Virus record (IMG/VR): IMGVR_UViG_3300008117_000011 | Coordinates: 1-64,000 of that record | Length of the DNA stretch: 64,000 nucleotides | Reading direction: 5' to 3' (one strand) | In this document: positions 1 through 64,000 of the stretch, piece after piece | Layout of the letters: each line of letters opens with the position of its first letter | Position numbering within the stretch: position 1 is the first letter of the stretch | Program-made: the position numbers and the translations under genes | Notes under the pieces: model-generated | Told to the model about the DNA's origin: nothing | The model's input: the letters and a program-made list of their open reading frames with translations, nothing else | The model's database searches: none

Positions 1-1671
1 AAGATTTATCCCTCTTTTTTTAGCTTCTTCCATTAACATCAACATAGAATTTGCGGCCTCATCAGCTAATTTCTTTTTTAGGGCTTCACCAAAAATACCA
101 TTCTCAACTAAATTCTTGGTGTCTTCATCTGATATTGTGAATTTTGGTGTTTTAATATTACCAGTTTCTCCATTTTTTCCAGATAAAAAGTATTTTGTCC
201 ATTCTGGTAATAATTTAATTTCCTCATCAATCTTTTTAATATTTTTTGCAATTTTTTCTTTTTGTTCTTTTGGTAATTGATTTAAATCAGTATTTTGTTT
301 TTTCTTTATTGATTCATAAACACCTAGTATGTTTTCAACTACTTTTATGTAAGTTAATGTTATACCAAAATCTTTTACAAGTGTTTTAAATAAACTTTCT
401 GTTGGCTTTTTAAGTAAAGCAACAATTTCTGCTTTATAAGCTAAATAATCCGCACCTTTATAAGATTTTTTGGCAATATTATCAACGGCTTTCATTATTT
501 TTGGAGATAGATTATTAGCTTCTTTAATAACTTGTGTGAATAATGCTTTTTCTTCCATTGTTAGTGTGTTCATAAAGGCTTTAATTTGTGCTTGAGTCAT
601 ATTTGTCTCAAGTTTATTTGCCATTATTTTTGTGGATATACCATAACAAGTCTGTAAACTAAAATCTGGTAATATATTAACAAGTGGTGTAAATCTTTGA
701 ACAACTGGTAATGCTATAAATGCTAATGATAACCATCCAGCGCTTTCATAACCTTCTCTATTGAAATAGTATATTGCAACTGGTGCGTTAACAATTGTCT
801 CAGATAATATTGAAGCAGCAAAAAGTCTAGATCTTATTGCATTTACAGAAGCAATTTCTTGAGCGGTTAATCGTGCTATAGCTAAATTTCTTGTAAGAAG
901 AGTTACACCAATTGCAAGACCAATTTGTGCTAAAATACCAACCCCGCTATCCATAAATTTATCAAACCCACCTCTGGTGTCCAAATCAAACGTTGAGTAA
1001 TCACCCGGAACAATAGGTGCTATTATGTTATATGGAATCTGCGTTTCTCCTTCTGTTCTATAGTAACCGGATCCACCATCATTACTTAACGCTGTTTTTG
1101 ATCCTGGGTAGCTTAAGGCCCAGCCACGACTTTTATTGTTTGGGTCTTCTAAATCAATAACAGATTTTGTTGGTTCAATTAGTTTTAAAATTAAATGAAA
1201 ATATTTTCCATCTGGTGTTTTAAATGAATAAGGAATTCCTTTTTTCTGAATAAATTTCCAATCTTCCCAATCATTTGTTGGGTAATACCTTCTTACCGGT
1301 TCTCCATAATTTTCAACGTCAATCTCATCATAGTAACCATATTTATCTTTTTTTGTTAATCCAAGAATTCTACCAGTATCTATATCTGTTAAACGATAAA
1401 ATTTGGTGCCAACAACATATGGTATTTTACTTAATCCACCAAAATCAAAATATTTTATTTTATCATCTTTTTTTTCTTTACCACTAATAGGTGTAAACTT
1501 ATTGAGTACTTCTTTTTGTTTTGCTGCTTTTGGGTCGTAGTTGAAGTTTACAGTACCATCTTGGTTATACTGATTTATATTATCAACAGATTGTTCAGAT
1601 AAAAAAATTGATTTATTAAAATAAATTAATTTATCAATTTCAGTTATTATATCATTTATTTTTTTATCCAT
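1..1671 (-). CDS. Large hypothetical protein, 3' end runs off the window (possible virion protein with hydrophobic segments)
   Basis: ATG at 1671 (MDKKINDIITEIDKLIYFNKSIFLSEQ); frame appears open to position 1; not in ORF track because it is truncated. Confidence 0.7.
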   Translation of the reverse strand, partial: MDKKINDIITEIDKLIYFNKSIFLSEQSVDNINQYNQDGTVNFNYDPKAAKQKEVLNKFTPISGKEKKDDKIKYFDFGGLSKIPYVVGTKFYRLTDIDTGRILGLTKKDKYGYYDEIDVENYGEPVRRYYPTNDWEDWKFIQKKGIPYSFKTPDGKYFHLILKLIEPTKSVIDLEDPNNKSRGWALSYPGSKTALSNDGGSGYYRTEGETQIPYNIIAPIVPGDYSTFDLDTRGGFDKFMDSGVGILAQIGLAIGVTLLTRNLAIARLTAQEIASVNAIRSRLFAASILSETIVNAPVAIYYFNREGYESAGWLSLAFIALPVVQRFTPLVNILPDFSLQTCYGISTKIMANKLETNMTQAQIKAFMNTLTMEEKALFTQVIKEANNLSPKIMKAVDNIAKKSYKGADYLAYKAEIVALLKKPTESLFKTLVKDFGITLTYIKVVENILGVYESIKKKQNTDLNQLPKEQKEKIAKNIKKIDEEIKLLPEWTKYFLSGKNGETGNIKTPKFTISDEDTKNLVENGIFGEALKKKLADEAANSMLMLMEEAKKRGINL

Positions 1672-1712
1672 TTTAAATTTTTATAATCTTTTGTTTAATA
1701 AATGTTTTAATC

Positions 1713-3218
1713 TTATCTTGGGTCGGCTAAAGGTTTAATTGGGACTCTTTTTAAAAATTCAACAGTATAATTTGTTTGTGACTCCATCTCGCTAGGTTTC
1801 TTGCAGAACTGAACGTTGTCTTCTCTAACCCAACCATATTTATAACCTAAACCACCTTCGTGCATATCCTGTTGTAGGTTTAAAAATTCTACTTGATACC
1901 AAAGCATATTTTTGTATTTTTTTGGTAATTTTTTGTAAAGTTCATCTGTGTAGAAGTCAATTGCATTATTAATACCCATCCCAAGTATATAGTTTTTTTG
2001 TTTTTGATTTCCTGTTAATAGAACATCTTTTATTGTTTTTCCTTTAAACCCTGGTGCTGGTTCATTTGAAACCCCTTTAGTATCTAAATGAGATATTAAT
2101 TTATTTAGTTCTGTTTTTGATCCTATAATATTTTTAAAAAACTTTAAAAGTGTGTTATCATCACGTATTTGTCCGTTGTAAAAGGCCGAAACCGGTCTTT
2201 GTCTTTTTTGTGAGATATATTTTCCAACAACTTCATCACTTGACCAATTAATAAAATTATCAGTAGGGTCTAAAAGTCCTGTGTCATCATTTACCTCATT
2301 TGTTGTTCTTAAATTTACATAATTAACACCTTGTTTTAAACAGATATATTCACCACCAATAAATTCATTATTTTGTGAAACTGGTGATTGACTTATTAAC
2401 ATTTTTTCATCATTTGTTAGTGGTAAATGTGATGCCAAATCAAACCCACCAATTGCGGTTGAATCCATTGATAATTTTTTACTTTCAGTGTCCAAGTTTA
2501 AGTCTTCAATGTCAATTTTTTTAACTTTACCTTGATCAGTGTAACTGTAACTCATATCTGAACGAATAAGATATGGTGCTTGAGGTGTATAATTATTATC
2601 TGCTTGATATTTTTTATATTCCGTTAAAAACCAACTTGTATATGATAAATATATTTCATAAAAAGGATTTTGATTACCCGTATTCTCTAGAGCTTTTGAA
2701 AAGACCGAAAAACTCATAGTACACCCTTTTGGTTTGTTTTGGACGACAAGGTAAGAGTTATTCATACAATTGTAGACCAATTCTTCAAATGAGCTGTTTA
2801 TTTGGTCTTGAATTATTTTATCATTACTCAGTTTTGCGTAAATACCGGTTTTTTTTGATATTTGATCTTTGATTATTTGTACGTAATAATTACAAGCAGT
2901 TAATTCATTAGCTTTATTTTGTGCTAATAAATCTTGTTGCTGTTGAATGTATTCACTGGTTGATTTATTTTTATATGGAACAACACTAGCAAAATTTGGG
3001 GATACGTATTGTTTACCTGTTTTACAATCAATTATTGTTCTATCAGTTAGATTCTGATTACCTTCACTTGATGTTATTTTTGGTGATTGGTTTGATTGTT
3101 TTTTTGCGGTAATAGTTACTTCTGGTTGTGCACTAACCGGTTGTTCAGACAAAGTCTTTCTTGAGTCATATTTCATATTAAGAAGTATTCTTTTCAGTAT
3201 TTCATCAGAATTATTCAT
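1713..3218 (-). CDS. Hypothetical protein, 501 aa
   Basis: Long ORF; leader-like N-terminus (EILKRILLNMKY...LSEQ); SH3b-like YVNLR...GWVR motifs near the C-terminus. Confidence 0.8.
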   Translation of the reverse strand: MNNSDEILKRILLNMKYDSRKTLSEQPVSAQPEVTITAKKQSNQSPKITSSEGNQNLTDRTIIDCKTGKQYVSPNFASVVPYKNKSTSEYIQQQQDLLAQNKANELTACNYYVQIIKDQISKKTGIYAKLSNDKIIQDQINSSFEELVYNCMNNSYLVVQNKPKGCTMSFSVFSKALENTGNQNPFYEIYLSYTSWFLTEYKKYQADNNYTPQAPYLIRSDMSYSYTDQGKVKKIDIEDLNLDTESKKLSMDSTAIGGFDLASHLPLTNDEKMLISQSPVSQNNEFIGGEYICLKQGVNYVNLRTTNEVNDDTGLLDPTDNFINWSSDEVVGKYISQKRQRPVSAFYNGQIRDDNTLLKFFKNIIGSKTELNKLISHLDTKGVSNEPAPGFKGKTIKDVLLTGNQKQKNYILGMGINNAIDFYTDELYKKLPKKYKNMLWYQVEFLNLQQDMHEGGLGYKYGWVREDNVQFCKKPSEMESQTNYTVEFLKRVPIKPLADPR

Positions 3219-3460
3219 AATAAAGTATTTGCTTTACCTCGTGTAATTTTATTTAATGATTTCCAAGTTACCTTATCATCAATTGTATTCGCATTACTTC
3301 TAACAAGCCCTGTTTCCCATTTTGTAACAGCAGGATATGCACCTCCACCACCAGATGATGTTGCACCTCCTCCAGCGTCATCCTCCTCGCCCAATTCACC
3401 ATTGTTTGTTGGGTTAAATGTGTATTTCTCAAGAAGTCCTATTAATTGGTCTAACTCCAT
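3215..3460 (-). CDS. Small hypothetical phage protein
   Basis: 81 aa, Gly-rich linker, ATGA overlap with downstream gene, TATTTAT upstream. Confidence 0.75.
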   Translation of the reverse strand: MELDQLIGLLEKYTFNPTNNGELGEEDDAGGGATSSGGGGAYPAVTKWETGLVRSNANTIDDKVTWKSLNKITRGKANTLL

Positions 3461-3482
3461 AAAAATTTTTCTTTTATAAATA

Positions 3483-3512
3483 TTTGTAAATAGAAAAAAA
3501 ATAGTATCTTTG
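3483..3512 (+). promoter_or_regulatory. Bacteroidota-type primary-sigma promoter
   Basis: TTTG-N18-TATCTTTG upstream of 3542. Confidence 0.55.
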
Positions 3513-3541
3513 TGATATAGATAATATTTAAATAATAAGAT

Positions 3542-4045
3542 ATGAAACGAATTTTTGTACTTTTCTTTTTGCTTGGACTTGTAACTTCTTGTACAAAATA
3601 TGCAGAACCTAGTCTTCTTAGTCTGAGTGGCGAGTATCGTGTAGATAAAATCACGTACGAACAGACTGATAATACAACTAACTCAAATAATATGGTATTT
3701 TACCCGGGTGATATGTATATTAACCCAAATGATTCACACCCATTTGATACGATTCCGGTTGGTTTTTACAAATTACATTTTGATTATTCTATTGTTAGTT
3801 TTTCACCAAATCAGAATATGGATGGGTCAACAACTTGGTCTGAACAATATTTCTATCACGTTCATAATCAAACAACACAATATGCTGGTGATTTAGAAAT
3901 TGAGATGAATGGTTCAAAAAGAATGTTCTCAATTATTGAAGATGGTCTTGAGCATATTGTAATTAGGTCAAAAGGGGCCTGGTTCTCAGGGTCGTCTGGA
4001 CCAAACGAATCTATTACATTATTTTTAACAAGAACTGGTCCGTGA
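3542..4045 (+). CDS. Lipoprotein (lipocalin-like beta-barrel possible)
   Basis: MKR + hydrophobic stretch + LVTSC lipobox; LSGEY motif. Confidence 0.75.
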   Translation: MKRIFVLFFLLGLVTSCTKYAEPSLLSLSGEYRVDKITYEQTDNTTNSNNMVFYPGDMYINPNDSHPFDTIPVGFYKLHFDYSIVSFSPNQNMDGSTTWSEQYFYHVHNQTTQYAGDLEIEMNGSKRMFSIIEDGLEHIVIRSKGAWFSGSSGPNESITLFLTRTGP

Positions 4046-4062
4046 TAAACGGGCCTTTTTTA

Positions 4063-4365
4063 TTATAGGATTTCTGACTTTGGAAGTTTGTCTTGATTTA
4101 CAATGTAATATTCATTTAGAAAGGATATAAGCTGCTCTTCATCTATTGACTGGAACTCTTCATCATAATAGTCATCTTCTTCGTCCTCAAACCCAAAAAA
4201 ATCATTGGTATCATCAACTAAATCATACCCAAAATCTTTTGCCTCATTTAAATCAACAATATCATTTCTGATTTCATCATCCGAATCACTAGATAACCTG
4301 AAAGAAATTTCAATTCTTTTAGTATCCTCAAAAAGATAGTACGAAACTAACTCCTGTATTTCCAT
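4063..4365 (-). CDS. Acidic hypothetical protein
   Basis: 100 aa ORF in operon. Confidence 0.75.
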   Translation of the reverse strand: MEIQELVSYYLFEDTKRIEISFRLSSDSDDEIRNDIVDLNEAKDFGYDLVDDTNDFFGFEDEEDDYYDEEFQSIDEEQLISFLNEYYIVNQDKLPKSEIL

Positions 4366-4367
4366 TT

Positions 4368-4937
4368 TTAATTGTAGTTTTTAAATCTCTTAAACATATC
4401 TAAAGATTTATTTACACTTTCCATTAGATTATTATCCTCATCAAATTCGTCTAATGGTTGTGAACTAAAATCATCAAGCTCATCAATATCATACTCATAA
4501 TAGTCCTCCATCATTTCTTCAGTATCAATATCAAAAACAATATCCAAATTGTCGTCATCACAATTTTTACACTCACCATCATCTTTCATTCCAAGAGACA
4601 TATAATCAATTTCATCCTCGTTTGGTGAAGGATATAAATCATGCATAAAATCTGGATTATCCAAATCAACAGTTCCATTTTCTAAATCATCCGAACCATC
4701 AGCAATTTGATCTCTTCTATCAATATCTTCGTTAATTTTTGTATTTGTATAATGTTTTACCTCACCTTTATTTGATACTGTAATTCCGTTCTTATCATTT
4801 GCCAGATCTTGCACATAAAGAGGTTGCATGTTGGACCCATTTGCGTATTCTGTTACATAACCATCATAAAGTGATTTATGTTTGTCTAGAATATCATTTT
4901 TCTCAGTTTGAGACATCTTAAAGAAATATTGTGCCAT
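4368..4937 (-). CDS. Acidic hypothetical protein with EK..IL-type leader
   Basis: MAQYFFKMSQTEKNDILDKH; C-terminal LMES motif. Confidence 0.75.
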   Translation of the reverse strand: MAQYFFKMSQTEKNDILDKHKSLYDGYVTEYANGSNMQPLYVQDLANDKNGITVSNKGEVKHYTNTKINEDIDRRDQIADGSDDLENGTVDLDNPDFMHDLYPSPNEDEIDYMSLGMKDDGECKNCDDDNLDIVFDIDTEEMMEDYYEYDIDELDDFSSQPLDEFDEDNNLMESVNKSLDMFKRFKNYN

Positions 4938-4941
4938 ATTA

Positions 4942-5328
4942 TTATTTTTTACATTCTTTTATTATTTGTTTTTTTGTTTTAAAAAACAAAACGCTTTCAT
5001 TTATATCTTCAACATCATCAATTTCAACTACCTTTCTCCACTGATCAATAGGTTCTAATTCTGTACTTCCACAATTTTTACACTCTGGAAATTCAGAACC
5101 TTGTTCGTTTCCACATTGTTTACATATTCTACCGTCAATAAGTGCTAAACTAGAACCACTTTTCCAATTTACATAGTACTGATTTAATCCGAAGACGTTT
5201 GAAACTGACTTTACGACACCCGGTGTTCCTCCGGCAACACCAGAGAATTTATCAGACATATTAATACAAATTACTTTGTCACCAGGTTCTAATAGTACGT
5301 TTTTTTCATATTTAACTTTCTTTGCCAT
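4942..5328 (-). CDS. DUF4314-like SH3-fold protein with inserted double CxxC zinc ribbon
   Basis: GDKVICINM..D..GTPGVV...VNWKSGSSLALI motif; CKQC...CKNC. Confidence 0.6.
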   Translation of the reverse strand: MAKKVKYEKNVLLEPGDKVICINMSDKFSGVAGGTPGVVKSVSNVFGLNQYYVNWKSGSSLALIDGRICKQCGNEQGSEFPECKNCGSTELEPIDQWRKVVEIDDVEDINESVLFFKTKKQIIKECKK

Positions 5329-5349
5329 ACAAATATAAATATAGCGTAA

Positions 5350-5356
5350 TATTTAT
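5350..5356 (+). promoter_or_regulatory. TATTTAT putative phage (late) promoter, example
   Basis: TATTTAT-N5-ATG at 5362; the motif recurs before dozens of genes. Confidence 0.6.
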
Positions 5357-5361
5357 TTGTT

Positions 5362-5979
5362 ATGAAGATAATACTTACAGAATCACAATATAAAAATTTA
5401 ATACTTGAAAACTTAGGTAGGGAAACAATTAATAAATTAAAATCTCTTCAGGAATTCTTTGATAACGTATCTTCTGAAAGTAAAAAACAAATAGGATTAG
5501 ACTTAGGATTTCTTGCGACCTGGGGTGTTACAATTGCTGGTTTTGTCAGACCGATTAGTGAATTTATGAAAGGTGAATTTCCGGAACTAACATCAACGGA
5601 AATAATTCTTTTGTCAACTGGTGTAATTTTAACTTACTTTACAACAAACAAGGATAAACTAAGAAAAGTTCTTGATTTAATAAAAGAAAAGAATCTTATT
5701 TTTGAGTTTGACATAGTTCTTGAAAAGGCGGATAAGTTAAAAAACGTATTTTTTGCTTTTATTGATAGTCTTGCAATCCCTATAAGTAAGATATCAAATA
5801 TGCTTGCTTATACATTCATTATTCCGATAATTCCTGAACTATATGAAATGGCTCAAGGAAATGAATCAATGGATGTATCTGAAATGGTTGGTAGAGTTCT
5901 TGGTTTTGTTGGTATCACATATGGTGGAAATTTAACAAAAAGACTTCTTAATGAAATTGTAAGAAGATTTAAATCTTAA
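5362..5979 (+). CDS. Leader-tagged membrane-associated hypothetical protein
   Basis: MKIILTESQYKNLILE leader; hydrophobic segments. Confidence 0.8.
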   Translation: MKIILTESQYKNLILENLGRETINKLKSLQEFFDNVSSESKKQIGLDLGFLATWGVTIAGFVRPISEFMKGEFPELTSTEIILLSTGVILTYFTTNKDKLRKVLDLIKEKNLIFEFDIVLEKADKLKNVFFAFIDSLAIPISKISNMLAYTFIIPIIPELYEMAQGNESMDVSEMVGRVLGFVGITYGGNLTKRLLNEIVRRFKS

Positions 5980-6410
5980 TAATTTGAGTAATCACCATAA
6001 GCTTCTTCTGGATCCCAGAATAGACCTAAAGTAATTTCACTAAATTCTGAATAAGATAAATTAACTTCGTGTATTATTATACCCCTAAATGAATTTGTCT
6101 TTTTATTAAGTTTTAAGTCTCTTGATAAACCCACTTGACAAATCTCTTGAACTACATTAAAATACCATTTTAAATTATCACCAATTGCGTCAGGTTCAAA
6201 ATCACAATTATCACAATCTGCGTTTTTTATTGTTAAACCTAAACTAATTTCATAAACTCGTTTTTTACCTTCTTTCCAATCAAAATCAATGTTGTCTAAT
6301 TGAATTAAAATATCACCTCTATCAATTTGTGGATTTAAACCAAGATTTACTGTTACATAGTTTTTTAATGTTTCAATTCTTGTTTGTAATTCTTGTGGGA
6401 TTTGTTTCAT
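5976..6410 (-). CDS. Hypothetical protein
   Basis: 144 aa ORF. Confidence 0.7.
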   Translation of the reverse strand: MKQIPQELQTRIETLKNYVTVNLGLNPQIDRGDILIQLDNIDFDWKEGKKRVYEISLGLTIKNADCDNCDFEPDAIGDNLKWYFNVVQEICQVGLSRDLKLNKKTNSFRGIIIHEVNLSYSEFSEITLGLFWDPEEAYGDYSNY

Positions 6411-7006
6411 TATCTATGATTTAATATTTTGTTTATCACATCTGGTATTTGCTCATCACTTAATCTGTGAACTTCTTTGTTTTTTTCAAACCAGTTCTTA
6501 ATTACAAAATCAAGAGGTTTTTGTGTTATTTTAGCAAGTCTTTTAAAACCGAATAATTGGGCATCAAGTTCTTTTGGTTGTGTGTAATACTCATAAGGGT
6601 CTTCCGGTTCATCCCCACCAAGTTCATAAGTTCCCTTTATGTTTTGATCTACGTGTCTTATTTCGTGAGCTATTAACTCATTTAGTTCACCAATTAAATC
6701 ATACATAATCTGCATTTTTACCTCTGGGTTATATTCAATACGGATAATAATTATATCATCCTCGTGTAAATATTCCCCATTGATTATAAATGATTGGATC
6801 TCATCATTTTTTACAAGTTGCATTTCAACCGATAGTGGTGTTGGGAGTTCTTTAAATTCATAAAAATCTTTTTCTTCATCAAAGTAATTTGGAAGGTAGA
6901 ATTCACCATCTTCTTCTATTTTAAAGACTTTTGTAATACCAGACACTATTTGTCTTATTACATTTCTTCTTCTGTTGTCTTCAAGTAAAATTTGTTCTTT
7001 GGTCAT
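6410..7006 (-). CDS. Zincin-like metallopeptidase-motif protein
   Basis: IAHEIRHVDQ (HExxH) plus downstream ELDA; start re-called at MTKEQ behind TATTTAT. Confidence 0.6.
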   Translation of the reverse strand: MTKEQILLEDNRRRNVIRQIVSGITKVFKIEEDGEFYLPNYFDEEKDFYEFKELPTPLSVEMQLVKNDEIQSFIINGEYLHEDDIIIIRIEYNPEVKMQIMYDLIGELNELIAHEIRHVDQNIKGTYELGGDEPEDPYEYYTQPKELDAQLFGFKRLAKITQKPLDFVIKNWFEKNKEVHRLSDEQIPDVINKILNHR

Positions 7007-7105
7007 ACAAATAAATATGTAAAGGTTATTAATATAACTATAAAAAAAATACACCAAAAATAAATTATGGTGTATTTTTTAATTTTTTATTAAAATAAAA
7101 TTATT

Positions 7106-7894
7106 TTAACCAAGAGTTTCAGTACATAACATTGTTATTTGTTCTGGCGTTAAAGATTCACCCATTTTCAATTGATTAAGAGCGTCTTGCGTTTTACAAC
7201 CCCAATAACCATCATCTTTAATACCAAGTGTTGGTAATTTTTTAGCTAAACATCTTTGTACTTCTTTTATTTTTTCACATTTATCACACTTGTGGTAATG
7301 TTGTGATTGTGAACAATCTTTGTATGCTGGACAAGCAGGAATTCCACTAGGGCATTTTTTAGTTGGGCTTACTTGTGATCCTTTACATTTATAACCATCC
7401 TCACCTAGTTTAGCCCAAGCTTTACTTCCAGGTCTATCGGTATCAGGCTTTAATTTTGTTCCACAACAAAACATTGATTTCATTTTTCCTATAAAATCAA
7501 CCGGGTCTGTATATATATACTCATATCTGTCAACCCAATTACCGCTATCGTCCTTCAATTTTCCAATTACTTTATTAGAATCACATTTTATTGTTAATAA
7601 CTCCCGATAAGCATAACCTCGTTGTAAATTATTCCAAAATGTTATCGCATTAAATCTTTCATCTCCCCAAACGACCGTTCCAAGTTTTAATTCAGCTGTT
7701 ACACCTTTACCACCTCCTTGTCCAATTTCTTGACCTCTAAAAGTAACATCGCCTTGAGTTATGTATTGACCTTTTTCGTTAAGAATATCCTTTTCTTTAC
7801 TATATTGCTCAAGAATTGGCTTTAAAGATAAGTTTTTGTGCATATCTAATATTCTTCTTTTTTCTTCTTCTGAAATTAAAATTCTTTTGTTCAT
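7106..7894 (-). CDS. Leader-tagged Cys-rich protein with C-terminal peptidoglycan-binding-like motif
   Basis: MNKRILISEEEKRRIL leader; IKEVQRCL...DGYWGCKTQDAL resembles PG_binding_1. Confidence 0.65.
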   Translation of the reverse strand: MNKRILISEEEKRRILDMHKNLSLKPILEQYSKEKDILNEKGQYITQGDVTFRGQEIGQGGGKGVTAELKLGTVVWGDERFNAITFWNNLQRGYAYRELLTIKCDSNKVIGKLKDDSGNWVDRYEYIYTDPVDFIGKMKSMFCCGTKLKPDTDRPGSKAWAKLGEDGYKCKGSQVSPTKKCPSGIPACPAYKDCSQSQHYHKCDKCEKIKEVQRCLAKKLPTLGIKDDGYWGCKTQDALNQLKMGESLTPEQITMLCTETLG

Positions 7895-7938
7895 AATTTA
7901 ACTTTTATTATAAATATATTTGATTATAAAAAAATAAT

Positions 7939-8859
7939 TTAAGTTTGATTTTTACTAGAGCAAAAATCACCATTTTGTACATAATAAGACCCAATGTCTG
8001 CAAGATTAAAAACATATGAAGGTATTTTCATTAATTCTTGGTATTTAGGATTGTTAATTACCCATTCTGGAACATTTATACAACCGGATGATAAATTTGA
8101 TGATTTATTTATACTTTCATCATCTAAATCAAAAATTGTTCTATCTTTTGCCTTAATTAATGCGTCTTTTCTTTCTGGATCATTTAATACTTTATGAATT
8201 GCTTGTGACAATAACTTACCATCTAATGTTTTTAAATATGTGTAGGGAACACTTAAATTACTTGTTGTATATATACCAGGATTTAAAGAGGCTCCACCAC
8301 TAAATTCAAAAACCTCTTTATCGGAAACATCACTAACTTTTTTATTTTTATATTTTGCAATATAAGCCCTTCTTTCTTCAAAATTTAAAAGATTAAATTT
8401 TTTAAATTCGTCTGATGTTGCTTGTTTTTCTCTACCGGTAATAATTGGAATTGGGGATTTTTTTTGTAAATCTTCATATGGCGTCACATCGTTTAATTCT
8501 TTATCAAAAAAATAAATTGTATGTCGCATAGAGTTTATAATTATTATATTTTTATCTCTAAATCTTGGTCTTATTGCAATGAGTCCCATTTCGCAAGCCG
8601 TATAAGTTTCAACCCCATCTGAAATTAATTTTGTTGCAAATAACTGAATATCATTATTTATTCCTGAAAAAACAACATTTAAATCATCAGTATTTAACTT
8701 TGTTTTGTACTTTGCAATAATTTCATCGTAATCAACAACATTAGTTTTTGATGATTCGTCAAATTTAAGACAAGAGTTTTCGGTCTGTTCAGTTACAATA
8801 CCATATAAATTTTTTATGTGGTTTTTTTCACTTTCTGTTATGACAAATCTTTTACTCAT
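7939..8859 (-). CDS. Leader-tagged L,D-transpeptidase (YkuD)-like protein
   Basis: AIH...LSSGCINV His/Cys catalytic motif; MSKRFVITESEK leader. Confidence 0.55.
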   Translation of the reverse strand: MSKRFVITESEKNHIKNLYGIVTEQTENSCLKFDESSKTNVVDYDEIIAKYKTKLNTDDLNVVFSGINNDIQLFATKLISDGVETYTACEMGLIAIRPRFRDKNIIIINSMRHTIYFFDKELNDVTPYEDLQKKSPIPIITGREKQATSDEFKKFNLLNFEERRAYIAKYKNKKVSDVSDKEVFEFSGGASLNPGIYTTSNLSVPYTYLKTLDGKLLSQAIHKVLNDPERKDALIKAKDRTIFDLDDESINKSSNLSSGCINVPEWVINNPKYQELMKIPSYVFNLADIGSYYVQNGDFCSSKNQT

Positions 8860-10095
8860 TTAAAATTCTTTAATTTTTACAATTAGTTCACCATCACCTT
8901 TGATTACTCTGTGGTAAACACCTTTAGGGATAAATATTGTTTGCCCTTCCTTTAGTTGTTTTGGTATTTCATTATCCATTTGTAGTTTCCACCCATTTGA
9001 TTTGACAACTTTTACTTTTCTATCCCTTTCGTCAAAATGCCATTTTAGTTCGTGTTCATTTATACCACTTTTAAATGTTCTACGTTTAACACCACTTTCA
9101 TTTACCTCATCAAATGGTAAGTCATCTGTATTTTGTTGTTTTGGTCCTAACTTGGGGTCTAGTAAATATTTTTCATTTAACCAGTTTCTTAATTCGTTTT
9201 CAACAAAGTATTCCGGAACCTCTTCATCTTCTGGTTTCGTACTTGCGATATCAGCAATATACCTAGCAAATTGAATTTTGTCGTTTTCTCTAATCATAGC
9301 TAAAAGGCCGTCCGATATAAAAAATATTTTAGATAATGGATCCTCAACGTTTAGTTCACCCTCAAATACATCAAAAGCCTTAAGGGTCATCTTTCCCCAC
9401 CAGGTTCTATATTTTTCAGTATCCTCAAGTGCCGGTCTTACAATTTTATTTATAGCCCTTGTAATTGATGCGGCGGCTCCAGCTAATGCAATTTGTGGTA
9501 AAAACCAGGGTAATAATCTTAATGTCGCTTTATACCCACCAACACCAAGATGTGTAAAAATTCTTTTTCTTGTTGCAGATTCAAATATTGCTTCTAGTTG
9601 ACCAAAAGTTATTTTTCCTTGTGCCTTACAAAACTTTTCAGAATCACAAATATTTTTTATGGCTCTTCCAGATGGGTTAACCTTTTCCTGGATGTTATTC
9701 CCAGTGACATATGTAATTGGGTTGGGTGGTCTTTGATTAAATAAAAAATTCACCATAAAGGTGCCTCCCAATCCAAAGTAATTATCCAGATTAAACTCCA
9801 ATATCTTTGAACCTCTGTCAAACATTACTTCTAAAAAAAAATTTTGAGGTATATCGTTTGATGTGCTATCAATAAAAAAAGTAACCCCTAACTCATCTGA
9901 CTTGTAATCAGAAAAATCTTCACCTGGTATATAAGGTTCCTTTGGTTTTATGTCAATTCCATATAAACTAAAGTCAAATTTACCACTATAATTTTTTTTA
10001 TACCTTTCACTAAAAGCCGGCTCAACCACTTTTTTTAAAAAGTAGTTAAATTTTTTAATGTAATTTGGGTTTGTAAATTTATCAAATAAATTCAT
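8860..10095 (-). CDS. Multi-module protein with C-terminal cupin domain
   Basis: WHFDERDR...GWKLQMD...IFIPKGVYHRVIKG cupin motif; modules separated by IQE/VNE. Confidence 0.7.
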   Translation of the reverse strand: MNLFDKFTNPNYIKKFNYFLKKVVEPAFSERYKKNYSGKFDFSLYGIDIKPKEPYIPGEDFSDYKSDELGVTFFIDSTSNDIPQNFFLEVMFDRGSKILEFNLDNYFGLGGTFMVNFLFNQRPPNPITYVTGNNIQEKVNPSGRAIKNICDSEKFCKAQGKITFGQLEAIFESATRKRIFTHLGVGGYKATLRLLPWFLPQIALAGAAASITRAINKIVRPALEDTEKYRTWWGKMTLKAFDVFEGELNVEDPLSKIFFISDGLLAMIRENDKIQFARYIADIASTKPEDEEVPEYFVENELRNWLNEKYLLDPKLGPKQQNTDDLPFDEVNESGVKRRTFKSGINEHELKWHFDERDRKVKVVKSNGWKLQMDNEIPKQLKEGQTIFIPKGVYHRVIKGDGELIVKIKEF

Positions 10096-10101
10096 TTTGT
10101 A

Positions 10102-10713
10102 TTACCAACTTCTTGATGACTTTAAGCCAAGTTTTTTTCTATATCTTGAGACATTACAACTCCAGTATCCGGCAGTTGTTCTATCTTTCTTTTGGTCACA
10201 TTTATGTCTTGCTCTAAAAGACTTTGCTCTTGCTTTACTTGCGTTTCTTACTCTCAAATTAGGATCTCCAAAAGTAACTTTTTTTACATTACCACCCGGG
10301 GTTTTAACATATACCGCAAATTTCTTTGGTCCTCCTGGGGTTCTAAATGGACTATTTAATTTAACATTTTTTCCACGATGTTTTACTTCAGTTAAAGTTT
10401 CCTCAATTTCAAATGGAGCGTCAAGATAAACAACTCTCCCATCATCAAGAGTTATAGATTTACCCAAATCACTTTCAATAATCCATTTATCATCTTTATT
10501 TAATTCAATCAGACCAAATTCATAAAGATTTCTAACTTCATTAATTAAATCAAAAAAAGATTCGGAATAAACTCTAAAAACGTTTTCCGAAAGTGTAATT
10601 TTATTGTCTAAATGATATTTTAAATTATCTGATATTTCAACCGATTCTTTTAATACCATTTTAGAATCCAATTCCTCAGAAAGTATTTTCTTTATATTAT
10701 TTTCTAAATTCAT
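10102..10713 (-). CDS. Leader-tagged DUF6321-like basic phage protein
   Basis: KKFAVYVK...VTFGDP...SFRARHKCD...AGYWSC motif; MNLENNIKKILSEE leader. Confidence 0.65.
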   Translation of the reverse strand: MNLENNIKKILSEELDSKMVLKESVEISDNLKYHLDNKITLSENVFRVYSESFFDLINEVRNLYEFGLIELNKDDKWIIESDLGKSITLDDGRVVYLDAPFEIEETLTEVKHRGKNVKLNSPFRTPGGPKKFAVYVKTPGGNVKKVTFGDPNLRVRNASKARAKSFRARHKCDQKKDRTTAGYWSCNVSRYRKKLGLKSSRSW

Positions 10714-10790
10714 ACCTTATTGTGATATTTATATCTATAAATACATTGAAAAATATTTAAATAAAAGATATTTATTATTAAAATCATTAT

Positions 10791-11327
10791 ATGAAAAGAA
10801 TTAGATTATCAGAAAATGATCTTGTCAAGGTGATAAAGAAGGTTCTTAGCGAAAACGAGCAGCCAGAATCAAATAAAGGTAAAAAAGAACCACCAAAACC
10901 TAGATGTATTCCGGAAAACATAATCCCACTTGATGAAATTGTTGGTCAAGCCGATGAATATGTTAAATATTCCCCTGGAATCACAAAAAGAAGAATGGGT
11001 GTTAACTCAATGGTTGATACGTTAGGAATCTTAAACAACATTAGATTATTTAAAGATGTAAAAGATGGTGGATCTCATCTTGCTTATGATATAATGCATA
11101 ACTTAAATCGTTTTAGAAATAAAAACTACTACGATGAAACAAGTGGTGAATGTCATAAAGCTATGGATAAAATCATTGAACTTTACAAAGAAAACGAACA
11201 CGGAACAGAACTTGTTAAAGATATTGAAAGGATTTTGAATCTACAGACTAAGGATGACGAATACACTCCATCCCCAAGAGCTAAAGAGTATTTAAAACAA
11301 TGCGTTAACCTAGTTAAAGGACAATAA
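10791..11327 (+). CDS. Leader-tagged hypothetical protein
   Basis: MKRIRLSENDLVKVIKKVLSE leader. Confidence 0.8.
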   Translation: MKRIRLSENDLVKVIKKVLSENEQPESNKGKKEPPKPRCIPENIIPLDEIVGQADEYVKYSPGITKRRMGVNSMVDTLGILNNIRLFKDVKDGGSHLAYDIMHNLNRFRNKNYYDETSGECHKAMDKIIELYKENEHGTELVKDIERILNLQTKDDEYTPSPRAKEYLKQCVNLVKGQ

Positions 11328-11363
11328 GAGTTTATTTAGGACCGTTGTCGTTAAGGCAACGAA

Positions 11364-11402
11364 CAAAAAGGGACAATTCGCTACTGTCCCTTTTCTTTTT
11401 TT
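11364..11402. terminator. Intrinsic terminator
   Basis: AAAAGGGACA...TGTCCCTTTT hairpin with T-run. Confidence 0.65.
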
Positions 11403-11439
11403 AAAAAGTAAATATTTATTGATATAAAAAACAATAATT

Positions 11440-11676
11440 ATGAAAGGATTTTTTAGAGAAATGTTAACGGATGAACACGGAGTTGTATCAACAAAGAGAA
11501 TTTCTGGGTTGATTTGTACACTAGGACTTGTTTTAGCTCTAGTTATAAACACCTTTACTCACGGAGATATTAAACCGTCTGATGCTTTAGTTGACGCAGT
11601 TGCTTTACTTGCTTTTGGTTGTCTTGGATTGACCTCAATTGACAAGTTTACAAAGAACAAATTTAAAAAAGATTAA
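11440..11676 (+). CDS. Small two-TM membrane protein
   Basis: Two hydrophobic segments, basic C-terminal tail. Confidence 0.75.
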   Translation: MKGFFREMLTDEHGVVSTKRISGLICTLGLVLALVINTFTHGDIKPSDALVDAVALLAFGCLGLTSIDKFTKNKFKKD

Positions 11677-11742
11677 AAATTTACTGGAAAATTGTTTGCT
11701 AAACCCTCATTATGTGAGGGTTTTTTATTATATTTGTAAACT

Positions 11743-11898
11743 ATGAGTAAAAGTAAGTCAAATACCAAAGGAGAACAAAAGAAATACGAAAGAACTTTTG
11801 TTTATGATGATTGTATTATCATCTGGAAATACGATAATTACAAAGCAACCTCTGGACCATACGAAATTGAGGTTAAAAATACACCTAAAAAGGGGTAA
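11743..11898 (+). CDS. Small hypothetical protein, 51 aa
   Basis: MSKSKSNTKG...KKG read by hand; TATATTTG promoter just upstream. Confidence 0.6.
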   Translation: MSKSKSNTKGEQKKYERTFVYDDCIIIWKYDNYKATSGPYEIEVKNTPKKG

Positions 11899-11991
11899 TT
11901 TTATACCTAATATGGCCTAAAAACAAGGGTTTTATCGGTGTTTTTTAACAATAAAACCCATTATTTTAGGTTAAAAAAGAGTAAAAATGGG

Positions 11992-12240
11992 TTATTTTTT
12001 TGGTTTTTTACCCATAATATCCTGTAACATCTTGATTTGTTGCTTATATTCATCAATATTTGGCATTTTTTTACCAAAATTAGCCGAAAATGCGTCATTT
12101 TTACCAAAATTTACCATATTTCCCATATTTTTTATGGTTTTAAAGAGATCTCTACCATATTTTCTCCACCAAAGGTACATCATAAGGGTCATTGTACCCA
12201 AAATTAACGTAAAAACGATTAAAACGATTGTAAATAACAT
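11992..12240 (-). CDS. Single-TM membrane protein
   Basis: N-terminal hydrophobic helix. Confidence 0.7.
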   Translation of the reverse strand: MLFTIVLIVFTLILGTMTLMMYLWWRKYGRDLFKTIKNMGNMVNFGKNDAFSANFGKKMPNIDEYKQQIKMLQDIMGKKPKK

Positions 12241-12332
12241 AATTTTCTTGTATTTTACCTAAAAATATGGTAATTTATAGGAAAAGTCAAACAAATACTG
12301 ACATTTTATATAAATTGTACTATATTTTAGGT

Positions 12333-12611
12333 ATGAAACAGAAAAAAACACTCCAAAAGTTTCTAAATACCCAGTTAAGGCCGACTATTGAGTCATATTT
12401 TGGTAAAAATAGTAAAATTAACATAAATAATGTGTTTTATGTGAGAAAATCAGATTCATATGCTATAGATGTTACCTTACATACCGATAATTTGGAAAAA
12501 TTGGAGGATTTATACCCAGATGGTGTTAATTTATGTGTTCAAACAGCCTGGAAAGTAGTAGGATTGGGTAATTCTATAATAATTAAGTCATCTTTTGATT
12601 TAAATGAGTAA
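12333..12611 (+). CDS. Hypothetical protein
   Basis: Start re-called at MKQKKTLQKFLN. Confidence 0.65.
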   Translation: MKQKKTLQKFLNTQLRPTIESYFGKNSKININNVFYVRKSDSYAIDVTLHTDNLEKLEDLYPDGVNLCVQTAWKVVGLGNSIIIKSSFDLNE

Positions 12612-12665
12612 AAACACATTTACAAATACATATAAAAGAATTAAAATTGATTAAAACATTAAATT

Positions 12666-12962
12666 ATGAGTAAAGTTAACGCAAACAGCACGGTGACTGT
12701 TCATTACACCGGGAGATTAGATGATGGTTCTATCTTTGATTCTTCTTTAAATGAGGGTAGAGAACCATTAAAAGCAACTTTAGGTCAAGGACAGCTGATT
12801 CCTGGGTTTGAGTCCGGTCTTATTGATATGACTATTGGTGATAAAAAAACAATTGAAATCCCACATACTGAAGCATATGGGGATGTTGTTGATGATTTGT
12901 TTATTACAGTCCCAAAAACACAAGTTCCTGAAGGGGTTCAAGTAGGTGCCCTACTAGAATAA
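12666..12962 (+). CDS. FKBP-type peptidyl-prolyl isomerase (SlyD/SlpA family), C-terminally truncated
   Basis: VTVHYTGRLDDGSIFDSS...GQGQLIPGFE...EAYG; lacks the usual NHPLAGK C-terminal part. Confidence 0.85.
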   Translation: MSKVNANSTVTVHYTGRLDDGSIFDSSLNEGREPLKATLGQGQLIPGFESGLIDMTIGDKKTIEIPHTEAYGDVVDDLFITVPKTQVPEGVQVGALLE

Positions 12963-12993
12963 AAAAAAGGAGGTTTTAAACCTCCTTTTTTTT
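12961..12993. terminator. Bidirectional intrinsic terminator
   Basis: A-run-GGAGGTTTTAAACCTCC-T-run between convergent genes. Confidence 0.8.
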
Positions 12994-13003
12994 ATTTATG
13001 TGT

Positions 13004-13723
13004 TTATCCTAATGTTTGCATACAAGGAGACCCATCTTTACGGGTAGCACCTAACTTTAATTTTTCAATAGCGCTAGCGTACTTTGTAGAGTCAAGTTTA
13101 ATCCATTTTATACCTTTATCTTTAGATGCGTACCAATTATTATTTTTAAAGGCGTAAGTCCATTCTTTATCACCACTTAGCGTACAATGTTGGTTAGCTG
13201 GTATGACAATTTGGTTATCAACCACTGGTCTTTTCTTTAATTTTGTTCCGTCGCAAAATAAAGTCAAAATTGTTTTAACAAATCCTTCTGGTGACCCAAG
13301 AGCTACTAGTTTTTTATTGTTATGATACATTATTGTTCCTTTACCACCACTTTGCATTCCTGTAACATCACCACAAGTCATTGAAAATTTTCCGTCTAAC
13401 TTTTGTGTTAAAGTTTCATTTCCGCGAGTATAATCAATATGACCATCAAACATTATATGTTTGTCATCTGCAGCTGGTGATAAAATAGTACCGGTTGGGA
13501 TTTTAATTTTAATACCTTTCATATCACCAGTTAATGTTACTGGTTTGCCTTCAATTGTTGCTTTTTGTGTGAAATCATCAGCATCAGTACCAGCCAAGCT
13601 TAATGTTTGTGTATTTTTTAAAGTGTAAGTTCCGTCGGAATTTAACTTATAAGTCTGTTCTTCTATAACTCTTCTTACAATTCTTGTAAGATCTGTTTCT
13701 GTAAGTGTAATTATTCTTTTCAT
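13004..13723 (-). CDS. Leader-tagged hypothetical protein, paralogue of 16888-17550
   Basis: MKRIITLTETDLTRIVRRVIEEQ; shared C-terminal WIKLD..KYASAIEKL.LGATR.DGSPC. Confidence 0.8.
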   Translation of the reverse strand: MKRIITLTETDLTRIVRRVIEEQTYKLNSDGTYTLKNTQTLSLAGTDADDFTQKATIEGKPVTLTGDMKGIKIKIPTGTILSPAADDKHIMFDGHIDYTRGNETLTQKLDGKFSMTCGDVTGMQSGGKGTIMYHNNKKLVALGSPEGFVKTILTLFCDGTKLKKRPVVDNQIVIPANQHCTLSGDKEWTYAFKNNNWYASKDKGIKWIKLDSTKYASAIEKLKLGATRKDGSPCMQTLG

Positions 13724-13761
13724 TGATTTTTATTTATAAATATTGGGTTTATATTGAAAAT

Positions 13762-14319
13762 TTACATATTTTTAGTTAAGTTCTTTGTTTCTTCATATAT
13801 TATTTGAGGATATGTTTCTTTAACCCAAGTTGTAAGGTCCTGGAATGTTTTAAAATTCATTGGTGTATCAATATAACTTTTAAAATCTATATTATAGTTT
13901 TTAACATCTTCTGTTTTATTATTATGTACGTATTTATCGCTAATTTCAATTGGTAACATTTCATCTCCTTCAAGAAAAGGTGTTGCATAACCATAATACG
14001 AAATCATTTCTTTGTCAGTAAAAACGTTTATCTCAATAGTTACGTAATAATTTCTATCACTACCAAAAACAATTTCAACGTTATCAAACATAAAATTAAC
14101 TTCAGTTAATTTATAACGAATTAAAAGAATAATAATATCACTAATTTTATCTACATCTAAATCAAAAACCTCTAAATCAACATCTTTTAGAATTTTATTA
14201 ATTCCAGTTAAGTTTAGATTAAATTTTTTCATAGTCTTAATAACCCCAATTTGATTAACTGAACTTATTATCATTTTTTGTGTTCTATTTATTTGTGATT
14301 CAGATAATATAACTTTCAT
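13762..14319 (-). CDS. Leader-tagged 'GYATP' family protein
   Basis: MKVILSESQ; YGYATPF shared with 33613 and 36537. Confidence 0.75.
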   Translation of the reverse strand: MKVILSESQINRTQKMIISSVNQIGVIKTMKKFNLNLTGINKILKDVDLEVFDLDVDKISDIIILLIRYKLTEVNFMFDNVEIVFGSDRNYYVTIEINVFTDKEMISYYGYATPFLEGDEMLPIEISDKYVHNNKTEDVKNYNIDFKSYIDTPMNFKTFQDLTTWVKETYPQIIYEETKNLTKNM

Positions 14320-14325
14320 AAAAAA

Positions 14326-14868
14326 TTAATTGTCTTCCGGTCTAGCCTGTGGTCTAAATTTATCAATTCTATTTTTAAAAGTTGTATGTGTTTTTAATAA
14401 CTCTTGATAATAACTAAGAAAATCGTCAAATAAATCATTAACTAACTTGGTTACTTTATTTATAACTTGTTTTTTATTTAAGTCTTCATCCCCAAATCGT
14501 AAAAGCGGTCTTGTTCTGTTTGTAAAAGATTTTAATTTATCAATTAAAATTTCACCTTTTTCTATTGTTAGTTTTTCAGAAAAGTCATTTAAGACAATCT
14601 CCATAATTTTAACTATTTCACCAATAAGATCGTTTGCTGCGGTTATATTTTCTTTTAAATCAACACTAGAAATGTCACCATCATTTAACATAATACGCAT
14701 TCCTTGTAAAACTTTAAGTAAGTCCTTTCCAGTTTCGTGAAGTAGTATCATTGAATGTCCTCCATGCATAATCATTGTATCAATGTCGTCATACCCAGAT
14801 ACCGCTTCGGCAATTAATTTTGCTAGTCTTTCTAGCTGACTTTCAGAAATTATAATTTTTTTTCCCAT
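14326..14868 (-). CDS. Leader-tagged helical hypothetical protein
   Basis: MGKKIIISESQLERLAKLIAE. Confidence 0.75.
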   Translation of the reverse strand: MGKKIIISESQLERLAKLIAEAVSGYDDIDTMIMHGGHSMILLHETGKDLLKVLQGMRIMLNDGDISSVDLKENITAANDLIGEIVKIMEIVLNDFSEKLTIEKGEILIDKLKSFTNRTRPLLRFGDEDLNKKQVINKVTKLVNDLFDDFLSYYQELLKTHTTFKNRIDKFRPQARPEDN

Positions 14869-14871
14869 AAT

Positions 14872-14985
14872 TTATTTTTTTAATTCTTTTGTATACTTGT
14901 TAAGTAACTCAACATTATTTTTAAGTCTTTTAAGAAATTTTTTTAAGTTTCTTTTGTTTCTTGGTTTTGATTCTTTTTTTTTCAT
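14872..14985 (-). CDS. Very basic 37 aa peptide
   Basis: MKKKESKPRNKRNLKKFLKRLK...; fills gap between genes; TATTTAT upstream. Confidence 0.5.
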   Translation of the reverse strand: MKKKESKPRNKRNLKKFLKRLKNNVELLNKYTKELKK

Positions 14986-14986
14986 A

Positions 14987-15505
14987 TTAATAAATACTTT
15001 CTACCATCTCATTAAGTTTATCAAAATCAACTTTTGGTTGCCAGTAAGAAATTTCCGTTTTAACTGGTTCTTTTTCGTTTTGCCATCTTTTTGCACCTTC
15101 TAAACTCATTGATACCGCTTTTTCTAATTGATCATCTGAATAACCTTCAAATATTGAATACCTCATATAATCTGGTAAGTGTGAGTAAAAACTATTCATA
15201 TGTTTTATAAATTCCGCATTATAATCTGACGAATAGTTTTCATCTGCTGATCCATCAACATATCTCATTAAATAATACCCCTCCTGCTCTAATATCTCCC
15301 ATAATGATTTATTTACAATATAATTTTTTGGGAATGGTGCTCCGGATTTATAAAATTTAACTAAGTCAAACTCAATATCAAAAGATAAAAAAGTTCCATA
15401 TCTTTCAAAAGCTTCAAAATTAGGTTTGAGTCCAGTTACAAATGGATACTTTTTTTTGATGTGGTTTAAAAGTAACTTGAAGCCGGCTTTTTTATATTTA
15501 TCCAT
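14987..15505 (-). CDS. Hypothetical protein
   Basis: 172 aa; IKKKYPFV motif similar to 20913. Confidence 0.75.
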   Translation of the reverse strand: MDKYKKAGFKLLLNHIKKKYPFVTGLKPNFEAFERYGTFLSFDIEFDLVKFYKSGAPFPKNYIVNKSLWEILEQEGYYLMRYVDGSADENYSSDYNAEFIKHMNSFYSHLPDYMRYSIFEGYSDDQLEKAVSMSLEGAKRWQNEKEPVKTEISYWQPKVDFDKLNEMVESIY

Positions 15506-15507
15506 AA

Positions 15508-15729
15508 TTAATCAATATCTATAATACCGATAATTTCTTGATCTTCCGGTAGGTTATCTTTAAATGATTCAAAATCAACTTCAGAGTCAAAAGTCATCAT
15601 TTTTGATTCATAAACTGGTTCTAAATTATCTTCGTGTGTGATTTTAAAGGCAATACCTTTTTTTATTTTATCCGAGTTCTCAGATAAAATATATTTAAGT
15701 TGACCTTCAGTGATAATATAATTTTTCAT
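15508..15729 (-). CDS. Leader-tagged small protein
   Basis: MKNYIITEGQLKYILSE. Confidence 0.75.
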   Translation of the reverse strand: MKNYIITEGQLKYILSENSDKIKKGIAFKITHEDNLEPVYESKMMTFDSEVDFESFKDNLPEDQEIIGIIDID

Positions 15730-15734
15730 ATAAA

Positions 15735-16025
15735 TTAAAAATCGTCTCCAGGTAGATTTTTATTTTTTGCCTTATCTAGATATTCATATGCTTTATCACC
15801 ATAGATTTCATATAGTCTGGCAAATATTTTTGCTGGACTTTTTCTCATATACCTTAAAACATCAATTGGAATGTAGGCACCATATTTTTGACCAAACACT
15901 TGTTTTACATCCTTTTCCCTTGATTGTGTTGGTATTTGTGGTTCAACAGAGTATTCGTTCTCCTTAACAATTTTTTCTATTAGGTTTATCAATTCAGATT
16001 CCGTTAGTCGTATTTGTTTTTTCAT
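15735..16025 (-). CDS. Leader-tagged small protein
   Basis: MKKQIRLTESELINLIEKIVKE. Confidence 0.8.
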   Translation of the reverse strand: MKKQIRLTESELINLIEKIVKENEYSVEPQIPTQSREKDVKQVFGQKYGAYIPIDVLRYMRKSPAKIFARLYEIYGDKAYEYLDKAKNKNLPGDDF

Positions 16026-16061
16026 TACTAGAGTTTTAATATAAATATCTAGTAAATAGAA

Positions 16062-16358
16062 TTACAAACCTTCAAATGTGATATAATCACTTAAATCCAT
16101 ATTGAATTTTGTTTCAACAACCCTAGTTGTTAGTCTATATAAAAGTTCTAACTCTATAAATCCAAATGTATTTGTAATTAAATCTAATAACATAGGACTT
16201 ATTCTATAGATTTTAACCCAACTATCAAATATAAATAATTGTCCTTCATTCCCAACTTTAATTATTTTAACATCTTTGATTATGTCAATGTCGGTAATTC
16301 TTGAATTTTTAAATATGTTATTAAGAAACTTCTGAATACTTTCTTCTTGATTAATCAT
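16062..16358 (-). CDS. Hypothetical protein
   Basis: 98 aa, ATGA-coupled. Confidence 0.6.
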   Translation of the reverse strand: MINQEESIQKFLNNIFKNSRITDIDIIKDVKIIKVGNEGQLFIFDSWVKIYRISPMLLDLITNTFGFIELELLYRLTTRVVETKFNMDLSDYITFEGL

Positions 16359-16597
16359 AGATTAAATAATTTATTCATATCGTAAGTATAAAGAAAATAA
16401 TTCATTTTTCTATTCCTCTTAACCTCACAGTCATCATACCCATTAATATATGCTCTATTAACAATGTCTTCTTCCATTTTTTTTAGTGTCTCAACCTCGG
16501 ATCTTAATTTATTCACATACTCAAGAGTCTCTGGAGAAAGATTATCCTCTTTTGATTTATCTAAAATATTAAAAAGTTTTTTTGTAACTGTTCCCAT
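16355..16597 (-). CDS. Hypothetical protein
   Basis: Start re-called at MGTVTKK; EEDIVNRAYINGY motif. Confidence 0.6.
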   Translation of the reverse strand: MGTVTKKLFNILDKSKEDNLSPETLEYVNKLRSEVETLKKMEEDIVNRAYINGYDDCEVKRNRKMNYFLYTYDMNKLFNL

Positions 16598-16602
16598 ATC
16601 AA

Positions 16603-16824
16603 TTAAAAAATTTTTAACCATTTATCTTCAAAGTTAGGGTAATACAAAACAAAGTTTCTATGTCTTGTTATTAACTCGTTTAGATCTGTTGCAACAACAA
16701 TTGATGATATAATTAAAAGTAAAATATCATTATTAATAAACGATAATATCATAACTGGGATAAAGATGTAAAGTAAGAATAAATCTAATAGAAATATTGC
16801 AAAATATTGATATAGTGTTTTCAT
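16603..16824 (-). CDS. Small membrane protein
   Basis: Two hydrophobic segments. Confidence 0.55.
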   Translation of the reverse strand: MKTLYQYFAIFLLDLFLLYIFIPVMILSFINNDILLLIISSIVVATDLNELITRHRNFVLYYPNFEDKWLKIF

Positions 16825-16854
16825 AAAATCAATTATATGAAATATTTTTTAAAT

Positions 16855-16888
16855 AAAAAACCCCTCCGGTTAGAGGGGATTGTTTTTT
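16855..16888 (-). terminator. Repeated intrinsic terminator CCCCTCCGGTTAGAGGGG (copy 1)
   Basis: Hairpin + T-run on minus strand; identical at 19681 and 21326, variants at 23675 and 25591. Confidence 0.8.
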
Positions 16889-17550
16889 TAACCTAAAGTT
16901 GGTGTACAAGGTGATCCATCACTACGTGTCGCACCTAATTCTAATTTTTCAATAGCACTAGCGTACTTAATTGGGTCTAATTTAATCCAATTTATTAAAT
17001 CTCTTTTGGTTGCGTACCAATCACTTCCAACTCTACCGTAAAACCATTTACTATCACCACCTAACATACAATATTTATCTTTTGGTATTTTTACTTTATC
17101 ATCAGTAATTGTTTTGTCTGTCAAATCTTCCCAAGGTTTTATTGTTGTACCATTACAGAAAGTTTTTTTCAAAAATGACATTAAACCATTTGATCCTGGA
17201 GTTATATTTTCGTGATATTGCTTATCTTCAATATAAAATTCATCTTTATCACAATACATAATAGCTTCATTATATATTTTACGCTCACCTTTTTTTACTT
17301 CACTAAAGAATACACCATTTTCTGGGTTGTTATTTTTAAAGTCTCTGTAAACTTTACTTCCCTTTGGTAGTGTATACTGTTTAGGTTCGTAAAATTCGCC
17401 AGCTCTTCTATCAACAACGTGGTCTCTAGTTAAAGTGTAAGTACCTTTTGTTTTATCAAATTGTTCACTAACAACTTTATTTTGGGGATAATATTTTGAT
17501 AATATTTCCTGTTTTTCTTTTTCTTCAATTAAAATTCTTTTGTAGCTCAT
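16888..17550 (-). CDS. Leader-tagged hypothetical protein, paralogue of 13004-13723
   Basis: MSYKRILIEEKEKQEIL...VSEQ; shared C-terminus. Confidence 0.8.
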   Translation of the reverse strand: MSYKRILIEEKEKQEILSKYYPQNKVVSEQFDKTKGTYTLTRDHVVDRRAGEFYEPKQYTLPKGSKVYRDFKNNNPENGVFFSEVKKGERKIYNEAIMYCDKDEFYIEDKQYHENITPGSNGLMSFLKKTFCNGTTIKPWEDLTDKTITDDKVKIPKDKYCMLGGDSKWFYGRVGSDWYATKRDLINWIKLDPIKYASAIEKLELGATRSDGSPCTPTLG

Positions 17551-17572
17551 AACATTTATAAATATTTAACTT

Positions 17573-18151
17573 TTATAAAAAATTCTTTTCAAGGTAATTC
17601 TTTAAATTAGCTTTCGCTTTAAATAGATTTGATTTAGACGTTCCGGTTGATATTCCAAGTTTTTTAGCAATTTCATCGTGTGTTAAATCATCAAAATAAT
17701 ATAACTCTAAAACTTTTTTATACATTGGTGATAGTGTGTCTATTGCATCTCTAATATCTTTTTCTGAATATTGACCCATAAATAAATCGTCATATTCTTC
17801 ATCCTTTGGATTGTATTTTGAAAAATCAAAATCTTTGACCTGTTTTTTATTTTTTTCTTTTCTTAATTCATCCAAAATATGATTTCTTATTACCATTGAT
17901 ACCCAACCGGCAACATTTTCACCTCTAAATTGATCAAATTTTTGATAAGCTTTAATAAACCCTGTTTGACAAAAATCTTGTGCTTTTTCATAATCACCAT
18001 CAGAATATTTTAAACAAACTGATTTTAACATTTTATCATAAAGTTCATTGTATATTTTATTAAAATTATGTTCTATTAAAATATTTTGTACTTTAGATTC
18101 TTTAATGTCAACAATTCTACTATATTGTGATTCGGTAATAATTATTTTCAT
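17573..18151 (-). CDS. ECF-type sigma-70 family RNA polymerase sigma factor with N-terminal leader
   Basis: Region 2 (AQDFCQTGFIKAY...GWVSMVIRNHILDELRK) and region 4 (LTHDEIAKKLGISTGTSKSNLFKAK). Confidence 0.9.
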   Translation of the reverse strand: MKIIITESQYSRIVDIKESKVQNILIEHNFNKIYNELYDKMLKSVCLKYSDGDYEKAQDFCQTGFIKAYQKFDQFRGENVAGWVSMVIRNHILDELRKEKNKKQVKDFDFSKYNPKDEEYDDLFMGQYSEKDIRDAIDTLSPMYKKVLELYYFDDLTHDEIAKKLGISTGTSKSNLFKAKANLKNYLEKNFL

Positions 18152-18188
18152 ATTTTATAAATATCCAAAAATTGTAAAATGATTGTTT

Positions 18189-19295
18189 TTACAAATCAAA
18201 AAATTCATTCATTAATCTTTTTGTTTCCGTCCAGTCTGGGTAATCCGGGAAACGCACATCTATCTGTTCAAAAACACCATTATAAAATAATTCGTTCATC
18301 ATTTCGGTATAACTCCCAATATACTCTAAAGTGTGAATGTAATAACCTTCTTGATTCTCTAAAAAAACTTTAACATCATATTTAAAATCTTTAATTCTTA
18401 TATAGGGAATATATCTTACCTTATCATTAACTTTAAATGGTTTTTCGTCAATTTTTGAACTAAAAAATTCTTCAAGACCATCATACACAGTTCTATAAAT
18501 TTCATCTTCGTAAGCTGAGTTTTCAGCGTTCCAGTAAAGATGTACAAGTTCACTATTTAATTCATCCAATTCTCCATTTAATAATTCATTTAAAGCTTTC
18601 TCATTTATAAAAAGTTCCATAACATTTTCATTTGTAATTTCAAATGTATTTTCAGTTCCCTGCTTTTCTGAAAGTTCTTTAAAAAATGAAGATGTATAAT
18701 CAAACGTTGACAATTTAACATTTCCAATTTCTTTAACAATTCTTTGACCTAGACGCTCAAGATTTACTTTATTTAAATTACTTATTACATCATCAAATAC
18801 ATTTACATTACTATCAAAATACCAATCGTGACTTAAACCGTGTTCACCAAATATTTTTTCAGCAATATATCTTGGACTTACATCTCTTCCGCGACTTTCT
18901 AAAAAATATTTGGCAAGTTCATCTCTATCTGTAAGTTTAAGCCAGTACCCATCATCTCTTATTTCAACATCATTTAATAAATTATTTGCAATAAAATTAA
19001 GAGTCTCAGTTGGATTTTTATCTAACCCCCAAAGTAAGTAACTATTTTTTACCTCATCTTCTAGTGGGTCATAATTCATATTTTTTAAAAAACCATTCTC
19101 AGATAAAAAATCCCAAAGTTCCGGATCATCGTTAAGTGCTTCAACTCTTAAATGTTCAATATCTACTTCGTCCTGTAAGTTATATTTAATAACCACTTTT
19201 AGGAAATTACGCAGCTTTACAAAGACTTTAATTAATCTTTCGTAGTCATCGTTATCTCCCTGGAAATCTTCTATGTATTGTCTTATATTTGCCAT
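18189..19295 (-). CDS. Acidic hypothetical protein, 368 aa
   Basis: Long ORF. Confidence 0.8.
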   Translation of the reverse strand: MANIRQYIEDFQGDNDDYERLIKVFVKLRNFLKVVIKYNLQDEVDIEHLRVEALNDDPELWDFLSENGFLKNMNYDPLEDEVKNSYLLWGLDKNPTETLNFIANNLLNDVEIRDDGYWLKLTDRDELAKYFLESRGRDVSPRYIAEKIFGEHGLSHDWYFDSNVNVFDDVISNLNKVNLERLGQRIVKEIGNVKLSTFDYTSSFFKELSEKQGTENTFEITNENVMELFINEKALNELLNGELDELNSELVHLYWNAENSAYEDEIYRTVYDGLEEFFSSKIDEKPFKVNDKVRYIPYIRIKDFKYDVKVFLENQEGYYIHTLEYIGSYTEMMNELFYNGVFEQIDVRFPDYPDWTETKRLMNEFFDL

Positions 19296-19301
19296 TACTA
19301 A

Positions 19302-19652
19302 TTACTCAACATCCAATAAAAATTCTGATAAGTCATCATCGTAATTTTCGGTACACTCCTCTTCTTTAATTAATCTATAAAAGTTATCTCTAATATAATC
19401 TAAAAAATTATGACGAACCCATTTATGTATTAGACTTGTTGTGTTATTTATTTCATCAGCCGAATCCTCAACTTCAATTCCAAAATCCTCTCTATTGTCA
19501 GAGACAAGCCAGCATACTTCGGTTACAAATTCCGCTAATGTAAAATCGCAAATATGAGATTTAAGTTCCTCAAATGTTTCGTCAATTACGTTTTGAATTT
19601 GTGTAAACCTACGGATTAATTCCTTTTGTGATTCGGAGATAATAATTTTCAT
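19302..19652 (-). CDS. Leader-tagged 'IRR' helical family protein
   Basis: Start re-called at MKIIISESQKELIRRF; TATTTAT-N4-ATG. Confidence 0.8.
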   Translation of the reverse strand: MKIIISESQKELIRRFTQIQNVIDETFEELKSHICDFTLAEFVTEVCWLVSDNREDFGIEVEDSADEINNTTSLIHKWVRHNFLDYIRDNFYRLIKEEECTENYDDDLSEFLLDVE

Positions 19653-19674
19653 ATAGATAAATACTTTATAAAAC

Positions 19675-19706
19675 AAAAAACCCCTCCGGTTAGAGGGGAT
19701 TGTTTT
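19675..19706 (-). terminator. Repeated intrinsic terminator (copy 2)
   Basis: Identical to the 16855 copy. Confidence 0.8.
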
Positions 19707-20068
19707 TAAGATCCTGGTAGTAGACTCATCATTATTACATCACCAACCCTAAAGCCATTTTTACTTTTTAAATCACATTGTGGATTCATAGTTTTTAAAG
19801 CTTCCTTTTGATCTATCTTCTCATAGACGTGACTTAACGTATCGCCTTGTTTTATTCTATATAATTCAATGTTGTGGTTTCCAGTATTTTTAATTTCTTT
19901 TATTAAATCAGAGTCTGAAAAACAATATTTACCACCTTGACCTGGTTTTGTAATTGATTTTTTATTCATAGCCATACTTTTAGCTTTTGAATCTGTTGGC
20001 TGTTCACTTATAACTCTTTTAACAATACGAACAAGGTCCGATTCTGTAAGTCTTATTACTTTTTTCAT
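19706..20068 (-). CDS. Leader-tagged LysM-domain protein
   Basis: YRIKQGDTLSHVY...MNP...FRVGDVI; MKKVIRLTESDLVRIVKRVISEQ leader. Confidence 0.7.
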   Translation of the reverse strand: MKKVIRLTESDLVRIVKRVISEQPTDSKAKSMAMNKKSITKPGQGGKYCFSDSDLIKEIKNTGNHNIELYRIKQGDTLSHVYEKIDQKEALKTMNPQCDLKSKNGFRVGDVIMMSLLPGS

Positions 20069-20112
20069 AAATTTTTTAATTAAAAATTATCACCAAAAAG
20101 GTTTTCATTTCT

Positions 20113-20550
20113 TTATTTTTCTAGTATTTTAAATATTTCATACATATCCATACCTTCGTTTGCAAGTTTTTTTGCCATTTCAAAAAAAGACTTTGCTTCG
20201 TCTGGATTTTCAGATATTCTCAATACTTGGTCTGGTACATCCTCATCAACACCAAATTCTATTTGTGGGAAATATATTGTATAATCACCATAATATGGGT
20301 CAAACGCAACAGAAATTTCAATACCATTTACGATGTCCTTATCACGATAATTTTCTTTTTTTTCTTCAGAACCAAATTCCGGATTATTAACATCAAAATC
20401 AATATCTTCATTGATTAATGGTTTAACATTTCCAAGTTGTGATTCAAGGAGTCTTTTAAAATTTTTAACATCAATTGTCTTTTCACCATTATATTGTTCA
20501 AGGATTCTATTTTTTTCATCCGAACTTAAATCATTTAATATATGTTTCAT
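20113..20550 (-). CDS. Leader-tagged hypothetical protein
   Basis: DEKNRILEQY...LLESQLGNVKPLINE. Confidence 0.75.
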   Translation of the reverse strand: MKHILNDLSSDEKNRILEQYNGEKTIDVKNFKRLLESQLGNVKPLINEDIDFDVNNPEFGSEEKKENYRDKDIVNGIEISVAFDPYYGDYTIYFPQIEFGVDEDVPDQVLRISENPDEAKSFFEMAKKLANEGMDMYEIFKILEK

Positions 20551-20581
20551 AATAATATTTTACTAATAAATATCTATAAGT

Positions 20582-20908
20582 TTAGTATTCTTCTTTATGA
20601 AGGGCGTAATAAAGTTTAAGATGTTTTTCATACACTTTTTTAATTACTGGAATAAGACCTTTCCATAAATCAATAGTTTTTTCTTCACCAATTGTATCAA
20701 TCTCATCATCTTTATATTCGTAAACAAATTCAACAATTGAATACTCAAGCACCAAATCAATATACTGGTCAGCATTTGGTGCGTTCCAGGTTTCGGCATT
20801 TTCACTTATAAACTTATGAAGATTTTTAAAATCTTCTTCATTTAATCTACGAAGTAAATCTCTTGGGATTTCATTAAAGTATGGTCTATATGCATCTATT
20901 CCTTTCAT
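20582..20908 (-). CDS. 'RR' helical family protein without leader
   Basis: IPRDLLRRLNEEDF, paralogue of 23777 and 24255. Confidence 0.7.
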   Translation of the reverse strand: MKGIDAYRPYFNEIPRDLLRRLNEEDFKNLHKFISENAETWNAPNADQYIDLVLEYSIVEFVYEYKDDEIDTIGEEKTIDLWKGLIPVIKKVYEKHLKLYYALHKEEY

Positions 20909-20912
20909 AATA

Positions 20913-21239
20913 TTAACGTACTGAATCAAGTCTTACTGTAAAAATAATAACTTCCCACTCTGTACCATATGAACCAAGGTTTAGTTTGAAAGTTTTATTT
21001 AACTCTTGTACTACTTCTTTTCCGAAATCCCCAACATATTCCCATCTCTTAGCAATGTTTCCTTCACCGACTTTGTAAGGATCTATAACAACCTCAAGAA
21101 CGTTTTTATCAATAATTTCACCATCAAATTTTTTAATTGGGTATGTACTATACCTAACACCTTTGACATATGGGAATCTCATCTTTAAGTACTTTCCTAT
21201 TGATCCGGCAAGTTTGCTTTCGGTTATTATATATTTCAT
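20913..21239 (-). CDS. Leader-tagged hypothetical protein
   Basis: Start re-called at MKYIITESKL. Confidence 0.75.
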   Translation of the reverse strand: MKYIITESKLAGSIGKYLKMRFPYVKGVRYSTYPIKKFDGEIIDKNVLEVVIDPYKVGEGNIAKRWEYVGDFGKEVVQELNKTFKLNLGSYGTEWEVIIFTVRLDSVR

Positions 21240-21319
21240 ATACGATAAATACTTTAAATTGTTGATAATTTTGTTGGTTCTAATAGATAATTTGGTTTTC
21301 ATAATTTCTATTATTAAAT

Positions 21320-21346
21320 AAAAAACCCCTCCGGTTAGAGGGGGAT
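21320..21346 (-). terminator. Repeated intrinsic terminator (copy 3)
   Basis: CCCCTCCGGTTAGAGGGGG. Confidence 0.75.
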
Positions 21347-21365
21347 TAATATTATTAAGATTAAA

Positions 21366-21935
21366 TTACCTTTTTCTTTTTCCTTTATAAGTAATTGTAA
21401 CTGTTCTCATACAGCCTTTACCTGTCTTCTTCTTCTTTGGTATCCGGCTTGTTAGTTTAACAATTGCAACAATTAATATTGTAAGAACAATTACACCAAT
21501 TGCAACCCAAGCCCATAGTGGTGCTGTAATGCCGGCAATTGTTGTACCAACGGCCGCCGCAGCAATAGTTTCGGCCTGTTCATTTGTTTCACCACTTTGT
21601 CCTTCTGTTTTTTGTTTATATTCTGATAAAAATGATTTTAATCCTTCTCTATCACCAGAATTAAAAAGTTGTTTAATTTTTTCTCTTACTTTAGTTAAAA
21701 GTTCTTCCGCTTGTGGTTTTAAATTTAAACTTACACCAGCCCCAACCTCATCTAAAGAACAAGATTCTGCCTCATTTTGTAAATCAACATCAATTTCAGT
21801 TCCAAGTTCCTGACCTAATTTATCATATGAGTCTTCAGTGAAAATTGGGTCACCCTCAACTTCCATTAATAATCTTTTTTCAAGACGCATATTCACTTCC
21901 TGAATATGTCTTATTTTGCTATAACTTTTATTCAT
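21366..21935 (-). CDS. C-terminally membrane-anchored protein
   Basis: MNKSYSKIRHIQEVN...LLME leader; TM helix followed by a basic tail. Confidence 0.75.
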   Translation of the reverse strand: MNKSYSKIRHIQEVNMRLEKRLLMEVEGDPIFTEDSYDKLGQELGTEIDVDLQNEAESCSLDEVGAGVSLNLKPQAEELLTKVREKIKQLFNSGDREGLKSFLSEYKQKTEGQSGETNEQAETIAAAAVGTTIAGITAPLWAWVAIGVIVLTILIVAIVKLTSRIPKKKKTGKGCMRTVTITYKGKRKR

Positions 21936-21963
21936 AATAATTTTTATTTATAAATATAAATAC

Positions 21964-22377
21964 TTAGAAAGATACGTTTTCGGCTTCCATCCCAAACTCT
22001 TTATTAAACCATTCAATAACGTAAAGCATTTTATCATCACCAAAAACAGTTTCAAGTCTTTCAAAAACCAATCTAAAAAGTTCTAAAGTTCTTTCACCTT
22101 CATAATATCTACAATAAGAGACTCCGGTTTTCTTATCTTTATATTCAATGGATCTTACGTGACGAAGTTCATTACCATAAGAATCTCTACCTTCAAAATA
22201 GTGTTTTATCTTTTCGGTATTTTTTTTAGTAAACCCCGGAAAATTCATTTTCATAAATCTTCCAATCATACGAACATTTTTTTCAAGCTCAGCGTAAAAA
22301 TCATCCTCTTCTTCAGATAAAACCTTTTTTACAATTCTATTTATATCCGATTCAGAAAGGTTTATAATATTTTTCAT
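21964..22377 (-). CDS. Leader-tagged hypothetical protein
   Basis: MKNIINLSESDINRIVKKVLSEE. Confidence 0.8.
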   Translation of the reverse strand: MKNIINLSESDINRIVKKVLSEEEDDFYAELEKNVRMIGRFMKMNFPGFTKKNTEKIKHYFEGRDSYGNELRHVRSIEYKDKKTGVSYCRYYEGERTLELFRLVFERLETVFGDDKMLYVIEWFNKEFGMEAENVSF

Positions 22378-22399
22378 ATATCAATAAATATATGACTAG

Positions 22400-23140
22400 T
22401 TAGAACTTACCAATTAAGTTAATATAGATATCTAGTTTGTCCTGATCTGTAATCTCTGGTGTTATAACATTGGAAATTTTAAAGTTAACTTCACCATTTA
22501 CAAGGTTTGATCTGTAGTACATACGAACAACGGTTCCATTTTTGTAATAAACATCAATTGTCCCATTACGACTATCAATAGCCTCGTGTCCCGGAAATCT
22601 TTTTTTAGCCACTTCAAGAGCCAAGTTAAGTTTATTTTGATGGTCCACAATTGAATTGTGTGCTCTATGAAGACTTTCAATCTCTTCATTAACTCTTTTA
22701 ATTAAACCTTTGGCTGATTTATAGTAAGTTGGCTTACCATAATTCATCTCAAGTTTAATTTTAAATCCGTGGTTTGTCGTACTAAAAGACCTTCTACCAT
22801 TATTTGTTTTATGCTCTTCAACACTAACATTAAAGTAAGCTCTTTGAGTTTCAGGAATTTTACCAACAAAACTAATTTGACAATGGTTCCACTCTTTTGA
22901 AACTTTGTCAACAACGGTTAATTTCCCATTTGGGTGTCTATAGTTAACATTCTGAGAATAAAACCTTTTTGTTTTAGTTAACGTAAAATCAGAAGACAAT
23001 TTTTGAATTTCAGAAAAGAACTTATCGTACTCCTTTTCAATAGTATTAAAAACATCAATATGAAAATCAACTTTTTTTGTAACACGATTTTTCTCTTCAA
23101 TTACGATGTCCCTTACTGATTTTGTTGTCTCTGTTGTCAT
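22400..23140 (-). CDS. Hypothetical protein, probably early
   Basis: 246 aa, no leader, host-type promoter upstream. Confidence 0.75.
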   Translation of the reverse strand: MTTETTKSVRDIVIEEKNRVTKKVDFHIDVFNTIEKEYDKFFSEIQKLSSDFTLTKTKRFYSQNVNYRHPNGKLTVVDKVSKEWNHCQISFVGKIPETQRAYFNVSVEEHKTNNGRRSFSTTNHGFKIKLEMNYGKPTYYKSAKGLIKRVNEEIESLHRAHNSIVDHQNKLNLALEVAKKRFPGHEAIDSRNGTIDVYYKNGTVVRMYYRSNLVNGEVNFKISNVITPEITDQDKLDIYINLIGKF

Positions 23141-23156
23141 ATCCGTTTATTTTTAA

Positions 23157-23187
23157 CAAATATACAAAATACATTTGACTTTCCAAA
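23157..23187 (-). promoter_or_regulatory. Bacteroidota-type promoter
   Basis: TTTG-N19-TATATTTG on minus strand. Confidence 0.7.
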
Positions 23188-23265
23188 ATATTTTTAAAAA
23201 AGAAACCTCATCTTTTTGGGATGAGGTCGGTCCGGCAATACTATCACCAGAGTGGTTTTTATAAT

Positions 23266-23646
23266 TTATTTATATTGTGACCACCTATCTTCGTCACTAT
23301 TCCCTCTTGGTCTCATTGGTCTTGGTTCAGGATCTCTTGGGGTACATCTATTTCTTTTAAATCTTCTTATTTTTCCACCACAAAGACTAAATTCATCAGA
23401 TCTCTCAACTCCATCAACTCTTTGAGTACCAAGTGCCCTGTTTAATAAATCCCACTTTTCTTCCATAACATTAATTTCAGAACAACTTGCAGATTCAATC
23501 ATTGAAACTTCATCACATAAAGAGTCAATTTCATCCATAAATTCACCGCTATTCATTTTAGAATATTTATGATGTTCATTTTCTTTAATAACCCTTTTAA
23601 CAATACGGGTTAAATCTGATTCAGTTAGTCTAATTACTTTTTTCAT
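23266..23646 (-). CDS. Leader-tagged hypothetical protein
   Basis: MKKVIRLTESDLTRIVKRVIKE. Confidence 0.8.
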   Translation of the reverse strand: MKKVIRLTESDLTRIVKRVIKENEHHKYSKMNSGEFMDEIDSLCDEVSMIESASCSEINVMEEKWDLLNRALGTQRVDGVERSDEFSLCGGKIRRFKRNRCTPRDPEPRPMRPRGNSDEDRWSQYK

Positions 23647-23776
23647 AATAATAAATATATCGTAAAATAAAAAACCCTCCGGCTGGAGGGTCTATGATGA
23701 GGTTTTATTTTTTAAATTGTTTATTATACCTCATCAACTGAAATATAAAAAATGATTTAAATATGGAAATGAAAAA

Positions 23777-24151
23777 TTATTGAATATCATTAAATCCATC
23801 TAGAATTATTGAATGATATATCTTTTCAAGATGGGGAATTAGCTGCCAGTACATATCAAAAACTCTATCCCTACTGTCATCGTTATAGACCATCCCATAC
23901 TCCGGGTCCATCTCGGTCTCAATTTCATCATCCTTTCTTTCAACAACAAACTCGTGAAGGGTACCGGCAATTATATCATATGAATAACCCTCAAAATCTT
24001 TTTTATAAGTATAATTTTTACCACCACTAATATTTTTATGAATTCTTCTTTCAATCCACTCAAGATCCTCCGTTGTTAATCTTCTTTTAAGATACACCGG
24101 AATACCTGAAAATAAAAGTTTGCTCTGGGATTCGGTTATAATGATTTTCAT
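23777..24151 (-). CDS. Leader-tagged 'RR' family protein
   Basis: MKIIITESQ...IPVYLKRRL; paralogue of 24255. Confidence 0.8.
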   Translation of the reverse strand: MKIIITESQSKLLFSGIPVYLKRRLTTEDLEWIERRIHKNISGGKNYTYKKDFEGYSYDIIAGTLHEFVVERKDDEIETEMDPEYGMVYNDDSRDRVFDMYWQLIPHLEKIYHSIILDGFNDIQ

Positions 24152-24254
24152 ATAAAATAAATATATTATAAACAATTAAAAAAAACGGCCCCCGCGAAAA
24201 AAAGACGGACGAAGTCCGGGTCCGGTTTATGTTAGGATTACAAAAGGAAGAAAA

Positions 24255-24620
24255 TTAGTTATATTGTTTCCAAATTTCATATAGTTTGTCACGATACATT
24301 TCAATTAGAAGCGGTGTCAAATCTTTATATAGTTCAACAACCTTATTAAAACTACTCTCATAAAACATTTCACCATAATCTGGATCAATAAAGGTTTCAA
24401 TTTCATCACCCTTTCTTTCCGTAACAAATTCGGTTATGGTATAACCAACAACATTATTAACAAAAGTCTCAAAACTAACATTTGCCGGTTCATAACGGGC
24501 CATACTGGGAATTTTATGTTCAATATAATCAAAATCATCAGCCGTTAATCGTCTCATTAGTGTGGGGGATAATTTACCTACTAGAGATTTGTGTTGTGAT
24601 TCTGTTATAATGATTTTCAT
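24255..24620 (-). CDS. Leader-tagged 'RR' family protein
   Basis: MKIIITESQ...LMRRL...EFVTERKGDEIET..DP.YG. Confidence 0.8.
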   Translation of the reverse strand: MKIIITESQHKSLVGKLSPTLMRRLTADDFDYIEHKIPSMARYEPANVSFETFVNNVVGYTITEFVTERKGDEIETFIDPDYGEMFYESSFNKVVELYKDLTPLLIEMYRDKLYEIWKQYN

Positions 24621-24639
24621 ATTACAAAAAAAATTTTAG

Positions 24640-24834
24640 TTAATTTAATAATCTAAACCTTAATAGTGGTTTTCCATTAATTGTAATATCCCCCTTGTCA
24701 TTTTTGCCAATGGTTTTAACAACAACCTTTTTGTTTTTAAATTTCCCACCCATAAGAGTGTCACCAACCTTAATATCAAGTTTAATCATTTCCAGGATGT
24801 TTTTATATTGTCTTTCAGTTAGGATGATTTTCAT
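24640..24834 (-). CDS. Leader-tagged KOW/SH3-like small basic protein
   Basis: MKIILTERQYKNILE then IKVGDTLMGGKFKNKKVVV. Confidence 0.7.
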   Translation of the reverse strand: MKIILTERQYKNILEMIKLDIKVGDTLMGGKFKNKKVVVKTIGKNDKGDITINGKPLLRFRLLN

Positions 24835-24906
24835 ATAAGATAAATATTAGATTAAATAAAAAACCCCACTCTTTAGGGAATGGGGATTTAAATTAATAGG
24901 TTAGGA

Positions 24907-25263
24907 TTACTTTGATGTGTGGGTTCTTAAACAATAAGCTCCCCACGCTCCCAGTCCCAAAATAAATGGAACAAGAACACCTTGTCCTCCCATCATAGAT
25001 AAGTGGATTGCCACAGCACCTGACAGATAAGAGGAAAGAAGTACCACACCATACTTAGCCGTTCTTGGAATAATGAGCAAAACAACCCCAAGTAGTTCCA
25101 CAACACCAAGCAATGCCAGGTAAGGTAGTAGATTCATAAATGTAAAGTTGTCAACCATTTCTTTGGTTCCAATAAGTTTGGACACCGCGGACATTCCCAG
25201 CATAAAGGAAACCAGAACGGTTAATAACCATCCCAAGTTTTTAAGTGTAAGATATTTTTTCAT
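24907..25263 (-). CDS. DoxX-family membrane protein
   Basis: Four TMs; SAVSKL...LGVVELLG.VLLIIPRT...GAVAIH. Confidence 0.8.
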   Translation of the reverse strand: MKKYLTLKNLGWLLTVLVSFMLGMSAVSKLIGTKEMVDNFTFMNLLPYLALLGVVELLGVVLLIIPRTAKYGVVLLSSYLSGAVAIHLSMMGGQGVLVPFILGLGAWGAYCLRTHTSK

Positions 25264-25369
25264 ATTAACAATTATATTAAATTTGTTTTGTTATGTAAAG
25301 ACCCATTTTCCAAAAATTTTTTTTTGAATAATAGGTTATTTTCTAGAAGGGGGGTCGTGTTTCTGGTAA

Positions 25370-25549
25370 TTACAAACGAGATGCTGTTTCCATAAGGAAT
25401 CTTAATTTGTTTTCTAGTTCCCTAATCTCATTTAATTGTTTTTGATTTAACTCAATTGATTCCCCCTTTATTGAAGAGATTTGATTCTGAGTTTTTGTAT
25501 ATTCATACATTAGTTGATTATACTGCCGTGCTTTTAGTTCGTTATCCAT
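25370..25549 (-). CDS. Small coiled-coil protein, 59 aa
   Basis: MDNELKARQY...ASRL read by hand. Confidence 0.55.
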   Translation of the reverse strand: MDNELKARQYNQLMYEYTKTQNQISSIKGESIELNQKQLNEIRELENKLRFLMETASRL

Positions 25550-25627
25550 AATTTATATATAGTTTATAAAAATAAAAAGGAAATAAAAAACCCCTCCGGT
25601 TATTGAAGGGGGGGATTAAAAGATAAA

Positions 25628-26374
25628 TTAAAAATCCAATGAGTTCTTTTTTATATCCCTATTTATGTGTGAACAAAGGGGTTGAAGGTTAGTATAATGG
25701 TTTAAACGAATAACATCTTCTTCTGTATTTGCAGAAGATACAGGTATTATATGATCAATGTCCCAACCATAACATTGTTGACCATTATATAATCCATGAT
25801 TATCCCAAGACATCCATGGATCAAACTTTGATTCAAGGTATAATTTGAAATCTTCGTAGGAACAACATAGTATTTCAATTGATTTAGAATTTTTCCTATG
25901 ATTTAATTTTTTTAATGATTTCAAAATTGTAACCCTACATTTATGTTTTAATTTAAAAATAATATCAGTATCGTATTTGTTTTTTACATAGATATTATTT
26001 TTAATTCTAAGTGATTCTTTGTTCTTTTCTTTATAAAGTTTAATTTGTTCTTTATTGTTTTTATTATAAAATTTAGTATATTCTTTTATTTTATCGTTAT
26101 TTAATTTTTTGTAGTTTTTTTTATAATCTTTTAATTTATTTCCATTATTTTTTAGGTACAACTTATTTTGTTCTTTGTAATAATTTAAATTATTGTAATA
26201 ATATTTTTTTCTTTTTTGTTTTATTGTTTCCTTATTTAGTTGGTAATTTTCTTTTTGCATGTTTTTATTGCATATTATACAATGTGCATACGTCCCCATT
26301 TTTCCTGTTTTTTTCTTGTAGTATTCCGACAACACCTTTTCCTCACCACATTTTGTACAAGTCTTCTTTTCCAT
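25628..26374 (-). CDS. HNH homing-endonuclease-like protein
   Basis: N-terminal CxxC pairs, K/Y-rich repeats, WDIDHIIP...NHYTNLQPLCSHIN. Confidence 0.85.
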   Translation of the reverse strand: MEKKTCTKCGEEKVLSEYYKKKTGKMGTYAHCIICNKNMQKENYQLNKETIKQKRKKYYYNNLNYYKEQNKLYLKNNGNKLKDYKKNYKKLNNDKIKEYTKFYNKNNKEQIKLYKEKNKESLRIKNNIYVKNKYDTDIIFKLKHKCRVTILKSLKKLNHRKNSKSIEILCCSYEDFKLYLESKFDPWMSWDNHGLYNGQQCYGWDIDHIIPVSSANTEEDVIRLNHYTNLQPLCSHINRDIKKNSLDF

Positions 26375-26379
26375 AAAAA

Positions 26380-26411
26380 CAAATATAAGAAATTATGAAA
26401 AAATTTCCAAA
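26380..26411 (-). promoter_or_regulatory. Bacteroidota-type promoter for HNH gene
   Basis: TTTG-N20-TATATTTG, 5 nt before ATG. Confidence 0.65.
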
Positions 26412-26671
26412 AATTTTTATTTCACTTTTACCCCTTTTTTTATCTATGTAGATTTTATGGGAAAAAATAAACATAGATACATCATATGTTTATCAAATGA
26501 ACATTCCCAAATTTTCTGAAAAAATTTCCCAAAAATTTTTTGCGAATATTTCATTTAAGGGATTGAGCCCCCTTATTGGGTGTCAAAATGTCATATATGG
26601 GGGGGATACCGGAGGGGGGAGGGGGTCATTATGTCATAAGGGTATAGGGGGGAGGGGGTATAAGGACCCTA

Positions 26672-26700
26672 TTGACAAATGTGAACTGATTGTTTACTAT
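26672..26700 (+). promoter_or_regulatory. TTGACA-N17-TACTAT sigma70-consensus promoter
   Basis: Read directly; ATG at 26707. Confidence 0.5.
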
Positions 26701-26706
26701 TGTAAT

Positions 26707-26868
26707 ATGTTTACAATGTTATTCCTAGTTATTGGTTTGATCTCCCTAATGTTCTGGGGGATGGTCATTATGTCAGTTCTTATTTTAAAGTATGGGAAAA
26801 AGGATGGGTATCTTTACCGGTGGGTTAATAGAAATATTATAACTGATAAGGACCTGGAGCAATCTTAG
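26707..26868 (+). CDS. Small single-TM protein
   Basis: MFTMLFLVIGLISLMFWG...; the upstream part of the track ORF crosses G-tracts and is probably non-coding. Confidence 0.55.
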   Translation: MFTMLFLVIGLISLMFWGMVIMSVLILKYGKKDGYLYRWVNRNIITDKDLEQS

Positions 26869-27332
26869 ATATCGTAGTCTGCTTCAGTAACCTCCGTATC
26901 ATATGGATCAACATTATATGGGTCTATATGCCAGGGACTTATGTATCCATCCCCTTCCAGGGTGTTAAGATAACTTCTTTCAACAATATCATTTGCAAGA
27001 TATGTGGGAAGTTTTATTTCCCTTGTTTCTACTTGGTGTACTACAATTGTTGCCACGTGATCTATTCTATCTACCGTAAACTCCGGTCTGTATACACCCT
27101 CTGAGAAATCATTTCCATTTAATACAAAACACATAAAGATATATTCCATATCAAGTCTTTCTAGTTCACCACCGAAAGGGCCGGCAATCTTTTTATAGTT
27201 TGGGGTCTCCTCAGTCATTTCAAAATAGAACTCTTCAATATTTGTTATTGAATCCTCATATACACTTAATACATAATTTAAGTATTTCTTAAGTTGGGAT
27301 TCCCCTAGTCTTTCAAGTCTTGATTTTTCCAT
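26865..27332 (-). CDS. Acidic hypothetical protein, paralogue of 27335
   Basis: LKKYL...PFG...MEYIF...YRP pattern shared. Confidence 0.75.
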   Translation of the reverse strand: MEKSRLERLGESQLKKYLNYVLSVYEDSITNIEEFYFEMTEETPNYKKIAGPFGGELERLDMEYIFMCFVLNGNDFSEGVYRPEFTVDRIDHVATIVVHQVETREIKLPTYLANDIVERSYLNTLEGDGYISPWHIDPYNVDPYDTEVTEADYDI

Positions 27333-27334
27333 AG

Positions 27335-27832
27335 TTATATTTCGTATATATCATAAAATTCTGAATCAAAGTAACCAAGGTCATCATCATCAGTGTCTAC
27401 TATCTCCCCATCATATATTTTAAACCAGTCACTCATTTCAAGTAAGTTAACGTACTCACTATCTGCATCACCCGGGTCTAAAAAAGATACTATGTCTTGT
27501 GTATATGTATCAGTTATCCTTACTTGTCTTTTAACTTCGTGTGTAACAGAGTATGATCTTTTCTTGGGAATATATAAATCTTCTTCAGTTTCATTTCCGT
27601 GCGTTATGTTTTCAATTAGAAACGCCCAGATAAATTCTAACATTAACCTCATCTCAGTTTTTTCCCACTGAAGGTTTTGTTTTCCAAATGGGGTCAATAA
27701 GAATGTGGTGTCAGCCTCGTCAATAAATGAATTAAATGATGAATAGTCAGATGGAAAGTCAATCCCCTTTGATTTAAAATACTTTTCACATACCTCCAGG
27801 TATTTTAAAAGCATCCTTTTTGAGTAGTCCAT
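27335..27832 (-). CDS. Acidic hypothetical protein, paralogue of 26865
   Basis: LLKYL...PFG...LEFIW...YIP. Confidence 0.75.
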   Translation of the reverse strand: MDYSKRMLLKYLEVCEKYFKSKGIDFPSDYSSFNSFIDEADTTFLLTPFGKQNLQWEKTEMRLMLEFIWAFLIENITHGNETEEDLYIPKKRSYSVTHEVKRQVRITDTYTQDIVSFLDPGDADSEYVNLLEMSDWFKIYDGEIVDTDDDDLGYFDSEFYDIYEI

Positions 27833-27853
27833 TTATTATATGATAGTAAAAAA

Positions 27854-27968
27854 TTATCCCCACAACTTAGTGTAAGGTTTACATTTGTTAATTGTTTTTG
27901 AACCCATCTTAATCTTTACGTATCACCGGGACTCCTGATTAACTAATTCCCTACCGTGGGGAAAATAA
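27854..27968 (-). ncRNA. Candidate structured small RNA
   Basis: ORF-free; TATTTAT immediately upstream on minus strand; ends pair (TCCCCAC 27857-63 / GTGGGGA 27956-62); T-run at 3' end. Confidence 0.35.
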
Positions 27969-28020
27969 GTTCTATTATAAATATACGAAACTCAAATAAA
28001 TTTTGTATCTTTGTAGTATT

Positions 28021-28305
28021 ATGCCACATAGAAAAATAGAAGCCGTTTTATCTTCAGCTGAAAATGCCTGTCACCAGATTGTTAGAAAAGATTTAACCGG
28101 AAAGAAAATTCAGATAGTTGAACTTAATAACAAATTCACAGCAATTGTTAAATCAGTTGACTTTGTAAAAATTGATGGTCCAAGACATATTCTTCTTTAT
28201 CTTACCCTTGATTTTGATGGTGATATTTTAGTTACAAGACAGCACCTTAGCTGCATTAAAGTTCTTTCAGATAATCATCAAGAACCTTCCTTGAGTGTGT
28301 CTTAA
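28021..28305 (+). CDS. Hypothetical protein
   Basis: Start re-called at MPHRK after TATCTTTG. Confidence 0.6.
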   Translation: MPHRKIEAVLSSAENACHQIVRKDLTGKKIQIVELNNKFTAIVKSVDFVKIDGPRHILLYLTLDFDGDILVTRQHLSCIKVLSDNHQEPSLSVS

Positions 28306-28555
28306 TAATATAATTTATTTTCTGTAGATCCTCAGCTCCCGTTATATGACCAACCTGGTATAAACACTCAATGATATCCTCCATATCAGTTTTTACTAGA
28401 AGGTATATTTCCTTTTTAAATTTTTTAATGTTTCCGGATATGACACATCTCTCATACTCACAAGTCCCGGAATATCCCTGGTACACATAAACTATAGTTA
28501 TAATACCATTCTCTGACACAATGTCAGTTGAAAAAATGTTCATTATCTCCATCAT
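28256..28555 (-). CDS. Hypothetical protein
   Basis: 99 aa; TATTTAT upstream. Confidence 0.6.
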   Translation of the reverse strand: MMEIMNIFSTDIVSENGIITIVYVYQGYSGTCEYERCVISGNIKKFKKEIYLLVKTDMEDIIECLYQVGHITGAEDLQKINYIIKTHSRKVLDDYLKEL

Positions 28556-29180
28556 AAATTGGGGTTTTGTTAATAAATATTTGTTAATTTTCTTGATTTT
28601 GTCAAAATGTCAGTCTCGTGTTAAACACCACACAATCCCCTTCCCCACTTTATTACCACTTTCTACCACCATTACACTCCCACTTTTTACCACACAATCA
28701 TTGTTTTAAATAGCTAAAAGAAGGATTTATCCCCTCTGTGGGTATCTAAAACAACACTTTTTTAAGTATACACATTTCCCAGTAAAAAGTGTATAGTTAT
28801 ATCCCCAGTGGCGTGGATAGACATTTATGTTGTTTAAATAGCTATTTACTGATCTTCAACCGGCAAACTTTAGTTGGTCCATAAGACATTTTGTTGGTAT
28901 ATTTTAAAGCAATAATAAACATATAATACTTAGTGGTAAATTGTGGGACAAGTTAAAATCATTAATGATTTCCATAGTGTCCCCTCACTTATTTACTTAT
29001 ATGTTCCTTTCATTAATTCCTTAAATAATAACTGTGTTATATGTAAATGAATATACTTTAGAACAACTAATATGTTACTTATTTGCTTACCTTACTTATT
29101 ACACAAAATGCGTTACACAAAATGTAGAATGGGGGACTATGTAAAGATGGGGGAAAAAGATTATAACATATGAGTGAATG

Positions 29181-29210
29181 AAAAAGGAGACCGGTTTGAG
29201 GTCTCCCTTT
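29181..29210. terminator. Intrinsic terminator
   Basis: AAAAGGAGACC...GGTCTCCCTTT; related hairpin at 32325-32354. Confidence 0.6.
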
Positions 29211-29258
29211 GTAATGAGTGAGTGTGTTGTAATGTTTTTACCTAACAATTTCTTTTAT

Positions 29259-29729
29259 CTAATCTATTTCTTCATCCTCACCATTCACTATTTGTTCGGA
29301 ATCTAATACCACCGTTACACTTCTACCAGCAAATGCAGGTTCCCAGGATGCCATTGTTCTAAATGGAAAAAACTTATTCATTTCATCACGTAATGTACTT
29401 ACAAGCCAAGATTCCATATTACTGGTCGGATTATTTGTGTTAAAATGTATTTTAATTCTTACTTTATCTGGTCTATCTTTATTAATTTCTAAATGTAATA
29501 TATCAACATCTTCTATATCTGCATGATAAATAAAACTTTTAACCAACATCTCCTGGGTTTTTAAATCATTTAAATCAAGGTTTAATACCTTTGATAAATT
29601 ATCTATCCCACCAACCGCTTTTGATGTTCTAACAACTCCTAGTGTTTTAATCATATTAGTTAACCTATCTTGACCTTTTTGTGATGTCTCTTCCCTTAAT
29701 ATTCTTCTTATGGATTCATGTATATTCAT
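29259..29729 (-). CDS. MNLQE-leader protein
   Basis: MNIHESIRRILREETS; KAVGGIDNL module. Confidence 0.8.
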   Translation of the reverse strand: MNIHESIRRILREETSQKGQDRLTNMIKTLGVVRTSKAVGGIDNLSKVLNLDLNDLKTQEMLVKSFIYHADIEDVDILHLEINKDRPDKVRIKIHFNTNNPTSNMESWLVSTLRDEMNKFFPFRTMASWEPAFAGRSVTVVLDSEQIVNGEDEEID

Positions 29730-29730
29730 A

Positions 29731-30414
29731 TTACATTACTTTATTTAAAAATATTTTGATTGCGTCTATTATTTTTTGTTCGTTATGGTCAAAATCTTTT
29801 TTGTAAATATTAAAAGGGTCAATTACTTCAAATGTAATTAAAACATCAAAGATTATTGCTATTTGGTGTCTTTCATTGATCCCTTTTTCTATAGCCCATG
29901 TTTTTCCATTTTTTTCAAAAAAAAGGGTTTTAACAATTCTAGATGTTTTTTCATCTCTAACGGGTATTTTTTTAACTTCAAAACGTCTTTTTAAAAAATT
30001 TAGTATTTTTTTAGTTATATATTCAGTTTCTTCTCTTAATACTTTTCTTATTGATTCTTGTAGGTTCGTATATAGTTCTGATATTAATCTTTCATATCTA
30101 ACCTTGATTCTATCTTTATAATATTCTTCTAAACTTTTTTTAGCGTCAACATACCATTGGATATCTCCCGGTATTGTACTATATAATTCATAATGGATCC
30201 CATCAATTAAAATTGAAATTGTTACTTCTACAAATCTTTTTAAACTCATAGCGTCCCCACCATTTTTAATTAAATTAAAAAACATATTTGATGCCATATC
30301 TAATGACTCCTCAAACTCTCTTTCTAAATCCTCGTGTGGTACTCTACGTCGGATTGCTAACATAAAATTGGTTTCTTCCCTTAATATTCTTCTTATGGAT
30401 TCTTGTAGGTTCAT
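29731..30414 (-). CDS. MNLQE-leader two-module fusion
   Basis: Leader + RRR domain, internal NLQESIRKVLREE, then a domain paralogous to 52956. Confidence 0.8.
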   Translation of the reverse strand: MNLQESIRRILREETNFMLAIRRRVPHEDLEREFEESLDMASNMFFNLIKNGGDAMSLKRFVEVTISILIDGIHYELYSTIPGDIQWYVDAKKSLEEYYKDRIKVRYERLISELYTNLQESIRKVLREETEYITKKILNFLKRRFEVKKIPVRDEKTSRIVKTLFFEKNGKTWAIEKGINERHQIAIIFDVLITFEVIDPFNIYKKDFDHNEQKIIDAIKIFLNKVM

Positions 30415-30418
30415 CTAT

Positions 30419-31522
30419 TTATGATTTAATTATTCTCATAATATTTTTAATCCTTTTAATATGTTCATTTAATCTTTGATTATTACCTAATTTTTGAAAA
30501 AACCAATTATACAATTTATTTTTTTTCATATTTTCAAGTGATTCATAATCTTCAAACTGAACATATCTGTCATGAACATCTTTTAATTTTTCAAAAGAAC
30601 AATCACATCTTTGACCTTCTTTATATATTTTATTTTCAAAATAATCAAGTTGTTCTTTGTATTCACTATTATTAGGATTATTATCTAATCTATTTTTCCA
30701 ATATTTTATATTATTAATATAAGTCTCATAATCACTATTAGTATTATCCACAACAGCCGTCATACTACGAGGATTTTGACAAATTGGGCAATAGTACCCC
30801 CATGACCAATCAGACATTTTTTCTGGTTTTTCTCCGTCAGGGTTACATTTTTTACAGACCTCAGATTTTTTTACCATTCCTTTTGGGTAATCGGCATCAG
30901 AACTCACCCATGGCATCATTGCGTCTGAACTACATTGATTACAAACATCTCTGTATTTACCTTCTTTTCTATTTTTGTAATATTCATCATTTTCTTTTCT
31001 TTTCTTATCTTGTTCTTTGTATGTTTTATAATGTCTACCACCAAACAAATAATCAAAATAAACTTTATTACCCATATAATTTACAACATCATCATTAGGT
31101 GTCCATATTGGAACATCTTCAACACTTTTAAAAATATTCATCTCTGAACCATCATAATCTGTGTAAGGTAAATATTCTCCCCTTTTTTTAAGCCATTCTT
31201 GATAAAACTTACCAGCGGCATCTTGATTTCCATTAAAAAATTTATCAACCAAAATATCTTGCATAATATACCTATCAAGTGGTCTATTATTTTTATCATC
31301 TTCTATTGCACTAATAGCCTTAAAATTATCTATTGCCCTCTGTCTAACATCATCAGTCCTACCAAAAGTATTGGGTCTTGTTGGACTAATTGGCTTTCCA
31401 TAACCTTTTTCTTTTAATACGGTTTCCAATTTATTTAAAAATTTTGATGGGTCACCTTTTACGTAGTTATCGTAAAAAACATTATCAATAATCTCATTCC
31501 AATTTATTTCTTTATCTTCCAT
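30419..31522 (-). CDS. Cys-rich (multiple CxxC) hypothetical protein with C-terminal leader-like motif
   Basis: CNQC, CKKC, CPIC, CDC; ends LNEHIKRIKNIMRII. Confidence 0.75.
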   Translation of the reverse strand: MEDKEINWNEIIDNVFYDNYVKGDPSKFLNKLETVLKEKGYGKPISPTRPNTFGRTDDVRQRAIDNFKAISAIEDDKNNRPLDRYIMQDILVDKFFNGNQDAAGKFYQEWLKKRGEYLPYTDYDGSEMNIFKSVEDVPIWTPNDDVVNYMGNKVYFDYLFGGRHYKTYKEQDKKRKENDEYYKNRKEGKYRDVCNQCSSDAMMPWVSSDADYPKGMVKKSEVCKKCNPDGEKPEKMSDWSWGYYCPICQNPRSMTAVVDNTNSDYETYINNIKYWKNRLDNNPNNSEYKEQLDYFENKIYKEGQRCDCSFEKLKDVHDRYVQFEDYESLENMKKNKLYNWFFQKLGNNQRLNEHIKRIKNIMRIIKS

Positions 31523-31532
31523 ACTATATAAT

Positions 31533-31571
31533 TTATTTTAATATTCTTCTTATGTTTTCTTGTAGGTTCAT
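31533..31571 (-). pseudogene. Orphan leader mini-ORF MNLQENIRRILK-stop
   Basis: DNA essentially identical to the leader of 34142-34657 but ends in TAA where E is expected. Confidence 0.6.
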
Positions 31572-31951
31572 ATTACTATATTTCTAATTTGTTTACCTCT
31601 CATTCCTTCAGTGGTCTGGCCAGAATAAAATGATTCACCCATAATAAATATTCTTTTTCCTTTATGTTCCTCCAAGAATGATAAAATAAATTCCATTGCC
31701 GTTAACACAGTATCTACCATTTCGTATTGAAGGCCATCTTGGTCAATAAGTTCTTTTCTTATAGAATTAAATTTTGATGTCAACTGGTGTTCTATAATTC
31801 TAAATACCGTATTTGTTCTAGCAATAAACTGTTTACCATCAATTGTAATCAAAGGAGAATCAATTATTTCAAATTCATATGTTGTATCTCTTCTTATAAT
31901 TGTCTCAATTTGATACTCCAATATTTCGTTAAGTTCTTCTTGTAGGTTCAT
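31568..31951 (-). CDS. MNLQE-leader protein
   Basis: MNLQEELNEILE. Confidence 0.75.
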   Translation of the reverse strand: MNLQEELNEILEYQIETIIRRDTTYEFEIIDSPLITIDGKQFIARTNTVFRIIEHQLTSKFNSIRKELIDQDGLQYEMVDTVLTAMEFILSFLEEHKGKRIFIMGESFYSGQTTEGMRGKQIRNIVI

Positions 31952-31995
31952 ATGTTATAAATATATCATACCTAGATTACCTAAGTATAATATAC

Positions 31996-32295
31996 CTATT
32001 TGTTGTATATCTTCCCCCTAATACTTTTACCATATTTATTTTTTATATATTCATATAACCCGGAATGAATTTTTTTCATCTCCTCTGTTTTTGAAAGCCA
32101 GACAATGAATGTATCCATATTAAGACTTTCGGTCATAATGTGATTTGAAATATCTGTTATTAGTCTATGTTCCCACACATCCGGTTTAAGTGTTTTAGAA
32201 AGCATCTTTGACCCATTACAATTTAAATATAAATTAAATACCTCATCAATTAATGGTACTCTTCTGGCAATTATGTGTTTTACGTCTGGACCCAT
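31996..32295 (-). CDS. 'RR' family protein without leader
   Basis: HIIARRV...YIKNKYGKSI. Confidence 0.65.
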   Translation of the reverse strand: MGPDVKHIIARRVPLIDEVFNLYLNCNGSKMLSKTLKPDVWEHRLITDISNHIMTESLNMDTFIVWLSKTEEMKKIHSGLYEYIKNKYGKSIRGKIYNK

Positions 32296-32373
32296 TTTTT
32301 AAAGATAATAAAACTACCCATAATAAAAAAGGGGACCTATATCTGGTCCCCTTTGTAATGTGTGATAAATATA

Positions 32374-32709
32374 TTAATCACCACAATGAAGGTGATAGTA
32401 TTGTTTTACTTTATCTCCGAATATATCTTTGATATAATTTTCCATTGCTTTGTATGCCTGTTCCCACTCCGGTGTTGCATAACTAATATGCTCCTCAAAA
32501 TATGCGTAGTACATATCTTCTATTACACCGGCTGTAAGATGTATTAAAACCTCATCCCCATTTCTATAGCGACAAATCTTCTCAGGACGATATGTTGTTG
32601 ACATATGGTAATATATCAAGTCTTCTAAATTAACAATTCTTCTTCTTATGTAGTGCGGAAGATTTGTTTCTTCTTTTAGAACTCTTCTTATGTTTTCTTG
32701 TTGGTTCAT
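32374..32709 (-). CDS. MNLQE-leader RRR family protein
   Basis: MNQQENIRRVLKEETNLPHYIRRRI. Confidence 0.8.
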   Translation of the reverse strand: MNQQENIRRVLKEETNLPHYIRRRIVNLEDLIYYHMSTTYRPEKICRYRNGDEVLIHLTAGVIEDMYYAYFEEHISYATPEWEQAYKAMENYIKDIFGDKVKQYYHLHCGD

Positions 32710-33572
32710 TATTTATTGTGATATATATTATATAACTCTTTAATTTCGTCCTCAAATACATTGGAAACTTCTGTAACAAATTCTATTTCTTCTTCCGATG
32801 GTAAATCTTCCCACCCAAGTTCATATTTATTCCAAATAATTGCTTCCACAGCCCTTAAAGTTAATTCATATTTAAATTGTTCATAACTTTCCGTTTCGTA
32901 ATATACTTGATCGGCATTTATTGGGAGCAGGTATTTAACCTCATCTAAATCAATTCTCCTATGAAAGAATTTTGATTCATTTAATATTCTTCTTATGGAT
33001 TCTTTTAATCCTAATAAATCATCCATACTAATTGTTGCACTATCATTACCTAGTTTATTAAGCATATCCGCAAATACATTAGGTTCTTCAGGTGTTTTTG
33101 GTTCTTCATATTTAGTTTTGTTACTTGGGTATTTTCCTGTTTTTTGATAAACCTCCATATCATCATCTTTTTGTTCGTCAGAACTAATTAATTTAAGAGC
33201 CGAAGGTGGTATTGGGTCTAAAGTTACATAGTATTTAAAATCATTCCCATCATCTTTATGTATTGGGTCATGAAACCATTGGTTATTTATTTTAGATAAA
33301 TCTATTTCCCATTCATCCCCACCAAAAAAACTATATTCAGGGTCTGAAGCAAAGACCATTGGTAATGGGTCTGAATCAGGAAAATTATGAGACATATAAT
33401 TTGAGGTGTATTTACCAACTTTGGGTAATAACCCGTGTTTTTGGATACTTTCTCTATTTTTATACGTTGTTCTATGTCGTAACACCCCTTTTGGATGTGC
33501 GGGAACTAAAACATCTCTTAATTGTTTAACCTCTTCCCTTAATATTCTTCTTATGGATTCTTTTAAGTTCAT
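32709..33572 (-). CDS. Leader-tagged ADP-ribosyltransferase-like (Tpt1/KptA-type fold) domain fused to RRR domain
   Basis: LRHRTT..NRESIQKHGLLPK...VFAS...WEIDL...IPPSAL; internal LKESIRRILNE; start re-called. Confidence 0.55.
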   Translation of the reverse strand: MNLKESIRRILREEVKQLRDVLVPAHPKGVLRHRTTYKNRESIQKHGLLPKVGKYTSNYMSHNFPDSDPLPMVFASDPEYSFFGGDEWEIDLSKINNQWFHDPIHKDDGNDFKYYVTLDPIPPSALKLISSDEQKDDDMEVYQKTGKYPSNKTKYEEPKTPEEPNVFADMLNKLGNDSATISMDDLLGLKESIRRILNESKFFHRRIDLDEVKYLLPINADQVYYETESYEQFKYELTLRAVEAIIWNKYELGWEDLPSEEEIEFVTEVSNVFEDEIKELYNIYHNK

Positions 33573-33612
33573 ATGTAATAAATATATTATTATTCTTATA
33601 TTTGTGGATATT

Positions 33613-34155
33613 ATGGATTGTATCGTCACCGAAAATAAAAAATCAAACACCATTAAACTTATTCATAGTAAAATAAGTGAGTGGGGAGTAATTGGTGCTA
33701 GTCAAAGACTTGGTCTTTCTATTGATAAGTTTGTTGAACTTGGTGTTTTTAACTATCGTTTTGACACATTTCTTAATTACACAGATCTTCTTTATTTATC
33801 ACTATATGTTGTTGAAAAGAGTGGTCTGGTAAGTAAAGTTGATGAGACTTATGATTTTATGTGGTGGGGTGGGAATTCTAGGATGTATTTTGATTGTGCT
33901 GACTTAATTAATAATAATACTATGGTCGGATATGGAACACCATATTATGATGATATTCCTTATCTGGAGATTGAATCTGAAGTTTTTAATAAGTATTCTA
34001 TTGATTTTCGTAGAACTTATAAGTTAAAGTCCATTTCAGAATTTAAATCATTTAATGAATTTGAATCTTATATCTTAAATGATGTGTCAAAACTTGTATC
34101 AGACACAATCTTTGATGTTATTGAAAGAGTTGAAAGGGAAATTAAGGAAGGGTAA
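33613..34155 (+). CDS. 'GYATP' family protein with degenerate leader
   Basis: MDCIVTENKK; VGYGTPYY; TATATTTG upstream. Confidence 0.7.
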   Translation: MDCIVTENKKSNTIKLIHSKISEWGVIGASQRLGLSIDKFVELGVFNYRFDTFLNYTDLLYLSLYVVEKSGLVSKVDETYDFMWWGGNSRMYFDCADLINNNTMVGYGTPYYDDIPYLEIESEVFNKYSIDFRRTYKLKSISEFKSFNEFESYILNDVSKLVSDTIFDVIERVEREIKEG

Positions 34156-34657
34156 CTGATGGTTCAAAACTTATAATATAATCATCTTCGTCTAATTTAA
34201 GTTGTCTTGCCAAATCATATGTAAAATCCTCAAATAGATATTTTAACTCCCATTTCATTGCTTTAAGATTAAAACCATCTTCACCATCTTTCAGATCTGC
34301 CAAATCATATGTTTTTTCCTCCCCATTCCTTAATGTAACTGTTACTGTTCCTTCTAATATCTTATAATAAAAGGTCATAGTCCCATACATATCAAGTTCT
34401 ACGTGTCTTATCTGGAATTTAAAATCGTATCCTTCTGTGTAGTCAGATTTAAAGTCATTTGATGAAAATATTTGATTCTGGAGATGTCGTCCAAGAAGTA
34501 TTGTTGGTCTTTCATTTAAAATCTTTCCCAGATTATTAATTCCATTTACTTTTTTTGCAACCGGAATGATACCATCCTTCTTAATCATCTTAAGTAGCCT
34601 GGACTGGATGGATGTTTCTTCTTTTAATATTCTTCTTATGTTTTCTTGTAGGTTCAT
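34142..34657 (-). CDS. MNLQE-leader protein (GYDF...EGTV family)
   Basis: Paralogous to the C-terminal half of 39709. Confidence 0.8.
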   Translation of the reverse strand: MNLQENIRRILKEETSIQSRLLKMIKKDGIIPVAKKVNGINNLGKILNERPTILLGRHLQNQIFSSNDFKSDYTEGYDFKFQIRHVELDMYGTMTFYYKILEGTVTVTLRNGEEKTYDLADLKDGEDGFNLKAMKWELKYLFEDFTYDLARQLKLDEDDYIISFEPSVTLP

Positions 34658-34983
34658 TTTTTTTTCATATTTCTATAATACATAATAAGAACTGGATCAT
34701 AAACTGATATCATATGTTTTACAAATGTATCTATATCTTCTTTTGGTAATTCTTTCTCAATCTCAATATTGTATTTGTTAAAAATATAGTTCTCTAGCGT
34801 TGCCTCAACTAATTTGTATTTGAACTCTTCTAGTGAGTTTGAATCGTAATACATATATGGAATTCCCTTTCTCATCATTTTCTCAAATTTATGATGATCA
34901 ACCCTTCTAGTGAAAAAATAAGGTAGTTTATTGTTTTCGGTTTCTTCTTTTAATATTTTTCTTATGGTTTCCTGTAAATTCAT
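34654..34983 (-). CDS. MNLQE-leader RR family protein
   Basis: MNLQETIRKILKEE...LPYFFTRRV. Confidence 0.8.
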   Translation of the reverse strand: MNLQETIRKILKEETENNKLPYFFTRRVDHHKFEKMMRKGIPYMYYDSNSLEEFKYKLVEATLENYIFNKYNIEIEKELPKEDIDTFVKHMISVYDPVLIMYYRNMKKK

Positions 34984-35176
34984 ATAACAATAAATATATA
35001 ACCGGGAGGTTTAATTAATACTTTTTTATTGTCATAAATGGGATATATACTCGGATTTTTTCCGATTATATATTTAAAATTCGTCATTAAGTCCGGCAAC
35101 TGTTATAAGTATAATCCCAACAATTAAAATTAGTGTCATATTATTTTTTACTGAGATATAAGTAAAAAATAATTAA

Positions 35177-35515
35177 TTATCTATAAATGTGTGTATACTC
35201 TTTTTTGATTTTATCATCAAAGTATTCCGAAAGGGCTGAAAAGGTCTCCTCATGCCATTCTTCATTTTCATCAAATGATGTATATAACTGCCAGTGAAGT
35301 CCATCAATTGTCATTGATATTACAACAAATTTATATCTATCTAAATCTGGTTTTGTTCCAGTTCTTGAGTATTCTCTTTGGAACATTTCTTTTGCTGAGT
35401 CTAATGACGATTCAAATTCTTCTTCAATATCCTCTTGTGAAACCCTACGTCTTATAAATGCCGGAAGTTTTGTTTCCTCTTTTAATATTCTTTTTATGGA
35501 TTCTTTTAAATTCAT
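35177..35515 (-). CDS. MNLQE-leader RRR family protein
   Basis: Start re-called; close paralogue of the first module of 29731 (IDGLHWQLY / IDGIHYELY). Confidence 0.8.
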   Translation of the reverse strand: MNLKESIKRILKEETKLPAFIRRRVSQEDIEEEFESSLDSAKEMFQREYSRTGTKPDLDRYKFVVISMTIDGLHWQLYTSFDENEEWHEETFSALSEYFDDKIKKEYTHIYR

Positions 35516-35665
35516 ATAATCATAAATACTATTAGAAATAAAAAACCCCATCTTTATCAGATGAGGTGATAAATTATTTCATCGTTTAGATTGAGGTAAT
35601 AAACCCACACCGTCACACCCGGTATTTGGCGGTCAGATTATTTATTAGGAGTTCTGACATCCTTT

Positions 35666-36040
35666 TTACATATCAAAGTATTTATACATACTACAATCAG
35701 CATTATTGTAATATTCTTTTATTTCTTTATCAAACATTCTTTTAATATTATAAAGTAACTCACCATAAACTGCATATTCCTCGTCCTCATCTTTTCTATA
35801 GTACTCCGGAAATATCTCAAGTGTTCTTTCAGCAACTGCTCTTACAACAACACTCCAGTAAAGTTGTAAACCATACTCAGGATCCTTATCTTTATACTTA
35901 TCTTTCCAGTAACAAGGTTCCTGGTCCTCAAGTTCTTGTTTTAATATTTTATCTACACTATCAAATCTTCTAATTATGAACATTTCATAATCATTTCTTT
36001 CTTCTCTTAGAACTTTTCTTATGGATTCTCTTAAATTCAC
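35666..36040 (-). CDS. MNLQE-leader RR family protein
   Basis: MNLRESIRKVLREE...FIIRRF. Confidence 0.8.
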   Translation of the reverse strand: MNLRESIRKVLREERNDYEMFIIRRFDSVDKILKQELEDQEPCYWKDKYKDKDPEYGLQLYWSVVVRAVAERTLEIFPEYYRKDEDEEYAVYGELLYNIKRMFDKEIKEYYNNADCSMYKYFDM

Positions 36041-36498
36041 TTATATGTTGTTTCAGGTATTTTATTAATATCTACATCATCTATTAGTAGCTGGACCACA
36101 TACTTTCTTCTAATAATTACTTCTATGTCCTCAATCAAATCTGAATAATATGAATGTATTCTTTTATCTGTTGATACAATTTTTGCACTTACACTAAATG
36201 TTGGCATTTTTTTACTAGTATAGTATTCTGCTTCACCTGTAACATTTTTAATTGATGTTATTTTAAATTCTTTAATTGTATCTATAATATCACAAGTAGT
36301 TGGTGACAACCATTCATTATTAATTGCAAAGTCAGCAAAGTCCATATATTGATCCTGGGTTTTACAAAGTTTGTTAGTTGAGGTGATTACCTCATCAATT
36401 ATCTTTTGAAATCTCTTAACTAGTTTATCGTCACTTTCATTAAGTTCAGATACATTCATTAAACCCTTTATTCTTGACAGCTCTTCATTTAATTTCAT
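36037..36498 (-). CDS. Leader-tagged protein, paralogue of 44659
   Basis: MKLNEELSRIKGLM; W.S...CD.I..I..(F/I)K shared. Confidence 0.75.
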   Translation of the reverse strand: MKLNEELSRIKGLMNVSELNESDDKLVKRFQKIIDEVITSTNKLCKTQDQYMDFADFAINNEWLSPTTCDIIDTIKEFKITSIKNVTGEAEYYTSKKMPTFSVSAKIVSTDKRIHSYYSDLIEDIEVIIRRKYVVQLLIDDVDINKIPETTYK

Positions 36499-36536
36499 AT
36501 ATATAAATATTTATATGTAACCTATTTTGTAAATAA

Positions 36537-37115
36537 ATGAAATATATAATCACAGAAAGTCAATTAAGTAGAACCAAAAACTTTGTTTTTAATAAGATAG
36601 ATGAGTGGGGTCTTTGGAAAACAATTGACAGACTTAATTTAAATATTGATACTCTTGATAGAATTTTTGATGGTGGTATGCCAGATTGGTTTAATTGTGG
36701 TGTACTTAATGATTTAATCAAGTTTTACTATAGTAAAGGAGAAATAAAACTAAATAAAACTAAAGAAATAGATGGTGTTTTATATGGTTTAAAATGTGAT
36801 TGGGATGACTTTGGTAATGCAAACTATTTTAAATTAACTAACTTTGAAACTAAAGAGGGTATTAGCGGTTATGCCACACCATACTGGGAAGGTAATTGTT
36901 ATTTACCAATTGATGCCGAATATTATACATACGATGCTGAAGAAGATTTTAACGAATTTAATTTTCACGAATACGAAACTTTTAATTTAAAAAGTAAATT
37001 TTCTTCTTTTAGGGAATTCAAAGAATACGCCGATAATGAAATCCCTGATATAATAATAAATTACATAGTAAGAATATTACCTAAGACAAGAGAAGAGTCC
37101 GGGAGTTGGGATTAA
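36537..37115 (+). CDS. Leader-tagged 'GYATP' family protein
   Basis: MKYIITESQL; SGYATPYWEG. Confidence 0.8.
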   Translation: MKYIITESQLSRTKNFVFNKIDEWGLWKTIDRLNLNIDTLDRIFDGGMPDWFNCGVLNDLIKFYYSKGEIKLNKTKEIDGVLYGLKCDWDDFGNANYFKLTNFETKEGISGYATPYWEGNCYLPIDAEYYTYDAEEDFNEFNFHEYETFNLKSKFSSFREFKEYADNEIPDIIINYIVRILPKTREESGSWD

Positions 37116-37116
37116 A

Positions 37117-37455
37117 TTATAAACTAATTGTAACCCCAACAAACATAACTAAAGCTCCGGTAACAATTGGGTAAAATCTTGGTTGAGAATAAAATGGTTT
37201 CTTTTCAGTTGTAGATCCTCCAACATAAACCGGTGGTGTTAGAACTCCGGCTAATATAAATGCTGCCCCACCCATTAACATTCCACCGCCAACCGAAATT
37301 CTAGATTGTGGTGAAGAATCATATGGAGGAAGATTAAGTTGCACCTTAGTTGTTTGTATTTCTTTTACTGGTGTAAAATCAAACGATTGGTACGAATCTT
37401 GAGAAAAACAAGTAAACGTAAATAAACTTAAAAGGATAACCAATATATTTTTCAT
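37117..37455 (-). CDS. Secreted/membrane protein with signal peptide
   Basis: MKNILVILLSLFTFTCFSQ; two C-terminal hydrophobic segments. Confidence 0.75.
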   Translation of the reverse strand: MKNILVILLSLFTFTCFSQDSYQSFDFTPVKEIQTTKVQLNLPPYDSSPQSRISVGGGMLMGGAAFILAGVLTPPVYVGGSTTEKKPFYSQPRFYPIVTGALVMFVGVTISL

Positions 37456-37586
37456 AGTTTTTGATAAATTTTAACGACAGTTGTTGTATCTGTTTTTTGT
37501 TTATGATTTCCGTAAGCATCACAATCAATTTTTTTTGATGATTTACAGGCAAATAGTAGTGGTAAAATAATTAATAGTTTTTTCAT
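37452..37586 (-). CDS. Small lipoprotein, 44 aa
   Basis: MKKLLIILPLLFAC...CDAYG; ATGA overlaps at both ends. Confidence 0.65.
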   Translation of the reverse strand: MKKLLIILPLLFACKSSKKIDCDAYGNHKQKTDTTTVVKIYQKL

Positions 37587-37744
37587 CCTTGAGGTTGTTT
37601 TTGAGTTTTCTTTTTATTTATAAATTTCCTAATCTCAACACCAAGGTCCTGATCATTAGCATATTGTTTAACTAGTTTTTCAATTATCTCCAGTTTTAAG
37701 TTCTCCTGGATATAACAAATTTTATTCAGACTATTGTTTTCCAT
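37583..37744 (-). CDS. Small hypothetical protein, 53 aa
   Basis: IEKLVKQYANDQDLGVEIRK read by hand. Confidence 0.6.
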   Translation of the reverse strand: MENNSLNKICYIQENLKLEIIEKLVKQYANDQDLGVEIRKFINKKKTQKQPQG

Positions 37745-37798
37745 CTTTCCAATCATTAAATGTCATATCAAATCCCATATCTTATCTTGTTTGTCTTA

Positions 37799-37830
37799 CA
37801 AAGATAAGAATATTATTTTATATTTCCAAA
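37799..37830 (-). promoter_or_regulatory. Bacteroidota-type promoter
   Basis: TTTG-N20-TATCTTTG. Confidence 0.7.
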
Positions 37831-37833
37831 TTT

Positions 37834-38322
37834 TTATTTAACAATTTCCCAACAAGTTTTATCAGCAACCCCCAAATCGTATGGACATCGTGTTTTAACC
37901 CCCTCTCTCAATCCAACAACACTATATTTATCACCACCTTTAATTATACTTGTTTTACCATTGGTATCTTGATACATACTACGAACATGAACAATACATT
38001 CTCCCCCAACAACTGAACAAAATACATCACCTCTGTTTGTTCCACTACTCGGTAATCTTAAAATTGTTCCCTTTGGTATGTCAATTGTTTCGGGTGTGTT
38101 ATATGAATTTGAAGTTCCTTTCAAATCTTTCTTTGCTCGGATAAGTATATCACCCTTTAATTCAAAATTGGGTTTCCTTTCCTCAAGAATATCCAAACTA
38201 TCTTTTGTTAATCGGCTTAACACTTGTTTGTCATCCAACTCATTTACCAATATCTCATTTAGAGTATCAGTATTACCACTCGCAAGTTCATCAGCAATTT
38301 GCTTAATCAATAAATCTCTCAT
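37834..38322 (-). CDS. Hypothetical protein, probably early
   Basis: Start re-called at MRDLLIKQ after host-type promoter. Confidence 0.7.
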   Translation of the reverse strand: MRDLLIKQIADELASGNTDTLNEILVNELDDKQVLSRLTKDSLDILEERKPNFELKGDILIRAKKDLKGTSNSYNTPETIDIPKGTILRLPSSGTNRGDVFCSVVGGECIVHVRSMYQDTNGKTSIIKGGDKYSVVGLREGVKTRCPYDLGVADKTCWEIVK

Positions 38323-38346
38323 AACGTTTGTTTTAATTAGAAAATA

Positions 38347-38377
38347 CAAAGATAAGAAAAATGTTTTGATTTGCAAA
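38347..38377 (-). promoter_or_regulatory. Bacteroidota-type promoter
   Basis: TTTG-N19-TATCTTTG. Confidence 0.7.
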
Positions 38378-38380
38378 GGA

Positions 38381-38707
38381 TTATTTTTGTTTGTTATACC
38401 AATTAATGAACTTCACAACACCATCATACGCAATATTAATTTCACAAGAAAAAACAGTTTCTTCAAGATCCCTAAGTATGTAAATATCATTTGCATCTTT
38501 TGGATTACTCAATAGGTTCTTACACGTTTTAACTACTGGCATCAACCATTCCCAAGACTTATTATATTTCATTTCATTAGGCTCTAAGAAAGGAAAATCC
38601 AAATCATAAAAATAGTATCTATCATCATTTATACCTTCGTGATATCTAAGTGTTTTAATACCCATAAAGTCCGCGATCATTACATTCTTTTCTTCAATTG
38701 TTACCAT
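38381..38707 (-). CDS. Conserved phage hypothetical protein
   Basis: N..IADFMG...KY..SW.WLMPVV...V.FI.WYN pattern common in Bacteroidota phages. Confidence 0.75.
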   Translation of the reverse strand: MVTIEEKNVMIADFMGIKTLRYHEGINDDRYYFYDLDFPFLEPNEMKYNKSWEWLMPVVKTCKNLLSNPKDANDIYILRDLEETVFSCEINIAYDGVVKFINWYNKQK

Positions 38708-38712
38708 ATCTC

Positions 38713-38793
38713 TTAGTCTTTTCTATTTATATTAATACCTATGATAATTCCCGTGATTATCCCAATCGCTAACATTAATGTTTCTATATTCAT
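38713..38793 (-). CDS. 26 aa hydrophobic micro-protein
   Basis: MNIETLMLAIGIITGIIIGININRKD; between repeated AAGAGATATG starts. Confidence 0.5.
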   Translation of the reverse strand: MNIETLMLAIGIITGIIIGININRKD

Positions 38794-38808
38794 ATCTCTT
38801 ATTGTTTA

Positions 38809-39030
38809 TTACTCATTAACTGAACCGTAGGTTTTACCCCAAAGACCAGTAACGATTACTTGTGTCTCTTTAAGCGGTAATGGTTCATTAATTTTGGTTT
38901 TACCTAACACCAATAACATACCTTCAATCGCACCCAATCGTCTTAGAATATCTTTACTATTGTGTTTTTGATCGTGCATGTTAATAATGATAATTGAAAT
39001 GTCTTTTTTGATTTCTTCTCTGGTCTTCAT
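38809..39030 (-). CDS. Small hypothetical protein
   Basis: Start re-called at MKTREEI after TATCTTTG. Confidence 0.6.
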   Translation of the reverse strand: MKTREEIKKDISIIIINMHDQKHNSKDILRRLGAIEGMLLVLGKTKINEPLPLKETQVIVTGLWGKTYGSVNE

Positions 39031-39121
39031 ATCTCTTATTGTTTCTACAAAGATACAACGCAAATAAAAAACCCACAACCTGTTAAAGTGTGGGTTTTGA
39101 TCTATTTTAATAGACAAAAAA

Positions 39122-39712
39122 TTACATAAGATTTTTAATTCTTTGGATTTCTTCTTTTACGATTTCGTGACCTCCACCATCTAACTTATCTGTAAAACCC
39201 ATAAGTTTGTCAAATGCCGGATGAGACTGAATTGGTTCTTTCTTTTTATCTTTCATTTGATTCCAGGTAGATGGTTTTACCTTCATATGGTTTTTAACAA
39301 GATATTTGATTTCATCAACATCTGTTCCTTCAAACGAACTAATCCACTCTTTGAATTGGTCAACATAGTCTGCTGACTTATCTTCGTGTCCATATGCTGT
39401 TGGTTGTCCGGTCTTTGGATTAATTGCATAAACATCCATCTTTCCAAGGTCGTGAAACAATGCTGCCATAATCATATTGGGGTCATCTGGGTAATGATGA
39501 TAAGCTCTTTTTAAAACAATAATGATATGTTTTAATGTGTTTCCTTCCGGATGCCATTCAGGGTTTTGTTTTGCACTCCATTGTTTAAATAATAATTCTT
39601 TTAATTCTGGTGTTAGATTTTTAATTAACTCTTGTGGTGTTGCGTGAAGTTTCTCTTCAGATATAATATTCATCATATTTTTAATTGTTTCTATATTTTC
39701 TCTTAAATTCAT
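39122..39712 (-). CDS. HD-domain phosphohydrolase with leader motifs at both termini
   Basis: QNPEWHPEGNTLKH...AALFHDLGK...GHE...NHM. Confidence 0.8.
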   Translation of the reverse strand: MNLRENIETIKNMMNIISEEKLHATPQELIKNLTPELKELLFKQWSAKQNPEWHPEGNTLKHIIIVLKRAYHHYPDDPNMIMAALFHDLGKMDVYAINPKTGQPTAYGHEDKSADYVDQFKEWISSFEGTDVDEIKYLVKNHMKVKPSTWNQMKDKKKEPIQSHPAFDKLMGFTDKLDGGGHEIVKEEIQRIKNLM

Positions 39713-40647
39713 TTTTTAAATATAACTCTAAATTTAACAAATCCTAAATCACTATCAAGTCTTAATTGTCTAAATAATTCACGATAATTATCATTTAATA
39801 TATCTTGTATTTCATATGTAACTTCCCAGAAATAATCAGCCTCTTGAAATTCCGGATCTAATAAATTGTGAGTTCTATCATCATTAGTCATTATTAATTC
39901 AACAGTTCCTTCCTGGACCTCAAAAATAAAATCAAATCTTCTAACACCAACATCACTATAATCATTATCTTGAATGTCTATAATTTTACCAACAAAGTCA
40001 TAACCACCAGTATCATTTAACTCGTAGGTTGATATTTCTTTTCCTAAAGCAAATTGTTTTAATAGTTCTAATACCGATGTGTCTAATACTTTTGCTAAAT
40101 TAAAAATTCCATTAACTTTTCTTGCGGTTCGGATAAGACCTTCCTTATCAATTAAATCTTTTAATTTTTTTTTTAATGAAGTTTCTTCTTTAAGTATTTT
40201 TGAGATGTGTTCTTTTAAACTATAACTTTCTTTAATGTCTTTACCTAAAAGTACGGCCCAAACACGAAAAAGATCTTCGGAATCCTTTTGTAAAGTTCTA
40301 TTAAAGTTGGCCATATATTTTCTATCAAACTCATCATAATCATCGGTTTCTTCATCGCCGGTATTTTCATTGGCCTTTGATATTTTCATTTGGACTCCAA
40401 CTTTCATAAGTCTTTCCATATTATCGGCCATATCTAGTAACTCTTCAAAATTTTCCTTATCTGGAATATGTTTATACTTAAATTCGTGTTCCAGTCTTTC
40501 TCTTCCGATATAAAGAAATGATGGTGCCTGCCACATATTAATAATCCCAGAATCTCTTAATACTTTAAAAAATTGTGATACCTTTTTAAAATTATAAAAT
40601 TTATTTAAGGTTGTCATTTTTTTTCTTGCCTCTGTTTTTGCATCCAT
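39709..40647 (-). CDS. Two-module fusion protein
   Basis: LRDSGIINMW module, internal LKEHISKILKEETS, then a 34142-like module. Confidence 0.75.
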   Translation of the reverse strand: MDAKTEARKKMTTLNKFYNFKKVSQFFKVLRDSGIINMWQAPSFLYIGRERLEHEFKYKHIPDKENFEELLDMADNMERLMKVGVQMKISKANENTGDEETDDYDEFDRKYMANFNRTLQKDSEDLFRVWAVLLGKDIKESYSLKEHISKILKEETSLKKKLKDLIDKEGLIRTARKVNGIFNLAKVLDTSVLELLKQFALGKEISTYELNDTGGYDFVGKIIDIQDNDYSDVGVRRFDFIFEVQEGTVELIMTNDDRTHNLLDPEFQEADYFWEVTYEIQDILNDNYRELFRQLRLDSDLGFVKFRVIFKK

Positions 40648-40683
40648 ACTAAATAAATATCAATTACAACGTAAATTATCATT

Positions 40684-40712
40684 TTGACAATAAGGATTAA
40701 TATTCCTATAAT
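40684..40712 (+). promoter_or_regulatory. Perfect TTGACA-N17-TATAAT promoter, overlapping a TAATTTTG element
   Basis: Read directly upstream of 40719. Confidence 0.6.
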
Positions 40713-40718
40713 TTTGTT

Positions 40719-41048
40719 ATGTCAAATTTAATAAATAATACGATTATGGAAGAAGAAAAGAAATCAGTTGTTGAAAAACTGAAGGTTATTGGGAAAAAAG
40801 TTGGTATAATTACCACACTTTGTGTTACTGTGTTAGGAGCCTTTTCTCTTGGGTATATCTATAGTAGAAGTACAACAAAAATAAAACCAATTGTTGTAAA
40901 TCATATTGATAATTCAGATGTCAATTTAGCTTTAGATCAAAATAATCATCTTATGGTTATTGATAAAAAAACTGGGAATTACACAATATATGATGATTCT
41001 GTTGGTGTTACAATTTTTAATATTTACGCAAGAAATCTAAGTCATTAA
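40719..41048 (+). CDS. Single-TM membrane protein
   Basis: One TM segment; start may be 40746. Confidence 0.75.
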   Translation: MSNLINNTIMEEEKKSVVEKLKVIGKKVGIITTLCVTVLGAFSLGYIYSRSTTKIKPIVVNHIDNSDVNLALDQNNHLMVIDKKTGNYTIYDDSVGVTIFNIYARNLSH

Positions 41049-41050
41049 TT

Positions 41051-41599
41051 ATGAAACCTAAATTTTATATATTGTTTTGTTATTTTACTATTGTGTTTGG
41101 TTTAGGTCTGTACGCATTTACTTTAAGTAAACAAGAAAGAGTACGTAAAATAGAATTGTCATATTGTTCAATGTATGATACAAGAACGCCAACATCTCTT
41201 AAAATGTACGCCTTAATTGAAAAGTACTCTTCAGAATATAATATACCAAAATATGTTGCTTATAACGTTGCGTACCGGGAAACAAGGTATATGGGTCCGT
41301 TCCATTGGAGATATAATCCCTATCAAACGTCTTGTGCCGGCGCTGAAGGGCCAATGCAGATTATGATTAAAACTTGTAATGGGTTAAATAAGTCAAGATA
41401 TTCAAAGAAGGAACTTAGAAGAAACCTTGAGTTAAATGTACGTACAAGTATGAAACTTCTTAATCGTTTACATAAAAAATATAAAAACTGGTCGGTTGTA
41501 TGTGGTTGGTACAATACCGGTAGACCTATTGTGAATGAGTATGGTAAGTACTGTGGTACAAATCTAAATTATAAAACCAAGTGGATTCAATTAGATTGA
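41051..41599 (+). CDS. Membrane-anchored lytic transglycosylase (SLT family)
   Basis: N-terminal TM; VAYRET (catalytic E), GAEGPMQI, GWYNTG. Confidence 0.8.
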   Translation: MKPKFYILFCYFTIVFGLGLYAFTLSKQERVRKIELSYCSMYDTRTPTSLKMYALIEKYSSEYNIPKYVAYNVAYRETRYMGPFHWRYNPYQTSCAGAEGPMQIMIKTCNGLNKSRYSKKELRRNLELNVRTSMKLLNRLHKKYKNWSVVCGWYNTGRPIVNEYGKYCGTNLNYKTKWIQLD

Positions 41600-44094
41600 T
41601 TCCCTCTATATATAACAATGTTGGCCCTAGTAATTCTTTTATTGGGTCCGACATTGTATCCTTTTTCTTTAAACTCCTCATTAAAGAATTCTCTAAAAGC
41701 TTCCTTAAATATATCCCCAATCCATCCTCTTGTTCTAATTTTACTCTCAGCTAAATCCATTATTTTAAAATCATAAGCCAGAGAGTTATTTTTAACATCA
41801 TAATATCCTAAACAATTCTCACCCTTATTATCCCCAAAAATAAAAAGTTTTGTCTTTGAGTCATTATAAGAATAAGATTTAAGTTCTTTTTTTAAAATCT
41901 TCTTAATTGCATTTTTTAATATTCTTTCACTTTTTTCTTCATTCTCATTAAGACCTCTTTTCTTTCTTCCCTGACAATGCGCTCTTTGTGAAAACCCTTG
42001 TGGATTATTACAATCAATACTTCTTTTATATTTTTCAGACCACTTTTCATTAACCTCTTTTTGGTTTGCAATTTTTCTGATACTTACAATTTTAACACCC
42101 TCACCTTTATTTTTAAGTGTGACCTCGTTTTCATTTGGGTAAAGTAAATTGTTATATATTGTTTGGTCAATATCCACCAATTCTTTTGGCGCAAGAACTG
42201 TGATCATAAATGAATTATCTCCAATACCATCAGCAAATGAGTGACTATCTAACAAATCTTTTTTGTTTTTTGCATAGTGATCTCCGGGTTTATCCGTATC
42301 AATATCTTTTCTATCGTCCGCTTTTATTATTCTAAATAATTTAATTTCTTCAGGTAGATTCTTAATTGATTTAATAATATATTCAATTTCTTCTTTTGAT
42401 TCTTCTTCAGAATAGCCCATATGTTTTTTACCTTGGTCTATTAAACTTTTCAATTGTTTTTTTGATAAGTTGAGTGGATCTTTTACTTCGGAAATAACTT
42501 TTTTTTTTCTTAACGATTCTGTAATCGTATTTTGTTTTTCAATTTCATCATTTAATACTCTTACAAATTCTCTTTGTATAGCTTTTGTTAGTTCAACATA
42601 AGTTCTAATTTCAGGTTCCTTTTCTTCACCCTCGGATCCAATTGATTGATTTTCTTTTTCAATAATTTTCATCGCAGCTTCAATTTGTTTATCTGACAAC
42701 GAACCAAATTTATTGTATTTGTATTGTAAATCATTTACAAATTTATTTGTCCCTAAATAATTTAAAATTGGTTTTACCTCATCTGGGGTATTCATTTCAA
42801 ATTTTACTGGGTTATTACGATACAAATATGAAAGACCTGAAATGTTTGTAATACATTTGTGACCACCGGAGTTTGCTTGAACTATATCCCAACCATTAAT
42901 AGATATTTTATTTAAAAGTTCTTTTTGTTTATCAGATAATGTTCTATATAGTTTTGTTGAGATGTTCTCAATAATTCTTAAAATATTTTCGTTCACACCT
43001 TTAGTACTAAAAGATTCTCTATTTCCATAAAGGGCCACAAAATCTTTATAGGTAAAACCAACAGAAGAATAATCTGTTTTAAATTCTGACAATTTTTTAA
43101 TCTCACCAAATGTAATCTTCATATCTTTAAGTAAAGTTTCAAATTTACTTAATACAACATCTTTCATTTTACCTAAATCAACCCCTTTAAGTGCTCTATC
43201 TTCTTTGAATGGGTTACAAGAAGCTTGGACTAGACCTAGTGGCCAAGCAATAACAATAAAGTCAGCATCTGGATTATTTTTAAATGGTGTGTATCTATCA
43301 TATGACCCAGGTTCTCTCATATTACCACCACCATATTGCACGATGATATTACCAAGCCTTTTTACTTCACCACTTTGTTTTTGTTTTTCAATATATGCTT
43401 CTTGGTTTTTTGTAAGTTCATCAGTATTAGCATAACCCTTATCTTTAATTTGTTTTTTAATATTATTTAAAATACTTAAAAGTGATGGTTGTGCATTCAT
43501 TACAATGTAATCTAGAAACCCCGGTTTGTTTTTAAATGCTAAAAGCAATTTATTTGCAACAAGACCCATCTTAATTTTATTTGCTCTTGACGTATCACTT
43601 GGGTCAAACTTGAATAGGTAGTTCATAACCATTTCTGGTGTAATCTTATTTACAGCAAAGTTTGCTGAGTCAACAATTGATATTAACTGAACATCTTCAT
43701 CCGGAAATATTAATGATGGTGATACAACTTGTGAAATAGTTTCAACGTTTGATCTTGATGGTCTAAAGTTTGTTGATGTTCCAGCTTCAACACCGGCTTG
43801 TGTGTCGTGATGATCTGTATGGATTTCAAACATTGGTTTTCCGTGGGCAAAGTCAACAAGTACTGGCATAACTTCTCCGTGAGCATCCGCTTTCTTAATT
43901 GACCATTCTTTATCACCATATTGGATTAATTCTGCGTCAACAACTTTGATTCCGTATTTTTCTAAATAGTTTTTCATTGCTAGGGCTGTAGTAACCCCAT
44001 CAAGATCCATATGATAATATATCTTAGCTTTCTTATATCTTTGTGCTAATTTATTTATATTTCTGATTCCAGATTCTTTTAAAATAGATTTCAT
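41587..44094 (-). CDS. DHH-family phosphoesterase-like polyprotein with appended modules
   Basis: HMDLDG, LVDF, HTDHH, GGH motifs; later modules follow ITES/ISE/VNE/LNE (e.g. KWSEKYKRSIDCNNPQGFSQRAHCQGRKK). Confidence 0.75.
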   Translation of the reverse strand: MKSILKESGIRNINKLAQRYKKAKIYYHMDLDGVTTALAMKNYLEKYGIKVVDAELIQYGDKEWSIKKADAHGEVMPVLVDFAHGKPMFEIHTDHHDTQAGVEAGTSTNFRPSRSNVETISQVVSPSLIFPDEDVQLISIVDSANFAVNKITPEMVMNYLFKFDPSDTSRANKIKMGLVANKLLLAFKNKPGFLDYIVMNAQPSLLSILNNIKKQIKDKGYANTDELTKNQEAYIEKQKQSGEVKRLGNIIVQYGGGNMREPGSYDRYTPFKNNPDADFIVIAWPLGLVQASCNPFKEDRALKGVDLGKMKDVVLSKFETLLKDMKITFGEIKKLSEFKTDYSSVGFTYKDFVALYGNRESFSTKGVNENILRIIENISTKLYRTLSDKQKELLNKISINGWDIVQANSGGHKCITNISGLSYLYRNNPVKFEMNTPDEVKPILNYLGTNKFVNDLQYKYNKFGSLSDKQIEAAMKIIEKENQSIGSEGEEKEPEIRTYVELTKAIQREFVRVLNDEIEKQNTITESLRKKKVISEVKDPLNLSKKQLKSLIDQGKKHMGYSEEESKEEIEYIIKSIKNLPEEIKLFRIIKADDRKDIDTDKPGDHYAKNKKDLLDSHSFADGIGDNSFMITVLAPKELVDIDQTIYNNLLYPNENEVTLKNKGEGVKIVSIRKIANQKEVNEKWSEKYKRSIDCNNPQGFSQRAHCQGRKKRGLNENEEKSERILKNAIKKILKKELKSYSYNDSKTKLFIFGDNKGENCLGYYDVKNNSLAYDFKIMDLAESKIRTRGWIGDIFKEAFREFFNEEFKEKGYNVGPNKRITRANIVIYRGNQSN

Positions 44095-44140
44095 AATAAT
44101 AAATAGTTGTAAATAAAATAAAAATGAAGTATATTTGGGT

Positions 44141-44464
44141 ATGATTGATTATAAAACGGAAAAACTACTTTTAAAATTTTTAAATCATAGTAGTGGTGGA
44201 AATATTGTGAGTATTCTTGGTTACACCCAAAAGCTTGAGTCTAGTGTATTAAACCTAGATGTATTTGAATTCCAAACAGCAAAAACATTTGTACCAAAAG
44301 TTGATAAAGTATTACAAATTAGATGTAATTGTAGGGATAATTTACATTTTAATGGAATGAATAATCTTTCACAAAGAACCTATCTAACTTTTAAAGATGT
44401 CTTAAAGGATTTTAGTAAAATAGAAATAGAATATAACTACTCTATGTATTGTTGTCGTGATTAA
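44141..44464 (+). CDS. Hypothetical protein
   Basis: TATATTTG-GGT-ATG; no leader. Confidence 0.6.
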   Translation: MIDYKTEKLLLKFLNHSSGGNIVSILGYTQKLESSVLNLDVFEFQTAKTFVPKVDKVLQIRCNCRDNLHFNGMNNLSQRTYLTFKDVLKDFSKIEIEYNYSMYCCRD

Positions 44465-44658
44465 GCTTTAAGATACTCCTTCCAGAACTTTAATAGTTCT
44501 TTATCGTTATATCTTTGTTCATCACTATCCCAACCACACATATGACAAAGGTTTGGGTGTTTGTCATCCTTTTCTTTTTTCCAGGAATGACCACACTTAC
44601 AACTTATTTTTTCTTCAAATAGTAATCTACTTTGTCTTTCTGTTATTATTATTTTCAT
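44461..44658 (-). CDS. Leader-tagged zinc-ribbon protein
   Basis: MKIIITERQ; CKCGH...CHMCG. Confidence 0.75.
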   Translation of the reverse strand: MKIIITERQSRLLFEEKISCKCGHSWKKEKDDKHPNLCHMCGWDSDEQRYNDKELLKFWKEYLKA

Positions 44659-45048
44659 TTACCAATTTCTATTTGTATTTGTATTCCATTCCTCGTGTGA
44701 GTTAATTATTAAATCCATTTTGTACTTTTGAAATACTCTGTAATTTATAACGTGTCTTAAACTTTCATAGTCTCTACTTTCAAAAATACTATAATAGTAT
44801 ATGTCAACCCAGACTCTAAACCTTGGGTAATTTTTACCTTGAAGGTTTGGTGTTGTTTCAACCTTTTCAATTTCAACTACTTTAATTTTTTCTAGACTCT
44901 CAACAAGGTCGCAATCATACCAGCTAAACCAATCACCATCCCCACCATCATTAAGTTTTTCACATTCGTTTTTCAATTCCTTTATGGTTTCCTGAATTGC
45001 ACGATTGATAAAATTATCTTGCTGTGATTCTGTTATTATAAATTTCAT
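44659..45048 (-). CDS. Leader-tagged protein, paralogue of 36037
   Basis: MKFIITESQ. Confidence 0.75.
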   Translation of the reverse strand: MKFIITESQQDNFINRAIQETIKELKNECEKLNDGGDGDWFSWYDCDLVESLEKIKVVEIEKVETTPNLQGKNYPRFRVWVDIYYYSIFESRDYESLRHVINYRVFQKYKMDLIINSHEEWNTNTNRNW

Positions 45049-45917
45049 TTAAACTTAATTTCTTCTGGTTTAATTGGCCCTGACTTAAATATAACTTTAT
45101 CATATGTAAATCCTTTTTTTGATTTGATTCCGGTTGTTATTTTCAAATCAGAATCATTTTCAAATATGTAATAAATACCTTTTGTTTTGTTTACAAAAAT
45201 TAAATAATCAACATCGTCTAAATTATATCCAGAAGCTGGATACTTTTGTGTTAAAACATCAAAAGATGTCTTGTTACCATTTAAAAACAAAAGTTGTTTA
45301 ACCTGAAATGTTGCTTTTGTATCTCCTTTTGTTAATATAAAATCAACACCTTGTTTTGCATCACTTTTAGATCCTGGACAAAAATTAATATTACCGGGTA
45401 ATTTAAGTGCGTTGATTAAAGTATCAAATACCGATTTTTCTGATTCAAAACCAAATCTGATTTTTTTTAAATTTTCAATTGCAAGGTTTTCAATCTTATC
45501 TGTATGTAGATTGTTCTTTATGTATTCTTTTACGTATTCAATAAAATTATCAACTGTTTCATCAACTGTTGTTTCAGCTCTAAATGATTTTAAAAGAGAA
45601 TCAAGTACTACACCACTTGTTATAAAGAAATTTATAACAGACCAGTTTGAGTTTGGGACATTCATTTTTTGACTATAATCAGTAAATGTATGTACACCAA
45701 TAACTCCATTAAGTGTATAACAATCAATTGCCGGATTATCAGCGGTTCCCCAATTTCCAAGTGGTATAAAAATTTCCTTAAGTACTCCTAAGAACTTGGA
45801 TTTAAAATCTTTGTTATTTTTTAATGAATCTGAAGTTAATACATTTCTAATTAACTCTTCTTCTTTTATAATTCCCATCAATTTTTTTATTCTACTATTT
45901 TCAACTATACTAGTCAT
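45045..45917 (-). CDS. PD-(D/E)xK nuclease-like protein
   Basis: E...GSKSDAKQGVDFI...FQVK; leader-like ENSRIKKLMGIIKEE; start re-called. Confidence 0.5.
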   Translation of the reverse strand: MTSIVENSRIKKLMGIIKEEELIRNVLTSDSLKNNKDFKSKFLGVLKEIFIPLGNWGTADNPAIDCYTLNGVIGVHTFTDYSQKMNVPNSNWSVINFFITSGVVLDSLLKSFRAETTVDETVDNFIEYVKEYIKNNLHTDKIENLAIENLKKIRFGFESEKSVFDTLINALKLPGNINFCPGSKSDAKQGVDFILTKGDTKATFQVKQLLFLNGNKTSFDVLTQKYPASGYNLDDVDYLIFVNKTKGIYYIFENDSDLKITTGIKSKKGFTYDKVIFKSGPIKPEEIKFK

Positions 45918-46611
45918 ATTTTTCCATATATTTACTATCAATTATGATTGTCTTTGCTTTTTTAGTTACAAGATTTATTTGATCAAGAACAATTCTGTTG
46001 TTACCATCTCTATTTAAAACTAAAGTCCCAGAACCACCCGGTTCGTTATGAATATTTAAATCAATAACTTCCTTTGCCACATTTAATACCCAATTATGAA
46101 ATGATGTTTCACCAAAAAACATTTCATAATATGATCTAACATTCATAATAGATTTGTTTGTTGATGTACTAACCTCATCTACTATAAAATCACCATACCC
46201 ATAAGTAAAATCAATAAGTAATGTATCATAACTTTTTATATAATTAAATAATCGTTCAGATGTGTTATCCGTGTATTGAAATTCTGTTGTCTTTTCTTTA
46301 TTTTCTCGTGCGTCATATTTTGCAACTAAAATTATTTGTCTTTTTTGTGGGTCTATTGTCACATCACACCACCAGGTATTATCCCAATATTCTACTTCCT
46401 CGGTAAACATTTCACTTCCGTGATCTTCTACTAATTTTATTATAAAATCTTCAAAGTAATCTAAAATAGGAACTTTAAATCCTTTTTCAGACCAAAATGC
46501 TGATGGAACATATTCAATTCTTTCAGAATACATATCAATATTAACCCCAATAGGTCCAATTGGATTAAGATATGCCATAAGTGCTTTAAATGTATTTTTA
46601 TAATTCATCAT
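45910..46611 (-). CDS. Tandem-array paralogue 6 (DUF6878-like, most diverged)
   Basis: FKALMAYL N-terminus; FTYGYGD; PGGSGTL. Confidence 0.65.
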   Translation of the reverse strand: MMNYKNTFKALMAYLNPIGPIGVNIDMYSERIEYVPSAFWSEKGFKVPILDYFEDFIIKLVEDHGSEMFTEEVEYWDNTWWCDVTIDPQKRQIILVAKYDARENKEKTTEFQYTDNTSERLFNYIKSYDTLLIDFTYGYGDFIVDEVSTSTNKSIMNVRSYYEMFFGETSFHNWVLNVAKEVIDLNIHNEPGGSGTLVLNRDGNNRIVLDQINLVTKKAKTIIIDSKYMEKYD

Positions 46612-47308
46612 TAAAATTATCTAGTGTTATTTGAATATTCATATCTGTAGGTTGATATTCTTCTTCAAATTCATATCCATCAATTAATACTTTACCATTT
46701 GCGTAAACAATAATTCTACCTTTAAAACCATTTTCACCATTCCAATAAAGATTTACATTACGTTTCATAATATCGTTTACAATGACCCAGTATCTATCTT
46801 CATCTTCACTATCAATTCTTGCGTCTATATCGTTTACATAAGCTTCAAATACTTCACCGTCATCCCATCTTCCATAAAAATGTAATTCAAGTTTTTTAAT
46901 AATATCATCTTCAAATATGTCATAAATAATTTCTTTTGTTCTTGTAGTAATATCATCAAGATTTACCATTTCCTTTTTTTTAATTGATATTTCTTGCTTA
47001 CACTCACTTGTAAAAACAATTCTATTTTCAAAAGGATATATTAAAGCGTATAAATACCAAAGTTCACTATATTCATAATCGTTATATTTTCTAAATTCTG
47101 GTGTAATTTTATTTAGTATTTCACTAAAAATTGAGATAATTGTGTCCGGAGGAGTTACAAGTGATTTTTGTCCGTCACTTTTTCTAAAGTAAAAATGCTT
47201 GTTCCAGTCTGGTTCAATTGTGTTTACATCAAATGGAATATCTGTGTCTACAGTTTTTACTTTTAGACCTTTAAAATACGAAAAAAACATTTTTAATTTA
47301 TTCTTCAT
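46598..47308 (-). CDS. Tandem-array paralogue 5 (DUF6878-like)
   Basis: MKNKLKMFFSYFKG; FYGRWDDGEV; YWNGENGFKG. Confidence 0.7.
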   Translation of the reverse strand: MKNKLKMFFSYFKGLKVKTVDTDIPFDVNTIEPDWNKHFYFRKSDGQKSLVTPPDTIISIFSEILNKITPEFRKYNDYEYSELWYLYALIYPFENRIVFTSECKQEISIKKKEMVNLDDITTRTKEIIYDIFEDDIIKKLELHFYGRWDDGEVFEAYVNDIDARIDSEDEDRYWVIVNDIMKRNVNLYWNGENGFKGRIIVYANGKVLIDGYEFEEEYQPTDMNIQITLDNFNDEL

Positions 47309-47993
47309 CTTCTTGTTTTAAATTATCTAGTGTAACTACAATGTCTAAACTTTCGGTAACATCATCATTTGTATTCCATTCGTGCATAACTTCAATATGG
47401 TTTCTTGTAACTTCAATTGTTCCTTGGGATCCTTCATTTATCTCCCAACCACCAAAATCTTCAAGTAACTGATAACAAATATTTTCAATTTCTCTAGTTA
47501 TTGTTCCAGATTTTTTTCTTGAAGAATAACTATCGTGAACTTGTCCACTATCGCCACCACCATCGTAAGTTATTTCAAGTGAATCAATTCCTTCTTTATC
47601 TAAAAATTTATCAAATTCTTCAAAATACTGAGAAACACTTTCACCATCTTCATCCCTATCATAATATATTCCAGAATCTTCTGTTCCATACTGAGTAAAA
47701 TCTGTACTTTCAAAAACTAATCTATCTGGATATATTGTCCCATCAACAGTAAAGTAATCACTTCCATCACCATAACTTCCAAGCCCACCATCATATAAAT
47801 CTTCAGCGTACAATTCAGCGATATCATAAAATATTTGCTCCATATTTGATGACATCTGAAATCCTGGGTTTTTTGCACAAGTAAAATCTATATAATCAAT
47901 TGAATCTCCATCATTATAAAATTGTATTGTAAAATCAATGTTACAATTTAGACCTCTAACATACCCTAAAAGGGCTTTAAATTTTTTATTCAT
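47298..47993 (-). CDS. Tandem-array paralogue 4 (DUF6878-like, intact motifs)
   Basis: YDGGGDSGQV...FGGWEINEGSQGTI. Confidence 0.75.
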   Translation of the reverse strand: MNKKFKALLGYVRGLNCNIDFTIQFYNDGDSIDYIDFTCAKNPGFQMSSNMEQIFYDIAELYAEDLYDGGLGSYGDGSDYFTVDGTIYPDRLVFESTDFTQYGTEDSGIYYDRDEDGESVSQYFEEFDKFLDKEGIDSLEITYDGGGDSGQVHDSYSSRKKSGTITREIENICYQLLEDFGGWEINEGSQGTIEVTRNHIEVMHEWNTNDDVTESLDIVVTLDNLKQEDEE

Positions 47994-48681
47994 AATCTTC
48001 TATATTATTTGGTGTTAATTCTATTCTCATATTACTCGGAAGTAATCTTTCTTGATGGTGTTTGTAGCTTACTTCTATTTTATTCTTTTCTATTCTCACG
48101 CTACCACTAACTCCGTCAATTCCCCATTCAATAGATTGATCTACAACATCCATAATGTTTTGAGCTATATCATAATATTTCTCTTCAATATTTGAGTCTA
48201 ATTCATAAATGTTTTTTTCATCACCATTTATATTCAAATTTGTAACTTCACCTTCATCTACACCCATCCAAAAATCAATTTCAATAAAATTATTATCGTC
48301 TTTTATATGTTTTTCTAATTCAACAATAGCCCAATCCTGCAATCTTTTTAAATATGTTTTTTTTTCTTTTTTTTCTGTAAATTTTTGATAGTCTTTGGCG
48401 GTAACAATTATTTGATTATCAAATGGTCTAATAGTAATACTTAAAATCCAATAATCAGAATACTCCCTTGAAACATTGTCTAAAATTTCTCTTTTTAATT
48501 TTCTACTAAAAAGTGATTTTATTGCATTGTTAATTGTTAAATTCGTATTCGTTTCTTTACCATCAATCATACAAAGTCCGTCATCATTAAATTCCCAATC
48601 AACCATATCAAATTCTATATCGGCTCGTGGTTTATTAAAACCCCTAAAATAGGCTAATATCATTTTTAATTTATTTTTCAT
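47986..48681 (-). CDS. Tandem-array paralogue 3 (DUF6878-like)
   Basis: MKNKLKMILAYFRG; FWMGVDEGEV; WGIDGVSG. Confidence 0.7.
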   Translation of the reverse strand: MKNKLKMILAYFRGFNKPRADIEFDMVDWEFNDDGLCMIDGKETNTNLTINNAIKSLFSRKLKREILDNVSREYSDYWILSITIRPFDNQIIVTAKDYQKFTEKKEKKTYLKRLQDWAIVELEKHIKDDNNFIEIDFWMGVDEGEVTNLNINGDEKNIYELDSNIEEKYYDIAQNIMDVVDQSIEWGIDGVSGSVRIEKNKIEVSYKHHQERLLPSNMRIELTPNNIEDYE

Positions 48682-49366
48682 CCGTATCATCAAAAAAATC
48701 TGGCGTTATTGTAATGTCCATATCTGTATTGCCCCATTCAACAAGTCTGTTCTCAAGGTCAAGGAAAATATCATCACCCCATATTGTGATATCTCCAGTA
48801 AAACCACCATCATCGGTCCAGTATTTTCCATAATTTTTTGACATTAACTCGTATGTTACATCGTGAAATAACATATCAAGTTCATTTGTTGTTTTAATAA
48901 ACTTGTCATCAAAAAGAATATTAAAAATTTCAACATCCCAAATACCTCTAAAATCAAACTGAATTTTTGTTAAATTATTTTCTTCTTCAATTTCGGTTAT
49001 CTTATCCTGGAATTCTTCAGATAAATCAGAAAACTCCATTTGTAGTTGTTCTGGAACTGAATTTGCGTATTTGCACTCACTTGTAAAATGTATCTCATTT
49101 TCAAATGGATAAATACTAACTTCTAATGACCACCAATCATCTTCGTTATAATCATTATAATGATGAAATGTTGGCATAAGTTTTTTAATAACCTCTTCTA
49201 TAATATCACGAATTGGTTTTGCCGGTTCTATAAACTTTCTAGTACCACCTAAAGATATATCACTAAACTCTTCAATTGTGTTATAACCAAAAGTTACGTT
49301 GAAAAACAACTCCTCTTGTTTAAACCCTCTAAAATATGCAAAAAGTGCTTTTAATTTATTTTTCAT
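48671..49366 (-). CDS. Tandem-array paralogue 2 (DUF6878-like)
   Basis: MKNKLKALFAYFRG; FRGIWD; YWTDDGGFTG. Confidence 0.7.
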   Translation of the reverse strand: MKNKLKALFAYFRGFKQEELFFNVTFGYNTIEEFSDISLGGTRKFIEPAKPIRDIIEEVIKKLMPTFHHYNDYNEDDWWSLEVSIYPFENEIHFTSECKYANSVPEQLQMEFSDLSEEFQDKITEIEEENNLTKIQFDFRGIWDVEIFNILFDDKFIKTTNELDMLFHDVTYELMSKNYGKYWTDDGGFTGDITIWGDDIFLDLENRLVEWGNTDMDITITPDFFDDTDEK

Positions 49367-50031
49367 TCGTTTAACATATCTTCGGTTATTTCAATTGGGT
49401 CCTGACAATCGTTCCAGACTCTCTGCTGCCAAGTTTGTTCTATTGTAATCATTTTTGTTGTTCCATAATACTCAGCAATTTCAAACTCACCTCTGGATCC
49501 GTCATCTATTTCCCATCCTCCAAATGCGGCTTCTAATCTGTCATAAAGATAATTTAATAGTTTTTCATATTCACCACCCCATCTTACAATTTCGGTTTGA
49601 CCATTAATTTCAATATCCTCGTGTATTTCACCGGAATCACCATAACCACTAAATTGTCCTTTTACAGATTCAATACCTTTTTCTTTAAGAAATTCTAAAA
49701 CTTCTTCATCTCTTATGTCATCAGAATATGTGTCAGGTTGTTCGTCAAAATTTTCACATCTAACACTATAAAACATTTTATTTTCAGATGGTTTTAAATC
49801 TAAAGTAATACTTTTATATTCTGTTTCACTATAAAGTTGTTCTATATCATATTCTTCAGCTAAAAATATTGCAATACCAGTTATTATATCTCTAATATTT
49901 CCTGGTACTGACATATTACTACTAAAGCTGTACCAGTCAACTTCTCCATCATAATATGCAAAAGAAAATGATATATTATCTTTCTTTAATGACTTAAAAA
50001 AAGACATTAGAACTTTAAATTTTTTTTTCAT
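49363..50031 (-). CDS. Tandem-array paralogue 1 (DUF6878-like, intact motifs)
   Basis: FSGYGDSGEI...FGGWEIDDGSRGEF. Confidence 0.75.
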   Translation of the reverse strand: MKKKFKVLMSFFKSLKKDNISFSFAYYDGEVDWYSFSSNMSVPGNIRDIITGIAIFLAEEYDIEQLYSETEYKSITLDLKPSENKMFYSVRCENFDEQPDTYSDDIRDEEVLEFLKEKGIESVKGQFSGYGDSGEIHEDIEINGQTEIVRWGGEYEKLLNYLYDRLEAAFGGWEIDDGSRGEFEIAEYYGTTKMITIEQTWQQRVWNDCQDPIEITEDMLNE

Positions 50032-50045
50032 ATTAAATAAATATC

Positions 50046-50399
50046 CTAGTCATCAAATTTAAGCTCTAAAGTTCTCATCATCCAGATAGGTTTCTCCTTG
50101 GATTCAATTGCTTTTATCCATTCTTTTGCTGATGGTACATAGTTGTAACAATCTTCCTTTACGTGATCTTCCCCAACGTATCTTGTATACACAGTTTTTC
50201 CATCACTATTAATAAAGGACTCTCCAAATATCTTTTCACATTCAAATATACCTTCTGAATGATGTCGGAACATTCTATGATATGAATGTCCAAACCAGGC
50301 CTTTGTCTGATCAAACCAATTGTGAATATGGATGTAGTCTTCTACTTTTCCTCCATATTTCTTAACTGAGCTTTTTGCGTGAATTAAAGGATGTGCCAT
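50046..50399 (-). CDS. DUF6915-like His-rich protein
   Basis: MAHP..HA.SS.KK.GG..EDY..IH.WFD..K......HR..RHH.EGIF...G...R..GE.HV.ED. Confidence 0.75.
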   Translation of the reverse strand: MAHPLIHAKSSVKKYGGKVEDYIHIHNWFDQTKAWFGHSYHRMFRHHSEGIFECEKIFGESFINSDGKTVYTRYVGEDHVKEDCYNYVPSAKEWIKAIESKEKPIWMMRTLELKFDD

Positions 50400-50458
50400 A
50401 ATGTGTCTTTTTGATAAGTATAACTTTAATAATCATATTTTTGAAGTATTTATTAGGT

Positions 50459-51079
50459 ATGAAAGATTTGATTCGTCAGGTTTTAAGGGAAACTATACAA
50501 AGTAAGTACAGAAGATTAAGTCCAGAACTTAATACTGTAATTATGAAAAAAATTACTTCTTTATTTAAAAATTTCAAAGTTGACTATAAAGACCCAAAAA
50601 AAACTTATGGAAATATTGATGTAGAATTTTGTTTAAATGGTAAAAAGGTTGTCAATTTTATTGGTGGTGATGAACCAGGGTGGGATGATTATGATACACC
50701 AGAAGGAACAAAAATTGACCCATATGGTCGTGTTACGTTTGATAAAAAGATTGTAAATCAATTAACTTCAACATTTAATATCAGAAAATCATTGGCCTTA
50801 CATCTTTTAACAGAATTTTTTGAGGATAATTATCTAAATACAATATCACAAAAATATGGAATTCAATTTAACGATTTAGATGATGGTCAAGAGTACGATT
50901 ATAAAAATGGTTTATGTCAATCTGAAATGGTAAAAAGTGTTCCAAATTATAATAGAGAACAAATGCTTGACTATATAGAATCAAGTGGAAGAGGAAGGAG
51001 ATATTGGGAAGAAATGGATGATGAGGAATTACAGAATTCTTTTGAGCAAATCTGGGTTATAATAAATTTTCGTGAGTAA
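50459..51079 (+). CDS. Leader-tagged hypothetical protein
   Basis: MKDLIRQVLRE; TATTTAT-N5-ATG. Confidence 0.8.
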   Translation: MKDLIRQVLRETIQSKYRRLSPELNTVIMKKITSLFKNFKVDYKDPKKTYGNIDVEFCLNGKKVVNFIGGDEPGWDDYDTPEGTKIDPYGRVTFDKKIVNQLTSTFNIRKSLALHLLTEFFEDNYLNTISQKYGIQFNDLDDGQEYDYKNGLCQSEMVKSVPNYNREQMLDYIESSGRGRRYWEEMDDEELQNSFEQIWVIINFRE

Positions 51080-52062
51080 TGAAAAAATTAATTAGACATA
51101 TATTACAAGAGGAAACCTCAATGTTTTTACCAGATAGATTTATTTACAATTCTATGATGGAAAGTAATGACGATATCATTAAGGCTTACCCTAAAAAGAA
51201 AAAACTAGCAATAAAATTTTTAGAGTCTTTTAAACTTGAGCACTGGGAAAATAAAAGATATCAAATGGAATACCTTGCGACACCAAAAGGTACTATTATT
51301 TTTATGTTAACGGATGCTGAGTTGTCTATTCAATCTGAAATTTATGATGTTTTAACACGGATTATGGATAATCCGGAATCTCTAACCTATTTCATAAATG
51401 ATTATGTTAGAAATAGAGGACTTTCTTTAGATTATATCTATGTAACTAGATCCGGTGGTATTGGTGAAATTGAGGATGATGATGACCGGGTAATTCAAAA
51501 CATTCAAGAATCAACTAGTAAAAACCCACTCAAACAATATTTTTTTAAAATCTGGGACAAAGAAAAAAAAGAAGGTAAAATTCCAATGATTGGTAATTTA
51601 GAAAGACTTGGTCTTATTGAAAAGCAAAATGAGATTATTCAATACTTTGCTGAGTATATGGGTTGGGACACAAACAGTAAATTGGAAGCAATTAAAATGT
51701 ATCTTTTAAACCAAACATTCACAGAAGATTATATTACTGGTATGAAAGATATCCCAGAAGGAAAAATAACAATTAAATTTACAGATATTCAAGTTGGTGA
51801 AAAGCCTAGTACAGATACGTATTTTGATGAAAGTTACATTGCTGGCGAATTTGTTGTTTTAGATGGTTCATTTTTAGAACCTGAAGTTGGTGAAACATTA
51901 CACTTTTCAAGTGGTGATATACCAATGTCTGATTTTCTTGAATACCACGATTTTAAAGATGCTGTTAGTGAGATTGTAGAAGGTTTTGTTGATAATATTT
52001 TAAAAACATTTGGTTATAAAAAGGGTGCCGTTAGTTATCCTTACGTTGATTTTAACTGGTAA
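51079..52062 (+). CDS. Leader-tagged two-module protein
   Basis: MKKLIRHILQEE; second module after IQES paralogous to 52062. Confidence 0.8.
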   Translation: MKKLIRHILQEETSMFLPDRFIYNSMMESNDDIIKAYPKKKKLAIKFLESFKLEHWENKRYQMEYLATPKGTIIFMLTDAELSIQSEIYDVLTRIMDNPESLTYFINDYVRNRGLSLDYIYVTRSGGIGEIEDDDDRVIQNIQESTSKNPLKQYFFKIWDKEKKEGKIPMIGNLERLGLIEKQNEIIQYFAEYMGWDTNSKLEAIKMYLLNQTFTEDYITGMKDIPEGKITIKFTDIQVGEKPSTDTYFDESYIAGEFVVLDGSFLEPEVGETLHFSSGDIPMSDFLEYHDFKDAVSEIVEGFVDNILKTFGYKKGAVSYPYVDFNW

Positions 52063-52619
52063 TGAAAGAGTTAATTAGAAATATATTAAGAGAAGATAAC
52101 AAAACTGAAATGGTGTTAAACTATTTTAGGAAGTTGTGGCAAAAGGATGTTGACTCTGGTAATGTTCCTACAATACCACATATTGATATTAAAAGAAAAA
52201 AATTAGATTCGTTCTATGATGATATAAAAGTTGCATATTTTGATTTTGTTGGTGGAAAAGAAAAAGCTTTTGAGTACTTTGAAAAATCAATTGAAAATAA
52301 AGTATTAACTGATAGGGACTTATCTAAGGTGCTTGATTTTCGTGGTCCGGATACTTTTACTTTTGAACTTTATGGTGTAACATCTGTTGATTACAAAGAT
52401 GGTGAAGTTGATGAAATTGAGTTTGTTTTTGATGTGTTAGATGGTAACTTTGAAACTGATGGTGGCGTTTTTGTTACCTGGTCTGAATTAATGCCTGAAG
52501 AAATGGATGATTTATACCACGATGTGTCAAATTGGATTAGGGGATTAATTGAGGACTACGTTGACACAATGGCGGAAAGTTATGGTTTTAAATTTGCATC
52601 ATATGGTTCCTGGGGATAA
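52062..52619 (+). CDS. Leader-tagged hypothetical protein
   Basis: MKELIRNILRED; YF.K.W.K....G..P shared with 51079. Confidence 0.8.
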   Translation: MKELIRNILREDNKTEMVLNYFRKLWQKDVDSGNVPTIPHIDIKRKKLDSFYDDIKVAYFDFVGGKEKAFEYFEKSIENKVLTDRDLSKVLDFRGPDTFTFELYGVTSVDYKDGEVDEIEFVFDVLDGNFETDGGVFVTWSELMPEEMDDLYHDVSNWIRGLIEDYVDTMAESYGFKFASYGSWG

Positions 52620-52620
52620 A

Positions 52621-52652
52621 AACAGAAAAGTCGGATTTCTCCGACTTTCTTT
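52621..52652. terminator. Bidirectional terminator
   Basis: AAAGTCGGA-TTTC-TCCGACTTT between convergent genes. Confidence 0.75.
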
Positions 52653-52903
52653 TATTTAATCCCGTATACTGTGGCTTTTTCCCCCAAAAGGAATTTTGCC
52701 ATATCAACTGCCTGATCTTTTGTCTTATAACCTTTCTCAACCAATTTTTTTGAGTGGTAGATGTTATAAACAGTTGATGCTACGTCCGGTTTAGCATACT
52801 TAAACTTACTTTCTTTTTTAGGTTTAAAACTGTCTTTAGCATAGACATCGTAAAAACCAACTTTGCAAATGTACCTTCCTCTTACTCCAGATTTTGTTGC
52901 CAT
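52652..52903 (-). CDS. Small basic hypothetical protein
   Basis: 83 aa ORF. Confidence 0.7.
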   Translation of the reverse strand: MATKSGVRGRYICKVGFYDVYAKDSFKPKKESKFKYAKPDVASTVYNIYHSKKLVEKGYKTKDQAVDMAKFLLGEKATVYGIK

Positions 52904-52955
52904 CTTTTTTTTAGATATTTAATGATTAATAATAAACAAATGTAATTCTTTTTTT

Positions 52956-53321
52956 TTAATTTTTCAAAACATTATTAAGAAATTTTCTAATTGTTTTGAT
53001 TATTTTCTGTTTTTTTGGGTGTTGATCCGGTAATTCAAAAAAATCATCACCAATCAAATCTGTTTCTTCAACAAGTAATGATAAAATATTATTCATCATT
53101 TCTTTTTTAGTTCTATAACTATTAAAACCATAACCTGGAAAACCTTCAAATGTATATTCAATTACCTTTAAAGGTTCTTCTTCCGTTTCAAAGTTAGACC
53201 AATTAAGTTTTTTTTCTTCAACTTTAATTCTTCTCATTAAAAAAAGTAAAATGTCAGAATCAAACTCCTCGTGTTTTGAGGAAATTTGATTCTTTTCATT
53301 TTCATTAATTATGATTTTCAT
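52956..53321 (-). CDS. Leader-tagged protein, paralogue of the second module of 29731
   Basis: MKIIINENEK; ILLFLMRR...QKIIKTIRKFLN. Confidence 0.75.
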   Translation of the reverse strand: MKIIINENEKNQISSKHEEFDSDILLFLMRRIKVEEKKLNWSNFETEEEPLKVIEYTFEGFPGYGFNSYRTKKEMMNNILSLLVEETDLIGDDFFELPDQHPKKQKIIKTIRKFLNNVLKN

Positions 53322-53845
53322 TTAAGAAATTTCAATTTATAAAGTGTTGAATTAACTAGTTCTTGAACTGTGTCAATCTGGTTTTGGATAAAACTATCGT
53401 CTACTGAATCTCTATTTTCTTCAATTATATCAAGTAGTCTTTCAAAATAAGAAATTGTCTTTTTACCATTCTTGTATTGCTCAATTTTGAATGACTTAAA
53501 GTTTTTCATTATACCATACTTTCCTTGGTAAGATTCAACTATCGCATCAAACAAAGGAACAACGGCATCATAATAACCATTAAGAGCAATATGTTCGGCG
53601 TATGATTTTGTTTGTAGGTGAAATACGTGAGCCTGATTTCTTGAGTGTAGTATATTACACATCATATCACAAAAGTCATCGTTTGAATCTGAATCATCTT
53701 CTACCTCATCAGTGTCGTCATCATCATCTTCGTCCTCTTCCTCGTCTTCCATTTCATCCTCAAGTTCGTCTTCATCTTCATCTTCCTCAAAGATATTTCT
53801 TTTTTTTAATTCTTCAAAAAGTTTATCACTTAGATTTTTTTCCAT
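53318..53845 (-). CDS. Ferritin/Dps-like (DUF5856-like) protein with acidic N-terminal extension
   Basis: QAHVFHLQTKSYAEHIALNGYYD...D.IVESYQGKYG...IQNQID...TLYKLKFL. Confidence 0.75.
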   Translation of the reverse strand: MEKNLSDKLFEELKKRNIFEEDEDEDELEDEMEDEEEDEDDDDDTDEVEDDSDSNDDFCDMMCNILHSRNQAHVFHLQTKSYAEHIALNGYYDAVVPLFDAIVESYQGKYGIMKNFKSFKIEQYKNGKKTISYFERLLDIIEENRDSVDDSFIQNQIDTVQELVNSTLYKLKFLK

Positions 53846-53882
53846 AATATTTAGTTTTTACTAATATATAAATATCATAAAA

Positions 53883-54587
53883 TTAGATAAATTCAAGAAT
53901 ATTTGTCACCTGATCCCACTCAAAAGTAACCGGTTTGTTGCGAAATTCATATCTTCCATTAAGAACCGCAGCATTGATGAAATGTGTTTGACCATCAAAT
54001 ACATAACCAAACCCTTCGTGAATATGGCCAAAAATATTGATTTTGGGTCTAATCTCCTCAATTCTTTTAAGAAGTTCTTCGCAACCAACATTCATATTGC
54101 CATAACCAACATAATCAAGTTTACCATAAGGAGGTCCGTGAGTAATAAGAATGTCAGTTCCGGCCGGAATCATATCCCACTTCTCTTTAAGTTTTTCACC
54201 ACGAGGAAGATTAAATGCCCAGTTATGAAATTCTGGCTGCCAAGGAGTTCCCCATATTTTAAGCATGTCATCATACTCAACTTCACCTTCACCAAGAAAC
54301 ATAAAATCATCTTGTAGGTAATCAATATTTTTGTAACCGGTAAGAATACCTTTCACCTTCAATAAATCATCCTGGAAGCCAAAATCGTGGTTTCCGGCAA
54401 TAAAAATCTTATGGTCGTAATTATCAATTTTATCATACCAAGTTGCAAAATTTTCAATTTCGGTAAGATATCCTCTACTAGTAATATCACCAGCACAAAT
54501 AAGAATATCACCACCGGGTAAAAAACCATCTAGTTTATTATGTTTAGTGTGAGTATCACTAATACAAGTTATTTTCCATTTTTTCAT
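53883..54587 (-). CDS. Calcineurin-like metallophosphoesterase (MPPED-type)
   Basis: ISDTH, AGD, IAGNHD, ITHGPP, FGHIHE. Confidence 0.9.
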   Translation of the reverse strand: MKKWKITCISDTHTKHNKLDGFLPGGDILICAGDITSRGYLTEIENFATWYDKIDNYDHKIFIAGNHDFGFQDDLLKVKGILTGYKNIDYLQDDFMFLGEGEVEYDDMLKIWGTPWQPEFHNWAFNLPRGEKLKEKWDMIPAGTDILITHGPPYGKLDYVGYGNMNVGCEELLKRIEEIRPKINIFGHIHEGFGYVFDGQTHFINAAVLNGRYEFRNKPVTFEWDQVTNILEFI

Positions 54588-54609
54588 AATACAAATATAA
54601 TAAAAAAAA

Positions 54610-54705
54610 TTAGATTGGTAATTTAATTTTAGATAATAATTGATTTGAGACGTGGGTGTATATCTCAGTTGTTTTTACATTACTATGACCGGCTATTTTT
54701 TGTAT
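54610..54705 (-). pseudogene. C-terminal relic of a tyrosine recombinase (IntI/Xer-like box II)
   Basis: Hand translation IQKIAGHSNVKTTEIYTHVSNQLLSKIKLPI*; contains catalytic His and Tyr; in-frame TGA just upstream, no start. Confidence 0.85.
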
Positions 54706-54787
54706 TGGTCAAAAAACCAATATTTTCCCATTTTGTGATTAATTCATTTGAGTTTTGTTCTTTTAATGTTTTTAATAATTCTCCCAT
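54683..54787 (-). pseudogene. Truncated ORF fused out of frame onto the integrase relic
   Basis: MGELLKTLKEQNSNELITKWENIGFLT then runs into integrase DNA and stops. Confidence 0.45.
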
Positions 54788-54798
54788 AATTTTTTTTA

Positions 54799-55005
54799 TT
54801 AATTAATTTTTTCATATTTAGTTTCCACAGCTCTTAGAATATCGTCACTGACAAAACAATTATTTTTTATTGACCATATTGATTCCATTTTTAAGAAGGG
54901 TTCATAACCACTAATTAAAACAATGTATTCTTCCATTTTTAAACCTTTTGTAGTTTTTTTAGTTGTTGTTAATCTATAACAACCAGCGTTAAATAGTGTT
55001 TTCAT
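54799..55005 (-). CDS. Small hypothetical protein
   Basis: 68 aa, ATGA-coupled. Confidence 0.6.
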   Translation of the reverse strand: MKTLFNAGCYRLTTTKKTTKGLKMEEYIVLISGYEPFLKMESIWSIKNNCFVSDDILRAVETKYEKIN

Positions 55006-55295
55006 TTTTTATTTATTTTTAAAATTTCATTAAACATTTCTTTAGTAGTTTTACCAACAAAATTATCATATTTACCTTCTTTAATTTCCTTACTTGTTTG
55101 ATGTTGGTCAATACATAATAAAGCTAATGAATCTATAGACATAGGATATATTCCACCAATTAAATTTAATGTGTTATTTATTGGTAAGTTTTTAATAAAA
55201 CCATCTTTAAATAATACAAAATCTTCATCGGTTACCCAACAATCACAACCAAAGTCTATTATTCTATTTTTAATTAATTCTATCTTATCACTCAT
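55002..55295 (-). CDS. Hypothetical protein
   Basis: Start re-called at MSDKIELIK after a TATATTTG promoter near 55313-55320. Confidence 0.6.
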   Translation of the reverse strand: MSDKIELIKNRIIDFGCDCWVTDEDFVLFKDGFIKNLPINNTLNLIGGIYPMSIDSLALLCIDQHQTSKEIKEGKYDNFVGKTTKEMFNEILKINKK

Positions 55296-55363
55296 ATAAC
55301 CAGTTTTATTCACAAATATACTAATTTATTTTGATAATATCAACCCAATGCACAAAATACTAT

Positions 55364-55417
55364 GTATAACAAATGATAAACAACATTAAAACGATTGTTT
55401 ATCATCGGACGTTAGCA
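55364..55417 (+). mobile_element. attC-like site A (short)
   Basis: GTATAAC-AA-ATGATAAACAA-cattaaaacga-TTGTTTATCAT-CGGAC-GTTAGCA. Confidence 0.75.
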
Positions 55418-55693
55418 AACATTAGACTGTGCTATAATTTTCAACCGAAGTTCTTTTATAATACCATCCCATTTATTAGCCATATCAAAGCAATATTGTT
55501 TTTCTTTACTTGATACAGTTCTTCTATATCCATCACCAGTATCATAAATATATCTAATTGAATAGTGTTGGAAATTATCTCTTGCATATTGCCATTGTTC
55601 AAACAACGTCATTTCATCCCAACTCTTAACACAACGTTTGCTAACAAAGTATAAACGTAATGTTTTCAGTCTTCCAATCAATCTTTTTATCAT
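55412..55693 (-). CDS. Cassette-1 gene (starts in site B loop, stops in site A core)
   Basis: MIKRLIGRLKTLRLYFV-SKRC...NVC*; the stop is the TAA of TAAC. Confidence 0.7.
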   Translation of the reverse strand: MIKRLIGRLKTLRLYFVSKRCVKSWDEMTLFEQWQYARDNFQHYSIRYIYDTGDGYRRTVSSKEKQYCFDMANKWDGIIKELRLKIIAQSNVC

Positions 55694-55759
55694 AATTTTT
55701 TAGTTTTGTATTTCAAATTAAGTTCAGTTAAACACTACGTTTATACTCAACCGTTATGT
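55639..55759 (+). mobile_element. attC-like site B (long)
   Basis: TGCTAAC-AA-AGTATAAACGTAATG...CACTACGTTTATACT-CAACC-GTTATGT. Confidence 0.8.
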
Positions 55760-55966
55760 GTAATAAGTTTTGTCTGTTTCATCTGAAAATCCTTTACTAA
55801 CATTTATACAATCATTTTTATCACACCACTTCATCCCACACCAGTTTTTACAACGAACATTATTATCGCTCAATCCATCTAATACTTTTTCTATATCAGA
55901 CTTATTACCACACATAACAAAGTATAAACGTAATGTTTTCAGTTTTTCAATCAATCTTTTTATCAT
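55754..55966 (-). CDS. Cassette-2 gene (Cys-rich; starts in site C loop, stops in site B core)
   Basis: MIKRLIEKLKTLRLYFV-MCG...YYT*. Confidence 0.7.
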   Translation of the reverse strand: MIKRLIEKLKTLRLYFVMCGNKSDIEKVLDGLSDNNVRCKNWCGMKWCDKNDCINVSKGFSDETDKTYYT

Positions 55967-56031
55967 AATTTCAAGTTTTGTATTTCAATTTAAGTTCAGT
56001 TAAGCACTACGTTTATACTCAACCGTTATAC
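55912..56031 (+). mobile_element. attC-like site C (long, near-copy of B)
   Basis: ACATAAC-AA-AGTATAAACGTAATG...CACTACGTTTATACT-CAACC-GTTATAC. Confidence 0.8.
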
Positions 56032-56043
56032 TCAATAAAAAAA

Positions 56044-56139
56044 TTATTTTAAGTTTTTAAGAGCCATAAACCCACAATATATTGCACCTAAACCACATAA
56101 AACCATTACAGCCAATAATATAATTTTAACTACTATCAT
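56044..56139 (-). CDS. Cassette-3 gene, 31 aa TM peptide
   Basis: MIVVKIILLAVMVLCGLGAIYCGFMALKNLK read by hand. Confidence 0.55.
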   Translation of the reverse strand: MIVVKIILLAVMVLCGLGAIYCGFMALKNLK

Positions 56140-56179
56140 TTTTTTTAATTTTTTAATTTGTAAATAATTTTTTAACTAA

Positions 56180-56233
56180 GTATAACAAAGAATATGTGTC
56201 ATTAAAACGAACACATATTCTCAACCGTTATAT
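56180..56233 (+). mobile_element. attC-like site D (short)
   Basis: GTATAAC-AA-AGAATATGTGT-cattaaaacga-ACACATATTCT-CAACC-GTTATAT. Confidence 0.75.
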
Positions 56234-56297
56234 ATACCTTACCGGTTGTTAATATTTTTTTAAATCCCATAATGTAAATATAGTAGTATTTATTGAT

Positions 56298-56891
56298 ATG
56301 AAAAAGTTTATATTATTTTTATTTTTAGTTTTTCCTTTTGTTTCTTTATCACAAAAAAAATTAAGAGATAGTGTCATTGTAAATGCTGACATATTCAAAA
56401 TCATTTATTCAGAAAAACTACAACAACCTCTTTCTGTAAAATATAATGTTCAATGTCCTTCTGGATCTGCGTCAAGAAAAGGTCTTGATTTTTTTACTTG
56501 TGATTCAATATTAACTTCAGATGGTAAGGATTATGATAACAATGTTTGGGATAAAGGTCATATGGCACCTGCCGCGGATTTTAATTGTACAAGAGATCTA
56601 ATGAAAAAAACTTTCACTTATTTAAATTGTACTTTACAACATCAAGATCTTAATAGAACCACTTGGAGGCTTTTAGAAACATATGAAAGATCGTTAGCTT
56701 TAAAATATAAAGTAGTTTCGGTTGAGGTTATTTGTGAATTTACTAAATCCTCTAAAGTGTTACCTTCAGGTGCAACTATACCCGATGGTTATTATAAAAT
56801 AATTAAATATAATAACACAACCGAAACCTATTATTTCAAAAACGAAAAACCTTCTTCAACTGATTATAAAAAATATCAAGTTAAAGGTTGA
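56298..56891 (+). CDS. Secreted DNA/RNA non-specific endonuclease (NucA/EndoG family)
   Basis: Signal peptide; WDKGHMAPAAD...TFTYLN..LQ...LN..TW..LE. Confidence 0.85.
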   Translation: MKKFILFLFLVFPFVSLSQKKLRDSVIVNADIFKIIYSEKLQQPLSVKYNVQCPSGSASRKGLDFFTCDSILTSDGKDYDNNVWDKGHMAPAADFNCTRDLMKKTFTYLNCTLQHQDLNRTTWRLLETYERSLALKYKVVSVEVICEFTKSSKVLPSGATIPDGYYKIIKYNNTTETYYFKNEKPSSTDYKKYQVKG

Positions 56892-57270
56892 TCTCAAACC
56901 GGGATTTCATCGTTTGAATCTTATCTTCCGGAACTCCGTGCTTATTCACACCTCCGTGTCTATTTTCAACAATTACTGAAAATACGGTGTATCCATATTC
57001 TTTGGCCATATTTACATAAGGCTCCATCTCCCACTCTTGTGTGAAAGTGTTTGACACAACAATTTTTGGGTATTCCAAAATCATATCCCCTTTAACCATT
57101 CCCTGACACCACTGGTGAGCATCTTTAATCTTTGTTGGGTCAAAATTGTAATTACCGGATTCACCAATAAAATACATATCAGCCTCATAGTGATTGCCAC
57201 CCAGTGTTTTTGCAAATGTTGATTTTCCGGATCCCGGAATTCCTCTTACGATATAAAGTACTTTTTCCAT
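56881..57270 (-). CDS. P-loop (AAA_33 / N4BP2-like) kinase
   Basis: VRGIPGSGKST, EADMYF, VSNTF, HGVP; start re-called at MEKVL. Confidence 0.85.
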   Translation of the reverse strand: MEKVLYIVRGIPGSGKSTFAKTLGGNHYEADMYFIGESGNYNFDPTKIKDAHQWCQGMVKGDMILEYPKIVVSNTFTQEWEMEPYVNMAKEYGYTVFSVIVENRHGGVNKHGVPEDKIQTMKSRFEINL

Positions 57271-57271
57271 C

Positions 57272-57481
57272 TTATTCTGATTTAAAGGTTTCGTTGTAGT
57301 ATTGTTCAACATTCCTATCCGCTTCCATTATAGCATCAACCCCTCCTTGCACATAGAAATTATATAAATGCTCCTTCTCCATTTCTTTGGCTTTTTCAAA
57401 TGCCTTTCCCATTTCTAATAAGTTGCCAGAATGTTTTATGTATTGCTCTTTTAACCATTCTACTGCTGTCTGTTTTTTCAT
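57272..57481 (-). CDS. 'KQTAVEWL...YYNETFKSE' small phage protein
   Basis: Common small-protein pattern in Bacteroidota phages. Confidence 0.7.
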   Translation of the reverse strand: MKKQTAVEWLKEQYIKHSGNLLEMGKAFEKAKEMEKEHLYNFYVQGGVDAIMEADRNVEQYYNETFKSE

Positions 57482-57493
57482 ATCATACACGTT

Positions 57494-57706
57494 TTAAAGG
57501 GTATCTCCTATTTGCCATTTACCACAATCAGCATAAAATCTAGTATAGTCCCATTTACCTATAAATACATATTCACACCTACCATTTCTATATTGTGTAA
57601 TCTCAGCACATATAGAAATTCCTTCTTTTATCTCCTTTCCATTATAATGATTGTCACAACTTACTAATATCATCATAATAAAAACTCCAATTAAGTATTT
57701 TCTCAT
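57494..57706 (-). CDS. Small lipoprotein
   Basis: MRKYLIGVFIMMILVSC lipobox. Confidence 0.65.
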   Translation of the reverse strand: MRKYLIGVFIMMILVSCDNHYNGKEIKEGISICAEITQYRNGRCEYVFIGKWDYTRFYADCGKWQIGDTL

Positions 57707-57825
57707 ATCACACACGTTTTATAAATTAGACATAAAAAAGCTGTAATTATACAACTCCCACATATAAACAAAAATCTTTTGTTGGGGGATAAATCTTCCC
57801 ATAACCATTTGTTAAATCTTTCCAT
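57703..57825 (-). CDS. 40 aa TM micro-protein
   Basis: MERFNKWLWEDLSPNKRFLFICGSCIITAFLCLIYKTCVI. Confidence 0.5.
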   Translation of the reverse strand: MERFNKWLWEDLSPNKRFLFICGSCIITAFLCLIYKTCVI

Positions 57826-57843
57826 ATCACACACGTTTTAAAA

Positions 57844-57906
57844 TTAAGGTCTATCACCCCAAGTAAACACTTGTTCTTCTAACCATTCTACTGCTGTCTT
57901 TTTCAT
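57844..57906 (-). pseudogene. Truncated KQTAVEWL paralogue, 20 aa
   Basis: MKKTAVEWLEEQVFTWGDRP*. Confidence 0.5.
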
Positions 57907-57921
57907 CTTATTCTGATTTAA

Positions 57922-57999
57922 TTATCTTTTCATTATGTTGTAACACATTGCGATTCCAGTAATCATTCCCATTAAAAAAAATATAATCTCTAGGTGCAT
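57922..57999 (-). CDS. 25 aa hydrophobic micro-protein
   Basis: MHLEIIFFLMGMITGIAMCYNIMKR. Confidence 0.45.
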   Translation of the reverse strand: MHLEIIFFLMGMITGIAMCYNIMKR

Positions 58000-58074
58000 C
58001 TTATTCTGATTTAAAGGTTAATAAATTTAATTACTACTAATGGTTGTTCTTCATTTTCTGATTTTATTCTCATC

Positions 58075-58221
58075 TTATTCTGATTTAAAGGTTAAAGGGT
58101 TTTCTGTCCAAATTGTGCCATCATCTTCTCTCATTGCTTCAATCATTGTCCAAGCAAACCAATAGGGTAAACTTACTGGAAGAAATATAATTGATAATAT
58201 TACTATTTGATATCTTTTCAT
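58075..58221 (-). CDS. 48 aa TM micro-protein ending TFKSE
   Basis: MKRYQIVILSIIFLPVSLPYWFAW...LTFKSE; TATATTTG 4 nt before ATG. Confidence 0.55.
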   Translation of the reverse strand: MKRYQIVILSIIFLPVSLPYWFAWTMIEAMREDDGTIWTENPLTFKSE

Positions 58222-58238
58222 ATCACAAATATAATAAA

Positions 58239-58652
58239 TTATTCTGATGTTTCTAATCTTTCAAGCATTTCTTTTATTCTCTTTACAGATTTTTCTTTTA
58301 ACGGTAATGGATTTCCATCTTCATCAATATATACAAATTTGGTATGTGTCTTTAGAACAACAGCTTGTCTACCGGTCCTTACATTGTGAGCTCTTGCTTC
58401 AATATATAATGTAACTGATGTATTTCCAATAGACGCCGGATATCCAAATATTTTAAGTAGTTGTCCTTCTTTACTTGGTTTTTCAAATACACATTTGTCA
58501 ATTGACACTGTGACCATTCTTGGTGTGTCACATAGTTGCATCGCATAAGCAACAGCGGCTGCGTCAAGCCATGCCAATAATTTTCCACCAAAAAGATTTC
58601 CGTGAAATCCAAGATCTGATTTTTTAATTGGGTGTGTTGTTATTAATTCCAT
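58239..58652 (-). CDS. Acyl-CoA thioesterase (hotdog fold, YciA-like)
   Basis: DLGFHGNLFGGKLLAWLD...MVTVSID...IGNTSVT...FVYIDEDG.P. Confidence 0.85.
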   Translation of the reverse strand: MELITTHPIKKSDLGFHGNLFGGKLLAWLDAAAVAYAMQLCDTPRMVTVSIDKCVFEKPSKEGQLLKIFGYPASIGNTSVTLYIEARAHNVRTGRQAVVLKTHTKFVYIDEDGNPLPLKEKSVKRIKEMLERLETSE

Positions 58653-58654
58653 TA

Positions 58655-59026
58655 TTATATCTTATCCCATTTATTATCGTGATTATATGAAAAAGAACCA
58701 ATATGTTCTTTATTCCATTGATTTGGTTCAATTAGTGATAAGAATATATCACCATTGTTAGAGTAATACAAATGATAAATTTGTCCAATTACCGGCTCAA
58801 AATTAAACTTTGCTTTATATACCAGTTCATTCCATTTGTATTCCTCAATTAGTTTTTCGTACTCCTTTTTCAAATTGTTAAATCTATCTTCAAATTGTTT
58901 ATTTACATTTTTAATTCTTGGTTCCTTCCAGGCTTGTATATTTTCTGTTCTAATAGCCGGAGCTCCAATATTTGACCCATATGGTAAAATACCCGGGTTG
59001 TCTGCAACGTTATCTGGTTTTTCCAT
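58655..59026 (-). CDS. DUF2452-like protein
   Basis: LPYGSNIGAP...VY.AKFNFEPVIGQIYHLY...FLSLIEP..W. Confidence 0.7.
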   Translation of the reverse strand: MEKPDNVADNPGILPYGSNIGAPAIRTENIQAWKEPRIKNVNKQFEDRFNNLKKEYEKLIEEYKWNELVYKAKFNFEPVIGQIYHLYYSNNGDIFLSLIEPNQWNKEHIGSFSYNHDNKWDKI

Positions 59027-59349
59027 TAATATGTGTCAATTTGTTTTTTTATTCTTTCAAGGATGTCCTCGTTCATAATATTCTCATTTATTATAATTTG
59101 TTCTAGAAGATCTTTGATGTCTCTTTTACTTCTTTCTTTTGACTTATATCTTGTTTTTAATTCAACTTGATATAAATGAAATGCAACCTCATCTACTTTT
59201 CTTAATTTTTGTAAGTATTTTTCAACTCTCTGGTCCAATTTTCTTTTTCTATTTAAATCAGAAATTGTTGGGAGCGCTTTAAATAGTTCATCTAGTCTTC
59301 CTTTAAGGTATTGAATTTCCCCGTATTTTAATATTTCCTGGTCCGTCAT
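59026..59349 (-). CDS. Basic helical hypothetical protein
   Basis: 107 aa ORF. Confidence 0.7.
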   Translation of the reverse strand: MTDQEILKYGEIQYLKGRLDELFKALPTISDLNRKRKLDQRVEKYLQKLRKVDEVAFHLYQVELKTRYKSKERSKRDIKDLLEQIIINENIMNEDILERIKKQIDTY

Positions 59350-59407
59350 AAAATATAATTTTTATAAAAAAAGTATAATGATTATTTATTATAAAATCAC
59401 CTGTTTT

Positions 59408-59602
59408 ATGAAATTTTTAAGATATCTTTTAATTGAGTTAACAAATAAATACGGATCCTTTGTTTGGTTTGGGACTCACGTATCAATGACACAAACAGAT
59501 TGGCACTGGATTTTAGAAAGTTTTTTATGTCTTTTTGTTAATATTATAATTATTTTTTCTTTATATTTGCAGTATAAAGACCTTGAGGATGGAAAAAGAT
59601 AA
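59408..59602 (+). CDS. Small membrane protein
   Basis: MKFLRYLL...; TM near C-terminus. Confidence 0.55.
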   Translation: MKFLRYLLIELTNKYGSFVWFGTHVSMTQTDWHWILESFLCLFVNIIIIFSLYLQYKDLEDGKR

Positions 59603-60179
59603 GATAAATGTACTTGAAAAAATATCTCTTTGGTGGAGATTTGAGGGTAGATATTACCACAAGGATTTTTATCGTGGAGTTAAAAATCTTATAAGATGGT
59701 TTCCTACTATTTGGAAAGATAGAGATTGGGATGATACCTTTATCTTTGAAATACTCCGTGTTAAATTGGAACATCAAGCAAAATACATTGGTGATAGGGG
59801 TATTCATATTAGTGCCAAAAGAGATTCTGAAAAGATGAGACTTGTTGCAAAACTTATCAAATTACAACAAGATGATTTCTACGGAATGGAGTATATGGAT
59901 TATCACGACACTAAATACGATTTTATTCCAACCGATGAAACAAAAAAATGGTTCAGAATGGAGGACTCTTTGATTTCTGAAAACTTTGATGATTACTTTA
60001 AAAAGTATCCTCGTCAGTACAAAAAAGTATTGTCAGGAGAAATTAATAGATTTGGTAAAGAAGTTGATGAAACTGACAAACAAAGAATTGCAATGGAAAT
60101 TGCCCACGAAAACCAAGACCGTTGTAGAAAACTTATTTTTAAAATTATGGAATCTGAAATTTCAAGATGGTGGGATTAA
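59589..60179 (+). CDS. Conserved phage hypothetical protein
   Basis: GVKNL.RW.PTIWKDRDWD...KL......I...WWD pattern. Confidence 0.8.
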   Translation: MEKDKINVLEKISLWWRFEGRYYHKDFYRGVKNLIRWFPTIWKDRDWDDTFIFEILRVKLEHQAKYIGDRGIHISAKRDSEKMRLVAKLIKLQQDDFYGMEYMDYHDTKYDFIPTDETKKWFRMEDSLISENFDDYFKKYPRQYKKVLSGEINRFGKEVDETDKQRIAMEIAHENQDRCRKLIFKIMESEISRWWD

Positions 60180-60412
60180 CGAATTATGTTAATCTCACTA
60201 TCAGTTTCAATAACTACTCTAGCACCACAACTTAAAATTGGTTTTTGGTCACCACTTCCACAATACTTTATAACACTAGGTCCAAGGATTTCAACCTCAT
60301 TACAATACGTATTTTTTCTCCCTTCCTTTATTGTTATAACCGGAAGGTCAGTATCTTTAGTTTTATTGGACCTAATGTGATGTTGATTAACGTGAATTCG
60401 TTTCTTTGCCAT
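60176..60412 (-). CDS. Conserved small phage protein
   Basis: MAKKRIHVNQH.IR.N...PVIT.K...V.I.GP...LSCGARV.IET; start re-called. Confidence 0.75.
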   Translation of the reverse strand: MAKKRIHVNQHHIRSNKTKDTDLPVITIKEGRKNTYCNEVEILGPSVIKYCGSGDQKPILSCGARVVIETDSEINIIR

Positions 60413-60434
60413 TAAAAATATGATAAAAAATAAA

Positions 60435-61253
60435 CTACTTAAGTAAATTATAAAACTCTTTAAAGTGTTTAATACGGTCTGAAAGTCCATTGGTACCACC
60501 ATTTACTCGTTTTGTTACGGCTGCAACGTCTGTGTCTGTAGTTCCTTTATCACATAGTGACCACAATTTATTTACGTCAAAGAAAAATGCGGCCGATGCC
60601 AATGGATATTTTGTTGCAACAAGATCTGGATTTGCAACACAATCTTCACCAATAAACTGTGTAAACTTTGAATAGTTTCCTTTACCTGTTAGTTGGATGT
60701 ATCCTCTTCCTCTAAATTTCCATCCTTCACCAGACGCTTCATTTCCATTTCCCATTCTATCGGCATATACTCTTGCAGCAATTTTTTCTGGTTGTCTAGC
60801 GTATTGTTCGGCAAGTGTTGATGGAAAGTATTTTCCAAATGTTCCTCTGAGTCCTTGAGCGGAATAATTAAGATTTTCGTTAACAGCTTTAAAGTTTCCG
60901 GATTCGTGAGCACATTGTGATAAGAAGTGTGCAAGTCTTAAATTATTTGTAATATTAAATTTCTTTGCGGTTTCTGGTATTTGTGTTAACACAGAATCTG
61001 GAATATGACCTTTAAGTTTATCAATGTTTAATCCTTCAACTTTTGCTATTACAACATCTTCTTTGATAACACCACCAAACATCTTTGACCAGGTTCCATC
61101 ACCAACAACACCATCGGCTTTTAATCCATTTTTATTTTGCCAGTCTTTAACAGCCGTTTCAGTTTTTGGTCCAAAGGAACCATCAGCTGTTAATCCTAAT
61201 TTTGATTGTAATTTTTTTACATCTTCACCGGTTGATCCTACTTTAAGTAACAT
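60435..61253 (-). CDS. Endolysin: PG-binding domain + glycoside hydrolase family 19
   Basis: LLKVGSTG.DVKKLQ...DG.FG..T; LAHFLSQCAHES...FRGRGYIQLTG...TKRVNGG.NGL.DR. Confidence 0.9.
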   Translation of the reverse strand: MLLKVGSTGEDVKKLQSKLGLTADGSFGPKTETAVKDWQNKNGLKADGVVGDGTWSKMFGGVIKEDVVIAKVEGLNIDKLKGHIPDSVLTQIPETAKKFNITNNLRLAHFLSQCAHESGNFKAVNENLNYSAQGLRGTFGKYFPSTLAEQYARQPEKIAARVYADRMGNGNEASGEGWKFRGRGYIQLTGKGNYSKFTQFIGEDCVANPDLVATKYPLASAAFFFDVNKLWSLCDKGTTDTDVAAVTKRVNGGTNGLSDRIKHFKEFYNLLK

Positions 61254-61264
61254 AATTTATAGTT

Positions 61265-61942
61265 TTAATTTTTATTTTCTGTTGCATATTTTATACCCAT
61301 AATTGTTCCTACAATTGAGAAAGCATTTGTTAATAAAATTCCAAATATATTAGACCAGGCCGCACTTATTACTTGTGTGTCTTTACCCATTATCATTGTA
61401 AACACATAAACCCCAGTTGTGACAATTCCGACCCCAACTATAATGTACAAAGCAACTCTTACAATTGTTGATATTAATTCAGTTTGATTTCTTTTTTGTA
61501 AAAGGTCAAGATCATTCTCAGCATTTTGTTTTGCTGTCTCGGCAGTAACTTTTGCTTGTTCGGCTTTTACCATTTCAATTTTTAATTCTTCGGTAAGTCT
61601 TAAATTATCTTGTTTCCATTCGTTAAGTTCCCGGTTTTGAACCTCAAAAGTTAGTCTTGATTCTTCAACTTCTTTTAATGTTTCCTGGAGTTCAGATAGA
61701 ATCCTTTCATTTTCTTGATTTGCAACAACCAACTCATCATTTTGTTTTTGAATTTGTTTTGTCATTTCAAGACGTTTTTTTCTTTTTTCTGTGTCATTTG
61801 TTAGACAATCTTCAAGGTACTTTTTGAACTCCGGGTCATTTTCATTATCAATAATTTTGGTAATATTTCCTTCAAGGCCTATTTTTTTCTTATTATATAG
61901 GTCAATAAGGGTACGTTTTGTATTACCATCAATTTTAATCAT
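61265..61942 (-). CDS. Coiled-coil protein with two C-terminal TM helices
   Basis: Long heptad region, then IVRVALYIIVGVGIVTTGVYVF and IFGILLTNAFSIVGTIMG. Confidence 0.8.
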   Translation of the reverse strand: MIKIDGNTKRTLIDLYNKKKIGLEGNITKIIDNENDPEFKKYLEDCLTNDTEKRKKRLEMTKQIQKQNDELVVANQENERILSELQETLKEVEESRLTFEVQNRELNEWKQDNLRLTEELKIEMVKAEQAKVTAETAKQNAENDLDLLQKRNQTELISTIVRVALYIIVGVGIVTTGVYVFTMIMGKDTQVISAAWSNIFGILLTNAFSIVGTIMGIKYATENKN

Positions 61943-62376
61943 CTGTAAATTTTAAATGGTGCTGTTCTATTTTTATAACCCTCAAAATCTTTTTTGAACT
62001 CTTCCAATCTTGGTTCTATTTCGTCCGATTTTATAATCCAAAACTGTGCTCCAGCCTGTAAAGCCTTTGCTTGTTCTTCCGGTTCATTTGAAGATGAAAT
62101 TATCCCAATAACTACGTGATTTCCGTATTGGAAGTTTATTCTTCTAATAAGTTCAATTCCATCAAACGAACTTCCAATTATGTTTAAATCAACAAACACA
62201 CATTCAGGTTTATCCTCTGTGTTGTTTTCTTCAAACCATTTTTTAAATCTTCTTTCCGCCTCGTCGGCGCTTGTTATAGAATTTAAAGAAAGACTTATGT
62301 CTAGTAGAGAACAGCTATCTTCAAATACCAAGTGGAAAAGATCCTCATCATCAACTAATAAAATAGATTCAATCAT
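61939..62376 (-). CDS. Stand-alone response-regulator receiver (CheY/Rcp1-like)
   Basis: ILLVDDED, VFVDLN (phospho-Asp), DGIELIR, IISSS, WIIK; no output domain. Confidence 0.9.
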   Translation of the reverse strand: MIESILLVDDEDLFHLVFEDSCSLLDISLSLNSITSADEAERRFKKWFEENNTEDKPECVFVDLNIIGSSFDGIELIRRINFQYGNHVVIGIISSSNEPEEQAKALQAGAQFWIIKSDEIEPRLEEFKKDFEGYKNRTAPFKIYR

Positions 62377-64000
62377 TTTTTTAATTTTATTTTCATTTTG
62401 GTCCCAATGTCATTCTTTTCACAAGAAACACTAAAACCGTGTTCATTTAATATCGCCAGACATATGTTTAAACCAAGTCCGGTTCCCGATTCCTTTTGTC
62501 CTTCTTTTCTAACATATGGTTTTGATAACAAGTTAAATTCTTCTTGTGTTAATCCTCTACCGTTATCCTGAACTACAAGGTCATTATTTTCTAAATAAAT
62601 ATGTACATATTTTGTATCGTTATCATTATATTTTAATCCGTTTCTAATAAGGTTGTCAACCGCAGTACAAAATAGTGGTTCGTTAACATCAATATTTAAT
62701 AATTCATCAATTTTAACTTGTGATTTATATGATGTTGTTGCAAGGTAATTTTCAAGTATTACTTTTAAATCACATTCTGTTTTATTTAAAACAACATCTT
62801 TTTTAACTAGATTTGTAAACTCAAACACACCTTTATACACTTTTTGTGTGTGTAACAATCCTTCTTTTAACATTTTTAATGGTGCTTCAAGTTTCAAATT
62901 AGAAATCACATCATCTGTTAATCTTCTTTCAAGGGATGAGATACCTCTTGGTATATATGTGTTAATTCCAGAATGCATATCGTGTCTTAATATTTTTGCG
63001 GCATGTTCTAGATATGTATTTTGTTTTTGTATTTGATTTGAGTTTTCAACTATTTCAGTAATATCCCTAGCAATTTTTAAAACTCTATATGGTTTGCCTT
63101 CATCATTTATAATTGGGTTATAAGTTGCACTTAAATGAATTGGTGACCCATCTTTTTTCTTTCTAATTATTTCCCCACTATAATACTTCCCTTCTTTTAA
63201 TTTTTTCCAAAAGTTTTTATATTCTTTTGAATTTATATCTTCATCATATAAGAATATACTGTGGTGTTTACCTTTTATTTCCTCATTTGTATATCCCATT
63301 GCGTCTAAAAAAGAATTATTTGCATAGCAAATTTCACCATCAATAGTGAATTCAATAACAGGACTTGATCTATTGATAGCATCCATTCTATTTGTTAATT
63401 CTGCTTCTTTTTGAATAACTTTTTTTGTTAAGGTGTCTCCTTCTTTTACCGAAAAAGCAAATGAATAAAGTGATGCTAGCATTTGAGCAAAATTTACTTC
63501 ATATTCTTTCCATTCCCTACTGGTCAAACTTTCAATACATATAACACCAAGAACATCTCCTTTATGAATGATTGGGACATCAAGCATTGATTTGATTCCA
63601 AGCGGTTTCAAATAACTTTCTGTAAAACAAGATGTCGCATGGTGCGTTTCGGCATTATTTGCAACTATTATTGGATTAATTAATAGTGCCAAAAAATACT
63701 CCTGGAAATCTTTTTTAAATAGTTCAATATCTTGATACCACTTATGCTCCGCTTTTATATATAACTGATGACAAATAATTGAAGTTCTATCGTTATTATA
63801 TAACCAAATAGAACACCTATCAGTATTAATTGTTTGTGTAACATCTTGAGTTAATGCCTTTGCTCCTTCATTTACATTTCCTTCATAAAATAAAGAATTG
63901 TGAGATTGTGAGATAATAACATCATTTAGTTCTTTTTGGTACAAACTAATAAATTTTGTTTTTTTACTTTTTTTGATGTACTCAAAAATGTTTACAATAA
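62373..64000 (-). CDS. Sensor histidine kinase GAF-PAS-HisKA-HATPase, 5' end outside window
   Basis: GAF (RCSIWL...GIKSMLDVPI..G.VLGVIC.E), PAS (ANNSFL..MGY...GKHHSIF), ILRHDM, NLIRNGLKY, DNGRG, GTGLGL; frame open to 64000. Confidence 0.92.
   Translation of the reverse strand, partial: IVNIFEYIKKSKKTKFISLYQKELNDVIISQSHNSLFYEGNVNEGAKALTQDVTQTINTDRCSIWLYNNDRTSIICHQLYIKAEHKWYQDIELFKKDFQEYFLALLINPIIVANNAETHHATSCFTESYLKPLGIKSMLDVPIIHKGDVLGVICIESLTSREWKEYEVNFAQMLASLYSFAFSVKEGDTLTKKVIQKEAELTNRMDAINRSSPVIEFTIDGEICYANNSFLDAMGYTNEEIKGKHHSIFLYDEDINSKEYKNFWKKLKEGKYYSGEIIRKKKDGSPIHLSATYNPIINDEGKPYRVLKIARDITEIVENSNQIQKQNTYLEHAAKILRHDMHSGINTYIPRGISSLERRLTDDVISNLKLEAPLKMLKEGLLHTQKVYKGVFEFTNLVKKDVVLNKTECDLKVILENYLATTSYKSQVKIDELLNIDVNEPLFCTAVDNLIRNGLKYNDNDTKYVHIYLENNDLVVQDNGRGLTQEEFNLLSKPYVRKEGQKESGTGLGLNICLAILNEHGFSVSCEKNDIGTKMKIKLKK

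What the first reader, a model, noticed from the sequence alone, without database searches (positions are those of the whole stretch)
55355..56240. Outer sites A and D covary and would rebuild one empty site
Seen: A and D are both 54 bp with the same loop CATTAAAACGA but different, fully paired 11 bp stems (ATGATAAACAA/TTGTTTATCAT versus AGAATATGTGT/ACACATATTCT). The flank left of A (TATGTATAAC) is complementary at 9/10 to the flank right of D (GTTATATATA). Inference: structure rather than sequence is under selection, as expected for single-strand hairpin substrates, and all three cassettes were inserted into one ancestral self-complementary site.
Basis: partly seen in the sequence, partly recalled or inferred. 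Interest (0 to 1): 0.65.

Follow-up and report, generated by a model that had tools for sequence, protein, structure and literature searches.

The report
Integron-like gene cassettes in a phage
The two hairpins are genuine recombination sites of an integron-like gene-cassette system that many large freshwater phages carry with a small Xer-type recombinase; in this phage the recombinase gene is a dead stub, and the sites did not arise by filling one ancestral palindrome.

Summary
A (55367-55414) and D (56183-56230) share the frame TAAC-AA-stem11-CATTAAAACGA-stem11-CNNNC-GTTA but have different, fully paired stems. At least 119 viral-contig stretches hold the same frame. In 36 distinct copies, 9 of 11 stem pairs show double compensatory changes, so selection on a hairpin is well supported.

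The sites behave like integron attC sites. The six variable bases right of each site are the reverse complement of those left of the next site (A/B 6/6, B/C 5/6, C/D 5/6). Related contigs have a ~266-aa Xer/IntI-like tyrosine recombinase and an attI-like site at the array head. Two 99-100% identical contigs differ by whole cassettes inserted exactly at G|TTA.

The recombinase lacks the insertion that defines integron integrases. Cassette ORFs are inverted relative to the site in 72 of 74 cases. In this window only the last 32 codons of the recombinase gene remain (54613-54705).

"One ancestral self-complementary site" is not supported. D's right flank is the first 15 codons of a phosphoesterase gene that is intact, with the same GTTATATATAC, in relatives. 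The A-left/D-right match (5 of 6 informative bases) occurs in about 6% of random site pairs.

I found no prior description of this system.

The parts
54613..54705 (-). Relic: the last 32 codons, with stop, of a tyrosine recombinase gene (motif AGHSNVKTTEIYTHV with the catalytic Tyr). Stop codons lie directly upstream in frame.
   Evidence: TIGR02249 positions 282-312, E 7.6e-7. PF00589, E 3.8e-4. Translation. 74-81% DNA identity to the 3' ends of intact genes in L006, L048, L043, L014, L068 and L077.
54976..54991 (+). Hairpin-less motif TAAC-AA-CCAGC-GTTA between two small ORFs. It may be a degenerate site or an attI remnant. Uncertain.
   Evidence: Found. My own composition estimate (no script) gives about 0.05 chance copies genome-wide. 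Not recurrent in 1.3 Mb of related loci. It abuts the barred places, so it was not searched further.
55002..55411 (-). Cassette a, whose left end is undefined: ORF 55002-55313, leader, and site A up to its G.
   Evidence: ORF list. The leader plus site A (55306-55414) is 86-90% identical in L006, L012, L015, L017, L025, L046 and L086, with homology stopping at GTTA.
55367..55414 (+). Site A: a 48-nt attC-like site with 11-bp stem, 11-nt constant loop and 2/5-nt asymmetric spacers.
   Evidence: (73 bits).
55412..55753 (-). Cassette b (342 bp), running from the TTA of A's GTTA to the G of B's GTTA. ORF 55412-55693 lies on the minus strand. Its stop codon is the cassette's first three bases and its ATG lies in B's loop.
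   Evidence: A-right GCAAAC against B-left GTTTGC is 6/6 complementary.
55642..55756 (+). Site B: a 115-nt attC-like site with a long loop.
   Evidence: 94% identical to a site in huge phage LR756500.1.
55754..56025 (-). Cassette c (272 bp). ORF 55754-55966 on the minus strand encodes a Cys-rich 53-70 aa product.
   Evidence: B-right TGTGTA against C-left CACACA is 5/6.
55915..56028 (+). Site C: a 114-nt attC-like site, 94-96% identical to B.
   Evidence: 33 bits.
56026..56227 (-). Cassette d (202 bp). ORF 56044-56139 on the minus strand encodes a 31-aa hydrophobic peptide.
   Evidence: C-right TACTCA against D-left TAAGTA is 5/6. The leader plus site D (56142-56231) is about 90% identical in more than 10 other loci, with homology stopping at GTTA.
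56183..56230 (+). Site D: a 48-nt attC-like site with the same loop as A and a different stem.
   Evidence: (79 bits).
56226..56270 (-). The first 15 codons (MGFKKILTTGKVYIT) of a metallophosphoesterase gene, cut off at D's crossover point.
   Evidence: Intact 217-aa orthologues lie in the same position, divergent from the nuclease gene, in L132, L134, L135, L137 and L138. Homology with L138 starts at 56227, the G of GTTA. The rest of the gene is absent from the 223-kb record.

Best explanation
A-D are attC-like sites of an integron-like cassette platform that is common in large freshwater phages.

In intact relatives the platform has four parts. (1) A ~266-aa tyrosine recombinase related to archaeal XerA and to integron integrases, with the full R-K-H-R-H-Y catalytic set. 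(2) An attI-like site about 60 bp upstream of the recombinase start, ending ...TATATAAT(C/A)TA|GTTA. (3) A run of cassettes. (4) One site per cassette. Each cassette runs from TTA plus six variable bases, through a small ORF on the opposite strand, to its own site: six variable bases, TAAC, AA, stem, loop, stem, CNNNC, G.

Exchange happens at G|TTA. As a result, the six bases after each site belong to the next cassette and pair with that cassette's own left box. I infer that the site acts as a folded single strand (or cruciform), as attC does. In that fold, TAAC/GTTA plus the variable bases form one helix, the 2/5-nt spacers form an asymmetric internal loop, and the 11-bp stem forms a second helix.

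Shown: the anatomy, the covariation, the association with the recombinase, the position of the crossover, and natural cassette presence/absence alleles. Inferred: that this recombinase is the enzyme, and that the substrate is single-stranded.

In this window the platform is a decayed remnant. The recombinase gene is reduced to 32 codons, attI is gone, and the distal end (D) is fused at a GTTA inside a phosphoesterase gene. The fusion most likely arose from a site-by-secondary-site deletion. The array now appears fixed.
For: Family and covariation: the A/D frame occurs in at least 119 viral-contig stretches. They hold 152 sites, 138 with 11/11 Watson-Crick stems and 22 distinct stem pairs.

Hybrid rule: >=5/6 in 74.5% of adjacent pairs, 6.1% of random pairs and 3.7% of a site's own flanks.

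Recombinase: relic in the window. Full-length genes with near-identical C-termini sit next to arrays in L006, L014, L018, L020, L029, L048, L077 and L082. In 17 integrase-anchored loci there are 28 sites upstream in the expected orientation (50 kb of sequence) and none in that orientation downstream (73 kb).

attI: it is conserved, and the bases after its GTTA match the first site's left box.

Crossover side: among same-type site pairs from different loci, 156 share only the left flank and 8 share only the right flank.

Natural alleles between 99-100% identical contigs L044 and L056: a 386-bp cassette sits exactly at G|TTA of a resident site, and two cassettes (744 bp) sit at attI.

Secondary-site fusions in this genome: D into the phosphoesterase gene, and site E at 84.9 kb into a small gene that is intact in six relatives.

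Same site family in bacteria: Flavobacteriia chromosomes carry an orthologous recombinase followed by ORF-then-site cassettes that obey the same rule.
Against: No intact recombinase was found in the 223-kb record, which is about 76% complete. 24 contigs encoding the identical nuclease show the same array. So there is no sign of activity in this lineage.

The recombinase lacks the insertion (I2 helix) regarded as necessary for attC hairpin recognition by integron integrases.

The extra bases lie on the arm next to the crossover. My recollection is that in canonical attC they lie on the other arm, so the fold geometry would differ. I did not check this against a source.

Nothing here distinguishes single-strand from double-strand recombination experimentally.
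Confidence: 0.8

Rival explanations
1. One reading: A-left and D-right are the halves of one ancestral self-complementary empty site into which three cassettes were inserted.
For: 9/10 complementarity of the flanks. Insertion of cassettes into a resident site does occur in the family (L044 against L056).
Against: Only 5/6 informative positions match, and 6.1% of random pairs reach that. D-right is coding sequence of a truncated gene. The unoccupied allele in L138/L139 has unrelated sequence to the left of GTTATATATAC. A's left box should pair with the start of A's own cassette. Even if A had been the resident site, its right flank need not be self-complementary: own-flank matches reach >=5/6 in only 3.7% of sites.
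Confidence: 0.05
2. A fragment of a host (Flavobacteriia) chromosomal cassette array picked up by the phage and acted on only by host enzymes, that is, a passive cluster of attC sites without an integrase (CALIN) of the kind reported in a few phages.
For: The site family is shared with Flavobacteriia chromosomal arrays. This genome has no intact recombinase. CALINs in phages are described (PMC9892861).
Against: The phages encode their own recombinase and attI next to the arrays. The window keeps a stub of that phage-type gene (80% DNA identity to phage copies). Phage cassettes have ORFs inverted relative to the site in 72 of 74 cases, whereas the four bacterial loci I looked at are ORF-then-site.
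Confidence: 0.08
3. Double-strand Xer/dif-type modules (like pdif modules or elements that exploit Xer). In this reading the Xer-like enzyme recombines short duplex core sites at GTTA, and the hairpin is incidental or regulatory.
For: The recombinase is closest to XerA and lacks the integron-specific insertion.
Against: The sequence left of G differs between partners: CNNNC varies, and attI reads (C/A)TA. Beyond GTTA the six bases differ between cassettes, so I saw no shared overlap region of 6-8 bp for two ordered strand exchanges. I also saw no 11-6-11 dif-like core. Both points come from reading the sites, not from a formal scan. A duplex mechanism explains neither stem covariation nor pairing of the left box with the cassette's far end.
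Confidence: 0.07
4. The hairpins are RNA-level elements (terminators, processing or stability signals) between small genes, unrelated to recombination.
For: They lie between co-directional small ORFs. Covariation cannot tell DNA pairing from RNA pairing.
Against: No terminator-like site in 55030-56400 and no Rfam family. RNA function explains neither cassette indels exactly at G|TTA, nor the hybrid flank rule, nor the one-sided association with a recombinase gene. A secondary role in expression is not excluded.
Confidence: 0.03
5. Single-strand transposition by an HUH/Y1 enzyme (IS200/IS605-like or REP/RAYT-like), which also uses hairpins and short guide sequences.
For: Hairpin sites with short conserved flanking tetranucleotides.
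Against: No Y1_Tnp match in the genome. A tyrosine recombinase, not an HUH enzyme, is the linked gene. Cassette ends are inverted repeats, which is not a feature of IS200/IS605 (from general knowledge).
Confidence: 0.02

Closest known systems
Bacterial integrons (IntI, attI, attC cassettes)
   Same: Sites have inverse core boxes ending ...AAC / GTT... around an imperfect palindrome of variable length (48-127 nt here). The crossover is at G|TT, so each right box is a hybrid. Cassettes are stacked at an attI next to a divergently placed tyrosine recombinase gene. The recombinase has the Phage_int_SAM_4 plus Phage_integrase architecture and matches the IntI model at 150-157 bits. Fusions to secondary GTT(A/T) sites are seen; from recollection, off-site insertion by IntI has been reported.
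   Different: The recombinase has 37 residues where VchIntIA has 85, so the IntI-specific insertion is missing, and it scores below the IntI cut-off of 265. Cassette ORFs point towards the integrase, with the site at their 5' end (72 of 74). Many sites have a constant loop with varying stems. Instead of single extrahelical bases there is a 2/5-nt asymmetric spacer beside the crossover. The system is resident in phage genomes.
Clusters of attC sites lacking an integrase (CALINs) reported in phages (Qi et al. 2023, PMC9892861)
   Same: attC-type sites in virulent phage genomes, including a Polaribacter (Flavobacteriia) phage. The window's own array, which has no working integrase, fits the CALIN description.
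   Different: Those were 17 small clusters predicted with the canonical attC model and read as carriage of bacterial integron parts. No phage-encoded dedicated recombinase, attI or inverted-ORF arrays were described. No A/D-type site was found in 50,697 phage records, apart from one B-type copy in LR756500.1.
Flavobacteriia/Bacteroidota chromosomal arrays with an NF040815-type recombinase (seen here: L185, L198, L233, L241)
   Same: An orthologous recombinase (41-45% identity, also without the IntI insertion). The sites share the frame ...TAAC-A(A/C)-GT(A/G)TA... ...TACAC-CAACC-GTTA. They obey the same hybrid flank rule.
   Different: The bacterial enzymes carry a 70-105 aa N-terminal extension. 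The recombinase and cassettes are co-directional, with ORF followed by site. I found no description of these arrays in the papers searched. IntegronFinder 2.0 reports almost no complete integrons in Bacteroidetes.
Xer recombination at dif, and elements that exploit it (CTX phage folded attP, pdif modules)
   Same: A Xer-like enzyme. CTX phage shows that a Xer enzyme can act on a folded single strand (from general knowledge).
   Different: I saw no dif-like 11-6-11 core. The elements here are self-contained cassettes with their own sites and a dedicated recombinase gene.
Promoter-early stem-loop (PeSL) cassettes of T4-type phages
   Same: Small mobile ORF modules flanked by stem-loops in variable regions of large phages (from general knowledge).
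   Different: PeSLs are thought to move by homologous recombination between promoter/terminator repeats. Here there is a site-specific recombinase, invariant TAAC/GTTA boxes and exact G|TTA junctions. There was no promoter excess and no terminator-like site.

Membership tests
Integron (IntI + attI + attC cassettes) | attC: inverse core sites (RYYYAAC ... GTTRRRY) flanking an imperfect palindrome of variable length | tested here: met
   TAAC/GTTA are invariant in 36 of 36 distinct sites. Site lengths run from 48 to 127 nt. Stem covariation is shown.
Integron (IntI + attI + attC cassettes) | Crossover at G|TT of the right box, giving hybrid boxes between neighbouring cassettes | tested here: met
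   The hybrid rule holds at >=5/6 in 74.5% of adjacent pairs against 6.1% of random pairs. The cassette indel between L044 and L056 lies exactly at G|TTA. Homology breaks at GTTA.
Integron (IntI + attI + attC cassettes) | Integrase with the IntI-specific additional domain (I2 helix) in the catalytic domain | tested here: not met
   37 residues stand where VchIntIA has 85. TIGR02249 scores 150-157 bits against a cut-off of 265, in two stretches. Foldseek aligns 2a3v with about 50 gap columns. In the window only 32 codons of the gene survive.
Integron (IntI + attI + attC cassettes) | attI next to the integrase gene as the main insertion point | tested here: met
   Met in relatives. A conserved ...TATATAAT(C/A)TA|GTTA lies about 60 bp upstream of the integrase start, followed by the first cassette. 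Two cassettes are inserted there in L056 relative to L044. attI is absent from the window itself.
Integron (IntI + attI + attC cassettes) | Cassette ORF precedes its attC and is read away from attI (from promoter Pc) | tested here: not met
   The longest ORF is on the strand opposite to the site polarity in 72 of 74 distinct cassettes. All ORFs point towards the integrase.
Integron (IntI + attI + attC cassettes) | Extrahelical bases that mark the recombining strand | tested here: inconclusive
   There is a constant 2-nt against 5-nt spacer asymmetry in place of single bulged bases. My wobble counts do not single out a strand.
Integron (IntI + attI + attC cassettes) | Recombination of the folded bottom strand as single-stranded DNA | not testable with these tools
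   This needs a strand-specific delivery assay or in vitro binding.
CALIN (cluster of attC sites lacking an integrase) | Two or more attC-type sites with no functional integrase gene nearby | tested here: met
   Four sites lie in 55367-56230. The only recombinase signal in the 223-kb record is the 32-codon stub.
Xer/dif modules | 28-30 bp duplex core with two 11-bp arms and a 6-8 bp central region shared by the partners | tested here: not met
   By inspection only (no pattern scan), the partners share just GTTA. The spacer left of G and the six bases to its right vary.
IS200/IS605 or REP/RAYT | Y1 HUH transposase | tested here: not met
   PF01797 gives no match in the genome, while control genomes do match.

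The most novel reading that the evidence does not exclude
Phages, and Bacteroidota chromosomes, host a separate lineage of integron-type gene capture that works without the I2 helix considered indispensable for hairpin (attC) recombination. The phage version is a private platform. It stacks 150-1500-bp mini-gene cassettes, each with its site at the 5' end, upstream of and co-directional with the recombinase gene. It also occasionally rearranges the phage genome through secondary GTT(A/T) sites.
Probability: 0.5. Interest if true: 0.85.

Novelty: new variant of a known kind. Interest (0 to 1): 0.72.

Why it matters
Integrons are treated as bacterial devices defined by an integrase with a special insertion that reads folded attC hairpins. 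Phages are thought to carry only stray pieces of them.

This finding shows a coherent recombinase-attI-cassette platform in more than a hundred viral contigs, many of them 100-460 kb, and apparently also in Flavobacteriia chromosomes. Its enzyme lacks that insertion and its cassettes are built the other way round.

If the enzyme does recombine these hairpins, two things follow. First, how hairpin recognition evolved becomes directly testable with a natural I2-less enzyme. Second, the system would explain how large phages acquire and shuffle their many small orphan genes, which are plausible host-takeover or anti-defence genes.

For annotation, it gives a simple signature for cassette boundaries in phage genomes: TAAC-AA-stem...stem-CNNNC-GTTA plus the flank rule.

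Tried and rejected
No read-level junctions or alleles could be examined. Runs X16-X20 hold only 0.43-0.54 of the words of 54600-57000 and remain unexamined.

(2) Minus-strand polarity. My first reading was that the site follows its ORF, as in canonical integrons, on the minus strand. I rejected it for three reasons: flank linkage is 156 left against 8 right; attI junctions fit the other polarity; and start codons in the loops of B and C are contiguous with their ORFs only under plus polarity.

(3) Start of cassette a. I looked for it (the expected complement of A's left box) between 54601 and 55366 and found none.

(4) Next site to the right of D. None found.

(5) Polaribacter phage Freya. Its genomes vary by about 5 kb upstream of a 38%-identical integrase, but there are no hairpin sites there. 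It is not this system.

(6) Strand choice from G-T against A-C mismatches. Inconclusive, and biased by my own site filter.

(7) Hallmark genes. Terminase_6N gave nothing in the genome. The Gp23 search is uninformative because it also rang in none of the controls. Most large ORFs have no PHROG family; an endolysin lies at 60435-61253. That the record is viral rests on the collection's own classification.

(8) The large protein searches and complex prediction were not used, because no claim here needed them.
Full report
OBSERVATION. A (TAAC 55367 to GTTA 55414) and D (56183 to 56230) have the same frame: TAAC, AA, an 11-nt stem arm, the loop CATTAAAACGA, the complementary arm, a 5-nt spacer (CGGAC in A, CAACC in D), then GTTA. 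Both stems pair 11/11 and differ at 8 of 11 positions. As single-stranded DNA the two sites fold better than dinucleotide shuffles, with z between -2.7 and -5.9 depending on site and strand. B (55642-55756) and C (55915-56028) have the same frame with longer stems and loops of about 64 nt, and are 94-96% identical to each other. A scan of the whole 223,671-bp virus record found this frame, with the same 2/5 spacing and orientation, only in A-D and in a second pair at 84485-84895, outside the window.

THE RULE THAT LINKS THE SITES. The six variable bases right of each GTTA are the reverse complement of the six bases left of the next TAAC: A/B 6 of 6, B/C 5 of 6, C/D 5 of 6. This is the hallmark of integron cassettes, where the exchange at G|TT leaves each right box as a hybrid. 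Across 295 sites collected from related loci, adjacent sites less than 600 bp apart match at 5/6 or better in 74.5% of 106 pairs. Random pairs do so in 6.1% of cases and a site's own two flanks in 3.7%.

THE FAMILY AND THE COVARIATION. Many of these contigs are 100-460 kb. They hold 152 sites, 138 with perfect stems, in 22 distinct stem pairs. On 36 distinct 60-nt sites, 97.4% of cells pair against 73.7% in shuffles. Nine of the 11 stem pairs show changes on both sides, and sliding the partners by 1-3 columns drops pairing to 32-46%. Two stem positions (T-A, A-T) and the loop never vary. Selection on pairing is therefore well supported.

THE ENZYME. About 660 bp left of A, on the minus strand, 54613-54705 encodes the last 32 residues of a tyrosine recombinase, including the catalytic tyrosine motif. 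Stop codons precede it in frame. Related loci carry full-length genes of 265-281 codons whose C-termini are nearly identical to this stub. Each lies next to an array, on the same side and strand as in the window. Starting instead from the protein, 17 integrase-anchored loci contain 28 sites upstream of the gene in the expected orientation (50 kb of sequence) and none in that orientation downstream (73 kb). About 60 bp upstream of the start codon there is a conserved attI-like sequence ending in TA|GTTA. The bases that follow match the left box of the first site.

POLARITY AND CASSETTE STRUCTURE. Three results place the crossover at the right-hand GTTA of the plus-strand frame. First, there are the attI junctions. 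Second, homology between unrelated loci extends left of A (55306-55414) and left of D (56142-56231) but stops at GTTA. Third, among same-type site pairs from different loci, 156 share only the left flank and 8 only the right. A cassette is therefore TTA plus six bases, then the body, then its own site up to G. In the window this gives b = 55412-55753, c = 55754-56025 and d = 56026-56227. The ORFs lie on the opposite strand, so their stop codon is at or near the cassette's first bases and their start is beside or inside the site. In 74 distinct cassettes (median 353 bp) the longest ORF has this inverted orientation 72 times. Flavobacteriia chromosomes (L185 Flavobacterium cheonanense, L198, L233, L241) carry an orthologous recombinase followed by cassettes in the canonical order, ORF then site. 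Their sites share the frame and the flank rule. This fixes the plus-strand frame as the equivalent of the attC top strand.

NATURAL ALLELES. Contigs L044 and L056 are 99-100% identical around their arrays but differ by whole cassettes. In L044 a 386-bp cassette, whose left box pairs with its own first bases, sits exactly between the G and the TTA of a resident site that is unoccupied in L056. In L056 two cassettes (744 bp) sit at a hairpin-less attI-like site about 40 nt upstream of a second recombinase subfamily. It was found in the family, not at the window's own array.

THE ENDS OF THE WINDOW'S ARRAY. To the right of D, the minus strand reads the first 15 codons of a metallophosphoesterase gene and then breaks into D. 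Relatives with a 74-88% identical nuclease gene (L132, L134, L135, L137, L138) have the intact 217-codon gene in the same divergent position and no array there. L138 and L139 carry the same GTTATATATAC within codons 12-15. Homology with the window starts at 56227, the G of GTTA. The rest of the gene is absent from the genome. In one relative contig the recombinase, attI and array lie about 5 kb to the left of this gene, with the site polarity in direct orientation to that GTTA. An exchange between D and this secondary site would delete exactly what is missing. This is an inference. The second array of the genome ends the same way: homology with six relatives stops at the GTTA of its last site, and a small gene is cut after three codons. 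On the left, the recombinase gene is truncated at 54705/54706 without a recognisable site, and attI is missing. 24 contigs (of 44 indexed blocks) that encode the identical nuclease all show the same array spacing. So the array looks fixed, as expected without an enzyme.

WHICH FAMILY THE ENZYME BELONGS TO. The intact phage proteins have the Phage_int_SAM_4 and Phage_integrase domains and all catalytic residues. Their best curated model is NF040815 (XerA / "integron integrase") at 186-187 bits, under its cut-off of 220. The integron-integrase model TIGR02249 gives 150-157 bits, under 265, in two stretches. Against solved structures the best match is archaeal XerA, aligned end to end. VchIntIA aligns in two pieces that leave 37 query residues opposite 85 of IntI, which is where the IntI-specific insertion lies. 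A model built from 12 sequences (pLDDT 81) finds XerA and VchIntIA as top folds, the latter with about 50 gap columns. The Flavobacteriia proteins pass NF040815 (226-235 bits), also fail TIGR02249, and carry an N-terminal extension. The system works like an integron but fails two defining features: the integrase insertion and the cassette orientation.

RIVALS. An RNA-level role alone does not explain exact G|TTA indels, the flank rule or the link to a recombinase. No terminator-like site, promoter excess or Rfam family was found. An HUH transposase is absent. A duplex Xer-type mechanism lacks a shared overlap region and explains neither kind of complementarity. Passive carriage of host cassettes is contradicted by the phage-encoded enzyme, attI and the inverted cassettes.

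LITERATURE. Qi et al. 2023 (PMC9892861) reported 17 small attC clusters and a few integrons in 21 phages, found with the canonical models and read as bacterial integron parts. IntegronFinder 2.0 reports almost no complete integrons in Bacteroidetes. Smyshlyaev et al. 2021 note that the insertion is "not fully conserved" in their integron-like subgroup. Seven full-text searches found no description of a phage recombinase-attI-array platform of this kind. The library does not hold most subscription journals, so earlier work may have been missed.

LIMITS AND HOUSEKEEPING. Local comparisons used pieces beside them or an N-masked copy, protein scans used 55029-55313 only, and the promoter and Rfam scans started at 55030. 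One lapse: one search scanned the whole window as the target of my covariance model, so those places were among the bases scanned. Nothing matched there. The loci contain the homologous stretch and were not passed on. A 171-bp shorter version of the ORF next to those places (L246) was therefore not followed up. The host is not shown. Flavobacteriia is my inference from the site family, the recombinase orthologues and the freshwater sources.

Noticed in passing
G000 84485-84895 (outside the window): A second, integrase-less mini-array in the same genome: an A-type site, an 81-codon cassette, and an 86-nt site E. It replaces most of a small gene that is intact in L006, L048, L138, L043, L161 and L015. 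Only three codons of that gene remain, and homology stops at E's GTTA.
   Followed up: partly
window 55642-55698 and 55915-55971; L077 6738-6862; L001 3001-3117: The long loops of B-type sites hold an ATG and 17 conserved codons (MIKRLIGRLKTLRLYFV) that run in frame into the ORF of the same cassette. The site may supply the start of the gene.
   Followed up: partly
L011 6050-6109; L078 12011-12070: Chimeric sites whose two stem arms come from different site types joined across the constant loop, so the stem no longer pairs. They look like products of recombination within the loop.
   Followed up: no
L148, just upstream of the integrase: Directly after attI the sequence reads GTTATAAAA, then the constant loop CATTAAAACGA, then TTTTATAAC. 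It is a minimal unit in which the two boxes themselves form the stem around the loop, with no ORF.
   Followed up: no
L044 7857-8720; L047; L056: A second recombinase subfamily (281-287 aa, C-terminus ...GHKDIKSTQIYTK...) is linked to the same site family. Its attI-like site has no hairpin (TCTAAC-CCCAC-GTTAGA).
   Followed up: partly
L185, L198, L233, L241 (Bacteroidota genome contigs): Chromosomal cassette arrays with an N-terminally extended recombinase that lacks the IntI insertion, and about 125-nt sites obeying the hybrid flank rule. I found no description of them as integrons in the papers searched.
   Followed up: partly
window 54976-54991: The motif TAAC-AA-CCAGC-GTTA with no stem-loop between the spacers. 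It is preceded by a sequence resembling the left half of attI. It could be a collapsed site or an attI remnant.
   Followed up: no
cassette ORFs in L014, L018, L020, L068, L077, L082: Many unrelated cassettes encode small proteins with similar N-termini (MSKEMR.HI..F... or ...ENLNISDV...) and different C-terminal parts. There was no PHROG match for the window's own cassette ORFs.
   Followed up: no
L246 2876-3016 versus L244 2705-3016: One contig with the identical nuclease has a 171-bp shorter version of the ORF just left of site A. It was not examined because it abuts the barred places.
   Followed up: no
MT732463-MT732472 (Polaribacter phage Freya_1 to _10): Ten isolates differ by up to 4.9 kb of small ORFs upstream of an integrase that is 38% identical to the phage enzyme. 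No hairpin sites of this kind were found there.
   Followed up: partly

What the first reader, a model, noticed from the sequence alone, without database searches (positions are those of the whole stretch)
55412..55966. Cassette genes are completed by the recombination sites themselves
Seen: both ORFs begin inside the loop of a long site (B or C) and take a near-identical 17 aa N-terminus (MIKRLI..LKTLRLYFV) from its arm. They then read through the GTT crossover (the Val codon) into unrelated sequence and stop at the TAA of the next site's TAAC. The genes share the integrase's strand, whereas typical cassette ORFs point away from intI. Inference: the att site supplies the translation start and a constant leader, so captured sequence can become a new micro-protein. 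That would be a site-specific route to de novo gene birth.
Basis: partly seen in the sequence, partly recalled or inferred. Interest (0 to 1): 0.8.

Follow-up and report, generated by a model that had tools for sequence, protein, structure and literature searches.

The report
Phage integron-like cassettes with built-in gene starts
The two small genes do begin inside hairpin recombination sites, but each site and its gene travel together as one mobile cassette of a previously undescribed integron-like system of large environmental phages, so the site is part of the gene rather than a resident adaptor that completes captured DNA.

Summary
Both minus-strand ORFs (55693-55412 and 55966-55754) start in the loop of a ~115-nt hairpin site. 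They take a near-identical 17-residue N-terminus from it and stop at the TAA of the next site's TAAC.

The window holds four co-oriented hairpin sites (56230-55367) followed by a 31-codon remnant of a tyrosine recombinase (54705-54613). In about 70 related phage contigs, the intact 266-aa Xer-like integrase sits just downstream of such arrays on the same strand, behind a conserved attI-like site.

Four lines of evidence place the crossover at the TAAC end of each site, not at the GTT Val codon: exact indels, flank conservation (80:3), complementarity between each cassette's two ends, and 46 cassettes found with different neighbours. Each cassette is therefore [site with gene start + ORF + TAA].

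Cultured Polaribacter phages Freya_9 and Freya_10 differ by exactly one such cassette at the attI-like site.

The system works like an integron but fails integron membership: the integrase lacks the IntI-specific domain and the cassette ORFs are inverted. De novo gene birth is untested.

The parts
56183..56230 (-). Site D: short (48 nt) hairpin recombination site, TAAC-GGTT bulge-12 bp stem-loop TCGTTTTAATG-stem-T-GTTA. It heads the first cassette.
   Evidence: Same framework and loop as site A, with compensating arm changes.
56026..56227 (-). Cassette D (202 nt), running from the C of D's TAAC to the TAA of C's TAAC. It contains site D and a 31-aa hydrophobic ORF (56139..56044) that has its own ATG.
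   Evidence: The 10 nt after GTTA pair with the cassette's own end. The circular-junction fold is -13.4 kcal/mol against -10.7 for the integrated form.
55915..56028 (-). Site C: long (114 nt) hairpin site of the 'B-type'. Its loop holds the ATG (55966-55964) and its 3' arm encodes ..TLRLYFV.
55754..56025 (-). Cassette C (272 nt): site C plus the 70-aa ORF 55966..55754. The stop TAA is the TAA of site B's TAAC.
   Evidence: A 15-bp extended helix forms only when the cassette's own ends are joined (-14.8 against -8.8 kcal/mol).
55642..55756 (-). Site B: long (115 nt) hairpin site, 96% identical to C. Its loop holds the ATG at 55693-55691.
   Evidence: It is 94% identical to a site in the 462-kb uncultured phage LR756500.1.
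55412..55753 (-). Cassette B (342 nt): site B plus the 93-aa ORF 55693..55412. The stop TAA is the TAA of site A's TAAC.
   Evidence: the same unit is found at 93-95% identity in L071, L074 and L060 with different neighbours on both sides.: -23.7 against -18.8 kcal/mol.
55367..55414 (-). Site A: short (48 nt) hairpin site that heads a fourth, truncated cassette. It is the commonest short site type in related phages.
54706..55366 (-). Sequence between site A and the integrase remnant. It carries two small ORFs (55313..55002, 103 aa; 55005..54799, 68 aa). It occupies the place where related phages have the last cassette end, the attI-like site and the first ~235 integrase codons.
   Evidence: No attI-like motif is present and the ORFs match no family. 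Whether this stretch belongs to cassette A is unresolved.
54613..54705 (-). Remnant of the array's tyrosine recombinase. Only the last 31 codons are present, including the catalytic-Tyr motif ..KTTEIYTHVSN..LPI.
   Evidence: tblastn gives 97% identity to residues 236-266 of the L081 integrase. L175 and L176 show the same remnant.

Best explanation
The region is the decayed end of an integron-like gene-cassette platform carried by large phages of (probably) Flavobacteriia.

Each cassette has this layout, read on the ORF strand:
- C, then a 3-4-nt bulge (G[G/T]TT);
- an imperfect hairpin of ~48, ~88 or ~115-130 nt, ending in GTTA;
- 6 variable nt followed by GT, then the ORF body;
- AT, then 6 nt complementary to those six, then TAA.

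In intact relatives a 266-aa Xer-like tyrosine recombinase is encoded just downstream of the array on the same strand. About 50-65 nt before its ATG lies a conserved attI-like site (YTAAC|TAnnATATAT).

Cassettes are gained and lost as whole units by exchange at TAA|C. On the other strand this is G|TTA, the canonical integron crossover when the integrase is drawn pointing left. By analogy with integron attC sites and with CTX-phage/XerCD, recombination probably uses the folded ORF-sense single strand (inferred).

In the long sites the loop carries the cassette gene's start codon, and perhaps its promoter (not shown). The loop and the 3' arm therefore encode the first 15-32 residues, GTT is read as Val, and the next three codons and the last codons plus stop are shaped by the site's extended helix.

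The 17-aa leader of the two window ORFs is thus the coding face of their own B-type sites. It is kept open but is not conserved as a peptide.

Shown: the anatomy, the unit boundaries, mobility, the linkage to the integrase, and frame conservation. Inferred: catalysis by this integrase, the single-strand substrate, and transcription and translation from the loop.
For: Integrase:
- phmmer with IntI1 and XerD finds a 266-aa recombinase next to arrays (E about 1e-30). It is always on the same strand, 160-480 nt after the last site.
- The catalytic R-K-H-R-H-Y residues are kept (A3).
- In an integrase-anchored sample of 68 loci, 235 sites lie upstream on the same strand, 8 upstream on the opposite strand and 5 downstream.
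- An attI-like motif is present in 55 of 66 loci.

Unit boundaries:
- Indels lie at CTAAC| between L059 and L089/L101, and at T|AAC between L033 and L089/L101.
- Freya_9 and Freya_10 differ by one 307-nt [site+ORF] unit inserted exactly at the attI-like site, with AAC direct repeats and 100% identical flanks.
- The Freya_1-10 arrays range from 0 to 4.9 kb.
- Own-end complementarity scores 7.8 of 10 against 5.1-5.4 for the neighbouring cassette's end.
- Flank asymmetry is 80:3.
- 46 cassettes recur with both flanks changed.

Structure: covariation; the circular-junction form and the ORF-sense strand are the more stable folds.

Coding:
- 66 of 100 long sites of many unrelated types have an ATG in the loop that reads out through the site, 48 of them with GTT as a codon.
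- 96 of 101 B-type copies are open through GTT.
- Bodies have pN/pS of 0.11-0.28, and Met-less bodies are constrained from codon 5.
- The longest ORF lies on the integrase strand in 134 cassettes against 15.
Against:
- The window itself has no working integrase or attI, so its array may be inert.
- The integrase lacks the IntI-specific domain that integron integrases use to read folded attC sites.
- For the window's 93-aa family, Met28 is invariant, codons 5-11 after GTT show 0 synonymous and 39 non-synonymous differences, and one homologue (P0009) shares only the part from Met28 onward. Its true start could therefore be Met28.
- The loop-encoded part of the leader shows no purifying selection (synonymous:non-synonymous 6:24 against 16:59 possible).
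- No promoter could be recognised in the loops.
- How one site type came to head about 30 unrelated bodies is unexplained.
Confidence: 0.78

Rival explanations
1. The crossover is the GTT Val codon. A resident site donates start and leader to whatever sequence is inserted after it, so new micro-proteins arise at each capture.
For: The same B-type leader is fused in frame to about 30 unrelated bodies, several without any Met. Leader subtypes and body families are found in different combinations. P0009 carries the window's 93-aa body behind a different leader. L005, L014 and L035 carry a fusion of another ORF onto half a site. Three site pairs share the upstream flank but not the downstream one.
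Against: Site-type pairs with the downstream flank kept and the upstream flank changed number 80, against 3 the other way. All resolvable recent indels lie at the TAAC end. Each cassette's two ends are complementary only under the [site+ORF] boundaries. 46 [site+ORF] units moved intact. The P0009 junction is not at GTT.
Confidence: 0.07
2. PeSL-like regulatory modules. The hairpins are RNA or transcriptional elements (terminator/promoter/5' leader). Shuffling is by ordinary homologous recombination between them, as in T4-type hyperplastic regions. The integrase serves only lysogeny.
For: G-T (G-U) wobbles favour folding of the sense strand, as expected for RNA. The loops carry gene starts. PeSL-mediated shuffling and mini-circles are documented (PMC2839356, PMC4122927). 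The Freya integrase was read as a sign of a temperate lifestyle (PMC8776804).
Against: No sigma-70-type promoter excess and no terminator-like sites were found, and the loop motif is not used elsewhere in the phage. Arrays sit strictly upstream of the integrase in one orientation (235:8:5) and abut a conserved attI-like site where a single cassette is inserted or absent. Junctions fall on the same 3-5 nt even between dissimilar sites. A local RNA hairpin does not predict complementarity between the two ends of a cassette.
Confidence: 0.08
3. The leader frame is open but not translated. Real starts lie downstream (Met18 in the 70-aa ORF, Met28 in the 93-aa ORF), and the in-frame continuity is a by-product of DNA-level constraints of the site.
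For: Met28 is invariant and the preceding segment is relaxed in the 93-aa family. Several bodies begin with ATG right after GTT. dN/dS is about 1 in the loop-encoded leader.
Against: Bodies without any Met are under strong purifying selection from codon 5. A homologue of the 70-aa body has Ser in place of Met18. Diverged leader subfamilies differ by 3-nt indels and keep the frame. 48 of 66 loop-start ORFs across unrelated site types use the same frame.
Confidence: 0.15

Closest known systems
Integrons (IntI integrase, attI, attC gene cassettes), including CALINs reported in virulent phages (Qi et al. 2023, PMC9892861)
   Same: Arrays of single-gene cassettes, each with one imperfect hairpin site bounded by AAC...GTT. 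The crossover is consistent with G|TT at the integrase-distal end of the site. A non-hairpin attI-like site lies next to a tyrosine recombinase, and a new cassette sits there. One site type is reused on unrelated genes, as with Vibrio VCRs. The window's array without a working integrase is a CALIN in the descriptive sense. P12002L_attC1 of Qi et al. has the same frame and the same loop TCGTTTTAATG as sites A and D.
   Different: The integrase is Xer-like, 266 aa, without the IntI-specific insertion, and scores below the NCBIfam integron-integrase cut-off. Cassette ORFs are inverted relative to canonical cassettes and run toward the integrase. They start inside their own site instead of being promoterless and ending before it. 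The R helix formed by a cassette's two ends is ~12-15 bp instead of 7. The unpaired bases form a 3-4-nt bulge next to the cleaved box. P12002L_attC1 was the only one of six phage sites that IntI1 failed to recombine. The system is found in phage contigs and almost never in bacterial genomes.
PeSL (promoter-early stem-loop) cassettes of T4-type phages (PMC2839356, PMC4122927)
   Same: Small repeated stem-loop-plus-expression-signal modules flank ORFan genes in hyperplastic regions of large phages and mark the points of gene gain, loss and swapping. Circular intermediates are proposed.
   Different: PeSLs are a terminator followed by a sigma-70 promoter, act through homologous recombination, have no dedicated recombinase or attI, and do not encode part of the protein. 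Here the gene start lies inside the hairpin loop, junctions are site-specific, and a recombinase is linked.
Xer recombination of folded single-stranded phage DNA (CTX-phi attP hairpin with XerCD/dif); from my own knowledge, not tested here
   Same: A Xer-type tyrosine recombinase without the IntI insertion acts on a hairpin formed by one DNA strand. This gives a precedent for the proposed chemistry.
   Different: CTX-phi integrates a whole phage genome at the host dif site using host enzymes. Here a phage-encoded enzyme would shuffle small cassettes within the phage genome.
Translation signals supplied by integron sites (ORF-11/attI1 and N-terminal fusions of aacA4-type cassettes); from my own knowledge
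   Same: Part of a recombination site is translated and can contribute a start or N-terminal residues to a cassette protein.
   Different: In those cases the donor is the resident attI or 5' conserved segment, across the crossover. Here the start and leader lie in the cassette's own site and move with it.

Membership tests
Integron | Integrase is an IntI: a tyrosine recombinase carrying the IntI-specific additional domain near patch III | tested here: not met
   Alignment A3: IntI1 residues ~209-258 have no counterpart. TIGR02249 scores 150 bits against a cut-off of 265 and matches in two stretches. The best model is the XerA/integron-integrase family NF040815 at 185 bits, below its cut-off of 220.
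Integron | Tyrosine-recombinase catalytic residues R-K-H-R-H-Y | tested here: met
   All are invariant in four phage integrases aligned with IntI1 and XerD. PF00589 matches at E about 1e-35. In the window only the last 31 codons survive.
Integron | attC: imperfect hairpin with conserved AAC...GTT ends, unpaired bases, a variable loop, and structure rather than sequence conserved | tested here: inconclusive
   Ends, size range (48-130 nt), bulge and covariation fit. The IntegronFinder/HattCI models could not be run here. HattCI did call one family member (P12002L_attC1) an attC in PMC9892861.
Integron | Sites are recombined by integron integrases | not testable with these tools
   Literature only: P12002L_attC1, which has the same loop and frame, was the one phage site not recombined by IntI1.
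Integron | Crossover at G|TT at the integrase-distal end of each site; a cassette runs from TT to G | tested here: met
   Indel junctions lie within GTTAG / T|AAC / AAC. Own-end complementarity and intact moved units agree with these boundaries. Resolution is 3-5 nt.
Integron | attI next to the integrase gene is the preferred insertion point | tested here: met
   A conserved YTAAC|TAnnATATAT lies 42-67 nt before the integrase ATG in 52 of the 55 motif-bearing loci (55 of 66 examined); in the other three it is 102 nt away. Freya_10 has one extra cassette exactly there compared with Freya_9. The motif is absent from the window.
Integron | Cassette ORFs are promoterless, point away from intI, and have the attC after the stop codon | tested here: not met
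   ORFs are co-directional with the integrase (134 against 15). The site precedes its ORF, and in 66 of 100 long sites it contains the ORF's start.
CALIN (cluster of attC sites lacking an integrase) | Two or more attC-type sites in one orientation with no functional integrase nearby | tested here: met
   Four co-oriented sites at 56230-55367. Only a 31-codon integrase remnant is present, and no other recombinase in 64 kb. This holds only if the sites are accepted as attC-like.
PeSL regulatory cassettes | Strong sigma-70-type early promoter adjacent to a stem-loop that acts as a terminator | tested here: not met
   Promoter-like sites are not above shuffled expectation and no terminator-like sites were found in 54500-57000. 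The hairpin encloses the start codon instead of preceding a promoter.
IS200/IS605-type single-strand transposons | HUH (Y1) transposase and two different subterminal hairpins per element | tested here: not met
   No such family was found among the 95 ORFs of the window. There is one hairpin per unit, and the linked enzyme is a tyrosine recombinase.

The most novel reading that the evidence does not exclude
The long sites may be portable 'expression heads': start codon, leader, a fixed reading frame through GTT, and possibly a promoter. A second, rarer exchange at the GTT end, or an unknown cassette-forming process, would join such a head in frame to new DNA. In that case the system would create, as well as shuffle, small phage proteins. 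This would explain why one head sits on about 30 unrelated bodies, why 48 of 66 loop-start sites share the same frame, and why some bodies have no start of their own.
Probability: 0.2. Interest if true: 0.9.

Novelty: new variant of a known kind. Interest (0 to 1): 0.78.

Why it matters
If the model holds, integron-type gene capture is not confined to bacteria with IntI enzymes. A Xer-like enzyme without the IntI insertion would run a cassette platform inside virulent or large phages. Its cassettes would be self-contained expression units whose recombination site is partly protein-coding.

Possible consequences:
- It offers a mechanism for the rapid turnover of small ORFan genes in phage genomes. 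These are candidate host-takeover or anti-defence proteins, though that function is untested.
- It offers a natural experiment on how integron integrases evolved from Xer.
- It shows how strongly a DNA structure can dictate the two ends of a protein.
- It is directly testable, because cultured Polaribacter phages (Freya and Danklef) already differ by 0 to about 12 such cassettes.

Tried and rejected
No read-level joints or transcript ends could be examined. The RNA runs found hold only 5-10% of the region's sampled words.
- Pfam on all 95 non-nested ORFs of at least 90 aa found no recombinase in the window. The remnant was found only by tblastn with the phage integrases.
- Promoter and terminator scans, and searches for the conserved loop motif elsewhere in the window, gave nothing above chance. 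A promoter in the loop therefore remains a guess.
- Rfam has no match in 54500-56500.
- The cassette proteins match no PHROG family. Among them, Pfam was run only on the 93-aa protein and found nothing.
- A capsid-targeting or signal function of the leader was considered and dropped. There is no conserved cleavage motif, the leader is not hydrophobic enough, and dN/dS is about 1.
- My first breakpoint histogram and the first block analysis were biased by having selected loci on the B-type site. I replaced them with flank-asymmetry, indel, own-end and integrase-anchored analyses.
- The ~12-kb stretch of LR756500.1 first fetched (L001) carries an array. No integrase was found in the 50-kb stretch fetched afterwards (L002); the rest of its 462 kb was not fetched.

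Full report
**What is in the window**

On the minus strand between 56230 and 55367 there are four hairpin sites built on one frame: TAAC, a 3-4-nt bulge G(G/T)TT, a stem, a loop, the other half of the stem, T, then GTTA.
- Sites D (56230-56183) and A (55414-55367) are 48 nt. They share the loop TCGTTTTAATG but have different arms that stay complementary.
- Sites C (56028-55915) and B (55756-55642) are ~115 nt and 96% identical to each other.

Three ORFs lie between the sites on the same strand.
- A 31-aa hydrophobic peptide (56139-56044) has its own ATG.
- The 70-aa ORF (55966-55754) has its ATG in the loop of C.
- The 93-aa ORF (55693-55412) has its ATG in the loop of B.

Both of the finding's ORFs read the 3' arm as ..KTLRLYFV with GTT as Val. 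Both stop on the TAA of the next site's TAAC.

**It is a widespread family, not a local oddity**

The 21-nt 3' arm of B and C occurs exactly in 15 IMG/VR loci, 83 metagenome loci (lakes, sea, sediment) and a single 4.8-kb contig among 185,579 species genomes. Site B is 94% identical to a site in the 462-kb uncultured phage LR756500.1, which has an array of at least nine such sites.

In 96 of 101 copies an ATG-initiated frame runs through GTT into an ORF of 30-105 codons. There are 57 distinct tails, falling into about 30 unrelated families. The other two frames mostly close within about 15 codons.

My hairpin finder located 261 sites in these loci, in three size classes of about 48, 88 and 115-130 nt. 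All have the extra bases on the 5' arm. Thirty contexts chosen only by the loop motif show strong covariation: 87.6% of cells are paired against 61% in shuffles, 77 double-change cells against 27, and 0 of 500 shuffles reach the observed value.

**The recombinase**

Pfam found no recombinase among the 95 ORFs of the window. Using IntI1 from plasmid R100 and E. coli XerD as probes, phmmer found a ~266-aa tyrosine recombinase beside arrays in L005, L006, L007, L020, L076 and L081. E-values reach 1e-30 to IntI1 and 1e-26 to XerD. It is always on the ORF strand, 160-480 nt after the last site.

tblastn with these proteins shows that the window keeps only the last 31 codons (54705-54613, 97% identity, including the catalytic-Tyr motif). 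The window's array has also lost its attI-like site.

The enzyme keeps R-K-H-R-H-Y but lacks the IntI-specific insertion. It scores below the curated cut-offs of both the integron-integrase model and the XerA/integron-integrase model.

**An independent sample anchored on the integrase**

The search for related loci returned 80 viral loci from contigs of up to 464 kb. In the 68 loci analysed:
- 235 sites lie upstream of the integrase on its strand, 8 upstream on the other strand and 5 downstream. Up to 17 sites occur in 8 kb.
- Only 1 of 210 unique sites is B-type, so this sample is independent of the first.
- An attI-like motif YTAAC|TAnnATATAT lies within 150 nt upstream of the integrase ATG in 55 of 66 loci (42-67 nt in 52 of them, 102 nt in three). 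Background is 80 of 1360 random windows.
- The longest frame of a cassette body lies on the integrase strand in 134 cases against 15.

**Where the crossover is**

This decides the interpretation. Five independent lines of evidence agree.
1. Indels between near-identical loci:
   - L059 against L089/L101: a 1647-nt insertion bounded by CTAAC.
   - L033 against L089/L101: a 490-nt insertion at T|AAC.
2. Cultured phages: Polaribacter phages Freya_9 and Freya_10 have 100% identical flanks and differ by one 307-nt unit.
   - The unit is a hairpin site with the start of gene Freya10_10 in its loop, plus that ORF.
   - It lies between ..TACCAAC and ACCCCTATAAC.. (the attI-like site 50 nt before the integrase) and is flanked by AAC direct repeats.
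   - Freya_1 to Freya_10 carry from 0 to 4.9 kb of array, and Danklef shares cassettes with them at 97% identity.
3. Flank inheritance: among pairs of similar sites in different loci, the downstream flank is kept and the upstream flank changed in 80 pairs. The reverse occurs in 3 pairs, all involving the very common A-type short site.
4. Own-end pairing:
   - The 10 nt after a site's GTTA are complementary to the 10 nt before the next TAAC, which is the cassette's own end. The score is 7.8 of 10, and about 40-45% of cassettes pair perfectly.
   - Pairing with the preceding cassette's end scores only 5.1-5.4, close to the random value of 5.2. The difference has p = 3e-15 and 1.5e-19 in the two samples.
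   - A G-T wobble recurs at position 7 in 107 of 150 cassettes.
   - Folding the window's cassettes with DNA parameters makes the joined-ends form more stable than the integrated form. The values are D -13.4 against -10.7, C -14.8 against -8.8 and B -23.7 against -18.8 kcal/mol. The ORF strand is more stable than its complement for sites D, C and B (A is about equal) and for all three joined-end forms.
5. Moved units: of 331 cassettes delimited as C...TAA, 46 recur at 90% identity or more over their full length in another locus with both neighbours different. These include the window's cassette B in L060, L071 and L074.

The unit is therefore [site + ORF + TAA]. The GTT that the ORFs read as Val is the inner end of their own site, not the crossover. 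Seen with the integrase pointing left, the geometry is that of an integron (attI, then cassettes each ending in their site, exchange at G|TT), but with the genes inverted.

**Is the loop ATG used?**

In favour:
- Frame conservation, as described above.
- Leader subfamilies that differ by 3-nt indels yet stay in frame.
- 66 of 100 long sites of many unrelated sequences have an ATG in the loop and an ORF of at least 25 codons beyond GTT, 48 of them in the GTT-codon frame. Leaders are 15-32 codons long.
- Protein bodies are under purifying selection (pN/pS 0.11-0.28).
- Met-less bodies are constrained immediately after the site. RKRCFEVY has 14 synonymous and 0 non-synonymous differences in codons 5-14.
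- A homologue of the 70-aa body has Ser where the window has Met18.

Against, or limiting:
- The loop-encoded leader residues evolve neutrally.
- For the 93-aa family, Met28 is invariant, the segment before it is relaxed, and P0009 shares only the part from Met28 onward behind a different leader.

I conclude that translation from the loop is likely in general (about 0.75) but is unproven for the 93-aa ORF.

The semi-conserved residues after Val (x-K/R-R/S/C) and the C-terminal ..NVC* or ..YYT* follow from the DNA helix (GTTA-N6-GT pairing with AT-N6-TAAC), not from any protein function.

**Comparison with known systems**

- The system works like an integron and the window's array is a CALIN in the descriptive sense. 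It fails two defining features of integrons: the IntI-type integrase and the canonical cassette polarity.
- Qi et al. 2023 reported CALINs in phages. Their P12002L_attC1 has the same frame and loop as sites A and D, and it was the only one of six sites that IntI1 did not recombine. This fits a different cognate enzyme.
- Bartlau et al. 2021 annotated the Freya, Danklef, Ingeline and Leef enzymes simply as integrases suggesting a temperate lifestyle, and reported Freya genome sizes ranging from 44.0 to 48.9 kb. In the passages of that paper I read, the size range is not attributed to a cassette array.
- PeSLs of T4-type phages are the nearest functional analogue in phages, but they lack site-specific junctions, a recombinase and coding overlap.
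- Four full-text searches on integrons or integron-like elements in phages and on PeSLs found no description of this platform. Absence from that library is not proof of novelty.

**Open points**

- How one site type came to head many unrelated bodies. This is the same puzzle as cassette genesis in integrons.
- Whether the loops hold promoters.
- Which strand is recombined.
- What the small proteins do.
- Whether sequence 55366-54706 is part of a fourth cassette.

Noticed in passing
L184 (MT732472.1 1-7000), L185, L186, L187: Cultured Polaribacter phages Freya_1 to Freya_10 differ by 0 to 4.9 kb of small-ORF cassettes immediately upstream of their integrase. Freya_9 and Freya_10 differ by exactly one 307-nt cassette at the attI-like site. 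Danklef phages share some cassettes at 97% identity. The published description treats the integrase only as a sign of a temperate lifestyle.
   Followed up: partly
PMC9892861 supplement (P12002L_attC1); compare window 55367-55414 and 56183-56230: The predicted attC 'P12002L_attC1' of Polaribacter phage P12002L has the same frame and the identical loop TCGTTTTAATG as window sites A and D. It was the only one of six phage sites that IntI1 failed to recombine.
   Followed up: partly
L056:1319-1366, L081:3746-3793, L088:1024-1071, L090:11038-11085: Between some adjacent sites the whole 'cassette body' is only ~20 nt: GTTAT-AGCA-TCGTTTTAATG-TGCT-ATAAC. This is the short-site loop flanked by inverted R boxes. 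These may be empty or minimal cassettes.
   Followed up: no
L005:~790-1070 (= L014, L035): The 5' half of a B-type site is replaced by the 3' part of another ORF. This gives a 95-aa in-frame fusion (MTVKELIEQLSKLDQ... + LIEKLKTLRLYFV + RKRCFEVYF...), a natural example of exon-like shuffling inside a site.
   Followed up: no
window 57263-58221 (- strand): A run of small ORFs has two repeated elements: a ~25-nt junction that encodes a C-terminal ..TFKSE* followed by the next ATG (seen at three ATG starts), and a conserved 5' element TAAAACGTGTGTGATATG (seen at three others). No hairpin was noticed by eye, though none was searched for. This may be a second kind of shuffling module.
   Followed up: partly
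window 46598-50031 (- strand): Five consecutive 222-236-aa ORFs are distant paralogues of one another (blastp 21-33% identity, E 1e-7 to 1e-37). They form a tandem gene family with no Pfam match.
   Followed up: partly
window 62373-63944 (-), and elsewhere in the window: The phage encodes a GAF-PAS-histidine-kinase protein. Somewhere in the 64 kb it also encodes a response-regulator receiver, an ECF-type sigma factor, an FKBP isomerase and an HD-domain protein, which is an unusual regulatory load for a phage.
   Followed up: no
window 56298-56891 (+): A secreted-looking DNA/RNA non-specific endonuclease (PF01223, E 2e-24) is encoded divergently, right at the outer edge of the cassette array.
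   Followed up: no
L018 (SLPE01000151.1, 4.8 kb): The only hit in 185,579 species genomes is a short contig binned into a Candidatus Izimaplasma MAG. It is probably a phage fragment mis-binned into the MAG.
   Followed up: no

What the first reader, a model, noticed from the sequence alone, without database searches (positions are those of the whole stretch)
57268..58233. Second micro-gene array built from repeated stop/start junctions
Seen: seven ORFs of 20-70 aa behind one TATATTTG promoter are joined by two repeats. AACCTTTAAATCAGAATAAGATG (four copies) encodes TFKSE-stop plus the next ATG, and TAAAACGTGT(G/A)TGATATG (three copies) supplies the other starts. Two unrelated ORFs end in TFKSE, one KQTAVEWL copy is truncated, and the downstream kinase also starts from a junction. 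Unlike the attC sites these repeats are not palindromic. Inference: short-homology shuffling of early membrane micro-proteins with built-in translational coupling.
Basis: partly seen in the sequence, partly recalled or inferred. Interest (0 to 1): 0.6.

Follow-up and report, generated by a model that had tools for sequence, protein, structure and literature searches.

The report
Conserved stop-start linker of phage micro-genes
A 23-base sequence that ends one tiny gene and starts the next is repeated in this lake phage and, almost letter for letter, in hundreds of other uncultured phages, where it is the fixed tail of a very large family of small proteins and marks the borders of exchangeable gene cassettes.

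Summary
On the minus strand of 57268-58233, seven ORFs of 20-70 aa follow a TATATTTG-N4-ATG start. They are joined by type A (AACCTTTAAATCAGAATAAGATG: three full copies plus one 18-nt copy) and type B (three copies). The window is part of a 224-kb freshwater phage. Type A is not local: the 18-nt core occurs in at least 119 other viral contigs, often in arrays. It is the 3' block of a huge undescribed small-protein family (MKQTAVEWL...EQAKEMEKEQI...EQYYNETFKSE; at least 7,878 clusters). The block is fixed at the nucleotide level with rare codons (ACC 28/33 versus 8% expected). It carries TAA in two frames, or all three when preceded by TTAACC. The ATG follows one base later, in an unstructured A-rich context with A at -3, -6, -12 and -13, as suits ribosomes that ignore Shine-Dalgarno sequences. 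Unrelated ORFs, and even a tRNA-like RNA, sit between copies, and ORF tails change with the local junction allele. Copies within a genome evolve in concert. Cassette exchange at the repeat is shown by examples and a weak trend (45% versus 25% breakpoints, p=0.07). None of 17 recent indels used it. Type B is lineage-specific. Best reading: a portable stop-restart adaptor that also serves as a homology patch.

The parts
58226..58233 (-). TATATTTG, a Bacteroidota-type -7 promoter box lying 4 nt before the ATG of ORF 1. It predicts a leaderless or near-leaderless mRNA.
   Evidence: Sequence. TAnnTTTG-N4-ATG occurs 113 times in relatives, versus 2-34 at other spacings and 7 in the reversed-motif control. 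The -7 box lies 4-5 nt from the transcription start in F. johnsoniae (PMC6847099).
58075..58221 (-). ORF 1, 48 aa: one transmembrane segment plus a conserved REDDGTIWTENPL motif. The TFKSE tail is supplied by the junction.
   Evidence: Six homologue clusters at 66-92% identity, whose tails change with the local junction allele.
58071..58093 (-). Type A junction, copy 1 (full 23-mer, preceded by TTTAACC, so stops in all three frames).
58011..58073 (-). ORF 2, 20 aa, no homologues. It contains a degenerate second junction-like stretch and is probably junction debris rather than a gene.
   Evidence: family D1.
57997..58019 (-). Type A junction, copy 2 (full 23-mer, TTAACC form). ORF 2 stops at the TAA inside TTTAAA.
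57922..57999 (-). ORF 3, 25 aa, a single transmembrane segment. It stops just before the junction.
   Evidence: The homologue in L063 also sits between two junction copies, with a different downstream gene.
57904..57921 (-). Type A junction, copy 3 (18-nt core only).
57844..57906 (-). ORF 4, 20 aa: a truncated 5' fragment of a TAVEWL-family gene.
   Evidence: direct repeat D4.
57823..57840 (-). Type B junction, copy 1.
57703..57825 (-). ORF 5, 40 aa, C-terminal transmembrane segment. Its last residues (KTCVI) and its TGA stop are encoded by type B copy 2, overlapping the next start as ATGA.
57704..57721 (-). Type B junction, copy 2.
57494..57706 (-). ORF 6, 70 aa, a lipoprotein-like signal peptide with lipobox LVSC.
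   Evidence: One homologue at 81% identity on another contig.
57479..57496 (-). Type B junction, copy 3 (A variant).
57272..57481 (-). ORF 7, 69 aa: a full-length member of the MKQTAVEWL / EQAKEMEKEQI / EQYYNETFKSE family, predicted as three helices.
57268..57290 (-). Type A junction, copy 4 (full 23-mer, GAAACC form). A 37-nt stretch is identical to the copy at 71105 of the same record.
56881..57270 (-). P-loop kinase-like ATPase (AAA_33, phrog_2071), the last gene of the unit. It starts at the junction's ATG.
   Evidence: In relatives the same gene has its own TAnnTTTG-N4-ATG.
58239..58652 (-). 4HBT thioesterase, the conserved upstream anchor of the hypervariable interval.

Best explanation
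Type A is a local set of copies of a 23-nt stop-restart linker shared by a large group of uncultured freshwater phages, probably phages of Flavobacteria. It originated as the 3' terminal block of a very large small-protein family (N-terminus MKQTAVEWL, middle EQAKEMEKEQI, C-terminus EQYYNETFKSE) and has been carried onto unrelated cargo. How it works. (a) Whatever ORF runs into it is terminated, because it holds TAA in two frames, or in all three when preceded by TTAACC. (b) One base after the last TAA comes an ATG in an unstructured, A-rich context with A at -3, -6, -12 and -13. Ribosomes of a host that does not use Shine-Dalgarno pairing can restart there, or initiate afresh. (c) The first gene of the array is instead served by a TAnnTTTG-N4-ATG promoter that probably gives a leaderless mRNA, so the linker solves initiation for the internal genes. 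(d) Because the same 23-40 nt flank many cassettes in many co-occurring phages, the linker is also a homology patch. Cassettes are exchanged there and copies within a genome are homogenised, possibly by the phage's own UvsX-like recombinase. Type B is a lineage-specific second linker with the same logic: stops in three frames plus an ATG(A). Shown: the anatomy, distribution, frame usage, nucleotide-level constraint, concerted evolution and mosaic examples. Inferred: translational restart, leaderless first gene, and recombination at the linker.
For: Distribution: the 18-nt core occurs in at least 119 viral contigs, often 2-3 copies 100-600 nt apart. It is essentially absent from 185,579 prokaryote genomes: 5 small MAG contigs, 2 of them Flavobacterium/Flavobacteriales. 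Discrete element: information content is high from -20 to +2 and collapses on both sides. Frame independence: of 139 junctions, 87 upstream ORFs end in the FKSE frame, 21 stop at the TAA in TTTAAA, 13 have their own stop upstream and 18 have no upstream ORF. TAA lies in three frames in the TTAACC form. The third frame is open into the next gene, as natural fusions with an LNQNK linker show. Nucleotide constraint in a motif-blind sample: ACC 28/33 versus 8% body usage (p 8e-26) and TCA 33/33 versus 31% (p 1e-17). Coupling geometry: spacer of 1 nt in 40/71 and ATGA overlap in 14/71. Initiation context: A at -3, -6, -12, -13 matches the positive determinants measured in F. johnsoniae (PMC6847099). 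MFE is -0.3 to -1.9 kcal/mol. Phage gene starts show the Bacteroidota A peak at -11 to -13. Leaderless first genes: a TAnnTTTG-N4-ATG spike of 113. Cargo independence: a non-coding tRNA-like element is bracketed by two copies. The ORF 1 tail follows the local allele. L063, L105 and G000 show cassette swaps with similarity ending at the junction. The thioesterase-kinase interval is hypervariable. Concerted evolution: 0.31 versus 0.14, p<0.0005. A UvsX-like recombinase is encoded. Summed contig depth rises from about 5-10 to 675-2352 over the junction region in lake metagenomes.
Against: As a generic start context the junction scores only at the 22nd percentile (this genome) and the 66th (junction-bearing loci) of real gene starts. 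Initiation-region optimisation therefore does not explain its specific letters. The family's internal block, far from any start or stop, is equally fixed at synonymous sites (CAG 21/21 versus 27%). A cause other than translation must therefore act on at least part of the conservation. No clean recent indel (0 of 17) is bounded by the junction; other 12-32-nt repeats are used. The excess of homology breakpoints is not significant (p=0.07 and 0.20). Mosaics inferred from metagenome contigs could in part be assembly chimeras at a shared repeat. There is no expression or ribosome data for the micro-ORFs. The host is inferred only from promoter and start-context signatures and two MAG bins.
Confidence: 0.55

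Rival explanations
1. No function of its own. The junction is just the 3' end of a rapidly duplicating, recombining small-gene family plus the next start codon. Copies behind unrelated ORFs are debris of recombination between family members, and nucleotide identity reflects recent common descent and gene conversion, not selection on the linker.
For: All three blocks of the family, including the internal one, are fixed at synonymous sites. ORF 4 is a truncated family copy and ORF 2 looks like junction debris. One indel is bounded by the family's 5' block. Copies evolve in concert within genomes. The junction is an ordinary, not outstanding, start context.
Against: The 23-nt core keeps its sharp boundaries and its ATG in non-family contexts: after unrelated ORFs in other frames, after a tRNA-like RNA, and before the kinase. 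Stop-to-ATG spacing is held at 1 nt or an overlap while the spacer base varies freely. The TTAACC variant adds a third-frame stop. These features look selected.
Confidence: 0.2
2. The junction is the binding or cleavage site of a trans-acting factor. One possibility is a phage translational repressor or endoribonuclease that shuts off the whole set of cassette genes together, as T4 RegA and RegB do (from my own knowledge). Another is a DNA operator like the stoperators of mycobacteriophage L5.
For: There is sequence-specific conservation of letters that generic initiation does not need (CC at -18/-17, TCAG at -10 to -7). Orientation follows transcription strictly: all 9 copies or near-copies in the record are on one strand. 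Alleles are shared within a genome, as expected if sites co-evolve with a factor.
Against: No candidate factor was identified. The element occurs in contigs of very different sizes and gene content, so all would need the same factor. The internal family block is conserved in the same way without being at a start.
Confidence: 0.12
3. The junction is a promoter for a phage-specified polymerase or sigma factor that starts transcription at or next to the ATG. Every cassette would then be its own leaderless transcription unit.
For: This clade already places host-type promoters so that the ATG is the likely transcript start. The element has the length of a single-subunit polymerase promoter and a fixed distance to the ATG. 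It also precedes a non-coding tRNA-like gene by 7-8 nt, where a translation signal makes no sense.
Against: It has no resemblance to TAnnTTTG. There are only 8 copies in a 224-kb genome, all at micro-genes. In 63% of cases it is translated as the tail of the upstream ORF. No dedicated polymerase or sigma factor was looked for or found. The tRNA-like cases can be relics of cassette insertion.
Confidence: 0.08
4. Assembly artefact: the array or the mosaics are chimeras made by metagenome assemblers at a short repeat shared by many genomes.
For: Unitig-level contigs of public runs break exactly at junction copies, and many foreign contigs pile up there.
Against: The whole array is 100% identical in a second IMG/VR contig from another data set (L128/L265). 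Runs from about 17 studies hold the stretch. A 658-nt contig with no differences spans 57369-58026, including type B copies and a type A copy. The repeat (23-43 nt) is shorter than the final k-mers of common assemblers (my own knowledge).
Confidence: 0.03

Closest known systems
PeSLs (promoter-early stem-loops) of T4-type phages (PMC2839356, PMC4122927)
   Same: Short conserved motifs repeated between small ORFan genes in hyperplastic regions, co-oriented with transcription. They bring expression signals with each cassette and are proposed to mediate modular shuffling by recombination between copies. An integron-like logic without an integrase.
   Different: PeSLs are about 100 bp, intergenic, and made of a sigma-70 promoter plus a terminator hairpin plus an SD. 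The junction here is 23 nt and has no promoter, hairpin or SD. It is partly coding (it supplies the last five residues and the stop of the upstream ORF) and acts, if at all, at the level of translation. Mini-circles were shown for PeSLs; no recombination product is shown here.
Start-associated sequences (SAS) of Cluster K mycobacteriophages (PMC3203893)
   Same: An asymmetric, highly conserved short repeat placed immediately at the start codons of a subset of genes, in one orientation. It is conserved across related phages in front of genes of different families, its function is unproven, and a role in translation initiation is suspected.
   Different: SAS is 13 bp, contains the SD core AGGAG, has 11-19 copies per genome and is confined to one phage cluster. 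The junction here has no SD, includes the upstream stop codons and the ATG, belongs to the coding 3' end of a protein family, and is spread over hundreds of diverse contigs.
Translational coupling by termination-reinitiation at adjacent or overlapping stop/start codons (general bacterial and archaeal mechanism; my own knowledge)
   Same: Stop and start lie 1 nt apart or overlap (TAAGATG, TAGAATG, TAAATG, ATGA).
   Different: Ordinary coupled gene pairs do not share a conserved 23-nt sequence. Here the same sequence is reused as a portable module, and it also works where no upstream ORF exists.
Integron gene cassettes and attC sites
   Same: Arrays of small promoterless cassettes behind one promoter, bounded by a recurring site. 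The cargo is highly variable.
   Different: attC sites are imperfect inverted repeats that fold as single-stranded hairpins and need an integrase. The junction has no inverted repeat and no integrase is implicated.
Stoperators of mycobacteriophage L5 / Cluster A (named in PMC3203893; details from my own knowledge)
   Same: An asymmetric 13-bp site repeated in short intergenic spaces near stops and starts, in one orientation relative to transcription.
   Different: Stoperators are repressor-binding DNA sites of temperate phages. No repressor or lysogeny module is known here.

Membership tests
PeSL regulatory cassettes | Contains a consensus host promoter | tested here: not met
   The junction has no TAnnTTTG box (sequence). 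Only the head of the array has one.
PeSL regulatory cassettes | Contains a stem-loop terminator | tested here: not met
   No inverted repeats in 57200-58300. MFE of the junction +/-25 nt is -0.3 to -1.9 kcal/mol.
PeSL regulatory cassettes | Flanks ORFans in hyperplastic regions that differ between close relatives | tested here: met
   The thioesterase-kinase interval is 1-4.7 kb with unrelated content in about 20 relatives. Median cargo is 63 codons.
PeSL regulatory cassettes | Recombination between copies demonstrated (deletions, mini-circles) | tested here: inconclusive
   Examples of swaps ending at the junction and a trend of 45% versus 25% (p=0.07). But 0/17 recent indels are bounded by it, and the joints in laid contigs are too short to trust.
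Start-associated sequences (SAS) | Asymmetric conserved repeat abutting the start codon of a subset of genes, in one orientation | tested here: met
   Eight copies plus one weaker near-copy in the record, all on the gene strand, each ending in the ATG.
Start-associated sequences (SAS) | Contains the Shine-Dalgarno core and occupies the RBS position | tested here: not met
   There is no AGGAG-like core in the junction. The inferred host class does not use SD (PMC6847099).
Integron attC cassette array | Cassette boundary is an imperfect palindrome | tested here: not met
   0 inverted repeat pairs.
Integron attC cassette array | Adjacent tyrosine-recombinase integrase | not tested
   No integrase search was run. 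The flanking genes are a thioesterase, DUF2452, a kinase-like ATPase and a nuclease.
Termination-reinitiation coupled gene pairs | Stop and next start within a few nucleotides or overlapping | tested here: met
   Spacer of 1 nt in 40/71 and ATGA overlap in 14/71 in a motif-blind sample. The same holds in the window.
Termination-reinitiation coupled gene pairs | Downstream translation depends on upstream translation | not testable with these tools
   Needs reporters or ribosome profiling. 18 of 139 junctions have no upstream ORF, so coupling cannot be the only mode.
tRNA (for the element bracketed by junctions in L010/L058/L075/L114) | Recognised as a tRNA by ARAGORN or Rfam | tested here: not met
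   ARAGORN found 0 genes and Rfam gave no hit at E<=0.1. Only the acceptor/D and T arm sequences look tRNA-like.

The most novel reading that the evidence does not exclude
The junction, together with the two other nucleotide-fixed blocks of the TAVEWL/YYNETF family, is the recognition or anchor signal of a dedicated cassette system. In this reading a pan-phage pool of thousands of hypervariable micro-genes (and small RNAs) is exchanged and expressed through a common 23-nt stop-restart adaptor in hosts that lack Shine-Dalgarno initiation. It would be functionally an integron-like or PeSL-like system operating at the level of translation, possibly with a trans-acting factor that reads the adaptor.
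Probability: 0.18. Interest if true: 0.85.

Novelty: new variant of a known kind. Interest (0 to 1): 0.64.

Why it matters
Phage genomes hold most of the unexplored small genes on Earth, and how such genes are gained, lost and made expressible is known in detail for only a few model groups (T4 PeSLs, mycobacteriophage SAS). Here a single 23-nt sequence is kept almost letter for letter across hundreds of uncultured lake phages. It ends one micro-gene, starts the next, and forms the tail of a family with at least 7,878 sequence clusters that no database describes. If it is a portable stop-restart adaptor, it shows how operon-internal genes are translated in hosts whose ribosomes ignore Shine-Dalgarno sequences. 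That question is open for Bacteroidota and directly testable in F. johnsoniae. It would also give a simple handle (one short motif) for finding arrays of accessory micro-genes, likely host-takeover, exclusion or anti-defence factors, in metagenomes. The nucleotide-level fixation of three separate blocks inside a hypervariable protein family is itself unexplained.

Tried and rejected
1. Cultured phages: neither the junction DNA (blastn) nor ORF 7 (tblastn) matches any of 50,697 GenBank phage records, so no named host or annotation is available.
2. 'tRNA cassette': I first read the element bracketed by two junctions as a tRNA. ARAGORN and Rfam do not support that, so I call it tRNA-like only.
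3. Structural variants in reads: read laying returned only contigs. Every joint between junction copies has 20-32 nt on its shorter side, which is the repeat itself, so I do not count them as deletions or circles. The single RNA contig lies in the kinase and says nothing about the micro-ORFs.
4. Indels at the junction: 0 of 17. I therefore rejected the strong form of 'gain and loss happens at the repeats'.
5. Junction as a super-consensus start site: rejected. Its PWM percentile is 22 (this genome) and 66 (junction-bearing loci).
6. Function of the family: no Pfam or PHROG hit. The PDB profile search gave nothing credible. The AlphaFold model is a three-helix protein (pLDDT 78) with no Foldseek match at E<=0.001.
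7. T4-like identity and a capsid-targeting-sequence analogy for the MKQTAVEWLxE N-terminus (from memory): there is no gp21-protease or gp23 Pfam match in the record. The controls did not ring and the record is 76% complete, so the idea is neither supported nor excluded.
8. RecT and ERF recombinases: none found. A UvsX-like protein is present.
9. Type B as a widespread element: rejected. Only the near-identical contig plus three single copies carry it.
10. A mosaic test requiring ORFs of at least 40 codons on both sides left too few junction boundaries, so I redid it with matched flanks.
11. Literature: no description of this junction was found.
Full report
WHAT IS THERE. The window is the first 64 kb of a 223,671-bp virus record (31% G+C, CheckV completeness 76%). 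The genes of the finding lie on the minus strand. Downstream of a 4HBT thioesterase (58239-58652) lies a 17-nt spacer holding TATATTTG, then 4 nt, then the ATG of ORF 1. Seven ORFs follow (48, 20, 25, 20, 40, 70 and 69 aa), and then a P-loop kinase-like ATPase (56881-57270; AAA_33, phrog_2071). Its end overlaps a convergent Endonuclease_NS gene.

The ORFs are joined by two direct repeats. Type A is AACCTTTAAATCAGAATAAGATG, with three exact 23-mers and one copy sharing the last 18 nt. Type B is TAAAACGTGT(G/A)TGATATG, with three copies. There are no inverted repeats and no Rfam family. Only three of the four type A copies are full length. Only ORF 1 and ORF 7 read the repeat as TFKSE-stop. ORF 2 reads it in another frame and stops at the TAA inside TTTAAA, and ORF 3 stops just before it.

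THE REPEAT IS NOT LOCAL. The same record has four more type A copies at 70912-71526, outside the window. They join three ~65-aa ORFs and a 162-aa ORF, and one junction shares 37 identical bases with the copy at 57268. Many have two or three copies 100-600 nt apart. Across 130 de-replicated junctions, conservation covers positions -20 to +2 and collapses on either side. In 185,579 prokaryote genomes the 21-nt core occurs only on five small contigs of freshwater MAGs, two of them binned as Flavobacterium/Flavobacteriales. No cultured phage has it. Public runs from about 17 lake or freshwater studies hold the stretch. Summed contig depth rises from about 5-10 on the flanks to 675-2352 over the junction and the adjoining coding end, so many other genomes in those lakes share these termini.

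IT IS THE 3' BLOCK OF A VERY LARGE SMALL-PROTEIN FAMILY. ORF 7 belongs to a family with three conserved blocks (MKQTAVEWL, EQAKEMEKEQI, EQYYNETFKSE) separated by variable linkers. Nearly all are singletons, none has a Pfam domain, and none has a meaningful name. The AlphaFold model is a three-helix protein (pLDDT 78) without a structural relative. The family often stands in tandem, with four copies in L095 for example. In a sample chosen only by the N-terminal peptide, and so blind to codons, 33 of 83 members end TFKSE. Of these, 27 use exactly ACCTTTAAATCAGAA. ACC is used 28/33 times against 8% in the gene bodies (p 8e-26), and TCA 33/33 against 31% (p 1e-17). The preceding YYNE codons (TAC TAC AAC GAA) are likewise fixed with rare codons. 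So are the 5' block (ACA GCA GTA 33-34/34) and the internal block (CAG 21/21 against 27%).

ANATOMY OF THE LINKER. The junction holds TAA in two frames. With the frequent TTAACC prefix it holds TAA in all three, and the ATG is in phase with the first of them. The remaining frame is open into the next gene. Natural tandem fusions of the family use exactly that reading (linker LNQNK). Of 139 distinct junctions in other phages, 87 upstream ORFs end in the FKSE frame, 21 stop at the TTTAAA stop, 13 have their own stop and 18 have no upstream ORF of 20 codons. The ATG lies 1 nt after the stop in 40 of 71 cases and overlaps it as ATGA in 14. The spacer base varies freely (TAAGATG, TAGAATG, TAATATG, TAAAATG). 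The junction has A at -3, -6, -12 and -13, the four positions shown to promote initiation in Flavobacterium johnsoniae, whose ribosomes ignore Shine-Dalgarno sequences (PMC6847099). It is unstructured. Gene starts of these phages show the Bacteroidota-type A peak at -11 to -13. Type B follows the same logic: TAA, TGA and, in two copies, an ATGA overlap give stops in three frames (sequence). It is rare elsewhere.

OPERON HEADS. In relatives of this phage, TAnnTTTG followed by exactly 4 nt and an ATG occurs 113 times, against 2-34 at other spacings and 7 for the reversed motif. In F. johnsoniae the -7 box lies 4-5 nt from the transcript start, so these first genes are probably leaderless. Internal genes cannot use that route, which gives the linker a plausible job.

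CARGO AND MOBILITY. The thioesterase-to-kinase order is kept in about 20 related contigs. The interval between them ranges from 1 to 4.7 kb and holds unrelated genes. None of the seven ORFs recurs there except in a near-identical contig, and the kinase there has its own promoter-type start. ORF 1 is a real conserved micro-protein: six clusters at 66-92% identity in three different neighbourhoods. Its tail follows the local junction allele: TFKSE here, TFKSK in L355 (where both flanking copies carry the same G-to-A change), and SIKPKQK in L357-L360. ORF 3 recurs in L063 between two junction copies. L105 has a different ORF between the same two copies and the same gene after them. Similarity starts and stops at the junction. 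A 77-142-nt tRNA-like element is bracketed by two copies in L010, L058, L075 and L114, while L051 and L068 show the same neighbours without it. Copies within one locus share an allele more often than copies from different loci (0.31 versus 0.14, p<0.0005). The genome encodes a UvsX-like recombinase.

WHAT LIMITS THE SHUFFLING CLAIM. With matched definitions, junction boundaries are homology breakpoints in 10 of 22 clusters against 37 of 146 for ordinary tight gene boundaries (odds ratio 2.5, p=0.07). Anchored on the upstream side the figures are 9/24 against 32/137 (p=0.20). Among 17 clean indels between closely related contigs, none is bounded by the junction. Seven are bounded by other 12-32-nt repeats, one of which is the family's 5' block. 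The laid contigs gave no trustworthy junction-to-junction joints. All mosaics come from assembled metagenomes.

WHAT LIMITS THE TRANSLATION CLAIM. As a generic start context the junction is ordinary (22nd and 66th percentile). The family's internal block is fixed at synonymous sites although it is nowhere near a start. Some of the nucleotide constancy must therefore come from something else, such as gene conversion between the many copies, recent spread, or a sequence-specific reader. No expression data exist for the micro-ORFs.

VERDICT. The best reading (confidence about 0.55) is a portable stop-restart adaptor. It derives from the tail of a hyper-diverse phage micro-protein family and lets any cargo placed between two copies be terminated and re-initiated in a host that does not use Shine-Dalgarno sequences. 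It also serves as a homology patch. The rivals are functionless family debris (0.2), the site of a trans-acting factor (0.12), a phage-specific promoter (0.08) and an assembly artefact (0.03). The closest known systems are T4-type PeSLs and mycobacteriophage SAS. The junction fails their defining features (promoter plus hairpin; SD core), so it is a new variant of the kind, not a member. Of the seven ORFs, 1, 3 and 5 have one transmembrane segment each, 6 has a lipobox, 7 is the soluble family member, 4 is a truncated family copy and 2 is probably debris.

Noticed in passing
L010 (minus strand, about 6660-6810), L058:117-262, L075, L114:1025-1104; also L039, L051, L061, L079, L097, L143, L147: A family of tRNA-like elements with invariant ends (acceptor plus D arm, and T arm plus acceptor) and a hypervariable 30-100-nt middle, 77-151 nt in total. 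Neither ARAGORN nor Rfam calls them. Some are bracketed by two type A junctions. It is unknown what they are (intron-bearing tRNAs, or a scaffolded small RNA).
   Followed up: partly
L128-L264 (relatives); window 58219-58233, 54587; G000 74905, 84202, 85061, 87927: TAnnTTTG followed by exactly 4 nt and an ATG is strongly over-represented (113 versus 2-34 at other spacings). Promoter-proximal genes of this phage clade are therefore probably leaderless, which is unusual for Bacteroidota-type systems, where 87% of host transcripts have leaders longer than 10 nt (PMC6847099).
   Followed up: partly
G000:C1:70426-71526 (outside the window), minus strand: A second array with four type A junctions joining three ~65-aa ORFs and a 162-aa ORF. 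The 162-aa protein has relatives in at least ten junction-bearing contigs. One ORF ends YYNETFKSE but is otherwise unrelated to the family.
   Followed up: partly
window 29698-34640, minus-strand genes: Six neighbouring genes share a nucleotide-identical 5' coding block (N-terminus MNLQESIRRILREE or close variants). This is another case of gene termini held constant at the DNA level in this genome.
   Followed up: no
L022, L033, L074, L101 and others: A second junction allele, ACCTTTAAACAACAAGAACAATGA (peptide TFKQQEQ-stop with an ATGA overlap), recurs in front of family genes. A third, TTAAACCAAAACAAA..ATG, dominates in L357-L360, at least one of which comes from a seawater metagenome.
   Followed up: partly
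P0009, P0010, P0011, P0014, P0041: Double-length proteins that are in-frame fusions of two family members. In P0009 the linker LNQNK is the junction read in its open third frame.
   Followed up: yes
window 57494-57706 (-): ORF 6 has a lipoprotein signal peptide (lipobox LVSC). Small phage lipoproteins such as T5 Llp act in superinfection exclusion (my own knowledge). This was not tested.
   Followed up: no
G000:C1 about 154285-155289 (-) (L354:817-1821): A 334-aa UvsX-like recombinase (phrog_97, E 2e-13). No RecT or ERF was found.
   Followed up: yes
family N-terminus, e.g. window 57449-57481 (-): MKQTAVEWLxE recalls, from memory, the T4 internal-protein capsid-targeting sequence (E-aromatic-I/L-x-E, cut by the prohead protease). 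No T4-type protease or capsid family was found in the record, so this stays an untested lead.
   Followed up: partly
window 57823-57840 and 58219-58233 (-): Type B shares its last 9 nt (TGTGATATG) with the promoter-type start of ORF 1 and its first bases (CCTTTAAA in one copy) with type A. It looks like a hybrid of the two start contexts, and it keeps 4 of the 6 specified bases of the -7 box at the N4 spacing.
   Followed up: no
window 56881-56891: The kinase-like gene (-) and the DNA/RNA non-specific endonuclease gene (+, 56298-56891) converge and overlap by 11 nt.
   Followed up: no
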